Part shown: piece after piece, positions 1 through 52,281 of the stretch | Layout of the letters: every line of letters begins with the position of its first letter | Position numbering within the stretch: the first letter of the stretch is position 1 | Source of the DNA: Planctomycetota bacterium | GTDB taxonomy: Bacteria > Planctomycetota > SZUA-567 > H5-PLA8 | Reading direction: 5' to 3' | NCBI GenBank assembly: GCA_038227875.1 | Contig: JBBRPR010000058.1 | Location: 1-52,281 of the forward strand | Length of the DNA: 52,281 bases | Notes under the pieces: generated by a model | Told to the model about the DNA's origin: nothing | The model's database searches: none | The model's input: only the letters and a program-made list of their open reading frames with translations | Translations under genes and position numbers: made by a program

Positions 1-121
1 CTCGGAAGAAAACCCAGCACGAAGAAAACGGAAAACGGCGGAAGAAGATATCTAAATTGAATCTCTCGAAGAAAACGGATTTGAAGAAGACCACATCTTC
101 AGGCCGGTAGATTCGCTGCTC

Positions 122-487
122 TTATAGATTGGCGCTGGCAATGGGGGGCAGTGGAGCGGATAGGATGCAGAAACAAACCTCTTTTGCTCTTAATCCGAGC
201 GCATACAAGACTCGCTCTTCAGACTGCTTCTTTGGCCCGATTCTTAGATACCTGCGGAGTCTGTCGAGGTTTTCGCAAAGTATTTCGAATAGATATTTCG
301 AGTGAGCAGCGTTCAAAGCGCGCGCGGCGTCTGTCATTTTGTCATATTGGCGGTTTAGTGCATGGTCGTCCCATTTGCTAAAATATTCATTCTCGTCATC
401 GCCAGCAGCACACTCTGCAAACAGAGCGAATATCGGCGCATCATCATTAAAAAAGTCTTTGAGGCGTACTAATTCATTCGGCTTCAT
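122..487 (-). CDS. hypothetical protein (integrative element cargo)
   Basis: 121-aa ORF, co-oriented with the neighbouring element genes; no motif recognised. Confidence 0.5.
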   Translation of the reverse strand: MKPNELVRLKDFFNDDAPIFALFAECAAGDDENEYFSKWDDHALNRQYDKMTDAARALNAAHSKYLFEILCENLDRLRRYLRIGPKKQSEERVLYALGLRAKEVCFCILSAPLPPIASANL

Positions 488-586
488 CTTGCGTTTGCTC
501 CCGCTGCTCGTTTGAAAATAAAGCCGGGGGCGGGATCGGTGAGCAAACCAATCCGCGGGAGCTACCCGTGCCCCCGGCGTCGACGA

Positions 587-1243
587 TTATACCGCCGCTT
601 GCGCCATCTTCCACGCATTGCACTTGCCCAGCCGTCGCCATGCGCGCCGAAACGCTGGCCACGCAGCGATGAACTGTTCAAAAGTCGCGCGCTCCGTCCG
701 GAACTTCACCCCCCACTTATCGAGTAGATCCGCCTCGCGCACGCAACCGACGGCACGCAGCGCGGCGATGTTCTCCGGTGAATGGATACTCCCATCGTGC
801 CATAGTCGCGCCGGGTGATTGTCGTCAATCGTCGGGCTCTGTGTCAGGCGATCCATCACGGCACAGAAAAGCATTCCAGCGCGCTTCTGTTCACCGTCCG
901 CAATCGATGCCTCTATGTAACTCAGCGCAAAACGTTCATACGATGCGCACACGCTTTCGTGCTGCCGATCTTTCGCTATGCCCATCGCTTCCAGTAGCAA
1001 GCGCTGCCGTTGGTCGTTGCGGATGACGCGGTCCGCCTGCCAAGCGAGCATCTCCGCCCGCAACATACTGTTGACGCCGGCGACGTGCTCCGCGCACACC
1101 ACGAGAAACGCGAACACATGCGGCTGAGCCCCGTCGCCGATGTCGCCGAATTCTCCGGCCACATCGTTGATAAATTCCGCGCCGTTTTTGTCGAGCACGC
1201 GTTGCAGTGTCGTCATGAGACGGTATTCGAGTTCTTTCTTCAT
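587..1243 (-). CDS. hypothetical protein
   Basis: 218-aa ORF whose start overlaps the stop of the upstream ORF (ATGA coupling at 1240-1243). Confidence 0.65.
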   Translation of the reverse strand: MKKELEYRLMTTLQRVLDKNGAEFINDVAGEFGDIGDGAQPHVFAFLVVCAEHVAGVNSMLRAEMLAWQADRVIRNDQRQRLLLEAMGIAKDRQHESVCASYERFALSYIEASIADGEQKRAGMLFCAVMDRLTQSPTIDDNHPARLWHDGSIHSPENIAALRAVGCVREADLLDKWGVKFRTERATFEQFIAAWPAFRRAWRRLGKCNAWKMAQAAV

Positions 1244-1830
1244 GAGCCCACCTGAACTTTCGCCAGCTTAGCGACGGCGTCCCGTTGAATTCCCGGAACG
1301 TCGTCGGTATCCAGGTGTGACTCGCGGGCCTCTAACACGAGCAGTTCAGACGCGATATTTAGCGCTTCTTTCAATTGCGGTTCGAAGTCCTGTTCACAGT
1401 ACGCTCGCGCCAGTTCGAGCAGCGCAAAGTTGTACATGTAATCGCGCTTCTCCGGTGGAAGCATGCGCCACGATTTGACGCTGGCTTCGTGGATCTCCAC
1501 GCGCTGCGCCCAGTCGTCGACGCAATGACCGAGGCAGTGAAGCGCCTGGGCGTGTTCCGCGGTGAGTTCGAAGCGCCGGGCAAGCAGCACAAGGAATCGA
1601 TAAAAGTGTGTCCAATTTACCGCGTGATATTGAAACTCGTTCGTGCCGTAGAACACGGCTTTGAACAGGTTGGGGCCGCTGTCACGCATCATGAGATGCA
1701 CTTCCGCCAGGATTTCGGCGTCGAGTTTGTCGCCTTCTCGGGAGCAAAAATCGGCGTGATCGTTGAATAGTTTGCGGGTAGTGAATTCCTGCTTACAGCG
1801 GATGCAGGTGATCGGCGAAGTTTTTGTCAT
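1240..1830 (-). CDS. hypothetical protein with N-terminal zinc-finger-like motif
   Basis: CxxC-x12-H-x3-C (CIRCKQEFTTRKLFNDHADFC) at the N-terminus. Confidence 0.65.
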   Translation of the reverse strand: MTKTSPITCIRCKQEFTTRKLFNDHADFCSREGDKLDAEILAEVHLMMRDSGPNLFKAVFYGTNEFQYHAVNWTHFYRFLVLLARRFELTAEHAQALHCLGHCVDDWAQRVEIHEASVKSWRMLPPEKRDYMYNFALLELARAYCEQDFEPQLKEALNIASELLVLEARESHLDTDDVPGIQRDAVAKLAKVQVGS

Positions 1831-1977
1831 CGAAAGCCCCTGTACTCAAGGGCAGATAGCGGCGTGCCGATACACTCGGTTAGCCCATCTGCCAAGTCTG
1901 CTTTGGTGGTTGGGTCAGGGTCGGCCGGGTGCGTCAACATCCGGTCGGCCCGTTACGAGTGTCGTCCTCCAAAACGA

Positions 1978-2060
1978 CAAAGCCCCGTGTGGAGTTTGAA
2001 CCCAATCACCTGGCGGCGATGGACGCGGGCCTTTCGGTATCCGCACTCCGTGGGGCTATT
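1978..2060 (-). ncRNA. possible c4-like antisense/immunity RNA (multi-hairpin leader)
   Basis: Minus strand: closing stem GCCCC..GGAG / CTCC..GGGGC; internal hairpins GCGG..CCGAAAGG..CCGC and ATCGCC-GCCA-GGTGAT; contains GGGTTCAA, complementary to TTGAACCC about 90 nt upstream. Confidence 0.4.
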
Positions 2061-2114
2061 TTGAATCTGTGAGTTCTGCCGCTTCCGGGTTCAAGTCGGT
2101 CGCCAGCATGAGCA

Positions 2115-2142
2115 CTTATATTTTTCTTTTCACCGATCGCAA
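2115..2142 (-). promoter_or_regulatory. putative sigma70 promoter for the leftward element operon
   Basis: TTGCGA-16 bp-TATAAG on the minus strand in an AT-rich patch, upstream of the structured leader. Confidence 0.4.
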
Positions 2143-2258
2143 GACCTATTTTGAAACTGTCGTCGCCCCACCGCTTCCCAGGCACGACTGCAGTGGCGTT
2201 TTCGCGCCGGAACGCAAGGGGGAAATTCGGAGGAGTCTGGCGAGGGCAGGGATTTAAT

Positions 2259-2756
2259 TTAAGATCTTGCCTTCACCGCTCGCGAAGACTTATCCGTTTT
2301 TTTGATGCCAACACCCTTTTTCTTTGGTTGGGGACTAGGCGCCAGTTGCTTCCACTGGGCCACGGCTGGGCCAGTGAGATTCAACAGTTTCAGCATAATG
2401 GGGTTCATGGGCCCCCATCCTGTAACTGTTGAGACATAGCTTCGAAGATATGGAGCTAGTGTCATTCCAGAACTCGGCGCGAAGCGTTCCAGTTCCTCTT
2501 TATTCGGCGAGATGAATTTACCTATCACCGCGAAGTCGACTTCGATTGCGTCGGGATACTTGATGTTCGTAAACACCACGCCCAGTCTAGTTTGAAGCGC
2601 GCCGTCCGGATCGAAATTATATCCGAGAGAGTATTCCGTTTTATACTCTCCATTCAACTCATTCCCTGAAACAGTGCCCTTGATCTCGTAATGAGCCTTC
2701 GCAAGTACGATTGCTTGAACTGAGATTGTTGGCTGCTGGGTTGGATCGAGAGACAT
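2259..2756 (-). CDS. SecB-like chaperone of a TAC system
   Basis: SecB-like pattern: ISVQAIVL..., beta-rich core, G-x-F, then helix LAPYLRSYVSTVTGWGPMNPIMLKLLN; third gene of a TA operon. Confidence 0.75.
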   Translation of the reverse strand: MSLDPTQQPTISVQAIVLAKAHYEIKGTVSGNELNGEYKTEYSLGYNFDPDGALQTRLGVVFTNIKYPDAIEVDFAVIGKFISPNKEELERFAPSSGMTLAPYLRSYVSTVTGWGPMNPIMLKLLNLTGPAVAQWKQLAPSPQPKKKGVGIKKTDKSSRAVKARS

Positions 2757-2765
2757 TTTTTACTC

Positions 2766-3299
2766 CTAGGCTGCGCACGATGACAATTTACGCAGTTTTC
2801 CTTTCGTCCGAATCGAAGTAGCAATCAATGGATCAGGGTCAGAGCTTGATTCACTAGCGGTGATGGTCTTCGTATAGGCAACGCAAGATTCAAACGCGAA
2901 TCGAGGTGCGTCCGACGGTAAATACGATTCGTTATTTCCGACAACAACCGTAGTAACCTTGGCCATACTGAAATCGCGAAGACTTCCAATCTGAGATTGT
3001 GTCGCGGTCACCATGTCTGCAGAAGAAGAATCTTTGAATGAAACCTCAAGGGTTGCGTTCAGTGCTTGTGCGATTCGTTTCAAAAGTGAAACGGAATGCC
3101 CTTCATAGTCGGCGTTCTCGATGCGACTAATGGCTGTGAAGGTAGTGCCCACCAATACGGCCAGCTCCTTTTGCGTGAGACCGCGTTCTTTGCGTAACGC
3201 AAAGACCTTTCGACCAATGGCAGACTCTTCGCGCGCCTTCTTGAGTTGCGCGTCGAAGTTTGGAATCTGCTTGCGAAGTGCGTCTTTTAGCACGTTCAT
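2766..3299 (-). CDS. higA: HigA-like XRE HTH antitoxin with C-terminal ChAD-like extension
   Basis: LRKERGLTQKELAVLVGTTFTAISRIE HTH, followed by an ~85-aa low-structure tail. Confidence 0.8.
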   Translation of the reverse strand: MNVLKDALRKQIPNFDAQLKKAREESAIGRKVFALRKERGLTQKELAVLVGTTFTAISRIENADYEGHSVSLLKRIAQALNATLEVSFKDSSSADMVTATQSQIGSLRDFSMAKVTTVVVGNNESYLPSDAPRFAFESCVAYTKTITASESSSDPDPLIATSIRTKGKLRKLSSCAA

Positions 3300-3303
3300 G
3301 GAT

Positions 3304-3672
3304 TTAGCTTTCGTATGGTGTTACGTGAGCCTTGAAGTTTTGATTCACAATGGCATTTCTTTTAACAGCGCGTTTGATGTCCTGCGGATCAAGCTTCCTT
3401 TCCTTCCTACATCCATGCAAAAGAACTGCCGTGTTGTTGGAAAAACTGTAAAGAATCCGATATTGAACGTGTCCGCTCTTTGCCCTTAGCTCGCGCAGAC
3501 CGTGGCCTATTGGTTTCGAGGAGGGCTCACCTAGTCGATGGCCGAGTTCCTTCAACTCGTCTATTCTCGCGACAAGGTTCGTTTGGCCAGTGGCGTCCCC
3601 CAAACCCACTATCCACTTGTAGACAGGAACTTCACCGTCAACATCCTTGAAGCACATGACGGTTATCGGCAT
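3304..3672 (-). CDS. higB: HigB/RelE-family (Gp49-like) toxin
   Basis: EPSSKPIGHGLRELR..QYRILY..AVLLHG motif; toxin-first gene order. Confidence 0.85.
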   Translation of the reverse strand: MPITVMCFKDVDGEVPVYKWIVGLGDATGQTNLVARIDELKELGHRLGEPSSKPIGHGLRELRAKSGHVQYRILYSFSNNTAVLLHGCRKERKLDPQDIKRAVKRNAIVNQNFKAHVTPYES

Positions 3673-3689
3673 CCGATTTCTGCCTAACT

Positions 3690-3718
3690 AGACTAAGCAA
3701 AATTGCTAAGTCGGTCAA
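3690..3718 (-). promoter_or_regulatory. TAC operon promoter with overlapping palindromic operator
   Basis: TTGACC-17 bp-TAGTCT on the minus strand; imperfect palindrome GACTAAGCAA-AA-TTGCTAAGTC at 3691-3712 covers the spacer. Confidence 0.7.
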
Positions 3719-3788
3719 AGAAAATTTAGAGACTCAGAATCAAGTAGTAACGTGTTAGGGTAATATCAACATGGAAAATATCTACCAC

Positions 3789-5156
3789 TTAAACCCCATC
3801 GCTTCCCAGATGCCGATGCTCCTTCAGTGCAGTCATAGCCCCCAAGTTCAAACTCCCCGTATCCGGATCGCCGTAGGCATCGATGATCTGTTGCGCTGTG
3901 TTGCCCAAAAGCTTCGCAATCCGGTCCGCGCCGATGTTCTGTTGCAGCATCCAGGATGCACAGCAGCGCCGGCCAACGCGGGCATCCAGTAGTTTCCTGT
4001 CGATGCCCTCCACAGTGCCCGCCGCCGCCCGCAAGGCCTTCACATACTGGCGATCGAACATCTTCGGATCGTCCCAAAGACGGTCGACGCGCTTCTTTGC
4101 GTTCTTGGATTTCTTGCCCTTGGCCTTCTGCGTGAAAAGTATGTCATTGAGCGCCAGGCGGCCGCGGATGACATCGCGCAGTTCCGAGGGTACCGGGATC
4201 GATCGCGGGCCTGTCTTCAGCGTCAGGTGTCCCCGCGGCGCCAGCGTCAGTTCTGAAAGTTCGGCGTTGAAGTTTTCGCGGTGGAGTGACGGGAGCTCTT
4301 CCGGCCGCAATCCGAGCGTGCATTGAACCTTGAACGCCGAGCGCCAGTAATCCGGCAACGCGCTGGCCAGTTTCTCAGCGTCGGGCTTCGGCAGATAGCG
4401 GATCCGGCCGCGGGCTTCCTTGATCTTCTTCCGGCTGATGCGATCGATCTTCGTTTTATCCAGCTCGACGCCGGACTCTCGGAGCAAGCGCAGGATATAC
4501 CAAAGCCACTGCATGCGGCGGGAAGGGGAGAGCGGCTTGCCGACTTTATTCTTGAGCCCGTGAAGCCAGCCGCTGATTTCGCGTTCGCGCCCCACGAGGT
4601 TGTCAATCCGGGTCGATTCGATGAACTTGTCAACGAAGCGCTGCAGGTCCCACAGCACGTTCTCCGTGTGGTTGGGGTCTTTGCCCGTGTACGCGGCTTT
4701 GAATGCAGCCAGTGCTTCGCCAAGCGTCGGATATGGCCCGCTACGGACCTTCTTGCCCCGCCAGTGTTCAAGTTCCCGGTCTTTGCGTTCGACCACGGCC
4801 AGCAGCCGTTCGATCTCGCGCTTGAAAAGAATCTCGCCGGCCTTGAGCCGGGCGTTCTCGATGGCCAGCGATGATGTTTTGCTACCCTTCGGCGCGGTCT
4901 TGAGCTTCACGGCATGCCCGGACCCAAGCCACGCACGGCGAATCCGGTCGGGAATGTCCGCGCCGGCGGGCGGGGTGTGCCAGTAGTCCGGGGTCATCCA
5001 GATACGGTTTAGCGCGGCGAGGTTGGTAGCCTGCTCGTCGGCCCCTCCCAAACCCACACAAACGACGCTACCGCGTGTCGGATGGCGAAACCGCACAAAG
5101 AACAAGTTGCCCTCTTGGACTGACTGTAGGCGCTTGCGTTCGCGTGGCATGGGCAT
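3789..5156 (-). CDS. tyrosine recombinase / integrase
   Basis: LGLRPEEL (Arg), LKTG (Lys), RVGRR..LLGNT..DAY catalytic region; adjacent to a tRNA 3' end. Confidence 0.85.
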   Translation of the reverse strand: MPMPRERKRLQSVQEGNLFFVRFRHPTRGSVVCVGLGGADEQATNLAALNRIWMTPDYWHTPPAGADIPDRIRRAWLGSGHAVKLKTAPKGSKTSSLAIENARLKAGEILFKREIERLLAVVERKDRELEHWRGKKVRSGPYPTLGEALAAFKAAYTGKDPNHTENVLWDLQRFVDKFIESTRIDNLVGREREISGWLHGLKNKVGKPLSPSRRMQWLWYILRLLRESGVELDKTKIDRISRKKIKEARGRIRYLPKPDAEKLASALPDYWRSAFKVQCTLGLRPEELPSLHRENFNAELSELTLAPRGHLTLKTGPRSIPVPSELRDVIRGRLALNDILFTQKAKGKKSKNAKKRVDRLWDDPKMFDRQYVKALRAAAGTVEGIDRKLLDARVGRRCCASWMLQQNIGADRIAKLLGNTAQQIIDAYGDPDTGSLNLGAMTALKEHRHLGSDGV

Positions 5157-5168
5157 CCTCCGGTCGGC

Positions 5169-5216
5169 GGGAATGTTACGTTACCGAGCAGGGGAATGTT
5201 ACGCGGGTTTGTTACG
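5169..5216. repeat. direct repeats GGGAATGTTACG x2 plus TGTTACG (candidate integrase arm-type sites)
   Basis: Copies at 5169-5180, 5192-5203 and 5210-5216, between the integrase start and the tRNA. Confidence 0.5.
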
Positions 5217-5284
5217 TGGTCAAGCGGTATCTTGAGAGACGCGCTTGCCGCGTTCTCTCCTATGTCATAGGTGGTTTTCTTGAA

Positions 5285-5355
5285 TTGCCCCGACAGGATT
5301 CGAACCTATATACCCAGAGTCAGAGTCTGGTGTCCTACCATTGGACGACAGGGCA
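5285..5355 (-). tRNA. tRNA-Gln(CTG)
   Basis: Reverse complement TGCCCTG..GTCCAATGGTAGGAC..CCAGA-CT-CTG-AC-TCTGG..GGTTCGAATCC..CGGGGCA folds as a cloverleaf; no encoded CCA. Confidence 0.95.
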
Positions 5356-5593
5356 GTGAATGCGACCGCAGAACGCTCCGCATTGCGGCTCGATTATTTA
5401 CTCGATCCATCTCCCTTCTGCAAGTACGCCGCGCATTTTCCTCTTCGCGCGTCGTCGAGCCCTGCCGTTTACTTTCCGTTCCACTCGAGGATGATTGCGC
5501 TCCACGCTTTCTTCAATTTCAGTCTTGACGCAACGCTGGCAGCGTTTAGAAGCTTTGTAGGACAAAGTCAACGACGGCCGCGAGGGTGACGCT

Positions 5594-6199
5594 GTGCTGC
5601 TTCCGACTCCAATAGCTCAGGATCAGGCTCTGCGGGCGCTCGCGGAGATTCGTTCGGTCATCGATCGCAGCGCACGCTACTCGCGCTTCTCCGCGCTCTC
5701 CTGTTTCCTGGCCGGCATCGCCGCTCTGATCGGCAGCGGCTTCTGCGGACTGGTGCCCTTCGCCGGGACGCAGCCACAACAGGGTTGGACGTTTCTGGCG
5801 ATCTGGATGTCGGTGCTGCTCGTCGCCTTTGTCTCGCAGGTGCTACTGACCTTCATGAAGGCGCGGCAGCGGCAGGAAGCGTTCTGGACGCCGATCGCGC
5901 GCACCGCTTTCGGCGCGCTGCTGGGACCGGGCGTCGCAGGGTTGACCGGCAGCGCGGTGCTCGTGCAGACCGGCCATTGGGAATTGCTGCCGGGCGTGTG
6001 GTTGCTCCTGTACGGATGCGGTTTGTGGGGCGTCAGTTTCTTCGCGCCGCTGTTTCTGCGCGGACTGGGCGCGGCGTTCATGCTTGCTGGTGTGTGCGCG
6101 TGGGCTTTCCCCGCGTACTCGGCCCTCGCGCTGGGCCTGGGGTTTGGCGGCCTGCATTGTGTTTTTGGGACGGTCGTGATGATGAGGTACCGGGAATGA
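5594..6199 (+). CDS. multi-pass membrane protein
   Basis: About 6 hydrophobic segments; stop overlaps the next start. Confidence 0.75.
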   Translation: MLLPTPIAQDQALRALAEIRSVIDRSARYSRFSALSCFLAGIAALIGSGFCGLVPFAGTQPQQGWTFLAIWMSVLLVAFVSQVLLTFMKARQRQEAFWTPIARTAFGALLGPGVAGLTGSAVLVQTGHWELLPGVWLLLYGCGLWGVSFFAPLFLRGLGAAFMLAGVCAWAFPAYSALALGLGFGGLHCVFGTVVMMRYRE

Positions 6200-6639
6200 G
6201 ATCCGCGGGAAGTCTGAGCTTATCAATGATGCTGTCGTTGACCGAACGGCCGGCGGCAACCAAGTCCGACGCGAAATCCAAGCGCGGCGTGCAGAAGAAG
6301 GAACACGCTGCGACCGCGGCGGCGGCTGCCACCGGCGAGGAAGTATACCTCGATCCGCTGATCCACGAACGGACGCGCTTGTCGATTCTGACCTCGCTGT
6401 TCACGTCCACCGACAGCGCCATTTCGTTCTCCGATCTCCGCGACACGCTCGCGCTGACCGATGGCAATCTGACCACGCATCTGCGCACGCTGGAAAGCGC
6501 GGGCCTGTTGGAACGCGCGAAGGAAGGCTCCGGCCGCAACAGCAGCACCACCGTGCGGCTGAGCCCCGCGGGCAAAAAGGCGTTCCTGCATTACCTCGAC
6601 CAATTGGAAACACTCGTGCGCGCAGCACGGGGCAAATAA
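6196..6639 (+). CDS. winged-helix transcriptional regulator (ArsR/MarR-like, HTH_34 type)
   Basis: LDPLIHERTRLSIL..FSDLRDTLALTDGNLTTHLRTLESAG..LSPAGKKAF; ATGA overlap with the upstream gene. Confidence 0.85.
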   Translation: MRSAGSLSLSMMLSLTERPAATKSDAKSKRGVQKKEHAATAAAAATGEEVYLDPLIHERTRLSILTSLFTSTDSAISFSDLRDTLALTDGNLTTHLRTLESAGLLERAKEGSGRNSSTTVRLSPAGKKAFLHYLDQLETLVRAARGK

Positions 6640-6661
6640 TTTCATCTTGGAATCGTCCGCC

Positions 6662-7423
6662 ATGTCTCATTTGCCCACCACTTCAACGCGCACGGCCCCT
6701 GCGCCCTCCGCGCACGCTCCAAGTGACGCGAACGCCAGCGACGCGTCGTCCGTGCGCTCCGGCTCGCTCTCCAGCGTCTGCACGCCACGCCATCTGGCGC
6801 TCGTGCCGGAAAGCTGCCCGCTCACCCGCGAATCCGCCGTGGCGTGGCTCGACACCTTAAGCGTCTTGATCGACGGCTGCGAACACACCGGCGTGGCGCA
6901 GCTCAGCGTCTTCGTCTGCGGAAATGATTTCGCCGAAGCCGAACCACTCCTCCGCGAAATCCGCGCGTGGCTCTGCGGCAACGCCGCGGCGCTGGCACGC
7001 AAGGGCATCGTCTGTGGTGTCATCGGCGAACCGGACCTGGCGACGCGGGAAGCCCTGCGCTTTGCCGAACGGGCCGCGCGCGAGAACTCCGTCACCGAAA
7101 CGCTGCGCATCAACCTGGCCATCGGCTACGACGGCCGTTCGGAATTGGCCGCCGCCGCGCGAAAACTGGCGTTGACGCCCGCCGCGCATTCCGCCGGGGA
7201 TGTGAAACAGCACCTGTCCACCGCGGCGCTGCCCGACGTCGACTTGCTGGTCCGCACCGGCGGCGAAACGCGGCTGAGCCACTTTCTGCTCTGGCAGACG
7301 GCCTACGCGGAATTGCTCTTCGTTCCAACGCCCTGGCAGAATTTCACGCGCGAACCCCTCGCTCAGGCCTTGAACGATTTCGCTCAGCGGCGCAGAACCT
7401 TCGGCGGCCTGAAGAAAAAATAA
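6662..7423 (+). CDS. UppS-like cis-prenyltransferase with degenerate N-terminal catalytic motif
   Basis: Keeps YDGRSEL, DLLVRTGGETRLSHFLLWQTAYAEL and RRRTFGG; has PRHLALVPES in place of PxHxAxIMDGNxR. Confidence 0.75.
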   Translation: MSHLPTTSTRTAPAPSAHAPSDANASDASSVRSGSLSSVCTPRHLALVPESCPLTRESAVAWLDTLSVLIDGCEHTGVAQLSVFVCGNDFAEAEPLLREIRAWLCGNAAALARKGIVCGVIGEPDLATREALRFAERAARENSVTETLRINLAIGYDGRSELAAAARKLALTPAAHSAGDVKQHLSTAALPDVDLLVRTGGETRLSHFLLWQTAYAELLFVPTPWQNFTREPLAQALNDFAQRRRTFGGLKKK

Positions 7424-7458
7424 ACCGTCCCCGCACTACTTACGGAGATCATCAATCC

Positions 7459-7755
7459 ATGGTTCAGCACGTCGTTTTGTTTAAGTGGAAACCGTCCACG
7501 ACTCCGCAGCAGATCGCACAGGCGAAGAACGGGCTGACCCAGCTGCCGAAGTTGATTCCCGGCATCACGGCGTACTCGGCCGGCGATCAGTGCAGCCCGG
7601 AGAATCTGGGCAAGGGTTTTCAGTTCGGATTCGTGATGACCTTCACCGACGCCGCCGCGCGCGACGTCTACCTCGTCCACCCGGAACACAAGAAGCTCGT
7701 CGAATTCCTCCTCACCGTTCTCGACGACGCGCTGGTACTCGACTACGCATTCTAG
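7459..7755 (+). CDS. Dabb family stress-responsive A/B barrel protein
   Basis: MVQHVVLFKWK..IPGI..YLVHPEH..LVLDY; GGAG RBS. Confidence 0.9.
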   Translation: MVQHVVLFKWKPSTTPQQIAQAKNGLTQLPKLIPGITAYSAGDQCSPENLGKGFQFGFVMTFTDAAARDVYLVHPEHKKLVEFLLTVLDDALVLDYAF

Positions 7756-7849
7756 CGCCCGTGGATTGACCTGTGGGCAGCGCCATGAAAGGCGTTTACT
7801 GCCAGGCGTTGCACGGAGAAACAGGGTGGAATGAAACTGGTAACGGGCG

Positions 7850-8638
7850 CTAAGGCGTTTCGATCTCCATCTTGAGCGTCTTCAAAACGCCCACGGACGC
7901 GCGCACGTCTTTTTGCAGCTCCGCCAGCTGCGCGTCTTTCTGCTCGGCGCTTAATTTCGAGTCGGCCTGGATGGCTTGCGCCTTTCGGAAGCGCTCGAGC
8001 CCGCGCTGAATATTCGTGAGAAACCGTCCGTCGCGGTAGCAGCCCGTCGGCTTGTAGTTCGGCGGGTACGAGCGGCCGGTGTAGGCCAGCAGCAGCGTGC
8101 CGGTCGGATCGATCACCACAACCGTCGCGAAGAAGCCGCGAAAATCCGGCTGCGACAAGAACGCTTCGCGCACCGGCGTCAACGCCGGTACAGGCACGTC
8201 CAGCGGGAATCCTTTTTCGATCAGGAAATTCACCGGCACGAAATCGCGGTTGATGGTTTCGATATTCTTTTCATCGGAGAGCAGACTGCTCTTCAGCATG
8301 CGCGCGCCCAGTCAGCACCGGCCGGGATCCTGAGTCCCGATCTCGCGCACGCTCAACAGAATCAGCACCGGCTTGCTGACGTCCCGCGCCGTTTTCAACG
8401 CTGCGTCGAGCGAACTGCTCCAATGGATCTTCTTCCAGTTTTCGTCCGCTTCGTGAGCCAGCCCTTCCTGAAACGCCTGCGACGCGCTTTCGGATGCCTC
8501 AATCTCCTCGAGCGAACGCTCCGGCGCGTCGTCGACAGGAACTGGCGGACCCGACCGCGCACGCCACACCCACATCCCGCACGCCAACAGCGAGAGCAGA
8601 ATTGCCAGCGAAAACAGCAGCCGAACATGCCTACCCAT
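7850..8638 (-). CDS. probable selenoprotein, thioredoxin-like fold (SelN-like CU motif), N-terminal membrane anchor; in-frame TGA at 8312-8314
   Basis: ORFs 8312-8638 and 7850-8299 are in the same frame, joined as ..GRC-TGA-LGARMLKSSLL..; a hairpin follows the TGA. Confidence 0.75.
8284..8304 (-). promoter_or_regulatory. candidate bacterial SECIS element
   Basis: Approximate position; GCA-UGCU-[GAAG]-AGCA-(GUC)-UGC hairpin with a G-starting loop 18 nt after the UGA. Confidence 0.5.
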
Positions 8639-8696
8639 GGGCGCAGTATACCGCTGTCAGTCGCGCGTAGCCATACGGAAGCCTCAGCGCGCCATG

Positions 8697-8970
8697 GCGC
8701 GAGGGGTCAGGGGCCAGGGGTCAGGGGTCAGGGGTCAGAGTTGGGCGCGAGCAAAGGATATGTGTATCGCCCGCGCGTTGGTGGAGAAGGGCAGTAGGAA
8801 GAAGCAGTAGTCAGTAGGACCACGCCCTCGGCTTACACCAAAATGCCGAGCCGTTCCTGCCCACTGCTTCTGCCTTCCGCCTACTAGCCACGACCGCGCA
8901 TCAACGCTTCGACCTCCACGCGCATTCACCCACCTCTGACCCCTGGCCCCTGGCCCCTGACCCCTCGCGC
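8697..8970. repeat. long inverted repeat built from GGGGTCA heptamer arrays (MITE-like)
   Basis: 8697-8740 (GGGGTCA)n versus 8934-8970 (TGACCCC)n; nested GCAGTAG-like inverted arrays inside. Confidence 0.8.
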
Positions 8971-8987
8971 TTTAGCGCGCTCCGCGT

Positions 8988-9284
8988 TTAGCGCGCGCTG
9001 AAACGCCGCTCCACCTCTATGTGGATCGCCTCGATCTGCGCCAGGCACTCGCGGCGCGTCACGGGCAGACCCAACGACCGCTTCGCTTCGCGGCGCTGCT
9101 CCAAGGTGGATTCCGGATGCGCTTTCAGCCACTCGCCCCAGACTCTCCGCGCCCGGGTAACTGCTGACAGGCGAGCCTCGTAAATGGCTATCGCCAAAGG
9201 ATTTGAATCCCGATCGCCGCGCAGATCACGGATCGCACGGGCCAACGCTTGGGCCGCTAATTTCAGCCTTTTTGCATATTTCAT
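8988..9284 (-). CDS. hypothetical protein
   Basis: 98-aa ORF, divergent from the 9447 gene. Confidence 0.45.
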   Translation of the reverse strand: MKYAKRLKLAAQALARAIRDLRGDRDSNPLAIAIYEARLSAVTRARRVWGEWLKAHPESTLEQRREAKRSLGLPVTRRECLAQIEAIHIEVERRFSAR

Positions 9285-9446
9285 TAAAGTTCTCCCCCCG
9301 ATTTGCCGAGAGCAAATTTTTACCTAACATTGGGCAAAGATCAACCAAAATCTGCCCGACTTTTCATCATTTTTCACACGGCCGTGACATTCCCATGAGC
9401 CCCCCGGTGAACTCGCGCATACCCTGCAGTGAGGAGGAAGTTCTTC

Positions 9447-10556
9447 ATGCTTGAACGCCGAATTCTGATCCTGATCATCGCCATCCTGTCCGCGTACATC
9501 ATCTACGATCGCCACACCACCACCGGGCAGCACGAAGCCATCGTTGAACGGCAGCGCGATTTCGAAGTCCGCACGCTGGCCGAAGTCAAGAAGCTCGACA
9601 ACAAGGCCGCCGAGGTTCGCATTCAAAACGAAGCCGACACGCGCGCGCACGAACTTGAATTGAAGAAGCTCGAACTGGAAATCAAACGCGCCGAAGCCGA
9701 AGACGCCGCCGCGTTGTCCAAACAGAAGGAGATCGACGTCCGCGAAGCGCAGAAAAAACGCGCCGATGAACTGGCTGAGCAGGCCGCCGAACGCGGACGC
9801 ATGGACGCCGAAACCGCGCGCGAAGAAAACAAGCGCGCCGAAGTCCGCAAGCACGCCGCGGACATCCGCAACGCGACGCAGGAACGCGTTGAAGCGTCGC
9901 GGCGCCTCAACGACCTGGCCTGGAAAAAGCAGACCGCCCAACGCCTCGTCATCGCCTGGCGCAACAAGCTTCAGGCCGCCGAACACAGCCGCGAAAAGTC
10001 GGACCTCGATCTGATCAACGCACAGGCCCAACCCAACGGCGCAAGTTCCGCCGCCGCGCCGCGCCGCCGCTACGATCCGCTGGAAGGCCCCGATCCCTCG
10101 CTGGGCCAGGGCGGGGGAGGGGAGATGGACGGCAGCTCGCGCGGTCAGAACCGCCGCTCGGCCGCCGGCCCGTCCGTGATCTTTATCAGCTCCAATCGCG
10201 AAGCCGTCGAAAACGCGCAGGCTCAGCAGCTCGGCGCCGCCAAGGCCATCGACGCGGCGAAAGCCGCGCTCGCCAAAGCGCAGGAGGATCTCACGCGCTT
10301 TACCGCCGACTACGAATCGGCGCTCACCGCCAAGCAATCCGCCGACCGCCGCCTCGCGCAGCTGGCCCCGCCGCAGCCCCAGAACCGCGTCTTCGCCACG
10401 TACTCAATGCTCGACGGCCGGAAACTTGAAGCCATCTGCGTGATCGAATCCGGCGACGACATCTGGGTGAAGACCGGCTCCGGCATCGAAACCATCAAGC
10501 GCGCCGACGTCGAACTCGTCGCCCGCGCCGACGACGCAAAAAATGATGAACGATGA
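9447..10556 (+). CDS. membrane-anchored coiled-coil protein
   Basis: GAGGAGG RBS; N-terminal TM (ILILIIAILSAYII) and long E/K/R/A-rich helices. Confidence 0.8.
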   Translation: MLERRILILIIAILSAYIIYDRHTTTGQHEAIVERQRDFEVRTLAEVKKLDNKAAEVRIQNEADTRAHELELKKLELEIKRAEAEDAAALSKQKEIDVREAQKKRADELAEQAAERGRMDAETAREENKRAEVRKHAADIRNATQERVEASRRLNDLAWKKQTAQRLVIAWRNKLQAAEHSREKSDLDLINAQAQPNGASSAAAPRRRYDPLEGPDPSLGQGGGGEMDGSSRGQNRRSAAGPSVIFISSNREAVENAQAQQLGAAKAIDAAKAALAKAQEDLTRFTADYESALTAKQSADRRLAQLAPPQPQNRVFATYSMLDGRKLEAICVIESGDDIWVKTGSGIETIKRADVELVARADDAKNDER

Positions 10557-10780
10557 TTGATGAACGACGCGAATGTCGAATGTCGAATAACGCGATGTCG
10601 AGCGAAGCGCATGCCTGCTCCTTGCTCAGCGCACCCCATCTGGATTGACGCACGTCCATTCGGTTGAAAACCCGAACCAGCCCTGAAACAATCGCGTCTC
10701 GCGAGCTCCGAAAATTTTTGCAGTAGCACCAATTGTATAACTCGTGCCACGACGTAGCACGAAATGTCGTCCCCGTAACA

Positions 10781-10900
10781 ACTGCTCATTCACGCTCATT
10801 CCTGCTCATTTACGCTTATTCGTGCTCATTCGCGCTCATTCCTGCTCAAACACGCTCATTTCAGCTCATTTGCTATCAAACGCGCTCATTTTAGCTCACT
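10781..10900. repeat. 12 x 10-bp phased tandem array, consensus NNNGCTCATT
   Basis: Exact 10-bp period over 120 bp; the first 3 nt of each unit vary. Confidence 0.9.
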
Positions 10901-10995
10901 TAAAAGAAAAGACTTGATTTTGAGGATCAATGACCGCTTATATAGGGTGGAAAGTATGAAAAGTCTTCAAACTCGGTTCACGGAGGAAAAGAACG

Positions 10996-11340
10996 ATGAA
11001 TGCCACGATTGATGTTCCTGTAAAGCAAGCCAAGCTACTGACTTCCACGGAGGCTGTGGAACTGCTGGCCAGCAAGTTCAAAAGAATCGCCCGCCGCCTC
11101 TGGCCCAGCAACGAGCGACGCATTAAGGAAGACCTCGTTCAAGAGATGAACCTGGCGTGTCTGAAGGTTTCGGTGCCTATGACAGCAAAGACCTTCACCG
11201 CCGTAGCGATCAGTCGCGCCATCGACTACCTGGACCGCGAAGAGCGTCACGAGAGGTTGACGATGATGGCGCCGGACAAACTCGCGTTGCTGTCCGATCG
11301 CCAGCAGGCCCGCCGCCTGAAATCCGCACCCACTCGGTAA
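10996..11340 (+). CDS. small sigma70 region-2-like protein lacking region 4
   Basis: KEDLVQEMNLACL...FTAVAISRAIDYLDRE resembles ECF sigma region 2; 114 aa; GGAGG RBS. Confidence 0.6.
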   Translation: MNATIDVPVKQAKLLTSTEAVELLASKFKRIARRLWPSNERRIKEDLVQEMNLACLKVSVPMTAKTFTAVAISRAIDYLDREERHERLTMMAPDKLALLSDRQQARRLKSAPTR

Positions 11341-11550
11341 TCCCGCGAAACTCGGTTATGGGTATGAAGTTAATTCAAAACTCAAAAAAATTCAAAAATA
11401 GCCCCACCCCTTCCTCCCGTCCCCGCGCGGGCGTCCTGTGACCGGCCACGCTCAACGCCGGGCATTCGCCCCGGCTCCGCGGCATACACGGCCCGCCGGG
11501 ACGGGAACACACCTCCCCTCCATTGGATTCCGTCCGATGGAAAATGGAAC

Positions 11551-12948
11551 ATGACCGATGGAAAATGGAAAATGAAGCCGTCCCACGATTTCGCCGACTG
11601 GTGCGAAGCCCACGCCTACGTCGAATGCAAGCTCGCGCACCGGGTCGTGCCCTTCAATCTCTACCCCTGCCAGCGCCGCGTGGCCGATCTGCTCGAAGCC
11701 AGGCAGTGGCTCTGGATTCTCAAAGCCCGCCGCCTGGGCCTCACCTGGCTCCTGGCCGCGTACGCGACCTGGCTGCTGACCGAACACGAAAACAGGACGA
11801 TCCTGGTGCTCAACCAAAGCAAAGACTACGCGCAGGATTTTCTCGAACGGATGCGCCTGATCCTTCAGCATCTCCCCGAGGACATGCGACCGAAAGCCAC
11901 GCGCGACAACAAGCAGCAAATGAGCTTCGACAATGGCGGCTCGGTCCGTTCCCTGGCCTGCACACGCCGCGCGATCCGTTCCATCTCCGCCGATCTGGTG
12001 ATCTTCGATGAGGCTGCGTACATGGACCTGCTGAAAGACGCCCGCAAAGCCGCGCAGCCGGCCGTCGAAATGGGCGGCGGCCAGGTCGTCGCCCTCTCCA
12101 CCAGCAGCGGCCCGTCGGGAGAATTCTACGACATCTGGAACCAGGCCGCCGACGGCAAGGCGCGTTACACCCCGGTCTTTCTCGACTGGCGTCAGCTCCG
12201 CCGCCGCGACGACAAATGGTACGAACAGGAAGCCCGCGAAAATCTCTCCGACCCGCTCTACATGAAGCGCGAGTATCCGTCATCCGCGGAAGAAGCATTC
12301 GAATCCGCCGAAGGCCGCTGCTTCCCGCTCTTCATCCGCAGCGAGAAATTCATCCACGCCCGCGCCATCGAACCGCGCTGGACCAAGTACCGCGGCATCG
12401 ATTTCGGCGGCGTTGACCCCTTCGTCTGTCTCTGGGGCGCCGAAATCCCCGGCGACGGCCCCGGCCTCACCGTCGATCCGTCCTGCACGAACCTGATCCG
12501 CGAAATGCTCGCCTATTCCTACGATTCCGCCGGCGTGCCCGGCGCCAAAGACAATCATGCCTGCGACGCGCTGCGCTATCTGGTCTCCTCACCGCCCATT
12601 ACCGGACACGTTCACATCTACCGCGAATTCTACCTCCCCAACAGCGCCGCACTCGGTTACAGCCTCGGCGAACTCCAGGACAAAATCGACCTGATGACCG
12701 GCGACGAACAAATCCGCAAAACCTTCGCTGACGCCGCGCGCCCAGACATGATCGAACAGATGAACAGACTCTGGCCGACGCAACGCTACCGCCATCTCCA
12801 CGGCAACTCCATCAGCCAGATCCTCCAGGGTCTCAACTACGTGAACGGCCTGATCGTCGGCACCGCCAAAAACCGCCCGCCCGAACCGCCCCCCAAACGC
12901 AAAGTCATCGGCCTCCCCGACACCATCCGCAAGCGGGGACTGTATTGA
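11551..12948 (+). CDS. terminase large subunit (start may be 11572)
   Basis: Walker A ILKARRLGLTW, Walker B LVIFDEAA, motif III ALSTS; nuclease motifs GIDFG, TFAD and DNHACDALRY. Confidence 0.92.
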   Translation: MTDGKWKMKPSHDFADWCEAHAYVECKLAHRVVPFNLYPCQRRVADLLEARQWLWILKARRLGLTWLLAAYATWLLTEHENRTILVLNQSKDYAQDFLERMRLILQHLPEDMRPKATRDNKQQMSFDNGGSVRSLACTRRAIRSISADLVIFDEAAYMDLLKDARKAAQPAVEMGGGQVVALSTSSGPSGEFYDIWNQAADGKARYTPVFLDWRQLRRRDDKWYEQEARENLSDPLYMKREYPSSAEEAFESAEGRCFPLFIRSEKFIHARAIEPRWTKYRGIDFGGVDPFVCLWGAEIPGDGPGLTVDPSCTNLIREMLAYSYDSAGVPGAKDNHACDALRYLVSSPPITGHVHIYREFYLPNSAALGYSLGELQDKIDLMTGDEQIRKTFADAARPDMIEQMNRLWPTQRYRHLHGNSISQILQGLNYVNGLIVGTAKNRPPEPPPKRKVIGLPDTIRKRGLY

Positions 12949-13012
12949 ATGTCGAATGTCGAATGTCGAATGTCGAATGTCGAATGTCGAATGTCGAATG
13001 TCGAATGTCGAA
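12947..13012. repeat. (GAATGTC)9 heptamer array
   Basis: Perfect tandem array starting within the terminase stop codon. Confidence 0.95.
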
Positions 13013-13177
13013 ACAACCCGTTGCAATTCGCGTGCGCGATTTGAAAACGGGTGCCACGAGTACGGACTCATCAGAGATTTTCCTGAGCTTGCCGAACGGG
13101 CTTAGCGAAGACGTGGCCTTAACCATGTGACCACGCGAACAGAGTCCCGTTCGATACGCCAAGATCGCGCGAGTTGC

Positions 13178-13261
13178 GCGGCCTGGAAGGCCGCCCGTCA
13201 ATAGCCATGGGCGGCAGCCCTTGGTTTGGACCACTCGGAAAGCTCAAGCCCTGTAAGGGCG
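13178..13261. repeat. REP-like multi-hairpin dispersed repeat
   Basis: GCGGCCTGGAAGGCCGC..GGGCGGCAGCCC..GCCCTGTAAGGGC; near-identical copy at 42859-42941. Confidence 0.75.
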
Positions 13262-13298
13262 TCCAAAAAATTCACCAACCCCAGAAAGGACCCCACCC

Positions 13299-13448
13299 AT
13301 GTCGAAACAGAAACCCGCCCCCGTCTCCACCCCCAGTTCCATCCCAATCGGCGTCCCCAACAACGCCCAGCCCCAACCCACCAAACGCAACACCGCCAAC
13401 CCCAACTACGTCAAACCCGGCTCCGAAAAACCGTTCAAAGCGAAATGA
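13299..13448 (+). CDS. small Pro/Asn-rich hypothetical protein (49 aa, not in the ORF track)
   Basis: GAAAGGA RBS; MSKQKPAPVSTP...KPFKAK; C-ending codons like the other cluster genes. Confidence 0.4.
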   Translation: MSKQKPAPVSTPSSIPIGVPNNAQPQPTKRNTANPNYVKPGSEKPFKAK

Positions 13449-13551
13449 GCAGACGCTGGCAATTCTGCGCTCCAATCCGTGGACATCTATAGGTCTTGAG
13501 ATAAAACCTTCGCCATAATATTCAAAAGAGCGTGGCTCAGGAGCAGCCGAA

Positions 13552-14127
13552 ATGGATCGCGAATTCCAGCGTCTGGTCGAAATTGAACGGGAGTCCTACG
13601 TTGCTTACTTCCGTCAAAATGTTGCAGCCATGCGATCCAGCCCGAATTTCGTGACAGAGCTGCTCATGCAGCCTAACGGCAGAACAACGCCAGAACCGTT
13701 CTGTCTGATGCGTATCGATGGAATTTTTGGAGGCGCGAGCGACCCAAAGATCGTCCGATTTGTACTTCCCAACACGCAACGTCCGATCAATCGAAATTGG
13801 CTTCTTGATGGATTTGACATGCGTATCGAGGCGTTGTCGTGGGAATCGTTCCTTATTCGATTTAAAGTAGGCCAATTCAAATTGGAGTCTCTCGCTCCGT
13901 GGCTTACTCTGTGGCTTGACCCAAAGGAACATCGCGCGCCCGACAAGGACGGCCTCAGTGGAGTCGTACACGACATGGCTTGGACCTACGGCAATGACAA
14001 CACAATAGAACTAACTATAGATTTTGGCTCGGCACCGCTGCAGGCGTTATTTGAATTTCTTGCCCTAATCAAACAATCAGGAGTTACAGCTTGCACAATT
14101 TCACGTGGAGATAGCGACATACAATAA
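13552..14127 (+). CDS. hypothetical protein (lower-GC insert between terminase and portal)
   Basis: AGGAG RBS; 191 aa; more A/T-ending codons than the flanking genes. Confidence 0.65.
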   Translation: MDREFQRLVEIERESYVAYFRQNVAAMRSSPNFVTELLMQPNGRTTPEPFCLMRIDGIFGGASDPKIVRFVLPNTQRPINRNWLLDGFDMRIEALSWESFLIRFKVGQFKLESLAPWLTLWLDPKEHRAPDKDGLSGVVHDMAWTYGNDNTIELTIDFGSAPLQALFEFLALIKQSGVTACTISRGDSDIQ

Positions 14128-14189
14128 ATCAATATCCTCCACGATCACGCATCACGAGACGCAAGCCTTTCCCGGAAGCGCTCACCCCT

Positions 14190-14224
14190 CTAATCCGCAA
14201 TCCGCAATCCGAAATCCGCAATAA
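14190..14224. repeat. AATCCGC heptamer array (AATCCGC-AATCCGC-AATCCGA-AATCCGC-AATAA)
   Basis: The same string recurs at 15991-16023 and 23146-23178, and inverted at 22985-23025. Confidence 0.9.
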
Positions 14225-14280
14225 CGATCGCCAACCGTCGCCCCCATTCCCCACTAGCGCTACCCCAGGACACGCCCGCC

Positions 14281-15885
14281 ATGCCCCTCGCCACCACCCT
14301 CCTTTCCCGCCGCGCCGACATCGAAGACATCGTCAGCGAGAACAAAATCGTCGAAGACGTCCTCGCCGGCCGCAGCGCCATCGTCACGCGGACCTCGCGC
14401 AAAGGCGGCGCGTTCAAGCCCGATCTCGATCTGCCCTTCGAGATCGCATCGTCGCCAACCTTCGCGCCCGTCACCGGCGGGCCGGCCCTGCCCGTCGCCG
14501 AATCGCGCTACATCCCCAAGCACTCCGTCGAATCGTTCGACGAATACGCGCGCCGCCTGGACATGACCCCGTTCTTCGCCGAAACGCCCGGCATCCTCCA
14601 ATCCCGCCAGGGCGCGCTCTTCCGCAAACCGCCCGACGTCCACGTGCCCGAAGCGCTCCAGCCGTTCGTCAACTGCGCGACGGTCAACAACATGAGCTTT
14701 CTCGATGTGATCGTGAAGCTCAGCGAACAATGCCAGGTCGGCGGCTTTGCCGGACTGCTCGTCGATCGCGAAATTCTTCCGACCGATGTCCGCGACAGAG
14801 CCGTCACGCAGGCCGAAGTCAACGCGCGAGGACTCGGGCGCGTCATCGTCGCGCCCTTCGCCGCTCACCAGATCCGCGATTGGGCCTCCGACCGCCACGG
14901 TCTCGTCTGGGTCAAGCTCGTCGAACTCCACGACAACTACGACGCGCAGTGGGACGGCCACAAGCGCGACATTTACACCGTGCGCGTCGTCGACCGGATC
15001 AACATCACCGTCTGGGATGTGGAGAAGAAAAAAGACGGCAGCTACGTCGTCGCCGATCCCGTCGTGATCCCGCACGGCGCAACCGACGCCGCCGGCCGGC
15101 CGGTCGTCCCCTTCCGCATGTTCCACCCGTTTCCCGCGCGCGACGGCATCGGCCGCTCCAACCTGCGCGCCAGCGCCGACGCCGACGTCGCCGCCACGCG
15201 CGTGCTCAGCGACCTGCTCTGGTTCATGCATATGATGGCGCCGATCCTGGTGCTCACGACCACGCGCGAAAAAAGTGAGATCGCCAACATCGGCCTCGGC
15301 GCGTCGTACCTCAACGTCCTCCAGGGCGCGCATGAAGGCGTCCCCGAAGAGAAGCTCGCCTACGTCCAGCTCGACGCCACGCCCGCCGAAAAACTCTCGC
15401 GCATGTACGAAACGCTCTGCCAGAAAGCGCGCGAACAGGCGAACAAAAGCGCCGACGCCGGCGTCGCCGGCCCGGTCCATCAAAGCGGCATCAGCAAAGC
15501 CTGGACGTTCAAAACCGGCGAAGAGCGCGTCCTCTTTCTGCTCTCAATCTGCCTGCAGGAAGGACTGCAATGGACGCTGGAACTGGCCGCGAGAATGTCC
15601 GGCCACGGCACCGAGAAAGTCGCCGTCGGCTTCCCGCAGAATTACGATATCACCGGAGCCCCCGAACAGATCGCGATCACGGAACAAGCGCTCCCGCTGC
15701 TGACCGAATACGGTCTGAACACCGCCGCGATCCACCTGCTGAGCAAACTCGGCCTCAACCTGATGACCAACCCGAGCGACGACGAGCTGCGCACCTTCCG
15801 CGCCGAGATCACCGCCCTGAAATCCCGCGACCTGAAAACCAGCGTCCCCTTCAGCGAGCCGTTGAAAGTGAGCGAGCGGGTGTGA
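14281..15885 (+). CDS. phage portal protein (DUF4055/SPP1-like)
   Basis: ESFDEYARRL..TPF..GALFRKPP N-terminal signature; 534 aa; follows the terminase. Confidence 0.8.
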   Translation: MPLATTLLSRRADIEDIVSENKIVEDVLAGRSAIVTRTSRKGGAFKPDLDLPFEIASSPTFAPVTGGPALPVAESRYIPKHSVESFDEYARRLDMTPFFAETPGILQSRQGALFRKPPDVHVPEALQPFVNCATVNNMSFLDVIVKLSEQCQVGGFAGLLVDREILPTDVRDRAVTQAEVNARGLGRVIVAPFAAHQIRDWASDRHGLVWVKLVELHDNYDAQWDGHKRDIYTVRVVDRINITVWDVEKKKDGSYVVADPVVIPHGATDAAGRPVVPFRMFHPFPARDGIGRSNLRASADADVAATRVLSDLLWFMHMMAPILVLTTTREKSEIANIGLGASYLNVLQGAHEGVPEEKLAYVQLDATPAEKLSRMYETLCQKAREQANKSADAGVAGPVHQSGISKAWTFKTGEERVLFLLSICLQEGLQWTLELAARMSGHGTEKVAVGFPQNYDITGAPEQIAITEQALPLLTEYGLNTAAIHLLSKLGLNLMTNPSDDELRTFRAEITALKSRDLKTSVPFSEPLKVSERV

Positions 15886-16034
15886 GTCTTCAAATGGTGG
15901 GAAGCTGGCTAATAATCTCCAAGTGTAGTGGTAGCAACAACAGCATGAACAGCCCTGAACGCCTCGCCTAATTCCTGTGCTCGCTTCGCCAATCCGCAAT
16001 CCGCAATCCGAAATCCGCAATAAAAGGAGGCCCC

Positions 16035-16739
16035 ATGCCCGACCCCGACCCGCCCAACCCGCCAACCCCGCCCGCGACGGAAGCCACCCCCGCCGACCTG
16101 CACCGCCGCCTCGACGAAACGCTCGAGCGCCTCGCACGCTTCGAGCGCGATATGCCCCGCGTCGTCGCACGCATCGCCGCGGGCATGACCGAAGGCCGGC
16201 CCCAGCCACCCGCGCCGAAAAACGACGACCGCATCGCCGCGCTCGAGCGCCAGCTTCAGGAGGAAAAACAGCGCCGCATCCGCACCGAACATGAAAATAA
16301 AGTCCGCGCCGCGGTCTCCGCCGTCCCCTGGGTCGACCCCGAAGACCCCGTCGCCGAACTGCTCAACAAAGTCGAAGAACGCGACGGCCAGCTCGTCGTG
16401 ATGGGCACCCGCAAATTCGAGAGCGGCGAAATCTACCCCGAAGCCTTTCCGCTCGACGAAGCCGTCAAGCAACTCGCCCAGCGCAAATCCCACTGGATCA
16501 AAGCCGACGTCAAAGGCGGCAGCGGCGCCAGCGGCAGCGCCGGCCTGAACGGCGGCGGAAGTGGTGGAAGCAGCCACGCCAGCACCGTCACCTGGGACGC
16601 CATCAAATACCGCGACCTGAAATCCGACCCCGTCCTGATGCAACGCGCCATCGCCGAAAAAGGCCACCCGTGGGTCGCCAATCTCCACGACAAATGGCTG
16701 CAGAAACAGGCGAAGAAGGCGCAGACGTTCACCATTTAG
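16035..16739 (+). CDS. capsid scaffolding protein
   Basis: Pro-rich start, coiled coil and GGSGASGS linker; lies directly before the capsid gene; AGGAGG RBS. Confidence 0.65.
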   Translation: MPDPDPPNPPTPPATEATPADLHRRLDETLERLARFERDMPRVVARIAAGMTEGRPQPPAPKNDDRIAALERQLQEEKQRRIRTEHENKVRAAVSAVPWVDPEDPVAELLNKVEERDGQLVVMGTRKFESGEIYPEAFPLDEAVKQLAQRKSHWIKADVKGGSGASGSAGLNGGGSGGSSHASTVTWDAIKYRDLKSDPVLMQRAIAEKGHPWVANLHDKWLQKQAKKAQTFTI

Positions 16740-16740
16740 T

Positions 16741-16850
16741 ATTTTTGAGTTTTGAGTTAAGAGTTTTTAGTTACGTTGCAGCAGACGAGTCAAAAAATAT
16801 CCAATTCGAACAATTTAAAACTCAACACTCAAAACTAAAAACTCAAAACT
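16741..16850. repeat. inverted TTTTGAG / CTCAAAA heptamer arrays
   Basis: 16741-16772 pairs with about 16816-16850, between scaffold and capsid genes. Confidence 0.8.
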
Positions 16851-16892
16851 GTCCTTAAAACAACCTCCCTCGGAATAAAGGAACTCCCTCCC

Positions 16893-17939
16893 ATGGCCGT
16901 AACTCTCCCCACCGACTTCTTCCTCCCCCAACTCGCGCTGCAGTACATGCGTCAGGGCTTCTACGAATCCATGCAGCCCATGCAGCGCCTCGTCTCGCAG
17001 ACCGATCCGTCCGCGCCGATCTGCCTCGTCAACGACCCGACCATGGAAGTCAGCCAGTACGTTCAGGGCCCGACCTTCCAGCGCATGGGCAACTCCGCCG
17101 TCTCGCTGCGCGACATCACCAGCAACTCCGCCGCGACGCCGATCAAGATCACGGCCGTTAACGACCAGGGCGTGAAATGCCACCGCAAGGCCGGTCCGTT
17201 CGAATGGACGCTCGACGCCGCGCGCCTAGCCGGGCTGGGCAACGACGACCTCTCGCGAGCTGCTGCGATCACGCAGGAAATCTCCACGCAGGTCGGCGAA
17301 TACCTCGGCCTCAACGTCCAACGCAGCATGATCGCCGCGCTCCGCGGCATGGTCGAAGCGATGACCACCACCGCGCACACCAGCACCGTCTGGAGCGGCA
17401 CGACGCGAACGAATCTGACACCGGGTCTGCTCAACACCGGCCTGAATCTCATGGGCGACGCGCGCGATTACATCTCGCACTGGCTCTTCCGCTCCGAAGC
17501 GCTGCAGGACCTGTACATCGATGCCATCGGCCGCAGCTTCAGCAACGTCGGCGACAAGGCGCTGGCCGGCAACCAGGACACCAACACGCTGGGCCGCGTC
17601 CGAGCCATCACCGACGACCCGAGCTTGATTGCCACGCCGGGCGGCTTCAACAAGTACTTCACGCTCGGCCTCGGCGCGCAGCAGCTCTACCTGTACTTCA
17701 CGCAGCCGCTGACGATGTACCAGCCCTACGTCGCCACCGACCGCGAAACCGTCACCGTCCGTCTGCGCTGGGATTTCGACTTCGAACTCCGCGGCCGCGG
17801 CCTGGCCTGGAACAGCGGCGCCGGTGGAGCCAACCCCACCGACACCGCGCTGGTCACCGCCGCCAACTGGACCCCGACCTATACGTCCCACAAGGAAGTC
17901 CGCATCGTCGAACTGGTCCACAACTACTCCGGAGCCTAA
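16893..17939 (+). CDS. major capsid protein
   Basis: 348 aa after the scaffold; C-terminal GLAWNSGAGGANPTDTALVTAANW resembles phage coat-protein ends. Confidence 0.75.
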   Translation: MAVTLPTDFFLPQLALQYMRQGFYESMQPMQRLVSQTDPSAPICLVNDPTMEVSQYVQGPTFQRMGNSAVSLRDITSNSAATPIKITAVNDQGVKCHRKAGPFEWTLDAARLAGLGNDDLSRAAAITQEISTQVGEYLGLNVQRSMIAALRGMVEAMTTTAHTSTVWSGTTRTNLTPGLLNTGLNLMGDARDYISHWLFRSEALQDLYIDAIGRSFSNVGDKALAGNQDTNTLGRVRAITDDPSLIATPGGFNKYFTLGLGAQQLYLYFTQPLTMYQPYVATDRETVTVRLRWDFDFELRGRGLAWNSGAGGANPTDTALVTAANWTPTYTSHKEVRIVELVHNYSGA

Positions 17940-17945
17940 ACTCAA

Positions 17946-18062
17946 CGATGAACGATGAGTGATGAACGATGAATTGGAAATACTACTAATTTATAAATCG
18001 ACAATTCATCCATTTCGACATTCGACATTCGACATTCGACATCCCTCATCGTTCATCACTCG
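17946..18062. repeat. inverted ATGAACG arrays enclosing a TTCGACA array
   Basis: GATGAACGATGAGTGATGAACGATG ... CTCATCGTTCATCACTC. Confidence 0.75.
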
Positions 18063-18093
18063 ACTAAATCCTCTCCTGAAGAAAGGCCTCCGA

Positions 18094-18732
18094 ATGCCCA
18101 ACAATGAAGAAAAAGAAAAGAAGCCAGTGCCAAGAGACCCCTTCGAAGCCTTGCATTTCATGGCCGACAAAAGGACAGACGACGGAAAAGTAATCGCAGC
18201 AGAATTCGACGCCACCTACCACGACCGCGACGGCAATGAATATCCAGCCCACATCCAGCACCTGGAGCCCCATTCTTCCGGCCGCGAATCCGAACCGCTC
18301 TTCCGTGTCTATGTGAACGCCGATAACGTCGAAACCGTCTTCAAAGTCAGCCACCACGAGGCCGGAAGAGAAAGCGCATACTTCTGGAAACTTCACCACA
18401 ATCCCGACGGCACCCATCGCCAGGAAAAAATCAGCGCCGAAGCGGCAAAAGAGCTCTGCGCCGATTGCCAGGAATACAAATGCCTGCTCTACCTGCCCAA
18501 ATCAATGCCGCACGTGCTCGCCGCCGACAGTCACGAACCGTACGCCCAGACCATCAAAATTCCCGTCGTCGATCTGATCGTCAACTTCAGCACCAAACAC
18601 ACCATCAAGCTCAACCACGTCGGCAACGTCCGCCCCGCCCGCCACGCCGTCGCCCGCATCGGCGAAACGCGCATGCCCTGCTACTCCGTAAAACGCGAAC
18701 CCGCAGCGAAAACTCCCGACGCAAAAAAGTAG
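18094..18732 (+). CDS. hypothetical cluster protein
   Basis: GAAAGG RBS; the ORF-track 5' extension is repeat-derived. Confidence 0.65.
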   Translation: MPNNEEKEKKPVPRDPFEALHFMADKRTDDGKVIAAEFDATYHDRDGNEYPAHIQHLEPHSSGRESEPLFRVYVNADNVETVFKVSHHEAGRESAYFWKLHHNPDGTHRQEKISAEAAKELCADCQEYKCLLYLPKSMPHVLAADSHEPYAQTIKIPVVDLIVNFSTKHTIKLNHVGNVRPARHAVARIGETRMPCYSVKREPAAKTPDAKK

Positions 18733-18780
18733 ACGCACCAAACCACGATCCGCACCCGCACGAATTAGAAAGGAACAACC

Positions 18781-19314
18781 ATGTCCTCCGGTGCCATCAC
18801 CGAAACCGCCCAGGATTTCCTCGGCGCCAAAACCTTCCAGGCTGGCAACGCCGCCAGCGGCCACAATACCGCCGGCCTGATCAACATTCAGCCCGCCGCG
18901 TCCGGCACGGGAGCCGACACGACCGAAGACACGCTCTATTCGTACACGCTCCCTGCCAACGCCTTTTCCCAGAACGGCAAAGCCGTCCGCATCCGCGTCT
19001 GGGGTACGACCGGCGCCACTGCCAACAACAAAACCGTAAAGCTCTACTTCGGATCCTCGATCGTCTTTACTTCCGCGACCAGCGCCGCCAACAACGTCCC
19101 CTGGTATTTCGACATGATCGTCGCGAAAAATGGCTCCAATACCCAATTCGCCCAAATCAGCGGCACGTGGAACGGCGCCCTCCAGGCCACGCAGATTTTC
19201 AACGGCACCGAAACCGACAGCGCCAACATCCTGATCAAATGCACCGGCACCAACGGCACCGCCGTAGCCAACGACGTCGCAGCCAAATGCTTCATGGTCG
19301 AATTCTTGAATTAG
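18781..19314 (+). CDS. putative virion decoration/structural protein
   Basis: Beta-rich, T/A/N/G-rich; post-capsid position; AAAGGA RBS. Confidence 0.55.
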   Translation: MSSGAITETAQDFLGAKTFQAGNAASGHNTAGLINIQPAASGTGADTTEDTLYSYTLPANAFSQNGKAVRIRVWGTTGATANNKTVKLYFGSSIVFTSATSAANNVPWYFDMIVAKNGSNTQFAQISGTWNGALQATQIFNGTETDSANILIKCTGTNGTAVANDVAAKCFMVEFLN

Positions 19315-19354
19315 TAGATATGCCCACACATGTTCCCTTGGAGTTACAATTCCC

Positions 19355-19666
19355 ATGGCCAGCTACACCATCGCCGCACAATTCACGACCATTTCCATCA
19401 CCACCGCCGGCGACGACATCACGCCGCGTGGAGTCTGGTTGCGCGCCAAGAATCTCGGAGCCAATCAAGTGAGCTACTCCGAACTTGCCGCGCCGACGTC
19501 CGGAGCTGCCGCCGCCGGCAATCAAAGCACATTGCTCCCCGCCGCCAGCGGCGGCAAAGCCGACGAAGTCCTGATCCAACCCTTCCAAAAAATGTTCTTC
19601 AAAGCCAACACCGGCGCGACCCTGCTCGCGTTCGAAGAGCTCTATTCGCTCCCCCAAAAAGCCTGA
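19355..19666 (+). CDS. putative small virion structural protein
   Basis: 103 aa, beta-rich; GGAG RBS. Confidence 0.55.
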   Translation: MASYTIAAQFTTISITTAGDDITPRGVWLRAKNLGANQVSYSELAAPTSGAAAAGNQSTLLPAASGGKADEVLIQPFQKMFFKANTGATLLAFEELYSLPQKA

Positions 19667-19705
19667 CCCATTCTCATGTCCAATGGACCCGCGACCGCAC
19701 ACTCC

Positions 19706-19750
19706 CGTTCCCCCTCGCCCCTCTGGGGAGAAGCGTTAGGGGTGAGGGGC
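19706..19750. repeat. REP-like palindrome CCCCTCGCCCCT..GGGGAGA..AGGGGTGAGGGG
   Basis: Self-complementary intergenic element. Confidence 0.55.
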
Positions 19751-19787
19751 GCTCGCGCAGAAACCGCAATTTAGTATGGAGCATCCC

Positions 19788-19988
19788 ATGACCGAACCCG
19801 GAGAAGTCACCATCGGCCAACGCTTCAAAGGCCTGGAGAAACGCATGGACAACGTCGAAAACCGCATCGTCGAGATGCGTCTGGAGCAGGCCCGCCAGCA
19901 ATTGAAACTCGCCATCGCCGTCGGCATCGCCAACCTGATCGCCTTCGGCATCGTCGAATACCTCGCCCTCTGGCTCCACAAGAACTAA
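19788..19988 (+). CDS. small coiled-coil + C-terminal TM protein (XhlA/holin-like)
   Basis: LEKRMDNVENRI coiled coil followed by a hydrophobic helix. Confidence 0.5.
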   Translation: MTEPGEVTIGQRFKGLEKRMDNVENRIVEMRLEQARQQLKLAIAVGIANLIAFGIVEYLALWLHKN

Positions 19989-20047
19989 TCAAAATCAATC
20001 GCCGGGTGCGAGAGACGCACCGAGTTTGAAATTTGGAAAGCTGTTGT

Positions 20048-20083
20048 GTGCCACTGGTGGCTGGCAGTTCAGCCACCAGTGCC
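20048..20083. repeat. inverted repeat CACTGGTGGCTG-GCAGTT-CAGCCACCAGTG
   Basis: 12-bp perfect stem, intergenic (REP-like). Confidence 0.7.
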
Positions 20084-20177
20084 GACCTCGCGAATAGAGT
20101 CGCCGTTCGATGCGCCCCGATCGCCCGCCCACTCCGCATTCATCAATCATCACTCATAATTTTCAAAGGAGTCCCCC

Positions 20178-20558
20178 GTGACTTGGATCGACCTGCTCAC
20201 ATCCCCCGCCGGCCTGACGCTACTCGCTACCGCCGCCGCCTACGGACTCGTCGCGCTCTTCCACCTGTTGCAGAACCATTTCCACATCGACGCCACCCGC
20301 TGGACCGGCCTGATCGCCGACGCCTACAACTTCGCCGAAAAGGAAGGCCTGCTCCACGGCCTGGACAGTTCCGGAAAACTCAGCGCCGCGCTCGCCCGTT
20401 TCGCCGACCAATTCCAAAAAGTCTACACCAACCAACCCACACTCGAAGACATCACCGACGCGACATTGGATTTAGCCAAACTCGCCTTCCAATCCAAATT
20501 CGCCCCAGTTCCAACCACCCCCATCACCACAACATCCTCAGCACCCCCCTTGAACTAA
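20178..20558 (+). CDS. putative holin (LL-H-like)
   Basis: One N-terminal TM, then GLIADAYNFAEKEG..GKLSAAL, matching the LL-H holin A..AE...G..K...A pattern; AAGGAG RBS, GTG start. Confidence 0.55.
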   Translation: MTWIDLLTSPAGLTLLATAAAYGLVALFHLLQNHFHIDATRWTGLIADAYNFAEKEGLLHGLDSSGKLSAALARFADQFQKVYTNQPTLEDITDATLDLAKLAFQSKFAPVPTTPITTTSSAPPLN

Positions 20559-20682
20559 CCCCGCCGCTCCCGGCAATGGAAAATGAAAAATCGAAAATGG
20601 AAAATAAATAACCGATCCAATTCCATAACGACCTCTTCGAATTCGACATTCGACATTCCCAATTCCCACAAGGGTCTCCCCC

Positions 20683-20904
20683 GTGTCCACGCTCTCCCAA
20701 CTGTTCGCCGGCGGTCTGCTCGGAATCGGTACGCTCCTGATGATCTGGTCGAAGCTGCGCGACGCGGATGTACAACGCGCGCGCGCCGACTCGCTCGCCA
20801 GTTGGATCGGCGGGCGCCAGGACGCGGACGCCGCGCAGACCGCCGCGACCTCCTCCGCCCACGCCGCCGCGCAAAACGCCGGCGCCAACCCTCTCGATTG
20901 GTGA
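20683..20904 (+). CDS. small single-TM protein (i-spanin-like position)
   Basis: N-terminal TM followed by an Ala-rich helical tail. Confidence 0.45.
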   Translation: MSTLSQLFAGGLLGIGTLLMIWSKLRDADVQRARADSLASWIGGRQDADAAQTAATSSAHAAAQNAGANPLDW

Positions 20905-20908
20905 TCCC

Positions 20909-21550
20909 ATGAAAAAATCGCTTCTGCTCGCCCTGCTTGTTGTCGCCAATTCCATGCTCGCTGCGCAATTCGACGAATCCGTCCTGCGCGTGAAAATCTC
21001 CGAACCCGACGAACCGCAACTCGCCGGCTGGGGCTCCGCCGTCGCCATCGATCTCTCCGAATTCGGACTGAACGGCGATCACTATTTGCTCAGCGCCGCC
21101 CATGTCGTCCGAGGCAGCGCGCGCATCCAGGTGGAACTGAACGAAAAATGGTCCGATGCCGAAGTTCTCTTCGAAGACGAAGACTACGACATCTGCATCC
21201 TCAAAACCGCCGCACACGTCAAGCCGCTGGCACTCGATTCGGATATATCCAAAAGCCTGACGAGCATCGGATTCAAATGAGGCAAAAGTCCCGTCGCCGT
21301 GAGCAGCGGCCCCTGTACCGCCAAATCCACCAATCACAACAAAGCCCAATGGCGCGCCGCGCTCTCCATTGCGCCGGGGTGCAGCGGTGGAGCCATCCTC
21401 AGCGAGTCCGGCCACGTGGCCGGCATCGTGATCGCCGGCGCCGCCGACGAAAAAGGAAACATGCGCGACGACATCACCATCTTCGTCCCGTGCACGATCG
21501 TGCGGCAATGGCTCAAGGAGGTTTTGAAAGCGGAAGGATGCCGAAAATGA
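20909..21550 (+). pseudogene. secreted trypsin-like serine protease interrupted by an in-frame TGA (21278-21280)
   Basis: Signal peptide, LSAAHVV (His) and DICIL (Asp) before the TGA; APGCSGGA (Ser) after it, in the same frame. Confidence 0.75.
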
Positions 21551-21870
21551 AAATTCGATACAAATTCGCCGCGTTGAGTTTGGTTCTGCTACTCAGTGGT
21601 TGCAGCGACGCCAAAAGCTTCGGCGTCGGCCCCTGGCCCGTCTACGCCGAACCTCCGCCGCTCCAATTTACGTCCACCGAGCAGGCCGAACTCGAATCGT
21701 TCGCCCGCGACCACGCCGCGCTCTTCAAACGCATCCAAGGCCAGGCACACAGCTACCGCGCGATCGTCCAGGAGCACAACAAACGCGCCAAAGAGATGAA
21801 CCTGTGCCAACTCAAAGCACTCGGCTTCGACGAAGACTCCCTGCGCAAAACCATGGAACAGGCGAATTAA
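21547..21870 (+). CDS. lipoprotein (o-spanin-like position)
   Basis: MKIRYKFAALSLVLLLSG-C lipobox, Pro-rich N-terminal part; overlaps the protease stop. Confidence 0.6.
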   Translation: MKIRYKFAALSLVLLLSGCSDAKSFGVGPWPVYAEPPPLQFTSTEQAELESFARDHAALFKRIQGQAHSYRAIVQEHNKRAKEMNLCQLKALGFDEDSLRKTMEQAN

Positions 21871-21962
21871 AAAAATGTGCCATGGATGTGCGAAACTTAG
21901 AGCGCAGCGAAAAGTTTCGCTCATCCGTGCGTTGCGCGCACCAATCCGCCCGCCCCTCGTAA

Positions 21963-22003
21963 ATGGAAAATGAAAAATCGAAAATGGAAAATGGAAAATA
22001 GAA
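21963..22003. repeat. ATGGAAA heptamer array
   Basis: ATGGAAAATGAAAAATCGAAAATGGAAAAT, with the same variant order as at 20577-20606. Confidence 0.8.
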
Positions 22004-22013
22004 AGGCCCCACC

Positions 22014-22421
22014 ATGGCATCCCCGCTAACCGCCGACGAAACCACGCGCGTCTTCAAAATCTTCGGCATCCCCCAAAACGGCACAGGCTTCGTCGCCGGC
22101 CGCATCATCTCGCTCTACGGCCCCGCCGGAAACGTCTACGACTTCACCGCGCTCGTCTCGCAGCTCAACGCGCTCCTCAACGCCGTGACCGCCACGCAAT
22201 ACACCCAAATCCAGAACCAACTCGCCGAATGGGAGAACATCACCGATTATTCCGAACTATCCGTCAACGCCGACGCCAGCACCACCGGCCGTCTCGTCGA
22301 CCACGAAAAACGCCGCCGCAACATCCGCCGCACACTTTCCAATCTCATCGGCTTCTTCGTCCCCGCCGACGGCTTCTTCACCGACGCCAGCGCCGCGACA
22401 GGACCGCGCATCGTTCGATAA
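22014..22421 (+). CDS. putative head-tail adaptor protein
   Basis: 135 aa, helical; assigned by position only. Confidence 0.45.
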   Translation: MASPLTADETTRVFKIFGIPQNGTGFVAGRIISLYGPAGNVYDFTALVSQLNALLNAVTATQYTQIQNQLAEWENITDYSELSVNADASTTGRLVDHEKRRRNIRRTLSNLIGFFVPADGFFTDASAATGPRIVR

Positions 22422-22471
22422 ATTCGAATCAATTCTCATTTAATTCCAAATGAAGTAGGTACTTCAACGTC

Positions 22472-22553
22472 TTCGACATTCGACATTCGACATTCGACAT
22501 TCGACATTCGACATTCGACATTCGACCTTCGACATTCGCGACATTCGACATTC
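22472..22553. repeat. (TTCGACA)n heptamer array directly before an RBS
   Basis: About 11 units ending at CCAGGATCCTCCCCATG. Confidence 0.95.
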
Positions 22554-22566
22554 CAGGATCCTCCCC

Positions 22567-22962
22567 ATGCCCACAAATCCTGCAGACCAGATCAGCATCG
22601 GCCGAGCCCTCGCGCGCCTGGGCGTGGCGAAGGCGTTCCGCACCACGGTCCAGTTCTCCCACCGCGGCGCCACGCCGATCACGCTCGCCGCGCGGATCGT
22701 CCGCGACGCCAACGACGTCCGCAAAGACGTCCGCGGCATCGCCACCGAGCAGCGCACACTCACGCTGCTGCTCACCGCCAACCAACCCGGCTTCCAACCG
22801 CCCGCCGCCGACCCCGAAGCCGTCCTCCCCGGCGACACGCTGGTCGTTTCCAAATACGCCAACCGCACCTACCAGGTCGTCGCCCCCATCGACCTCGACG
22901 CCGGAGGGCGGGTGTATACACTGCGGTTGGTTGAAAAGAAACGCTTGTCTAGCGGATCGTGA
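22567..22962 (+). CDS. putative head-closure (stopper) protein
   Basis: 131 aa, beta-rich; PGDTLVV..RTYQV..YTLRL resembles head-tail joining proteins. Confidence 0.5.
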   Translation: MPTNPADQISIGRALARLGVAKAFRTTVQFSHRGATPITLAARIVRDANDVRKDVRGIATEQRTLTLLLTANQPGFQPPAADPEAVLPGDTLVVSKYANRTYQVVAPIDLDAGGRVYTLRLVEKKRLSSGS

Positions 22963-22984
22963 TCTTCGAAAGAGAGAGCGTTTC

Positions 22985-23177
22985 TATTGCGGATTTCGGA
23001 TTGCGGATTGCGGATTGCGGATTAGATTTGGATTATTTCTAAATGGAGTTAGCGCTATTCGTTAATAAGGCCAAACATTTCAAAATTATAGAGTCCTCCG
23101 GCACCAATCCAAATGCGCAAGCCTCTCCCTTGCGCATCCCCACCTAATCCGCAATCCGCAATCCGAAATCCGCAATA
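22985..23177. repeat. inverted GCGGATT / AATCCGC arrays flanking an ~120-bp spacer
   Basis: Left arm 22985-23025 is the reverse complement of 23144-23177 plus one extra unit. Confidence 0.9.
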
Positions 23178-23234
23178 AAGACAGTCAAGCCGTACGCCCA
23201 TTCCGCTCAAACACAATTCAAGGACAGACACCCC

Positions 23235-23708
23235 ATGCCCTCCGGCACCACCCTCCCCACCAAAACGCTCGACCGCATCGTCGCAATCGCGAGCGCCACC
23301 AGCGGAATCACCTCCGCCCGCGTCGCGCACGGTTACACGCGCTACGCCGACAGCGATAATCTGGAAGCGCTAGTCGCCGCGCTCACGCCGGAAACCCAAG
23401 GCTACTTCAGCGCCTGGCTCAAAGACGTCACGCTCGCCGAATACGAAGTCTTCCCCGCAAAAATCGTCGGCGAATTGCTGGTCGCCGTCCCGAAGGACAC
23501 CACGACCGACCTCAACGCCGCGTGGGACTTCGCGATCAACTTCGCCTCGAATCTCGCCGCCGACGCCAATTACCTCGCCGGGGAAGCCAAACCTATGCGC
23601 ATCAGCTTCAATCTCCACGCCATCGATACAATTACGCGCCAAGGCATCGCGATCTTCGATTTCGGAGCCTACGGAAAGGGCGGCATCGAATTTCCGGGAT
23701 GTAATTAA
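23235..23708 (+). CDS. putative tail terminator/completion protein
   Basis: 157 aa; alpha/beta pattern and position before the tube-like gene. Confidence 0.45.
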   Translation: MPSGTTLPTKTLDRIVAIASATSGITSARVAHGYTRYADSDNLEALVAALTPETQGYFSAWLKDVTLAEYEVFPAKIVGELLVAVPKDTTTDLNAAWDFAINFASNLAADANYLAGEAKPMRISFNLHAIDTITRQGIAIFDFGAYGKGGIEFPGCN

Positions 23709-23751
23709 GAATTAAAAATTCAACAATTAGAATTACGAGACGGAGTCGACA

Positions 23752-24144
23752 ATGCCCGCAACATTTTACCTCAATTCCGCCACATGGAATTCAATTACGT
23801 TCAACAGCGCCAGCGGCGGCCCAATTCGCGGCGACTATTCCCATTCCGGCGAACCCTTTGAACAGCGCACGGGCGGCAGCGACTACGCGCCGTTTCTCGC
23901 CGTGCTCAACAAGCGCCTGAAAATCCGCCTGCGCGTCCGCGACGTGAAACAGATCGCCGCGCTCGGCACCAAATCGAATCTCGCCATGACGCTCAGCGGC
24001 CGCGCCGGCACCGTCACCATCAACGCCGCGAACATGGTGCTGATCGGCATCGAGCCCGCCGATCAGCCGCGAGCCGAATCCGGAAGCGCGATCCTCGTCT
24101 TCCAGCACGAAAGCGCCGACGGCACCACGGTCCCAATCTCATAG
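23752..24144 (+). CDS. putative tail-tube-like protein
   Basis: 130 aa, alternating beta-strand pattern; GGAG RBS; position. Confidence 0.45.
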   Translation: MPATFYLNSATWNSITFNSASGGPIRGDYSHSGEPFEQRTGGSDYAPFLAVLNKRLKIRLRVRDVKQIAALGTKSNLAMTLSGRAGTVTINAANMVLIGIEPADQPRAESGSAILVFQHESADGTTVPIS

Positions 24145-24157
24145 AAGAAATTCGACC

Positions 24158-24397
24158 ATGTACGACCAGGCCGCCTACATGCGCGCCGCGATTCTCGCGC
24201 AGATCCCCGTCGACCCAACCGCGTGGGACGAACTCACGCTGCGCGCCGTCTTCCACATCCTCTCCGCGCCGCCGATCACGTTCGAAGAATGGCTCGCCCG
24301 CATGCTCGCCACGCCGCCGCAAGAAGATGCCGTCAACGCCAACGAGCGCTTCATCGCCTTCGCCCGCGAACTCTCCGACCTTCTCAACATCAATTAG
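24158..24397 (+). CDS. small helical protein (tail chaperone position)
   Basis: 79 aa with cluster-like codon usage. Confidence 0.45.
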   Translation: MYDQAAYMRAAILAQIPVDPTAWDELTLRAVFHILSAPPITFEEWLARMLATPPQEDAVNANERFIAFARELSDLLNIN

Positions 24398-24405
24398 GAG
24401 CACCC

Positions 24406-24594
24406 ATGGAAATCTCAACAAATCCCCACGACTCCCGATCCGACCCACCCATCGATCCCATCGAATACAACCCAAATATCAATTCAGAGCTCCCCGACAT
24501 CGAAGAACTAATCAAAATTCGAACCCACGAATCCTTTCTTCGCACCCTGGAAAAAAAATATCTAAATTCATTGCAACAATGGAATAAATCCTAA
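24406..24594 (+). CDS. small hypothetical protein (62 aa)
   Basis: AGGAG RBS overlapping the previous stop; MEISTNPHDSRS... Confidence 0.45.
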   Translation: MEISTNPHDSRSDPPIDPIEYNPNINSELPDIEELIKIRTHESFLRTLEKKYLNSLQQWNKS

Positions 24595-24603
24595 CTCCGC
24601 TTC

Positions 24604-24654
24604 TCGACATTCGACATTCGACATTCGACATTCGACATTCGACATTCGACATTC
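24604..24654. repeat. (TCGACAT)7 array directly before an RBS
   Basis: Followed by CGAGGACCAACATG. Confidence 0.95.
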
Positions 24655-24665
24655 CGAGGACCAAC

Positions 24666-25079
24666 ATGGCCTTCACCTTCACCATCGCCGGAAAAACCTT
24701 CGGCGCACTGACGAGTTCCAACGGCGCCTACGCGCTCAGCGCCATCGTCGAATCCGGCCGCTACGATATCATCCGCTACCACGTCAAAGGCGTCGACGGC
24801 TCCTACCTGACGCGCGGCGGTTTGATCGGCTACACGCTTCGCCTGCGCATGCGTTACATCAGCACCACGCCGTACGCCGATCTCGCCGCCGATCAGAGCG
24901 CCTGGGAGAACACCGCCGTCACGATCGCCGAACCCGGCGGCCACACCTACACGCGCTGCAGCTTGAACCCCGGCGCGATGCGTGTCATCCGCGACGCCAC
25001 CGCGATGGGCCGCGGCATCGCCAACCAACAATTCCTCGACGCCGAAGCCACCTTCACCTGCGACGGACAAAAGACATAA
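24666..25079 (+). CDS. putative distal-tail/tube-fold protein
   Basis: 137 aa, beta-rich; GAGGA RBS; position. Confidence 0.45.
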   Translation: MAFTFTIAGKTFGALTSSNGAYALSAIVESGRYDIIRYHVKGVDGSYLTRGGLIGYTLRLRMRYISTTPYADLAADQSAWENTAVTIAEPGGHTYTRCSLNPGAMRVIRDATAMGRGIANQQFLDAEATFTCDGQKT

Positions 25080-25182
25080 ATCAAAACGCAAAGCGCCCCC
25101 GTTAAATGAAAAATGAAAAACACCAATCTCCAATGACCAATGACTCCGTTCCCCTTTTCTTCTCTGAGAGCCCCGTCTAACA

Positions 25183-27006
25183 ATGAGCTTACTGACTCCC
25201 GCCGCAACAAAGAGCCAGCCCTTCTTCGAAGGCGCCACCGGCCTCCGCCAGCACGACAACGCTTCCGACAACCTCGTCGCCGGAACGTACGCGCACAACC
25301 CGCTCGAAGCATCCGCGACAGAAGCCGACGAATGGACGTCGATCCTTCTCTATCTGTTCCAGGTCGCTAAAGCCGGTGGCGGCGCGATCGCAGTGCGCAA
25401 CACGACCGGCGGAGTCCTCAACGCCGGCCCCGTCAAAATCCTCACACCCGGTTTCGATGCCACCAACAGCGCGTTCTTGATTGGAGCCGCCGACGCCGCG
25501 GGCAACAATTCCGCCAACGCGCTGCTTCTGGCGAGCTTGCCGAATAATACAAACGGCGTCGCGTACTTGGGCGGCAGTTTCGTCGGCGCGATCGACACCA
25601 GCGCCTCGACGGTCGGCAACCCGGTCTACCTTGCCGTCGGTGGCGGCATGACGCTCAGCGCGCCCAGCGGCGCCGACCAGGTGCAGCAGGTGGTCGGCCG
25701 TGTTCAGGTCCTGGCCAATCCCGGCACCGTCTCCGGTCTGGTTCTCGCGCCGACAAAAATCGGGACGAGTTTCCATCAGGCGCTCTCAGTCACCAACGCG
25801 CTCATCGCCAACACCACGATCGATCTGACCGCGAAAGTCACCGGCCAGCTCCCCGTCCCGAACGGAGGAACCGGCGCTGCTTCATTGGGAACCAGCAAGC
25901 AACCCGTGCTCGAAAATGGCACCGGAGCGCTCACCACCATGGCCGCGCCGACGACCGCCGACGCCAACGCCGACGCCATCGCCGGCACTTCCGCCGCCGC
26001 GAAAAAAGCGCTCGTGCTACAAGCGTCCGCCTCACAGAGCGCCAATGTTTTCGAAATTCAAAACAGTTCCGGCATCGCTCAATTCGCGATCAGTCTGGGC
26101 TCGGCGACCGCCAGCGGACCCAACAACACCAACCTCGGTTCCAACGCGGGCGCGTCGCTGACCAGCGGTGGCAATAACACCAACGTCGGCGCCAGCGCCG
26201 GCAGCGTGTTGGCGAACGGATCGTATAATACAAATATCGGCGCGCTGGCCGGTTTCAATCTTTCTTCGGGAGCCAGCAACACACTGCTCGGAAAAAACGC
26301 CGCGCCAACGCTCACCACCGGTTCGTCGGACGTCGTCATCGGCGCAGATTCCGACGTGGCCGCCGCCGGCACCTCCAACGCCATCGTGATCGGCGGAGCG
26401 GCGAACGTGAAAGGCGCGTCGACGTCGATCACGATCTCGACGCAAGCCGTCAACACCGGCGTCACCAACGACCTGCTGATCGAATCCGGCGACGTCGGCC
26501 TGCGCCGCGTGGCCGCGAAAGTCTTGAAGCCCACCGACGGCGCCGGAAACTCCGGCTGGCTGCAAAACCCCGCCGGCTGCGTGCGCGCCACGGGCGACAC
26601 GTCGTTCACGAGCACCACGACGCTCGCCGCGCTCAACGGTCTGTCGTTCAGCCTTCAAGCCGGCCGCACGTATACCTTTCTAATTAAACTCTCCTGCAGT
26701 TACGCCACCGCCGGCGGCTTTCAAGTGGGCCTGGCCGGAACGGGCGGACTGACCGCGACGTCAATTCGAGCAAACTATTTGGAATATTCCAATTCCGCCG
26801 CACTCCTCTTCCAAACCGCGACCGCGCTGCCCACGTCCCAATCGTCAAGCGGCACCGGCACGCAAGGATTTATCGAAATCAACGGTACCATCACTGTAGC
26901 AAACGCCGGCACGCTAATCGTGCAAGGCGCTCAAGCCGCCTCAAATGGAACGCCGACGGTCTTCCAGCAATTCGGCTGCTACGGCTGGCTCCAAGATACG
27001 CCGTAA
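25183..27006 (+). CDS. tail-fibre-like protein
   Basis: VTGQLPVPNGGTGA fibre motif; repeated NTNxGAxAG beta-roll units; C-terminal beta sandwich. Confidence 0.7.
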   Translation: MSLLTPAATKSQPFFEGATGLRQHDNASDNLVAGTYAHNPLEASATEADEWTSILLYLFQVAKAGGGAIAVRNTTGGVLNAGPVKILTPGFDATNSAFLIGAADAAGNNSANALLLASLPNNTNGVAYLGGSFVGAIDTSASTVGNPVYLAVGGGMTLSAPSGADQVQQVVGRVQVLANPGTVSGLVLAPTKIGTSFHQALSVTNALIANTTIDLTAKVTGQLPVPNGGTGAASLGTSKQPVLENGTGALTTMAAPTTADANADAIAGTSAAAKKALVLQASASQSANVFEIQNSSGIAQFAISLGSATASGPNNTNLGSNAGASLTSGGNNTNVGASAGSVLANGSYNTNIGALAGFNLSSGASNTLLGKNAAPTLTTGSSDVVIGADSDVAAAGTSNAIVIGGAANVKGASTSITISTQAVNTGVTNDLLIESGDVGLRRVAAKVLKPTDGAGNSGWLQNPAGCVRATGDTSFTSTTTLAALNGLSFSLQAGRTYTFLIKLSCSYATAGGFQVGLAGTGGLTATSIRANYLEYSNSAALLFQTATALPTSQSSSGTGTQGFIEINGTITVANAGTLIVQGAQAASNGTPTVFQQFGCYGWLQDTP

Positions 27007-27008
27007 TT

Positions 27009-27184
27009 GTAGTCCGGGCGTCTCGCCCGGTCTAACTTCGCCCAGCGTGAACGATGTTGCAGGGTGGCACTCGTACTCTCCCGCGGCAGCAAATGCGTAT
27101 TTGCTTCGCGTCGGCACAGTCAATTTGACAAAATCACGCAATCGGTTTTCGCAGTGGTTAGACCGGGCGAGACGCCCGGACTAC
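27009..27184. repeat. GTAG-type REP doublet (REPIN-like)
   Basis: GTAGTCCGGGCGTCTCGCCCGGTCTAAC (27009-27036) and its perfect reverse complement (27157-27184). Confidence 0.85.
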
Positions 27185-27204
27185 AAAAAGCCAGGAGCCA
27201 TTCC

Positions 27205-28797
27205 ATGCGTTTCGGATCACCGTGGTCAGCCGGTTGGGGTTCGCCGGAAAATCATTTCCTCTACACCATTCCGGATCTCTCCGGGATGGCCGCGAGCGGC
27301 AATACGTATTTGCCCTTCCGCTTCAAATTACGCTCCGGTCTCGACAATGCCTTCGTGGGTTTGTATCGAAACGCCCAATTTGTAAAGAATGTCTTCGTCC
27401 CCGCCAATTCCGAGTACAACGCAATTACTGACGTTCCCTGGGGCAGCCAATCCATGTCGGTAATGCCGTTGCGACTCGGCCATCTCGGCGACCCGTCCTA
27501 CGCCGATGAGAAGGTCGTCCGCGTCTACGAAGCCGTCGAAAATGCTTGCGTGACGCTCCAATTCTCATTCGTGCCGAAGATCGTCGTTCCGCCGCTCAGC
27601 GACGGTGGATTTACCTCGAATTGGAACCTCACCGGCCTGCAACAAGGCCTGAACACCGCGCTCGTCCAAGGCCATCCCGCGTGGGGCCGTCTGAGCTTGA
27701 ACCTCGCGGTCGCCGCCGGAAATGTGACCGTCACACTTTCCAGCAGCGGCACGCCAGTCGCCAGCGGCACAGCCGCGATCGGCGGCGCGCCATTTACGGT
27801 CACGCTCGCCGCTCAAAACAACAGCGGGATTTCCGGCTCGGTGACAGTCAGCAATACGGTTTCAAATATATCCAATGGCACGTTGGATATTCGTTGGCCA
27901 AGTTCGATCCAAATTCTACGCGACACGTTCGATCCGCCAACGACGGTGCGCGACACCAATGCATTTAATGGAATTAGTACCATTCGCTGGACGGAAAGTT
28001 CCGACCTCGCTGCGGGAACGTACTATTACCGCACACAGCCGATTTCCGATACCGGCATCGCCGGAATTCAAAGCGCCTCAGTCCCCATCACGACCATCGG
28101 CCGCCCCGCGCCGCCCACCAATCTCGCTTACGCCAGCGGAAACGCCGCCGCTACAGTGCTCAACTTTACGCCCAGCACCACGCCCGGTGCGACGTACCGT
28201 GCTTACCTGGCGACAGCGATCGGTGGCGTGCTAAATCTCAACGACATTCAAGCCACCGCCATTGCCAATGCGACAGCGATCACGCTGCCGCCGCTAAGCG
28301 GATATCCCGGAACCACGTACGTCGTGCTCCGCGCCGTCCTCGCCGGCGTCGAAGAACGAAATTTGTACATATTGCCGCTCGAGTTCAATTCCGCCGGTGC
28401 GTTCGTCCCCGCACGCCCGAATTCGCCCGGCATCCAACTCGAAACAATTTTAATTACGTCTGGCCGATCGATACAAATTAAAGCCCTCTACAATACCGAC
28501 CATCAAACGGCCGTCGCCACCTCGCTCCAACTCTTCACCCGCACGCCCGGCACCAGCTACGATTTCACCACCCCCGCCGCAACCGCCTCACTCAATCCCG
28601 GAGGAACGCCCGGCCTGCAAACCGCCACCTTCAACTACACCTTCCCCGCCGACAGCTATTACTATCTCACCGGCCTCGCCGTCACCGCCGCCGGCACCCA
28701 AAGCCCCAGCGCCAACGCCCAGGAAATCCTGATCTACGCCTCCACCGACACGCTCCCCGCCCCCACAGGCCTCACCGCCCAACTCTCCCGCAGTTAA
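27205..28797 (+). CDS. virion/baseplate-associated protein with FN3-like domains
   Basis: AGGAG RBS before ATG 27205; GTYYYR..PAPPTNL FN3-like repeats; the ORF-track start at 27064 lies inside the REP doublet. Confidence 0.65.
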   Translation: MRFGSPWSAGWGSPENHFLYTIPDLSGMAASGNTYLPFRFKLRSGLDNAFVGLYRNAQFVKNVFVPANSEYNAITDVPWGSQSMSVMPLRLGHLGDPSYADEKVVRVYEAVENACVTLQFSFVPKIVVPPLSDGGFTSNWNLTGLQQGLNTALVQGHPAWGRLSLNLAVAAGNVTVTLSSSGTPVASGTAAIGGAPFTVTLAAQNNSGISGSVTVSNTVSNISNGTLDIRWPSSIQILRDTFDPPTTVRDTNAFNGISTIRWTESSDLAAGTYYYRTQPISDTGIAGIQSASVPITTIGRPAPPTNLAYASGNAAATVLNFTPSTTPGATYRAYLATAIGGVLNLNDIQATAIANATAITLPPLSGYPGTTYVVLRAVLAGVEERNLYILPLEFNSAGAFVPARPNSPGIQLETILITSGRSIQIKALYNTDHQTAVATSLQLFTRTPGTSYDFTTPAATASLNPGGTPGLQTATFNYTFPADSYYYLTGLAVTAAGTQSPSANAQEILIYASTDTLPAPTGLTAQLSRS

Positions 28798-28836
28798 TAT
28801 TATAATTGCAGCACAAACATCCGAATTCGGACAATT

Positions 28837-28902
28837 TTCGACATTCGACATTCGACATTCGACATTCGACATTCGACATTCGACATTCGACATTCGACAT
28901 TC
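28837..28902. repeat. (TTCGACA)9 array directly before an RBS
   Basis: Followed by CGAGGTCCCCATG. Confidence 0.95.
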
Positions 28903-28912
28903 CGAGGTCCCC

Positions 28913-31042
28913 ATGCCCGCCTTCGCCGAACTTCCCACCGCCGCGCTCGTCGAAATCCCCGCCGCGTCCGCCGCCGTCTACTCGCTCGCCGGAGGCGGCA
29001 GCGCTTACGACTACGCCGAAGTCCTCCGCGTCGAACACAGCGCCGGCATCGTCCCCGGAAAAGCGTTCGTCAGCATCCGCAACCTCAACGCTGCCGACGA
29101 AAACGGCCACGTCACGCTCCAATCCACCGGCGCGCTGGCGCCCAATTGCTTCAAATTCTGGAGCCGCATTCGGATCACGTCGAACGGCTCGACGATCTTC
29201 ATCGGCAGCCTGATGAAACGGCGCGATTGGATCGCCGGCAACGCCGCGATTTTCGAATTCTGGGACGACCGGTGGTTATTAAGCAAAATTCCGATTCGCG
29301 GCGCGCTGGTTTATGACAATTATGATAATTCTGTCAAATTCCTGCCCCGCTACGATTGCCGCACCAATCCCAATGGATATAAAAACTGCACGCGAGCTGG
29401 AAGCCTGCCAGGCGTCGCCGACGGCGATATCTACGTCTTCTCCGAAATCCCCGAACAAGGCACGCAGACGCTCGCCAACGACGCCGCCGTCGGCAACGAC
29501 GACAGCGCCGCGCCGGGCCAATCGATCTACTGGACACCCGAGCGCTTTCTGAAATACCTCCGCGCGCTCGCGTTTTATGCGCCGCCGAGCCCCTATGCCG
29601 GAAACTGGGCGGGCCTGGATGCGACGAAAGTGATGTGGACCGCCGCGTCGTGCCAGTTTCAGGACGGCCCAATGCGCCGCATGATGCCCGACCTCCAATT
29701 CCAGGGCCAGGCCATGCTCGGCGCGATTCAGAAAACGCTCGACGTCAGCGGCGATTATCAGCTCCATTGCGATTACCGCGCCGGCGGCCAGACTGCGCTC
29801 GCGTTCCACGTTCGCGATCGATCGCTTGCGCCCGCGCGCCGCACCATCAATCTCCAGCGCACCGGCGCGGCCGCCGACGTCAAAACCGCCTTCGACGGTG
29901 TCGCCGAAACCGATGCGTCAGAACTCTGCACCGGCGTCATTGTCGAAGGCGCCGCGCCGCTGATCGAATCGGAATTCTCCTATACGAACGGCGGCGGAGA
30001 CACGCTCGAGCCGGTCTGGTCGGCCGCCGAACAGACGGGTTTTCTGCAGATCATTTCGACCGGAAAGGATCTCGCCGGAAACGATCTGCCCGGCGGATCC
30101 TCGGGCAGTCTTCGCAACTCCAAACAGGCGCTCCAGGCCGCGCGCCTCTCGTTTCCCAAGGTCTACCGCGCGTTTCAACTGAAGGGTGGGGGACTCACCG
30201 CGATACTTTCAGGCGCGGGCGGAAAATATACAAATGTGCCCGTCCTGCTCGATTTCAAAACACCGCTCGCTGAACAATTGCAGCCCTATTTTGAATCCAC
30301 TGGCGTCAGGCGCGGCCGCGTCCGCGTGCCCGTGCGCATTCAAGTCAGCGCCAATTCCGCCTCCACGATTTACCACGACGTCACCTACCACAACGGCTTT
30401 CGCATCTCCGATGATGGCATCATCTGGTTCGACGGCCTGACCGACGACCTCGCTGGCCTGGATAGCATTTACGACCAAGCGCTCCAAAGTTACACCGGAG
30501 GTGTTGCACCACCTCTGCGCAAAATCAAAATCAATTGCGCCATTCCGCACGATACGCGGTTGTTCTCCGCAATAGATATATTTCGCGACGGCGTTGATCC
30601 CAATTCGATCCGTGACCAGATCAACGAATCGATGAATGGAACCTACGGCCCCGCGCTCCAGCGCTACATTCTCGCTGCTGATGCGTACCAGCAGGAACAC
30701 CAGGTCGCCAGCAATCCCGTGCTCAGCGGCTCGTTCCAAACTTCCGACGGCGGCGCCCCGCCCAAACTCGTTACGCTCACGACGCTCATCACCGCCGTCA
30801 TCTACGACGACAGCACGCAGATCAAAGCGCACGCCACGCGCCGCCACAAGGATGCCGCGCGCTTCAAGCGTTCGAACACGTGGAAGCTACCCGGCATCCG
30901 TCTCGACTTTTCCATAGGTGATTTCATCGAAAAAGTCTCGTTCCGCGGCGCGGCGGCCAGCGGTGAATACAAAATCAACGCGCCGCTCGATCACGTCACA
31001 TTCGATTTCCGCAAACAGGAAACCGTGTTGAGGCTCGAATAA
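28913..31042 (+). CDS. tail hub / baseplate protein (GPD/Tal-like)
   Basis: N-terminal VLRVEHSAG..RIRITSNGSTIFIG..FWDDRWLL hub-like pattern; C-terminal IGDFI..VTFDF..TVLRLE. Confidence 0.6.
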   Translation: MPAFAELPTAALVEIPAASAAVYSLAGGGSAYDYAEVLRVEHSAGIVPGKAFVSIRNLNAADENGHVTLQSTGALAPNCFKFWSRIRITSNGSTIFIGSLMKRRDWIAGNAAIFEFWDDRWLLSKIPIRGALVYDNYDNSVKFLPRYDCRTNPNGYKNCTRAGSLPGVADGDIYVFSEIPEQGTQTLANDAAVGNDDSAAPGQSIYWTPERFLKYLRALAFYAPPSPYAGNWAGLDATKVMWTAASCQFQDGPMRRMMPDLQFQGQAMLGAIQKTLDVSGDYQLHCDYRAGGQTALAFHVRDRSLAPARRTINLQRTGAAADVKTAFDGVAETDASELCTGVIVEGAAPLIESEFSYTNGGGDTLEPVWSAAEQTGFLQIISTGKDLAGNDLPGGSSGSLRNSKQALQAARLSFPKVYRAFQLKGGGLTAILSGAGGKYTNVPVLLDFKTPLAEQLQPYFESTGVRRGRVRVPVRIQVSANSASTIYHDVTYHNGFRISDDGIIWFDGLTDDLAGLDSIYDQALQSYTGGVAPPLRKIKINCAIPHDTRLFSAIDIFRDGVDPNSIRDQINESMNGTYGPALQRYILAADAYQQEHQVASNPVLSGSFQTSDGGAPPKLVTLTTLITAVIYDDSTQIKAHATRRHKDAARFKRSNTWKLPGIRLDFSIGDFIEKVSFRGAAASGEYKINAPLDHVTFDFRKQETVLRLE

Positions 31043-31599
31043 TGTCCGCCCAGGCCCTTCGCCCGCTCGTCGTCATCAACACGCAGTCGAACCAGATCGC
31101 CACTGTCGGCGCCAACGGTGACAGCAGCGTTCCGGTTTTGACCACGACGATCTGGGCCAACTCCAGCGACCACACGCAGACCTACGGCCGCACGGTCAGC
31201 GGCTATTGGCAATGGAATTACAATCTATTTCCAGCCTTTTCATTTCCCGGCGCCGCGTTCTTTTTCGCGGGACTCGGCGGCACGGTCCAAAGCGGATCGC
31301 TGCAAATGGATCTGGAATTACTGGACGCCTCATCCACGATCCTGACCCGCGCGTCCATGCTCGTCAATTACTCTGTGGACCTCACGACCATTCCCGGCTT
31401 CACCTATTCGGTCTCCGCCGGCAATCCGACCGTGGGCACCGAGAAAATCGAAGCGTGGAGTGCCGTCCGCGTGCGCAGCACCTGCAGCAACACCAATCTC
31501 CATTTTATACTCAATTACGGTCCGCTGGCCGGCCCGCCGGATCCCAGTGCCTACGCGGCCTACGCCGCGCCCTTTATCATCGTGGATCGGTATTATTAA
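31042..31599 (+). CDS. putative tail-tip/receptor-binding protein A
   Basis: Start overlaps the hub gene stop; beta-rich. Confidence 0.5.
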   Translation: MSAQALRPLVVINTQSNQIATVGANGDSSVPVLTTTIWANSSDHTQTYGRTVSGYWQWNYNLFPAFSFPGAAFFFAGLGGTVQSGSLQMDLELLDASSTILTRASMLVNYSVDLTTIPGFTYSVSAGNPTVGTEKIEAWSAVRVRSTCSNTNLHFILNYGPLAGPPDPSAYAAYAAPFIIVDRYY

Positions 31600-31600
31600 T

Positions 31601-32056
31601 ATGCCTAATTCACTGCGACCGACCCTGGTGTCCACTGTCCGCGGCTGCCTGATTTCGCTGGTCTTCCCCACGACCGGAACCTTCAGTGCGTCGACGGATC
31701 TTGGTATCGTCTGGGCCAATCCGGCCGATCACACCGAATTGCTTTCGCCGTACAAAGGCTTCGATTTCACGTCTGGATTTGGATACAGTTCAGTCAATCT
31801 ATTAAGCGTAAAGTCCCAAACGTTATTTCCATCCATTTCGATGGAATTCTATATCGTCGACAGCAGCGGCGCCGATTTATACCCATGCGGAAGCACCGCA
31901 ACGTTCGTCAACGCCGGCGTGAACCTGTTCAATGCGCTGAGTTTCAGCGTCCCCGCCCGTTCCACGCCTGGTGCGGGCATTCGCGGCCACGTGACGATTT
32001 CCGGCACCGGTACCGTGCAGATCCCGTCACCGCTGCTCTTCTTTGGATCGATGTAA
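31601..32056 (+). CDS. putative tail-tip protein B (paralog of the previous gene)
   Basis: Shares LRP..WANxxDHT..S(L/I)xM(D/E)..D(A/S)S with 31042-31599. Confidence 0.5.
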   Translation: MPNSLRPTLVSTVRGCLISLVFPTTGTFSASTDLGIVWANPADHTELLSPYKGFDFTSGFGYSSVNLLSVKSQTLFPSISMEFYIVDSSGADLYPCGSTATFVNAGVNLFNALSFSVPARSTPGAGIRGHVTISGTGTVQIPSPLLFFGSM

Positions 32057-32061
32057 GATGA

Positions 32062-32757
32062 CTACACCCGCGCATGCCACTGCAACCCGCAAGGCAACTC
32101 CTGATGCGTAAACTGCAATTGAATCACACGCCGGTGCGCCGGGCTCTGCGCCGGCGACGACGCGTGCAGCAGCAACGGCCGCATCAGCAGCACGCTGCCC
32201 CGCGGCGCGAGGCACGCCACGTCGCCGCTCGTCTCCTGCCAGCGCTTGATTTCCGGCCCGGACAATTCCCCCGCGCGGTGCGACCCCGGAATCACGCGCA
32301 AGGGCCCGTTCTCGGATCTGCAATCGTCGAGATGCACGCGCAACGTCAGCACGTTTTCCAATACTCGAATCGGCGGTTTGGCGTGCACCACGCCGGCCTT
32401 CTCCGACCAGCCCGAAAATCCATCCGCGTCTCCTCGCGCCGCCAGCGGCAGATACAAATCCTGATGAAAGGGAACTTTCCAATTCGCGTCCGGAATCTTA
32501 TCGAGCAGCAGCGCCTGGACCGCGAAGCACTGCTCACCCAGAATCGCCGACGCCAGCCCGCGAACCGCAGCGCATCGCGCCAATTCACGAATCTCGGGCG
32601 CCGCGTCGAAGAGATTGCGAATCGCGTACACCTCCCTGCGCCGCCGCACGCTCAATCCGTCAATGGACTCCAACGCCGCGCACAACGCCGTGACGCGCGC
32701 ATCATCCAGCACACCCGGCTCAAGATGAAATCCATCGCGTTCAAGTGCGTCCATCAA
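32062..32757 (-). CDS. phytanoyl-CoA dioxygenase (PhyH) family 2OG-Fe(II) oxygenase
   Basis: DKIPDANWKVPFHQD, RVHLDDC..NGPLRVIPGSH, LLLHASS..HRRV. Confidence 0.9.
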   Translation of the reverse strand: MMDALERDGFHLEPGVLDDARVTALCAALESIDGLSVRRRREVYAIRNLFDAAPEIRELARCAAVRGLASAILGEQCFAVQALLLDKIPDANWKVPFHQDLYLPLAARGDADGFSGWSEKAGVVHAKPPIRVLENVLTLRVHLDDCRSENGPLRVIPGSHRAGELSGPEIKRWQETSGDVACLAPRGSVLLMRPLLLHASSPAQSPAHRRVIQLQFTHQELPCGLQWHARV

Positions 32758-32864
32758 CCTCGTAACTCCGCTGTCCCGCCATTGAGACTACTGAAAGTGT
32801 CATGGATTTCGCAACGCGAAAGCGCCATCATCCGGTGTACCCACGCTTGAACTGGAGACGCCCC

Positions 32865-33959
32865 ATGCCCACCGTCCTGCGAAAAATTCTGCTGCTCTGC
32901 GCCTGTATCATGGTGATGAACGTCGCCGCCGCCGGCGAACTTCCCGAAAAAATCGCGCCCACCGATCCCAACATCGCGCTGATCGGCCGCTTCGATCTGC
33001 GCGACAAGGAAGGCCCGCGCTGCGCGTGGCCCGGCAGCAGCATCCGCATCAAATTCTCCGGCACCGCCGCCAACGCGCTGCTGAAAAGCACCGCCGACGG
33101 CGGCGATTACGTCGAAGCGATTGTCGACGGCAAGCCCGGCAATACTTTGGCGCTGAAGAAAGGTCCGAACACCTTCGAAGCCGCCAGCGGCCTGCCCGAC
33201 GGCGAACACACGCTGGAAATTTTCAAGCGTACCGAAGCGTTCGCGAACAACATTCAGCTCCTCGGCTTCCAGCTCGAGGCCGGAAAGAAGCTGCTCCCGC
33301 CGCCGACTCCCCTCTCGCGCCGCATCGAACTCGTCGGTGACTCCATCACCTGCGGTTACGGCAACGAAGGCCCCAACCAGAACGAACACTTCAAGCCGGC
33401 GACGGAAAACAATTACCTCGCCTACGGCCCGATCGCCGCGCGCGCCGTCAACGCCGACTGCGTGGAGATCGCCTGGTCCGGCAAGAAGCTCGCGCCCGAC
33501 AACGCCATCCCCGAACTCTACGATTACGCGCTGCCCACCGACAAATCCAGCACGTGGGATTTCTCAAAGTACGTCGCCGACGCCGTGATCATCAATCTGG
33601 GCACCAACGATTTCGGCAAAGGCAACCCCGACGAAAAGATGTGGACCACCGCGTACGTCACGTTCATTCAGCGCATCCGCAAGAATTATCCCAAAGCGCA
33701 CATTTTCTGCGCCGTCGGTTCGATGATGAGCGACAATTGGCCCAAGGATCAGAAAGCGCTGACCACGGTCAAGAATTACATTAATACCGTGATCGAAACG
33801 CTCCAAAAAGACGGCGACAAAAACGTCCATTTTCTCGAATTCGCGACGCAGGACGGCAATGCCGACGGCCTGGGCAGTGACTGGCACCCGAGCGTGAAGA
33901 CGCACCAGAAGATGGGGGAGAAATTGGCTGCCGCGTTAAAGAAGGAGCTTGGCTGGTAA
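32865..33959 (+). CDS. secreted SGNH/GDSL esterase (CE2-like acetylxylan esterase)
   Basis: Signal peptide; IELVGDSITCGYG, NLGTND, DWHP. Confidence 0.9.
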   Translation: MPTVLRKILLLCACIMVMNVAAAGELPEKIAPTDPNIALIGRFDLRDKEGPRCAWPGSSIRIKFSGTAANALLKSTADGGDYVEAIVDGKPGNTLALKKGPNTFEAASGLPDGEHTLEIFKRTEAFANNIQLLGFQLEAGKKLLPPPTPLSRRIELVGDSITCGYGNEGPNQNEHFKPATENNYLAYGPIAARAVNADCVEIAWSGKKLAPDNAIPELYDYALPTDKSSTWDFSKYVADAVIINLGTNDFGKGNPDEKMWTTAYVTFIQRIRKNYPKAHIFCAVGSMMSDNWPKDQKALTTVKNYINTVIETLQKDGDKNVHFLEFATQDGNADGLGSDWHPSVKTHQKMGEKLAAALKKELGW

Positions 33960-34018
33960 CCGGTGCTCGCGAGTTCGACTTCCGTCCGGCTAAAAGTGGT
34001 CGGTGTCAGCAGCGCTCC

Positions 34019-34417
34019 CTACTTTTGTCCGGACAGTATTCGAACTTGCGCGGTGGGCTGGGCCGTCGGCACCTCGGCCTCCGCGGCAATATGGACCGGA
34101 CGGAATTCGAGGTCCTTGATCAGTCTGACGGTGCCGGGAGCAATAACCCGCGGCGAGCCGCCCTCGTACATCCCAAGAATGATCAGATAGCTGATCAGAA
34201 ATCCCACCGCCACCATCGAGCTGGCGATGCCCGCACAGAAGACGTAGTGATTTTTCGGATCGCTCAACAACGCTCCGCACGCGCCGACGATCACCACCAG
34301 CGTCATCATCGACTGCAGCGTAAAGCGCAGTTGCCTCACGCCCAGCACCATGAATCGGAATCCCACGATGATTTTATACAGCAGCCACAGGCCGAAGAGT
34401 CCCCACAGAAATTCCAT
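34019..34417 (-). CDS. small membrane protein with RFTL motif
   Basis: 3 TM; QLRFTLQSMM. Confidence 0.65.
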   Translation of the reverse strand: MEFLWGLFGLWLLYKIIVGFRFMVLGVRQLRFTLQSMMTLVVIVGACGALLSDPKNHYVFCAGIASSMVAVGFLISYLIILGMYEGGSPRVIAPGTVRLIKDLEFRPVHIAAEAEVPTAQPTAQVRILSGQK

Positions 34418-34438
34418 CGCGACCTCCCGTCCACTCCG

Positions 34439-34747
34439 TCACACCGTGCCCCGATGTTCCGGTGCCTTGCTCACCACGTTTTTCGGCGCTCCGCCCACGG
34501 ACAACAAATACGACACAATCGCAGTCACATAAATCGTTGAACACGCCGCGCCCGCAATCAGAACTGACTCGTGCCGGTCCATCAGCATCGTCGCACATGC
34601 TCCGCCGCTCAACACCGTAATCATCAGTGTACGGAGACTGAACCGCGAGCGCAGCACGCCCTTCACCACCGTTACGCCGCACAAGATCACGAAGACGATC
34701 GTCATGAGCATAGAGACGCCAAAAATCACCAGCGCCAAAATTGCCAT
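34439..34747 (-). CDS. small membrane protein with RFSLRTL motif
   Basis: 3 TM; RSRFSLRTLM. Confidence 0.65.
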   Translation of the reverse strand: MAILALVIFGVSMLMTIVFVILCGVTVVKGVLRSRFSLRTLMITVLSGGACATMLMDRHESVLIAGAACSTIYVTAIVSYLLSVGGAPKNVVSKAPEHRGTV

Positions 34748-34798
34748 GATACCCCACTATTTTGAACCGTTGCGAGCCAAAAAATTCCCAACTTTCCC

Positions 34799-35110
34799 TC
34801 AATCCGCATCCAACTGCTCTGGAGGAATATTCGCCCGCAAGACCGAGGTCAGCACGAACACCACCAGCACCAGCGAACTCACCAGCCCCAGCGAAAACCA
34901 GATCGTCCGATTGGAGAGCGTCAGCAGCGTCCCGCTCGTTCCGCCCCACAGCGAGATCAACACCAGCGTGCCCAGCGTAAACCGAAACTTCCGGACGCCC
35001 GCGAACAAAAACAGCGCCAACGATTGAAGTCCCGCGCCGATTGCACTCGCAATAAACCACGGGATCCTGGCGTAGAAATAAACCATCGGCTCCGTCGCCA
35101 GCGTGCTCAT
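34799..35110 (-). CDS. small membrane protein with RFTL motif
   Basis: 3 TM; KFRFTLGTLV; start uncertain. Confidence 0.6.
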   Translation of the reverse strand: MSTLATEPMVYFYARIPWFIASAIGAGLQSLALFLFAGVRKFRFTLGTLVLISLWGGTSGTLLTLSNRTIWFSLGLVSSLVLVVFVLTSVLRANIPPEQLDAD

Positions 35111-35184
35111 CGCTTTCGCGGGCCGGTCACGCCGCGGCGGAGCCACGGGGTGAGTAACTTTTACGAATGGAGCCTCTGGAGTCG

Positions 35185-35877
35185 TCACGCCGCCTCCTCC
35201 ACCGCCCGCGGCACATTCACCCACACGATCTTCCACGCCGCCGTCGCACCGACGACCAGCATCAGCCCCAGGCCGATCTCAAATCCACCAAACAGCGACG
35301 CCGGTCCGATCATCAGCCAATTGGAAACCCCGAGCACCCCCAGCGCGAAGATCATCCAGAATGTCCCGTGCCGCATCTTGCCGGCGGCGCGAAACAGATA
35401 CGCAATGTCGCTGGTCCCCGCGTCGGGGCCGTAACCCGGATCATAAAGCGCCAACTCAATGAACATCACCGGCACAATCGCAAACAAAAACGCCGCGCCC
35501 ACCAGCATCGCGAGCACCACCTTCGAGAACAGACACGCGATCAGCGCGTTAAACACCAGAAACCCTTCCATCATCGTCCGCAGCGAATACCGCAGAAAAC
35601 AAACACCCATCACGCTGCACAACACCAGGAAGCTCAGCAACAGGATGGCGAAAAGCAGCATCGCTTCCTGAATCATCACCCCGCTGGCCGTCATGCACGC
35701 TGCCGAAAAGCAAATCACGCACGCCGCCCCGCAGAGTTTGGAAACGCCCGCCGCCACGCGCAGCACCGCATACGCAATCGGCTGCCGCTCAGTGAGATGA
35801 ACAATCCGCGGCGGCGCCTCATCGCTGTCCGCGCCGACCGGATCCGCCACCAATTGATCAATCACCGGAGATTCCAT
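35185..35877 (-). CDS. multi-pass membrane protein with RYSLRT motif
   Basis: About 6 TM; similar to 46867-47487. Confidence 0.6.
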   Translation of the reverse strand: MESPVIDQLVADPVGADSDEAPPRIVHLTERQPIAYAVLRVAAGVSKLCGAACVICFSAACMTASGVMIQEAMLLFAILLLSFLVLCSVMGVCFLRYSLRTMMEGFLVFNALIACLFSKVVLAMLVGAAFLFAIVPVMFIELALYDPGYGPDAGTSDIAYLFRAAGKMRHGTFWMIFALGVLGVSNWLMIGPASLFGGFEIGLGLMLVVGATAAWKIVWVNVPRAVEEAA

Positions 35878-35997
35878 GAAGCACGCATCCCATAGGGGCC
35901 GGGCACCGCCTGAATAAGCACACGTAGGTATAGGCCCGTCCGTCACCGAAACCAACAGGAATCTTTCTATACGCGGGCCGTAATGAGGCCGCCTCTC

Positions 35998-36840
35998 TCA
36001 CCGCCCCCGATACCCACTCGGCGCCACCCCCGTCTGCAGCTTAAACGCCTTGCTGAAATGAAACTCATCAAAGAACCCCAGCATTCGCGCCACCTCCTTC
36101 AACCGCATCTCCGGATTGTGGTGCAGCAGCGATCGCGCGATCCGGATCTTGTGCTCAAGCTGGTACTGCCGCACCGTCTTGCCCGTGACCTCGCGAAACT
36201 TTCGCGTGAACAGCCGCCGGCTCATCCGCGCCATCCCCGCCAGCTGGTCGAGCGGATCGGTCGTTTCCGGATGTGCCTCGATGTAGCGAATAACCGCGTC
36301 CACCGCCGACGCGCGCCCGTCTTCGTGAACGTGCTGCCCCTTCGCCGCCAGTTCGAGCAGCACCTCCAGCAGCACCACCCGCGCGCGCTGCCGGTTGAGC
36401 CGCAGCGACGACCAGAAATAATGGACCGCATCGCGCAACAGTTGATGAAAATGCCGGTCGTTTCCGCAGCGAACACACGAGGGAAACGCCACGCGCATCT
36501 CCTCCGCGCCCTTCTCCGCAACGCGGTCGCGCAGGAATTGATCTCCTTTCGCGCGCGGAAAATGAAGATAGATCCAACGCGTCCCCGGCCGGCAGTTCAC
36601 GCGACCAAAATGATGCCGGCCTTGAAACAAAAACAGCGCATCACCGGGCCGCAATTGAAACAGATGCTCCTCCTCCCAGACGTCCCTGCCGCCTTCCTGG
36701 ATGTAAAGTAAATCGTGATAATCGGTGACGCGGTCCGGGTGCAGAACACCATCGGAGATCCCGAAGTTCGCGGTATCCAACCGCCGCGCCTCAGATAAAT
36801 TCAAGGAAACGAAGCTCATCGGCCCGATTTTACATGACAT
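35998..36840 (-). CDS. AraC family transcriptional regulator
   Basis: Cupin N-terminal domain plus LKEVARMLGFFDEFHFSKAFKLQTGVAPSGYR; start may be 36819. Confidence 0.92.
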   Translation of the reverse strand: MSCKIGPMSFVSLNLSEARRLDTANFGISDGVLHPDRVTDYHDLLYIQEGGRDVWEEEHLFQLRPGDALFLFQGRHHFGRVNCRPGTRWIYLHFPRAKGDQFLRDRVAEKGAEEMRVAFPSCVRCGNDRHFHQLLRDAVHYFWSSLRLNRQRARVVLLEVLLELAAKGQHVHEDGRASAVDAVIRYIEAHPETTDPLDQLAGMARMSRRLFTRKFREVTGKTVRQYQLEHKIRIARSLLHHNPEMRLKEVARMLGFFDEFHFSKAFKLQTGVAPSGYRGR

Positions 36841-36920
36841 TGTCCCGCGCGTCCATTCCCTGGATCTTTACTCAGAGCTATTATTGCGTTCAGACATTCA
36901 GACGCAATGGAGATCCCGAA

Positions 36921-37547
36921 ATGCCTGTCTTTACATCACACCAATCGCCTCCCGAGTGGTGCGAATTACGCGAATTCGGCATCCACGACGTGCCGGACGG
37001 CGAATGTATCGAATTCCCGCCCGGTCACGCGCGGTCGCTATTCATCTGCACCGCCGGCGCGCTGGAACTCTTGCACTCCGGCACGCGCATCCCTCTGGCG
37101 CTGGGCGTTCCGTTCGAATTAACCCGCGCAGTTGCGGTCACGATCAAAGCCACCGGCGCGAGTCAGCTGGTGCGCGTCGCCGGCCGCTGGACTCAGACCA
37201 GCGGCGCAGGAATCTTCACCGTCCGCAATGGACCGCCCGCCGCCGGCGATCCGCCGTCGTTCAGCGGCAAGAGCACGCCCTTCGACAATCATTACCACGC
37301 CTGCGACGAATACTGGATCTTCCTCGACGGCAGCGCTCTGGTCTGCAGCGAAGGCCAGACGCACCGCGTCTCCCCCGGCGATTGCGTCGCCACCGGCATG
37401 GGCTGGCATCACGACGTCCTGCGCTGCGAGCACGATTCCGGAATCCGCGCTGTCTGGTTCGAAGCTGCGCTCGAAGGCCGGCGCCGCCCCGGCCATCTCT
37501 ACAATTCCGTCCACGGCTCCGCCGAACCCCAGCTCGCTCGCGTTTGA
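36921..37547 (+). CDS. cupin-domain protein
   Basis: DNHYHACDEYW..GMGWHHD metal-binding cupin motifs. Confidence 0.8.
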   Translation: MPVFTSHQSPPEWCELREFGIHDVPDGECIEFPPGHARSLFICTAGALELLHSGTRIPLALGVPFELTRAVAVTIKATGASQLVRVAGRWTQTSGAGIFTVRNGPPAAGDPPSFSGKSTPFDNHYHACDEYWIFLDGSALVCSEGQTHRVSPGDCVATGMGWHHDVLRCEHDSGIRAVWFEAALEGRRRPGHLYNSVHGSAEPQLARV

Positions 37548-37575
37548 AACACTCGCATCTGAAAGGATGGAGAAA

Positions 37576-38532
37576 ATGAACCCGCTCGAAACACGCCGCC
37601 TCGGCCGCACCAATCTTCACGTCACCGCGCTCGGCCTGGGCTGCTACCAGTTCACCAGCGAATTCAACGTGCCGCAGCGCGACGCGCACGCCATCCTCGA
37701 TCTTGCTTGCGCGTCAGGCATCAACCTCGTCGATACCGCCGCGATGTACGGCTTCGGCGAAAGCGAAGAACTCGTCGGCCGCGCCCTGCAGCGCCATCCC
37801 CATTGGCGCCCGCACCTCAGCACCAAGGTCGGCTGGCTCGACCGCACCGTCGCGCGCGCGAAAGGCGACGACGCCTACCGCGACGAAGATCTGCTTGAGC
37901 GCGCGATCCGTCACAGCCTCTGGCTGCTGCGCGTGGAACGCGTCGACATTTTCATGGTTCACGAACCCGACTGGCCCAAGTGGGGCCTCGAGTACAAAAC
38001 CGGCGACGCCCCGGTAATGCGCGTCCTCGAGCGCCTGAAGAAAGAAAACGTGATCGGCGCCATCGGGCTCGGCGGATGGAACTGCGACGTCATCGCCGAC
38101 CTGCTTTCGACCGGCCGCTTCGACGTCGCCTTGGTGGCCGGCGGATTGTCGCTCGTCGCGCAGCCCATTTTCACGCGCGTCATCCCCGCCGCCAAAACGC
38201 ATGACGTCGGAATCATCCTCGGCGGCGCGCTGGGCCAGGGCGGCCTGGTCGTCAAAGACCGCCCCGCCGTCCTCGCCAAGATCGCCGCCGGCGACCGCGT
38301 CGACTACCACCGCAAAGTGCTGGAGATCTACGCGCTCTCCGACGAGCTACAACTCGCGCTGCCCGAACTGGCCGTGCGCTACGTTCTGTCCCAGCGTGAA
38401 ATCCACACCCACATCGCCGGCGCCCGCCACGCCACCCATCTCGAAGCCAACCTCGCCGCCGTGGCCAAAGGCCCGCCCCCGCCTGAAATCATCGCCCGGA
38501 TCGAAGCCGTAAATTCACCCGCGCTGGTCTAG
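37576..38532 (+). CDS. aldo/keto reductase
   Basis: RRLGRTNLHVTALGLG, DTAAMYG..SEE..G, STKVG. Confidence 0.92.
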   Translation: MNPLETRRLGRTNLHVTALGLGCYQFTSEFNVPQRDAHAILDLACASGINLVDTAAMYGFGESEELVGRALQRHPHWRPHLSTKVGWLDRTVARAKGDDAYRDEDLLERAIRHSLWLLRVERVDIFMVHEPDWPKWGLEYKTGDAPVMRVLERLKKENVIGAIGLGGWNCDVIADLLSTGRFDVALVAGGLSLVAQPIFTRVIPAAKTHDVGIILGGALGQGGLVVKDRPAVLAKIAAGDRVDYHRKVLEIYALSDELQLALPELAVRYVLSQREIHTHIAGARHATHLEANLAAVAKGPPPPEIIARIEAVNSPALV

Positions 38533-38593
38533 CGACAGGAGATCCAATGCCACACCCGCCCCAATTAGCGCCCAGTTGCCATTTCGATAAAGC

Positions 38594-40549
38594 TCAGGGC
38601 GTCGGCGGTTCCGCCGGCAACTGCCCGATCCGCTCTTCGGCGCGCTTGCAGACGGAGTCGATATTCTGCGTCTCCGCCGGCGTCAGCGGCGCGATCACAG
38701 GCGGAGTCGGCAGGACGGAAATGGACGCAGATGCCCAGCTTCCCGTTTTGCAAAAGCGATTCAAAATTTCCAAGGCGGCACGCTGTTCGTCGGCGTCAGT
38801 GTTGGGCAATGTACCGCGGGTGCAGTCGATCAAGCGCCAACCCAGCGCACGGTCCTCAATCGAGACGCCACTACGTAGGGCCAGCTTGCGCACCACGACG
38901 TCGTTGGAATTCAGCGCGCGACGGATGCGCGCGGGCTGGCGCAACAAGGCGCATTCAATGCTGGTATAAAGCGCCGGGCTGGGCGCATCAATCAGAGCGT
39001 TGGCCGTCGCCTCCGCTTCCGCCGGCATCTGCTCGAACCAGCGCCACTCCAACATCTCAGTCGGATGCGTGCGAAAGAAGGAGGGGATGTCGGGCCTGAG
39101 CGCATTGACGCGTTCGGGCGGAAGTGCCCAAAGCATGCCGCTGACAAAGAGGTATCCGTACTGGCCGGACAAATGGGCGCGAATATCCGCGTCGGTGCCC
39201 AGCGTTGCCACCGCCTGCCCGGCTCCCATGTCGTACCGGGTGCTCTCCCTTAAACCGGCTTGGGCCAGAGTTGGAACCGAAAGGCCGGCTGCCAGTGCGC
39301 TACGCGGGTCGCGGGTGATCCAGGCCTGCCACACCGCATCGCAACATCCGCTGCCCTTCTGCCGCCACGATGGCGCAGAGCCTTGAAACAGGATCGAGGA
39401 CCGCCGCCACGACTTTGGACTGTTACTGGTGGCCTCCGCCGCCAAATTCGCATTCGACACCAGGCTCCGGCTGTACAGGCCTGCTTCCATTCCCACGGAA
39501 ATTCGAACCAATCGCGACGCCAGCGGCGCACGAATCACTTCAGGACAATGCCAGACCCAATCCGCTTGCGGTTCCCGCTCGGGCGCAATGAAAGCAGAGT
39601 AGGCCGACCCGGCAATGCCTGCTCCCAGGATCAGTGGAAATGAAATCAACAACACCGGCAGCGCGAAGATCAGTCTGCGGCGCCAGCCAACGGGACCGGT
39701 CTGCCGCAGCCGCGCGAGCAACGATCCGGCTCCCGCCGCCGCCGCCACCAGGATCAGTGCCGCCGCCGTAAACCAGTAGTTCGCCAGTTGCGAAAACAAC
39801 AACGGAGTCAGCGAGAGCAGTGCCAACAACGCGCACAGACCGGTGGCAAACCGAACGGACGTGGGCCAGAAGCCGCGCGCGATCGCCGGTCGATCGGCAG
39901 CGCGACGTTCCCGCAGAGCAATTACCAGAAAGAAAAGTGCCGCGATGAACGACGTACTCAGCACCGCCACCGAGGCTCCGTGCGGCCAGCTGGGCGCGCC
40001 CGCCATTCCCAGCGTCAAGCAGGTGCAGTCGACAGAAAGGATCACGGCCCAGATAAAAACCAGGCACGAAAGCGCAGCCACTACCGCCAGACTACTGCGC
40101 ACTCCCGGCTGTCCGCGCGTTGCGCGCACACGCCACGACAGCACGCTCAGCAGCACCAGTTCCGGCCCGCCCCACAAGCATAACTCCGGATATTCACCCG
40201 TAAGAAGATGAAGATATTCCTTCGTGGCTTCGCGCCAGAAGGTGACATACAGCCCAAAGTAGAAAAGGGACGCCAGAATGCACGCCAGAGTCAGTGCCGT
40301 ACTTTTTATCCCCGCACGATGCGCCCGCACGTACTTCAAGAACCCGGCGGAAATCAGCACCAGCGACCCGGCCGCCCCGACGCTGAACGCCGTGTTCGCA
40401 GCCCGCGCATCCGACGTCAACGCCGACAGCGCGCCGATGCCCGCGAGCATGGACACCCAGCCCAGTCCGACAAAAAGCAACGCATCATTGGCCGCCCCGC
40501 GCTCCGGCGCCACGCGCGAGAACTCCACCTGCGACATTTCATTCGACAT
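38594..40549 (-). CDS. large membrane protein with C-terminal helical domain
   Basis: About 9 N-terminal TM segments. Confidence 0.65.
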   Translation of the reverse strand: MSNEMSQVEFSRVAPERGAANDALLFVGLGWVSMLAGIGALSALTSDARAANTAFSVGAAGSLVLISAGFLKYVRAHRAGIKSTALTLACILASLFYFGLYVTFWREATKEYLHLLTGEYPELCLWGGPELVLLSVLSWRVRATRGQPGVRSSLAVVAALSCLVFIWAVILSVDCTCLTLGMAGAPSWPHGASVAVLSTSFIAALFFLVIALRERRAADRPAIARGFWPTSVRFATGLCALLALLSLTPLLFSQLANYWFTAAALILVAAAAGAGSLLARLRQTGPVGWRRRLIFALPVLLISFPLILGAGIAGSAYSAFIAPEREPQADWVWHCPEVIRAPLASRLVRISVGMEAGLYSRSLVSNANLAAEATSNSPKSWRRSSILFQGSAPSWRQKGSGCCDAVWQAWITRDPRSALAAGLSVPTLAQAGLRESTRYDMGAGQAVATLGTDADIRAHLSGQYGYLFVSGMLWALPPERVNALRPDIPSFFRTHPTEMLEWRWFEQMPAEAEATANALIDAPSPALYTSIECALLRQPARIRRALNSNDVVVRKLALRSGVSIEDRALGWRLIDCTRGTLPNTDADEQRAALEILNRFCKTGSWASASISVLPTPPVIAPLTPAETQNIDSVCKRAEERIGQLPAEPPTP

Positions 40550-40714
40550 AAACCCCCTGGCTTCAAACGCATTAGTACTATTAAGACCGCTCTTTTTGAA
40601 CGGATGTCACGAAAAAATCCATTTAGTGCTGACGCTGAGACAATTAAGGTCCCGAAATATTCCCTGTCATCAGGGGAATTCAAACGCAATCCGAAGCCCA
40701 GCCAGCCGTCTCGG

Positions 40715-40753
40715 CCGATTGCCGATTGCCGATTGCCGATGCCGGTGCCGTTG
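40715..40753. repeat. CCGATTG heptamer array (degenerating)
   Basis: CCGATTGCCGATTGCCGATTGCCGATGCCGGTGCCGTTGC. Confidence 0.75.
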
Positions 40754-40890
40754 CTGAGGAACATCGATCTTTCCAAGAATAGTGAGCCGCCAATGCCGAC
40801 GTGCCGACCCCGCTGTACACCACCGAAGCTTGCTGCTACGATAGCCCGCAATCCAACATTTCTTATGAAGGCGTCCGCGCGGAGGGAGCT

Positions 40891-41409
40891 ATGGCAAAAT
40901 ATATTCTGGATTCGTTTCGCGAAGAAAATGTGTTCGGAAAACTCTACGCCGCCAGTGCGCTCGTCGCCGTGCTGGCCCACGTGTTCCCCTGGGTCCAGAT
41001 CTCCACGGATTTCGGCTCGCACATCGTCAACAAAGAAACAGGCGAACCGTTGATGAACTTCGCCAACAGCCCCGTCGTCAAAATCATGCCGGGTTACGAT
41101 ATCTTTTATGGAATGGCCACGCTGATTATTCTGGCCGTAAGTCTCGCGTGCTTTGCCTATACCTTGATCAGCGAAGACAAAATCATGCGCAGAAATTTGG
41201 ATCTGTTCGCGCGGCTGGCCGCCGCGGCCAGCGTGATCGTACTGGCCATCTTCTGGCTCAAACTCGGCGATCAGCAATCCGGAAACGAAATCCTTTCAGT
41301 CAATCTGCACGTGGTCACTCTATGGGGTCTCTTCGCCACATTCGCCGCGTGCCTATTAATGGCTGTATTTTCATTCCTGAGAACGCCCCGGGAAATCGCT
41401 GCTCATTGA
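40891..41409 (+). CDS. membrane protein
   Basis: 4 TM; GGAGGGAG RBS. Confidence 0.7.
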   Translation: MAKYILDSFREENVFGKLYAASALVAVLAHVFPWVQISTDFGSHIVNKETGEPLMNFANSPVVKIMPGYDIFYGMATLIILAVSLACFAYTLISEDKIMRRNLDLFARLAAAASVIVLAIFWLKLGDQQSGNEILSVNLHVVTLWGLFATFAACLLMAVFSFLRTPREIAAH

Positions 41410-41469
41410 AATAGGTATAGTTCGCACTGTCCCGCCGAATGTTGGTTTTCGTAGCGCGGAGGCCATCGA

Positions 41470-42765
41470 GTGATCCAAACCGAATTCACACCCGGCAAAC
41501 GCCTGGTCCTCGAAATGCCGAAAGGCGAGGAGGATTCGCAGCGCATGGCCACGGCCTGCATGCTCAGCGTTTTAGGCGTGCCGTTTTTTGTGCTGGGCAT
41601 CTATTGTGTGGCCACAGGCACGACTATTCCTTCAAATACATACTTTCTAATTGCAGAATCACTCCTATTGGCCTTTGCACTCTTTATTTGCTTCGTTCCT
41701 CTTCCGCGCAAAGTCTCGATTACGCCCGGCGACGCCAGAGAGGACGCCGCTGGTGATCACGCGGGCGGGCACTGCGTTCTCCAGATTGACCGCATGCTGG
41801 GATTACTGAAGTTCAAGACCTCCAGCCGCTCCAAACCCGATAAGCTGATCATTCGGTTGAATCGAGGTGTCTTCGGCGAAACCAACGTCGACATCCAGAC
41901 CACGCTGGATAAGCCCGAACCCGGCAATCTTTTTTTGGTCGCATTTGTCAATACCGAACGGGACGTTGAAGAGTTTGCAGGGCTCGTCGCCAATGCCGGA
42001 CATTTCGCGTACGTTAAGAAGCAGGAGGATTCCAAGGGCAGGTATTTTGTACTGTCAAACGAACCTTCCGATGACGACATCGCAGTCCCGCCGGATCTCC
42101 AGGGTCTGCCGTTCCACGCCGTGGATTGCAGTCGCATCCGCATGAGCAAAGACCTCGTTCATTTCGACGCCAATCGAGCCGCCCCGGTTGCAGCCGTACA
42201 GGACTGGCAGCCGCAACGGCATCTCGAACTGAAACAGGACCTTCCCGATCAGGACGCCGCATTCAAACTGATGCGTTTTTCATTCCTTCTCGCCATTCCC
42301 GCCGGCCTGTGGGCCTTGGCCGTGCTCAGAAGCTGGCCCGGCGCAACTCCACTGGAGCGCGGTGTCTGGACCGCAGCCGCAGTACTGTTTGGCATTTCAG
42401 CCATGGCAATGACCATCCAGCGTCTTTGCATGTGGCGGCATACTCTTACGACCATCGACAAGGAGCGGGAAATCAGGAGCCGCAACGGCGTGTTCTTCTT
42501 CTCCAAAATCCCAAGAGAGGAAATCGAATACCTGTACGTCGAACACGTGGAAAAGGAAAAGGATACGCCAGAGAAACACCGCCTGCGGATGTTTGTTGTG
42601 AGCGGCAGAAAAACAGCCTCCTACATCGACTCCAAATGGATGCCCGAGCCCGAAGAAGTCAGTGCCGCGATGCTAATGATCGCCATGGAATGCGGACGAA
42701 TCCTGAACCGCCCCGTCTACGCGCAAGGCAGTTTATTGAAGACACTCAAGCTGGAGTTGCAATGA
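41470..42765 (+). CDS. membrane protein with two TM-hairpin + soluble modules
   Basis: GGAGG RBS, GTG start; two similar 2-TM units. Confidence 0.65.
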   Translation: MIQTEFTPGKRLVLEMPKGEEDSQRMATACMLSVLGVPFFVLGIYCVATGTTIPSNTYFLIAESLLLAFALFICFVPLPRKVSITPGDAREDAAGDHAGGHCVLQIDRMLGLLKFKTSSRSKPDKLIIRLNRGVFGETNVDIQTTLDKPEPGNLFLVAFVNTERDVEEFAGLVANAGHFAYVKKQEDSKGRYFVLSNEPSDDDIAVPPDLQGLPFHAVDCSRIRMSKDLVHFDANRAAPVAAVQDWQPQRHLELKQDLPDQDAAFKLMRFSFLLAIPAGLWALAVLRSWPGATPLERGVWTAAAVLFGISAMAMTIQRLCMWRHTLTTIDKEREIRSRNGVFFFSKIPREEIEYLYVEHVEKEKDTPEKHRLRMFVVSGRKTASYIDSKWMPEPEEVSAAMLMIAMECGRILNRPVYAQGSLLKTLKLELQ

Positions 42766-42858
42766 GTGAAGAATAGGATGGACAGAAGAACCACAGGAAC
42801 CGCGAGCCTCCGGCGGCGCCCCATCACATGAAAGTCGGAAAGTCAGCGCCAAATGCCC

Positions 42859-42941
42859 GCGGCCTGAAAGGCCGCCCGTCAGTAGCCAGGGGCGGCAGCC
42901 CCTGGTCCGCTCCTCCACAGTCTCCAAGCCCTGAAAGGGCG
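42859..42941. repeat. REP-like multi-hairpin dispersed repeat
   Basis: Near-identical to 13178-13261; GCCCTGAAAGGGC hairpin. Confidence 0.75.
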
Positions 42942-43028
42942 CCCGAAAAATCGCCGCATTCAATTTCGACGATTCAATTTCACTCGCGCCATGGCATAAT
43001 CGTCCATCTATCATTTTGAGGTGTAACT

Positions 43029-44354
43029 ATGGCCGAGACCACGCTCGTCGAACTCTATCAATCGTTAAATCAGCGTCGAAGGCCCGAAGACGTTGCGCAT
43101 ATGGTGCTGGAGTTTCAGAAGTCTTCACTGAACTCCGAAGAGGCGGTCCTACTTAAAAGAGCGGCAAAGGGCTCGTTGAAAGAGCACGTACTTTCCTTTG
43201 CAGGCTACACCTCGATGGCGCAAGACTTCAAGCGTCCGGTCGGCGCGGAGCGTCAGGTAAAAAAAGCTCAGGAAATCTTCCGCATTGCCTCGGACATGTC
43301 GGCCGCTCAGTGTTCTGATCCAGCAGCAGTTGAGCGTTTCATTCAATGGGCTGGGACCACGATTAAGAAGACGTTCGGACGAAATGATTTCAAGGCCGAC
43401 CGACTGAATCGAGCACAACGCGAGACGGCCGGGCTTGATCTCTCCAAGCGGCGATACAACAAACTGTTTCGCCACTTGGAAAGAATGGAAGCCAAGCTTC
43501 GAAAATTGACGCGCGAACTGCGCAAATTTGAATTTACGATGATCGGGAAATCCTTATTGGCTTCGAAGCTAACTTGGGAGGAATTCCAACGCGACGGCGA
43601 CGCTGCCTGCTTCATTGCCTATTACACCGCCCGCTGCAACCTCCGCAGCGAATTCACAATCTCTGGACAGCAGCGCCCGTACGACGAGATCGCGGACATG
43701 CTATTCAAGCGGTGCCGGGGCACGACTTCGAATTACTGGGCCATCGCTCACGTCTTGCCCGATCGGGAAGTTCTCGATCACCTGAGCGCCCAGCAGAAGG
43801 GTGAATTGCTGGGACGATGGGTTGAGATTCTCAGGAATGTCGCCGGACTTTTGAAAGAAGTCTGGGACTCCTCATCCATGGATCGCGCCGGGATGGTCGT
43901 CCGCCGTGGAAACGATTCGACCACGTGGAATAACACCGCGAGTGCCTGGAACAAGGCGCGGTCCAGTTGGATCTCCCTGGTGTACGCGCTGGGGATGGAT
44001 GACCTGCTCGACACATTTTGCCCCGGAAAAGTATTGAGACTGATGGCCGCTGATGTCGTCGCATGGCATCGGCAATGCGGCGGAGATATCGATCCGGATA
44101 CACGGGTCTGGAACGACGTACCACTCCCGTGGGAAGTCTTGAATGAATCTGAATCGCCCATATGTACCCGCGCAACGATTGAGGAAGCATGTCGTCGGCA
44201 CGGTGTTGATCCAATAAAAAAAGGTTGGTCGATGCCGCGGCCAGAGAGGACGGTTGCGGCGTTCAGGCCAACGCCTGAGTTGGTTCATGGCGTTGCTGTT
44301 TCGAGTCCGTATCTCGCCACTATATTGAGGAAGGCTGGCTGGTTTTCCGGATAA
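43029..44354 (+). CDS. uncharacterised 441-aa helical protein upstream of tRNA-like genes
   Basis: GAGGT RBS; long ORF; no domain assignable by eye. Confidence 0.8.
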   Translation: MAETTLVELYQSLNQRRRPEDVAHMVLEFQKSSLNSEEAVLLKRAAKGSLKEHVLSFAGYTSMAQDFKRPVGAERQVKKAQEIFRIASDMSAAQCSDPAAVERFIQWAGTTIKKTFGRNDFKADRLNRAQRETAGLDLSKRRYNKLFRHLERMEAKLRKLTRELRKFEFTMIGKSLLASKLTWEEFQRDGDAACFIAYYTARCNLRSEFTISGQQRPYDEIADMLFKRCRGTTSNYWAIAHVLPDREVLDHLSAQQKGELLGRWVEILRNVAGLLKEVWDSSSMDRAGMVVRRGNDSTTWNNTASAWNKARSSWISLVYALGMDDLLDTFCPGKVLRLMAADVVAWHRQCGGDIDPDTRVWNDVPLPWEVLNESESPICTRATIEEACRRHGVDPIKKGWSMPRPERTVAAFRPTPELVHGVAVSSPYLATILRKAGWFSG

Positions 44355-44469
44355 GTCGAAAAGGAACTTCCTGAAAACACGCCTCTATTCCGGGTTCGGC
44401 GCGATCAATTCGGAGCAGCAGTGGGAGTCGACAGTCAGATTAACGAGCCAACGAATTCGGATCAAAGTA

Positions 44470-44498
44470 TTGACAAGAAAGGAGAATAGCACCACTAT
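44470..44498 (+). promoter_or_regulatory. sigma70 promoter for the tRNA-like pair
   Basis: TTGACA-17 bp-CACTAT, ending 9 bp before the first cloverleaf. Confidence 0.65.
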
Positions 44499-44507
44499 TC
44501 AGATGGT

Positions 44508-44579
44508 TTCAGGATAGCTCAGTGGTAGAGCGTCCGGCTCTTAACCGGATGGACGCAGGTTCGAGCCCTGCTCCTGAAT
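44508..44579 (+). tRNA. tRNA-Lys(CTT)-like, atypical
   Basis: Full cloverleaf with TTCAGGA/TCCTGAA acceptor and TCCGG-CTCTTAA-CCGGA; U1-A72, U73, no CCA. Confidence 0.7.
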
Positions 44580-44593
44580 CCGCTCAAATTGCT

Positions 44594-44665
44594 CTCGGGA
44601 TAGCTCAGTGGTAGAGCGGTCGGCTCGTCTCCGACTGGACGCAGGTTCGAGCCCTGCTCCCGAGG
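44594..44665 (+). ncRNA. tRNA-like RNA (nominal anticodon CGT, non-canonical loop)
   Basis: D, variable and T arms identical to the upstream copy; acceptor CTCGGGA/TCCCGAG; loop CTCGTCT has a pyrimidine at position 37. Confidence 0.65.
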
Positions 44666-44872
44666 GCGCTACTATCTCGTCAGCGTGCCTGTAGTAAGTG
44701 TAGATAAATCATGGCGGATCCAACTCCTGTGACACGATCCATGACCGAACGCGAAATTCACGCGTTTGAGCACCTGACTATTCGCTATCTGCTCCTGCCT
44801 AACTTATCTCTCAATCACGTCGTCAAGATCACTGCTAGCCGCATTTCTGCTCTGCCCCACCAAACCCGCTCA

Positions 44873-44953
44873 AGGGCCAAAGGCCCGCCGCTATACCAGC
44901 CTGGGGCAACGCCCCAGGAAATAGTGCCCAATCCCAAAAGGGCTGAAAGCCCG
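44873..44953. repeat. REP-like three-hairpin repeat
   Basis: GGGCCAAAGGCCC..CCTGGGGCAACGCCCCAGG..GGGCTGAAAGCCC. Confidence 0.65.
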
Positions 44954-45018
44954 AACTATGCCTCCGGCCCGAACCCCTCGCGTCGCGGCAGGATTCCAAT
45001 GCAGGCGTGGAAAGAACC

Positions 45019-46002
45019 TTATGTCAATTTAGTTGGTTGTCCGTCCGGCCCCATATCGTCCTCACGACACTTCTTCGCGATAAGGAGGGCGCGGCACAAG
45101 ACATCATTGAAATTGTGTCCAGGAATGCGAAAGCTCCGTCCGTTCCTGATCGCTGAGAACATATCTGTGAAATCCCATCGTCGGGATCTGTAGTCCACGC
45201 GCATGGGGTGCTCTGGGACATTCAATTCATTGGACTCTCGTAGAACGACAACGGAAGGAATTTGCTCCAACTTCATCAATGAATCTTCTTCTCTCAACCT
45301 TGCATATTTTAAATTGTGAAGAGTCATGCATACATCGGCCCAACGAATCGCTTTCCCACTGTGATCGCGGCGAACCCATGGATGATATTTCGTCAGTTTT
45401 TCCCAGAGTAATCCGACGTATTGGCCATCGGGTACATAAGCTGTGCTGTCCGGCTTAATATAATCGTGAAAAAATGGCGGATCACAAGGCGTCCATTCCC
45501 TATTGCCGGATTCCGATTTATATTCAAGACGCTCCCATGTACCCTCTGTCATGCGCCAACCCAGCACATGAAGGGCAACGCGTTCTGACAGAGGATGCTT
45601 ACCTCTCGGGCTGAATCCGTCCTCCAATTCCATGATTTCTTCGAGGCTAATATCTAATGTTGGCAACTCTTCGCGCACGGATGGAATCTCGCCACGAACA
45701 TCATAGTAGTCCCGAAAACGAGAAATCCATGATTCATAATTTGACGAATATGAAAATATGCCGTTGTTTGTCCAATATCGCAATCGTAGCTCATCCCAAG
45801 GATTTCGTGGATGCCATGCGACCATTTGGCGTAATTCGACTTCAAATTCAGGCGATACCAAATTAAGGAGCCATTCACATTCTCGCGGAGGCGTGGTATC
45901 GAACATACCGATTACTGCTTCATGCGCGCGAAATACGGACTCTTTCCACCTTCTATGAAAATAGTGAATTTTCTCCTCGTGTGACTTTTCAGCCCAAGTC
46001 AT
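45019..46002 (-). CDS. hypothetical protein (lower GC)
   Basis: 327-aa ORF; GGGG RBS. Confidence 0.65.
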   Translation of the reverse strand: MTWAEKSHEEKIHYFHRRWKESVFRAHEAVIGMFDTTPPRECEWLLNLVSPEFEVELRQMVAWHPRNPWDELRLRYWTNNGIFSYSSNYESWISRFRDYYDVRGEIPSVREELPTLDISLEEIMELEDGFSPRGKHPLSERVALHVLGWRMTEGTWERLEYKSESGNREWTPCDPPFFHDYIKPDSTAYVPDGQYVGLLWEKLTKYHPWVRRDHSGKAIRWADVCMTLHNLKYARLREEDSLMKLEQIPSVVVLRESNELNVPEHPMRVDYRSRRWDFTDMFSAIRNGRSFRIPGHNFNDVLCRALLIAKKCREDDMGPDGQPTKLT

Positions 46003-46024
46003 GGATTCCCCCTAACGCTCTTGA

Positions 46025-46732
46025 TCAGACGAGTGGCGATTCGAGCTTCCCAAGAATCTCGCGCGCCTGGGTTGCATAGAAATTATCGTACGGGCATTTC
46101 AGCACACGTTCCAAATGAAGCCGAGCTCTTTCCCGGTCCCCTGAGCGCCAATAAATGTAACCCAGGAGGTATTCCTCAATGAAACTGACGAATTCGTCAA
46201 AAATAAGCCCTTTTACACGTCGCGGCGGATCAGCTTTGGATGCCTCAAATTCCGATGCAATTCGAGTAGCATTAGCGATATTGCCCTGTTTGGCTTCATA
46301 ATGACCTTTACTGATTAATAGAATTGGATAAGCGCGGATATTTTCCTCAGTACAGGCCAGCTCGAAGCACGTTCGAATACGCTCCTGATCGCTGTTCTCG
46401 ATAAACAAGAGCGTTCTGCCGAGAAGCTCGTAATGAAAGGGTTTCAAAGTGGGCTCGCGTTTTGAAATATCGATGCTCTCCAGCGTTTGCACAGCTCCGG
46501 TCAGATCACCTTTTCGATGCTGAGCCTGGGCCATATTGAATAAATAAGTATCGCGCCGATCAGGATCGCGTTCGCATCGCCCGCGAAACCATTCAACGGC
46601 CCGATCGAATTTCCTCGCACGCAAGAGTTGAAGTCCATCCAGCGGTTTCGAAATCGTAAGGAGGACATAGGCCGCTACTAATCCCACGATAATTAGTGTA
46701 TTAGTTGAGGGCATTACGCTAATTCCTGTCAT
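46025..46732 (-). CDS. membrane-anchored TPR protein
   Basis: N-terminal TM; YLFNMAQAQHRKGD and YLLGYIYWRSGDRERAR TPR motifs. Confidence 0.75.
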   Translation of the reverse strand: MTGISVMPSTNTLIIVGLVAAYVLLTISKPLDGLQLLRARKFDRAVEWFRGRCERDPDRRDTYLFNMAQAQHRKGDLTGAVQTLESIDISKREPTLKPFHYELLGRTLLFIENSDQERIRTCFELACTEENIRAYPILLISKGHYEAKQGNIANATRIASEFEASKADPPRRVKGLIFDEFVSFIEEYLLGYIYWRSGDRERARLHLERVLKCPYDNFYATQAREILGKLESPLV

Positions 46733-46866
46733 GGAGACGCGCGGATTCTATGACATTAAAATAATACTGCTAAGTCCGAAAAGCCGTCCCGGAGGCTCCG
46801 GCTATGCTCCGGAAAGAAACGACGCGCACCCCCGATTGCTGTAACATTTTGTCGCATTTTGTCGCA

Positions 46867-47487
46867 TCACCCACGCGTCCGTTCCACATTCCCCCGAACC
46901 ACCGCCCCCATGACAACTCCCGCCAACACCACCAGCCCCGCAACCCCCAGCCAGACCAGCTTCGGCGAGAGGGTTTCCGAGAGCAGACGGCAGCTCCCGG
47001 CGAACCAGAAGGACATCCCGATCAACGCCGGCACGCCGAAACGCGCGCGCCCCACCGCCTGGAGTAGAAACACGCACTCACCGTGCGGAGGGTCTTCGAT
47101 GTCCGGATAGAAGCCGCTGATGCGAATACACAGCAGCGATAGATACAAACCAATCCCGAAGATCCCCCCGACAATCAGCAAAGGGTTATTGGAAATCACG
47201 CAGAGAATCAACCCATTCAAAATCGCCACCAACGCCACCATCACCAGCAGCGAATACCGTGCATAAAAGAAGAACACGATGACGAACACCGCCAGAAAAC
47301 TCACGAGCGCCACGGCGCCAAATCCGACCGCGAAAATCATCAGCGGCGTTACGACGAACCCCGCGATGCCTAGCCCCACCGCCGGAAAGAACGTCAGCTT
47401 GATCACGGTCCGCAACAACGCCAGCGACACCCGGGCCACCGGATGCGGATCAGGAAGAGCCTGGTTCTGTGTGGAAAGCTCGGTCAT
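46867..47487 (-). CDS. multi-pass membrane protein (paralog of 35185-35877)
   Basis: ARYSLL..NGLI..LLQAVGRAR versus LRYSLR..NALI..LFRAAGKMR. Confidence 0.6.
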   Translation of the reverse strand: MTELSTQNQALPDPHPVARVSLALLRTVIKLTFFPAVGLGIAGFVVTPLMIFAVGFGAVALVSFLAVFVIVFFFYARYSLLVMVALVAILNGLILCVISNNPLLIVGGIFGIGLYLSLLCIRISGFYPDIEDPPHGECVFLLQAVGRARFGVPALIGMSFWFAGSCRLLSETLSPKLVWLGVAGLVVLAGVVMGAVVRGNVERTRG

Positions 47488-47641
47488 AACCAGCTTCCAA
47501 AATGAGAAGCCCGCGCGGAATAGAGGTGGCAAAGTGCACCCCAAACCGCTCATTCCCACTCTACATCAAATAAGGAGACAAAAATCCGTTCTCGGCGACT
47601 TTGCGGCTTTGCGTGAGATAAATAATCCTGGCCTGCTCAAC

Positions 47642-48157
47642 TCAAACTTTCAAAACCACCAGCAACGCCCCCGCCGCCACCGCCTGCCCTGGCTTCGCGG
47701 CGATCGAATCCACGGAGCCTTTATGCGGCGCGGTGATCTCGTTCTCCATCTTCATCGCTTCCAGCACGACCAGCGTCTGTCCGGCCTCGACTTCGTCGCC
47801 GGCTTTGACGAGCACGTTCTTCACCAGGCCCGGGATGGGGCTCTTCAGATCGAAGTGCCCGCCGCCGGGGCCCGCGGCGCTCAGTCCCTGCTCCATTTCA
47901 TCGAGCATCGCTTCGCGGACGCCGAGCTCGAACAATTCGCCGTCGACGTTCAAGACCAGTCCCGACTCGCTGCGCGTAATGATGCCGCTGATCACGCGCT
48001 CGCCCCACAGCACCACCAGCGCGCCGTTGGCTTCGCGGCGCAAAATGCGCACCGGCGCGGCGCTCTGCGCGGCCATCCCAAGGACGCCGGCCTCCCACGT
48101 ATAGCGCAGCGGCTCGATGCTGGGCTTGCTCGATCGGATCACGAACTCATGTTGCAT
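47642..48157 (-). CDS. biotin carboxyl carrier protein
   Basis: EAMKMENE biotinylation motif. Confidence 0.92.
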   Translation of the reverse strand: MQHEFVIRSSKPSIEPLRYTWEAGVLGMAAQSAAPVRILRREANGALVVLWGERVISGIITRSESGLVLNVDGELFELGVREAMLDEMEQGLSAAGPGGGHFDLKSPIPGLVKNVLVKAGDEVEAGQTLVVLEAMKMENEITAPHKGSVDSIAAKPGQAVAAGALLVVLKV

Positions 48158-48190
48158 CGCGGACCTTTCTTGAAAATCACTCCCTTACGG

Positions 48191-49702
48191 TCACGATCGG
48201 GCGCTCCGCACCCATGCGCTCAGCTCCCGCGACTCGAAACGCGGACCGAGCGTATCCACCCGCGCGGTCTGCAACTGCGTCTCGGCGGCGATCAGTGCCG
48301 CCAGCTCCGGGGCGAGCACCGCGGGCGGCGCGAGCTTCAACTGCGTCAGCAACCCGGTGTCATACGCGCCCGAACGGAACGGCTCCGACGCGATCACGCG
48401 CCGCAGAAACGCGGCGGTGGATCGGATCGGATGGATCGAAGTCTCAAGCAGTGCCAGGTCCAGCCGCGCGATGGCTTCCGCGCGGTCGGAACCCCACGCA
48501 ACGACTTTCCCCAGCAGCGAATCGTAGTACGGCGAGACGCTCAGCCCGGCTTCGGCCCAACTGTCGACGCGCACGCCCGGACCGGCGGGCCACGAGACGA
48601 GGTCCATTTGACCGCACGAGGGCCGGAAATTGGCCTCGGGATCTTCGGCGATGATGCGCGCTTCGATCGCGTGTCCGCGCCGCGCAACGCTGTCGGAGCT
48701 CACGCCAGGCCCCTTCCCGCGCGCGGCCTGAAGGCGCTTGGAAAAACCGCCGTTGGCGACTGCGATTTGTTCCTCGACCAGATCCAGTCCCGTGCAGAGC
48801 TCCGTGACGGGATGTTCGACCTGCAGGCGCGTGTTCATCTCGATGAAGTAAAACTCGCGACCGCCGAAGGGCACAATGAACTCCATCGTCCCCGCGCCGC
48901 GGTAGTTGACGGCCGCCGCCATTTTCGCGGCCAGCGTGCCCATCTTTTCTGTGACTTCCAGCGGCAATGCGGGCGCCGGGGATTCTTCGATCAGCTTCTG
49001 GTGGCGGCGCTGCACGGAACACTCGCGCTCGCCCAGCCACACGGCCTGTCCGTGCCCGTCGCCGAGGATCTGAATCTCCACATGCCGCGCGCGAGCGACA
49101 TACTTTTCGATGAAGACCCGCGGATCGTCGAACGCGGCCTTGGCTTCGGCCGTGGCGCGGTTGAAGGCGTCGGCCAGATGCGCGACGTCGTCGACCACGC
49201 GCATGCCGCGCCCGCCGCCGCCGCCGGCGGCTTTCAAGAGCACCGGAAAGCCGATCGCCTGCGCGGTGGCCAGCGCCGCGGCGGCATCGGGCATCGCTTC
49301 GCTCTTTCCCGGCACGGTCGGCACGCCGGCGCGCTCGGCAGCCTTGCGGGCCTGGACCTTGTCGCCGAGCGCCACGATCTGGTCGGGCGTGGGGCCGAGA
49401 AATTTCATGCCGGCATCCTGCACAGCGGCGGCGAAGTCTTCGTTCTCCGCCAGAAAGCCGTACCCGGGATGGACGGCTTCCGCCTTCAGTTTTTTGGCAG
49501 CGGCGACGATGCTGGAAATGTCCAAATAGACGCGGGCAGGGTCGCCGGGCAGCTCCAGAGCCCGATGGCACAGCCGCAGGTGAGGCAACCCCGCGTCGGC
49601 GCTGGAGAAGGCGCTGCACACATGCAATCCCAATCGGCGCGCAGTCCGGGCGATCCGTAGCGCGATTTCGCCGCGGTTGGCAATGAAGATGCTTTGAATC
49701 AT
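48191..49702 (-). CDS. accC: biotin carboxylase subunit (acetyl/propionyl/methylcrotonyl-CoA carboxylase)
   Basis: IANRGEIA, HPGYGFLAEN, GGGGRGM, RECSVQRRHQK, EMNTRLQVEHPVTE. Confidence 0.93.
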   Translation of the reverse strand: MIQSIFIANRGEIALRIARTARRLGLHVCSAFSSADAGLPHLRLCHRALELPGDPARVYLDISSIVAAAKKLKAEAVHPGYGFLAENEDFAAAVQDAGMKFLGPTPDQIVALGDKVQARKAAERAGVPTVPGKSEAMPDAAAALATAQAIGFPVLLKAAGGGGGRGMRVVDDVAHLADAFNRATAEAKAAFDDPRVFIEKYVARARHVEIQILGDGHGQAVWLGERECSVQRRHQKLIEESPAPALPLEVTEKMGTLAAKMAAAVNYRGAGTMEFIVPFGGREFYFIEMNTRLQVEHPVTELCTGLDLVEEQIAVANGGFSKRLQAARGKGPGVSSDSVARRGHAIEARIIAEDPEANFRPSCGQMDLVSWPAGPGVRVDSWAEAGLSVSPYYDSLLGKVVAWGSDRAEAIARLDLALLETSIHPIRSTAAFLRRVIASEPFRSGAYDTGLLTQLKLAPPAVLAPELAALIAAETQLQTARVDTLGPRFESRELSAWVRSARS

Positions 49703-49844
49703 GGTTAGATAGTTCTACTCCATAGTTAGGTTTTTACTAAGCTGCGTTCTGCGACGTGTGCATTCTTTTTGAAGCAATTTACGGCGGTACCTGTGCAATC
49801 TAAGGATACCGTGAAAGCGAAAGACCGTTCTTGAGGATTGTCCC

Positions 49845-50921
49845 GTGACGACCGCGAACGTATCCAATCCCCCTTCACCCACGCCGCCGGCTCCGTCCGG
49901 CCGGCCTGGCAGCGCCCCGGTTATCCCGCTGTGGCCGCTCCTCAAAGGTACACCGACCCTCAGTGCGCAGAAGGCTGCGCCAGCAACTGCCGCGGCCCCG
50001 GCAACGCCCGGGACCCCAGCGAGGTCCGCTGATCGCCCCAAGTCCAGCCCCCAGACGCAGATCCTCCGCAACTCATCGCAGTACGGCGTGCTGGTGGTCT
50101 CGCGACGCAAGGAAGTGGTCGCCAATGTCGAAGACCTGCTCCTTCGCGGCGGCGAGACGGTCTTTCTGGCCAAGGATCTCCGTGATGCGTGGGATAATAT
50201 TAACCTCGGTCGCATCGGTCTGGTAGTGATGGATTGTTGTCAGCCCGGCGCCGAAGAGCTGGTCCTCCTCAGCACCGTCCGCAGCGCCCCGCACACCGCC
50301 GACGTCTCATTCCTATTTTTGAAAACCAAGGGCACGGCCGTACCGCTTTTGCCGATCGAAGGCGACGACCGTTACCACGACGCGTGGCTCGATTTTCCCT
50401 GCACGCTCGAGGAGCTGGCGGTGCTCGTCACCCGCCTGCTGCAGCAGCGCGCGTACTCCCGCCGCCTGAAGGCGCAGTCTCATCCCGCATCGGCCAGCTC
50501 GCAGCGCATGGCGGCCACCGATGCGGCGGCACACACGGGCGGCGTGTCGGGTGCGATGCCGGGAATCCTGCACGGCAAACTGGGCGAACTGGACGTGCCG
50601 ATGCTGCTGGGAATGCTGGCGGGGATGAATATCACCGGTGTCCTCACCGTCCGCAGCGACAACAAACGGAAGGGTGAAATCCACCTCGTCAACGGCGCTG
50701 TCTGGCATGCAACCTTTGCCGGGGTGAAGGGCACCGATGCGCTGACGATCCTGCTGAGAATCACGAAGGGAAAATTCAATTTCGACGTCTCGGAACCACC
50801 CGAGCAACGTACGATTACCGGCAACACGATGGGTTTATTGCTGGAAAGCATGCGGGAACACGACGAGACCAAAGCGCTGGTCAAGCGTGCGTCAGGATCC
50901 GGTGCGTCACCTGGCGCATAA
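49845..50921 (+). CDS. receiver-like domain + DUF4388 (PATAN-like) protein
   Basis: LVVMDCCQPG receiver-like segment; LHGKLGELDVPMLL..TGVLTV..GEIHLVNG..GKFNF. Confidence 0.8.
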   Translation: MTTANVSNPPSPTPPAPSGRPGSAPVIPLWPLLKGTPTLSAQKAAPATAAAPATPGTPARSADRPKSSPQTQILRNSSQYGVLVVSRRKEVVANVEDLLLRGGETVFLAKDLRDAWDNINLGRIGLVVMDCCQPGAEELVLLSTVRSAPHTADVSFLFLKTKGTAVPLLPIEGDDRYHDAWLDFPCTLEELAVLVTRLLQQRAYSRRLKAQSHPASASSQRMAATDAAAHTGGVSGAMPGILHGKLGELDVPMLLGMLAGMNITGVLTVRSDNKRKGEIHLVNGAVWHATFAGVKGTDALTILLRITKGKFNFDVSEPPEQRTITGNTMGLLLESMREHDETKALVKRASGSGASPGA

Positions 50922-51172
50922 TGACGAAATCGACTGCACCAGAGCATTAAATTCCGAACTGGTGCACGTCGAAAAGATTGACTCTAAGATAGTGTCGGGT
51001 TATTCTGTTACAAGAAGTTCCTCTCTTTGGCATTCGAAAAGTTAGCCTACAATTCAGTTGAACCTGCACGCTACGGTTTTGCGCCCCCTCTACGGCAAAA
51101 AAGAGGGTGTGCAAGTTACGGGGCGGTTACCCGTTTCCAACTGGCCTAAAGCTCCAGCACGAAGTACGCAAT

Positions 51173-51188
51173 TGGTGCAGTGTTTGCG
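51173..51188 (+). promoter_or_regulatory. putative sigma54 (-24/-12) promoter of prkA
   Basis: TGGTGCAGTGTTTGC = GG-N10-GC, about 50 bp upstream of the ATG. Confidence 0.55.
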
Positions 51189-51237
51189 GTTTGTTCTCAC
51201 GGAACTACATCTGAACCGGAACGTCAGGGGGTTTGCC

Positions 51238-52281
<1,044 letters not shown>

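Follow-up and report, generated by a model that had tools for sequence, protein, structure and literature searches.

A predicted loop permutation in the nuclease domain of a phage large terminase from a planctomycete genome

Background

The large terminase (TerL) gene in the 52,281-nt stretch of planctomycete DNA analysed here (hereafter, the window) raises the question of whether two segments of its nuclease domain have exchanged places and, if so, whether the enzyme would still fold and cut DNA in the usual manner. The three blocks concerned are termed A, B and C, after their order in terminases of the SPP1 type. The evidence given below shows that blocks B and C are swapped in this phage TerL, and makes it probable that the domain adopts the usual RNase H-like fold, as predicted, and retains the usual two-metal cutting.

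Results and discussion

The terminase gene and its ATPase half

The features of the locus are collected in Table 1. The N-terminal half of the protein, P0001, is a terminase ASCE ATPase with Walker A and Walker B motifs, and it matches PF03237 (Terminase_6N; E 4.1e-15, 56.4 bits, cut-off 22), phrog_2 (E 2.5e-35) and residues 15-219 of T4 gp17 (E 4.5e-19). The likeness to the T4 gp17-like ATPase family (PF03237; PDB 3cpe, 3ezk) does not extend to a sequence match with the T4 nuclease. Examination of the Walker A region shows a Leu in place of the lysine of the T4 G-K-T, with the conserved Lys lying upstream. The pattern K-x-R-x-x-G-x-[ST] is matched by 134 of the 142 ATPases of the permuted family, in which the G is followed mostly by a hydrophobic residue and in none of those tallied by K. 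This lysine-shifted form is presumably what is called a deviant Walker A. The ATPases attached to the closest normal-order nucleases, in contrast, carry G-K-[ST] where those of the permuted family mostly show K-x-R-x-x-G.

Proteins that consist only of such an ATPase were also encountered. Many viral contigs (L041-L101) encode a protein of approximately 295-305 residues that is akin to the P0001 ATPase and ends just past the linker; these are apparently split terminases. Three further terminase-like, ATPase-only proteins of approximately 320 residues (L027, L032, L033) occur in Bacteroidales genomes.

Table 1. Features of the terminase gene and its surroundings in the window
Feature	Position	Strand	Evidence
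Small sigma-region-2-like gene, possible late-gene activator	10996..11340	+	PF04542 E 0.0026, below cut-off
Large terminase (TerL), P0001, 465 aa	11551..12948	+	PF03237, phrog_2 and T4 gp17 matches
Walker A region, K58-A-R-R-L-G-L-T65	11722..11745	+	Alignment to T4 gp17
Walker B, LVIFDE	11995..12012	+	T4 gp17 alignment; E154 invariant in alignment A1
Block A, aa 255-298: linker strand, beta1 with first catalytic Asp, beta2	12313..12444	+	Normal-order HMM 1-46; model strands
New joint 1, beta2 to edge strand, IPGDG	12445..12459	+	4-5 residues in 143/158 permuted proteins
Block C, aa 304-347, normally last	12460..12591	+	Normal-order HMM 129-176
New joint 2, catalytic helix to beta3, PPIT	12592..12603	+	4-7 residues in 154/158 permuted proteins
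Block B, aa 352-437, normally middle	12604..12861	+	Normal-order HMM 47-106
C-terminal tail, aa 438-465, Pro- and Lys/Arg-rich, after block B	12862..12945	+	Sequence
191-aa ORF between TerL and portal, no family match	13552-14127		
Portal protein	14281..15885	+	phrog_145 E 3.3e-31
Head scaffolding protein	16035..16739	+	phrog_206 E 1.1e-5
Major capsid protein	16893..17939	+	PF20036 E 4e-35; phrog_247

Block order in the nuclease domain

All nuclease motifs of P0001 lie in a single open frame (11551-12948, plus strand), in the positions given by the original prediction, and the RNase H-like domain reads A-C-B rather than A-B-C. Block A includes GIDFG, which starts at 12394 (G282) and provides D284 (12400-12402). 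Block C (LTVDP..NHACDALRY) is composed of the edge strand, the C..LI.E helix, a hairpin and the catalytic helix, the last of which bears H336 (12556-12558) and D339 (12565-12567). Block B (HVHIYREFY..FADAARPD..GLNYVNGLIVG) comprises beta3 (HIYREFY), a helix, beta4 with D394 (12730-12732), a further helix, beta5 and a long helix. The ligand order is consequently D284, H336, D339, D394, as opposed to D266, D321, H400, D403 in SPP1 gp2 (PMC3592435, available text); the latter agrees with the order that the original prediction had taken as established for SPP1-type terminases.

A whole-domain HMM was built solely from normal-order nuclease domains, 79 in number and gathered via similarity to the A and C blocks of P0001; its E-values refer to one sequence. 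It matched P0001 in three non-collinear pieces that abut with almost no loss: HMM positions 1-46 on aa 255-300 (block A, E 1.3e-14), 129-176 on aa 303-346 (block C, E 1.4e-16) and 47-106 on aa 351-412 (block B, E 6.1e-6). The proposed exchange of two blocks within an intact ORF, and the non-collinear profile matches expected from it, were thereby borne out. A circular permutation was rejected, since block A remains first and the HMM order is 1-46, 129-176, 47-106. Judged from these matches, the P0001 nuclease is best described as a non-circular multiple loop permutation, with two inner segments exchanged and three new connections. Such an operation, also named rethreading, demands that three loops change together (PMC4882587, available text).

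An alternative is that block B was deleted and that an unrelated C-terminal segment merely resembles it, in which case there would be no permutation. Of the three blocks, B gives the weakest match (E 6e-6 with the whole-domain HMM), and Pfam provides no nuclease family for P0001: a search of aa 261-465 with E up to 1 returned none, and the PHROG nuclease families match P0001 only at aa 306-353. Against this stands the normal-order B-block HMM, which finds a match after block C in 141 of the 158 permuted proteins and before it in none of the 158. The permuted and normal B profiles, moreover, match each other with a profile-profile probability of 98.8% (E 8e-17). In the reverse direction, the B profile of the permuted family matches between A and C in 19 normal-order proteins. 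In addition, the A+B model overlays solved structures at 2.4 A. The reading of block B as an unrelated segment is largely refuted and is considered extremely improbable.

Family size and authenticity

Block order was assigned for 198 distinct proteins, drawn from 56 homologues and 150 listed of 233 representatives at 50% identity. Among these listed matches, 146 proteins show A-C-B and 19 show A-B-C; the remainder consist of one A-C-B protein split by an intein, 28 with blocks A and C only, and four with other partial sets. The homologues, which the original prediction had wished to see checked, thus share the order of P0001 in 146 of 198 cases. Two other sets of loci contributed 31 A-C-B cases (the window's own copy included) among 124 classified and five among 116. 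After filtering, 158 permuted and 79 normal-order domains were retained; the filter removed duplicates, sequences that were truncated or carried an intein, those in which A and C did not both reach 15 bits, and those having a gap beyond the set ranges.

The order might in principle be an assembly artefact of the contig, and among the matches listed no contig piece bridges joint 2 or spans the whole gene. For joint 1, however, a contig from a separate study (X4 record 29, 12223-12557) provides a bridge; it represents a near relative with 13 of the 17 listed differences at third codon positions. The same A-C-B order is found in the genomes of five relatives and in 41 of the 56 homologues, P0001 included, which come from ENA, JGI, NCBI and Logan assemblies. 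With independent homologues sharing the order, the misassembly check raised by the original prediction gave no sign of an artefact; this reading is refuted, and its probability is negligible.

One short protein deserves separate mention. In P0171 (112 aa), block A of a normal-type nuclease passes straight into block C, and the protein lacks block B altogether; this may reflect a deletion, a chimera formed in assembly, or a step taken independently towards the same rewiring.

Predicted structure

The AlphaFold model of the nuclease domain has a pLDDT of 96 and a pTM of 0.92, from a program that may lean on previously seen terminase folds, and it shows no low-confidence stretch at either joint. 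The A+B and A+C parts each overlay solved terminase nucleases at 2.0-3.0 A. The aligners used are sequential and report ranges only, and the A+C overlay derives from a separate fragment model, so the support for the fold is piecewise. The structural matches are all terminases (the top 10 for the domain model and the top 14 for the A+C fragment), the best being nucleases of the SPP1/D6E type, which possess the same four types of ligand (PMC3592435, available text). The scores of Foldseek, itself sequential, are weak (best E 8e-4, TM 0.54), with a viral library searched as well, and a search of the ESM Atlas with P0120 returned terminase-like clusters and nothing new. Superposition on a solved terminase nuclease, as suggested originally, was thus obtained for A+B and for A+C, albeit in pieces and from two models. 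The secondary-structure elements are predicted to be placed as in the SPP1, D6E and P22 terminases, with only three loops reconnected.

Terminases act as rings (PMC5727402, available text), and block B now forms the end of the chain, attached through a single loop; within the ring of the motor, block B of one subunit could conceivably complete the nuclease of the adjacent one. Such domain swapping is very improbable, as the single chain folds in the model (pTM 0.92) without low confidence at the joints, which are short and constant in length.

Active site and cutting

The predicted metal ligands are well conserved in the permuted proteins: D284 in 157 of 158, D394 in 152 and D339 in 153. Position 336 is occupied by H or D in all 158 (139 His, 19 Asp), with Asp in none of the 79 normal-order proteins. 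Three of the four ligands are as conserved as in the normal-order relatives, the His position being the exception. In this regard, a His-to-Asp replacement at the same position also occurs in T4, HCMV and P22 (PMC3592435, available text).

By analogy with SPP1 D266 and D321, D284 would bridge both metals and D394 would hold metal B, while H336 and D339 would hold metal A in the manner of SPP1 H400 and D403; the enzyme would then make sequence-independent headful-type cuts. On this analogy, the permuted nuclease likely still cuts DNA by the usual chemistry. The statement in the original prediction that all acidic catalytic motifs are kept holds for D284, H336, D339 and D394 across the 158 permuted proteins.

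In five relatives (P0069, P0072, P0074, P0099, P0101) an intein is inserted immediately before the equivalent of D339, and P0072 contains a second one in beta2. Inteins favour essential sites. Two further loci (L258, L259) show a gap of approximately 200 aa at the same position, before the catalytic-helix Asp.

The original prediction had also suggested that cutting behaviour may be altered; the rewiring itself could change the rate, metal preference, cut geometry or sequence bias. Several observations are in line with such an effect: the catalytic helix is tied to beta3 by a loop of 4-7 residues instead of bearing a free arm, so that its mobility could change; an engineered DHFR, rethreaded at three loops, kept its fold and lost activity (PMC4882587, available text); and Asp takes the place of His in 19 of 158 permuted proteins, as opposed to none of 79 in normal order. 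The conserved ligands and a predicted geometry like that of normal, solved terminases argue against it, as do the His-to-Asp replacements in T4, HCMV and P22 (PMC3592435, available text) and the fact that the domain works with different ATPases and heads, which fits a drop-in part. Altered cutting as such is therefore considered unlikely, and this part of the prediction was not upheld.

A further possibility is that the nuclease is vestigial, as in phi29, whose nuclease domain is inactive (PMC13595956, available text), and that the order changed when cutting no longer mattered. The element in the window, in which no replication or small terminase gene was detected, would accord with this. The four ligand positions, however, are kept down to approximately 30% sequence identity, the inteins sit in the active-site helix, and relatives occur in elements with transposase-like or DnaB-type replication genes; a vestigial nuclease is very improbable.

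Descent of the nuclease and the ATPase

For the nuclease trees, the blocks were first placed in a common order by script. In the IQ-TREE analysis a single branch separates 28 permuted rows from 24 normal ones, with support of 99/98. The FastTree of 237 rows requires two changes of order, with normal-order P0153 inside the permuted group on a long branch. P0153 falls outside the permuted group in the IQ-TREE, A+C-only and B-only trees, and the latter two need one change. In the ATPase tree, on the other hand, the permuted proteins appear in groups of 90, 48, 3 and 1 among other terminases, and an AU test (LG+G4 without a mixture model, 49 of 318 rows) rejected a tree in which 25 of the permuted ATPases were forced together against 24 others (p 0.00044). 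The permuted nucleases therefore share one origin and the attached ATPases have several. Of the distinct terminase lineage originally proposed, the part that concerns the nuclease domains stands, and the part that concerns whole terminases does not.

Because the nucleases form one group and the ATPases do not, the nuclease domain has likely moved between motors, and the pattern is most simply read as a single rewiring, after which domains were exchanged at the ATPase-nuclease linker. The A-C-B order is taken as the derived one since all solved terminases that were matched have the normal order. The rewiring may have arisen through a single duplication of B-C, with the first B and afterwards the second C being lost. 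Along this route (A-B-C-B-C to A-C-B-C to A-C-B) every step would leave a complete, foldable domain, and the finished A-C-B domain would then have spread by recombination at the linker. Duplication intermediates were absent among 457 proteins and gave no match among proteins of 1128-3220 aa (the latter being weak evidence), and no remnant of block C was detected by HMM in the tails of the permuted proteins. On account of this lack of intermediates and traces, one-step excision and reinsertion stands as a possible alternative to the duplication route.

The C-terminal arm

In the D6E terminase, an arm (residues 418-427) that follows the last helix reaches the ATPase site, and its removal (construct 1-417) raises the Km for ATP approximately 20-fold; similar arms have been proposed to meet the portal (PMC5727402, available text). 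In P0001 the catalytic helix lies within the domain and continues directly into beta3, and an arm of the D6E kind cannot follow it; the tail leaves instead from the long helix of block B. The tail has a median length of 57 aa in the permuted proteins versus 18 aa in the normal-order ones. With the catalytic helix no longer bearing a free C-terminal arm, motor-nuclease or motor-portal coupling would be expected to differ. By this analogy, coupling to the ATPase or the portal, rather than the chemistry, may be the part most likely changed, as the usual arm is displaced.

A broader reading, put forward tentatively and with some doubt, is that a natural rethreading arose once, remained active and then spread, serving as a plug-in nuclease for ATPases of at least three lineages and for two head architectures, as the shift of the arm had uncoupled it from its original ATPase and portal. 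If so, the rethreaded family would provide a natural test of the role of the arm in the switch from pumping to cutting. It would bear on the question of how cutting is held off during packaging, the arm having moved and the active site having been kept.

Relation to known systems

All three blocks are homologous to those of the SPP1 gp2, D6E and PBSX-type nucleases (PDB 2wc9, 5oe8; PF17288 Terminase_3C, PF17289 Terminase_6C; phrog_2, phrog_5653), from which P0001 differs in the A-C-B order; the collinear A-B-C arrangement, in which the His/Asp helix comes last, was not encountered in it. The normal-order relatives P0153 and P0160 pass the cut-offs of PF17289 and PF17288. A tblastn search of 50,697 GenBank phage records with the domain, P0001 and the distant member P0105 gave no match covering 80% of the query, the longest being PTXU04 at 73%. 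Neither Pfam nor these phage records thus contained a collinear match to a known family, which the original prediction had named as grounds for abandoning the swap.

In PTXU04 and H6/1, both of them cultured phages, the second ATPase type of the permuted family is combined with a different nuclease. As permuted relatives they were rejected: their sequences read in normal order, belong to another nuclease subfamily and gave no meaningful match to the block HMMs.

In comparison with the engineered rDHFR-1 (PMC4882587, available text), the permuted family is natural, has more than 140 members and shows block-level homology to the parent order. Moreover, rDHFR-1 lost its activity, whereas the ligands are conserved in the permuted terminases.

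No description of such a permuted terminase nuclease was found in the openly available article texts that were searched. The string 'permut' does not occur in the available text of a survey of the RNase H superfamily (PMC3985635), where the fold rearrangements described are helix reversal and extra strands, nor in that of a 2026 review (PMC13595956), according to which terminase nucleases are practically indistinguishable across viruses. In the available portions of PMC7617512 and PMC7824862, 'permutation' is used for other things.

A natural family that is homologous by block to the normal order would represent a clean case of fold rewiring traceable in sequence, because a non-circular permutation needs three loops to be changed together (PMC4882587, available text). 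In practical terms, Pfam misses the permuted nuclease. Trees of whole TerL proteins, as used for phage classification and for guesses at the packaging mode, would combine two domains, ATPase and nuclease, that differ in descent.

Late-gene module, element and hosts

The TerL gene is followed by portal, scaffold and capsid genes (Table 1). The small sigma-region-2-like gene upstream is 45% identical to a gene of a related genome (G091), and homologues of it lie ahead of TerL in relatives; the counterpart in G328 matches PF04542 with E 0.00024, also below the cut-off. In G091 the portal gene comes directly after TerL, where the window has the intervening 191-aa ORF. Between 11340 and 11551 there is no ORF of the small-terminase type. 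In G066 and G328, candidates for this gene precede TerL; they gave no match to a named profile and resemble the gene before another TerL on C92 of the window's own genome (G000).

The late-gene module of the window (10996-31599) stands alone among host genes, with prenyltransferase, Dabb and HTH genes upstream and PhyH, GDSL and AraC genes downstream, and genes for replication, a transposase or a clear small terminase are absent from it. G091 likewise carries late genes only, among host genes, and L237 is similar on its upstream side. The window and G091 have no flanking genes in common, and a shared origin of the three late-genes-only elements (window, G091, L237) did not emerge from the tree. 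The element of the window may be a remnant, helper-dependent, domesticated or GTA-like, and this copy may not make phage, as the element is without recognisable small terminase and replication genes. A head-tail cluster without replication genes amid host genes is what is expected of a GTA. Conservation at a shared position, which is expected as well, was not seen: matches occur in six of the 17 genomes of the family, which are 74-95% complete.

Arrays of a heptamer lie between genes of the module (window 12947-13009, 18014-18041, 22472-22520, 24604-24652 and 28837-28899). Five of the genome's 32 arrays (three or more copies) are thus located in the 21-kb module, versus approximately 0.07 expected by length, which suggests long residence; the matching modules of G091 and L237 contain none. 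Elsewhere in the window (2766-5156), a tyrosine-integrase-like gene (3789-5156, phrog_1) is found together with a Gp49/RelE-like and HTH pair, likely a toxin-antitoxin, adjoining DNA of lower GC; this is probably a separate island.

The full-length matches to the permuted gene amount to five in 401 genomes sampled from the window's phylum and six in 62 from its class, all of them in its family (6/17). Of the 36 loci from the GTDB scan, five carry the permuted gene at full length, and all five are in Planctomycetota. From these matches, the host is inferred to be a member of the Planctomycetota. In the IMG/VR scans, at least three permuted proteins were found (0/80, 3/80 and 0/1 loci among the matches listed), counts that understate the viral range. 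The close relatives combine a phrog_145 portal with a phrog_247 capsid. A phrog_156 portal is present in each of the seven distant loci for which the portal gene was scanned, and one distant locus includes DnaB-type replication genes.

In three relatives (G066, G328, G221) the permuted gene is part of a prophage with a Mu-like early region, recognised by weak profile matches (phrog_310 E 0.005, phrog_253 E 0.0009). In all three, the same set of late genes is preceded by a long transposase-like gene with a repressor facing it; G066 has in addition both a Gam-like gene and a methyltransferase, of which G328 has the former and G221 the latter. The element of the window was rejected as a Mu-like prophage, with no transposase or early region on C58, and G091 has none either. 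The genome of the window does contain a separate Mu-like prophage, divided between C39 (79054-81348) and C92 (L263-L265), the contig ends of which overlap. It carries a phrog_38 TerL in normal order, another type of portal and a candidate small terminase resembling the one in G066 and G328, with which it shares the early module and from which it differs in the late module. In G066, a second set of late genes is located directly after the first prophage (C2, approximately 1386866-1408697).
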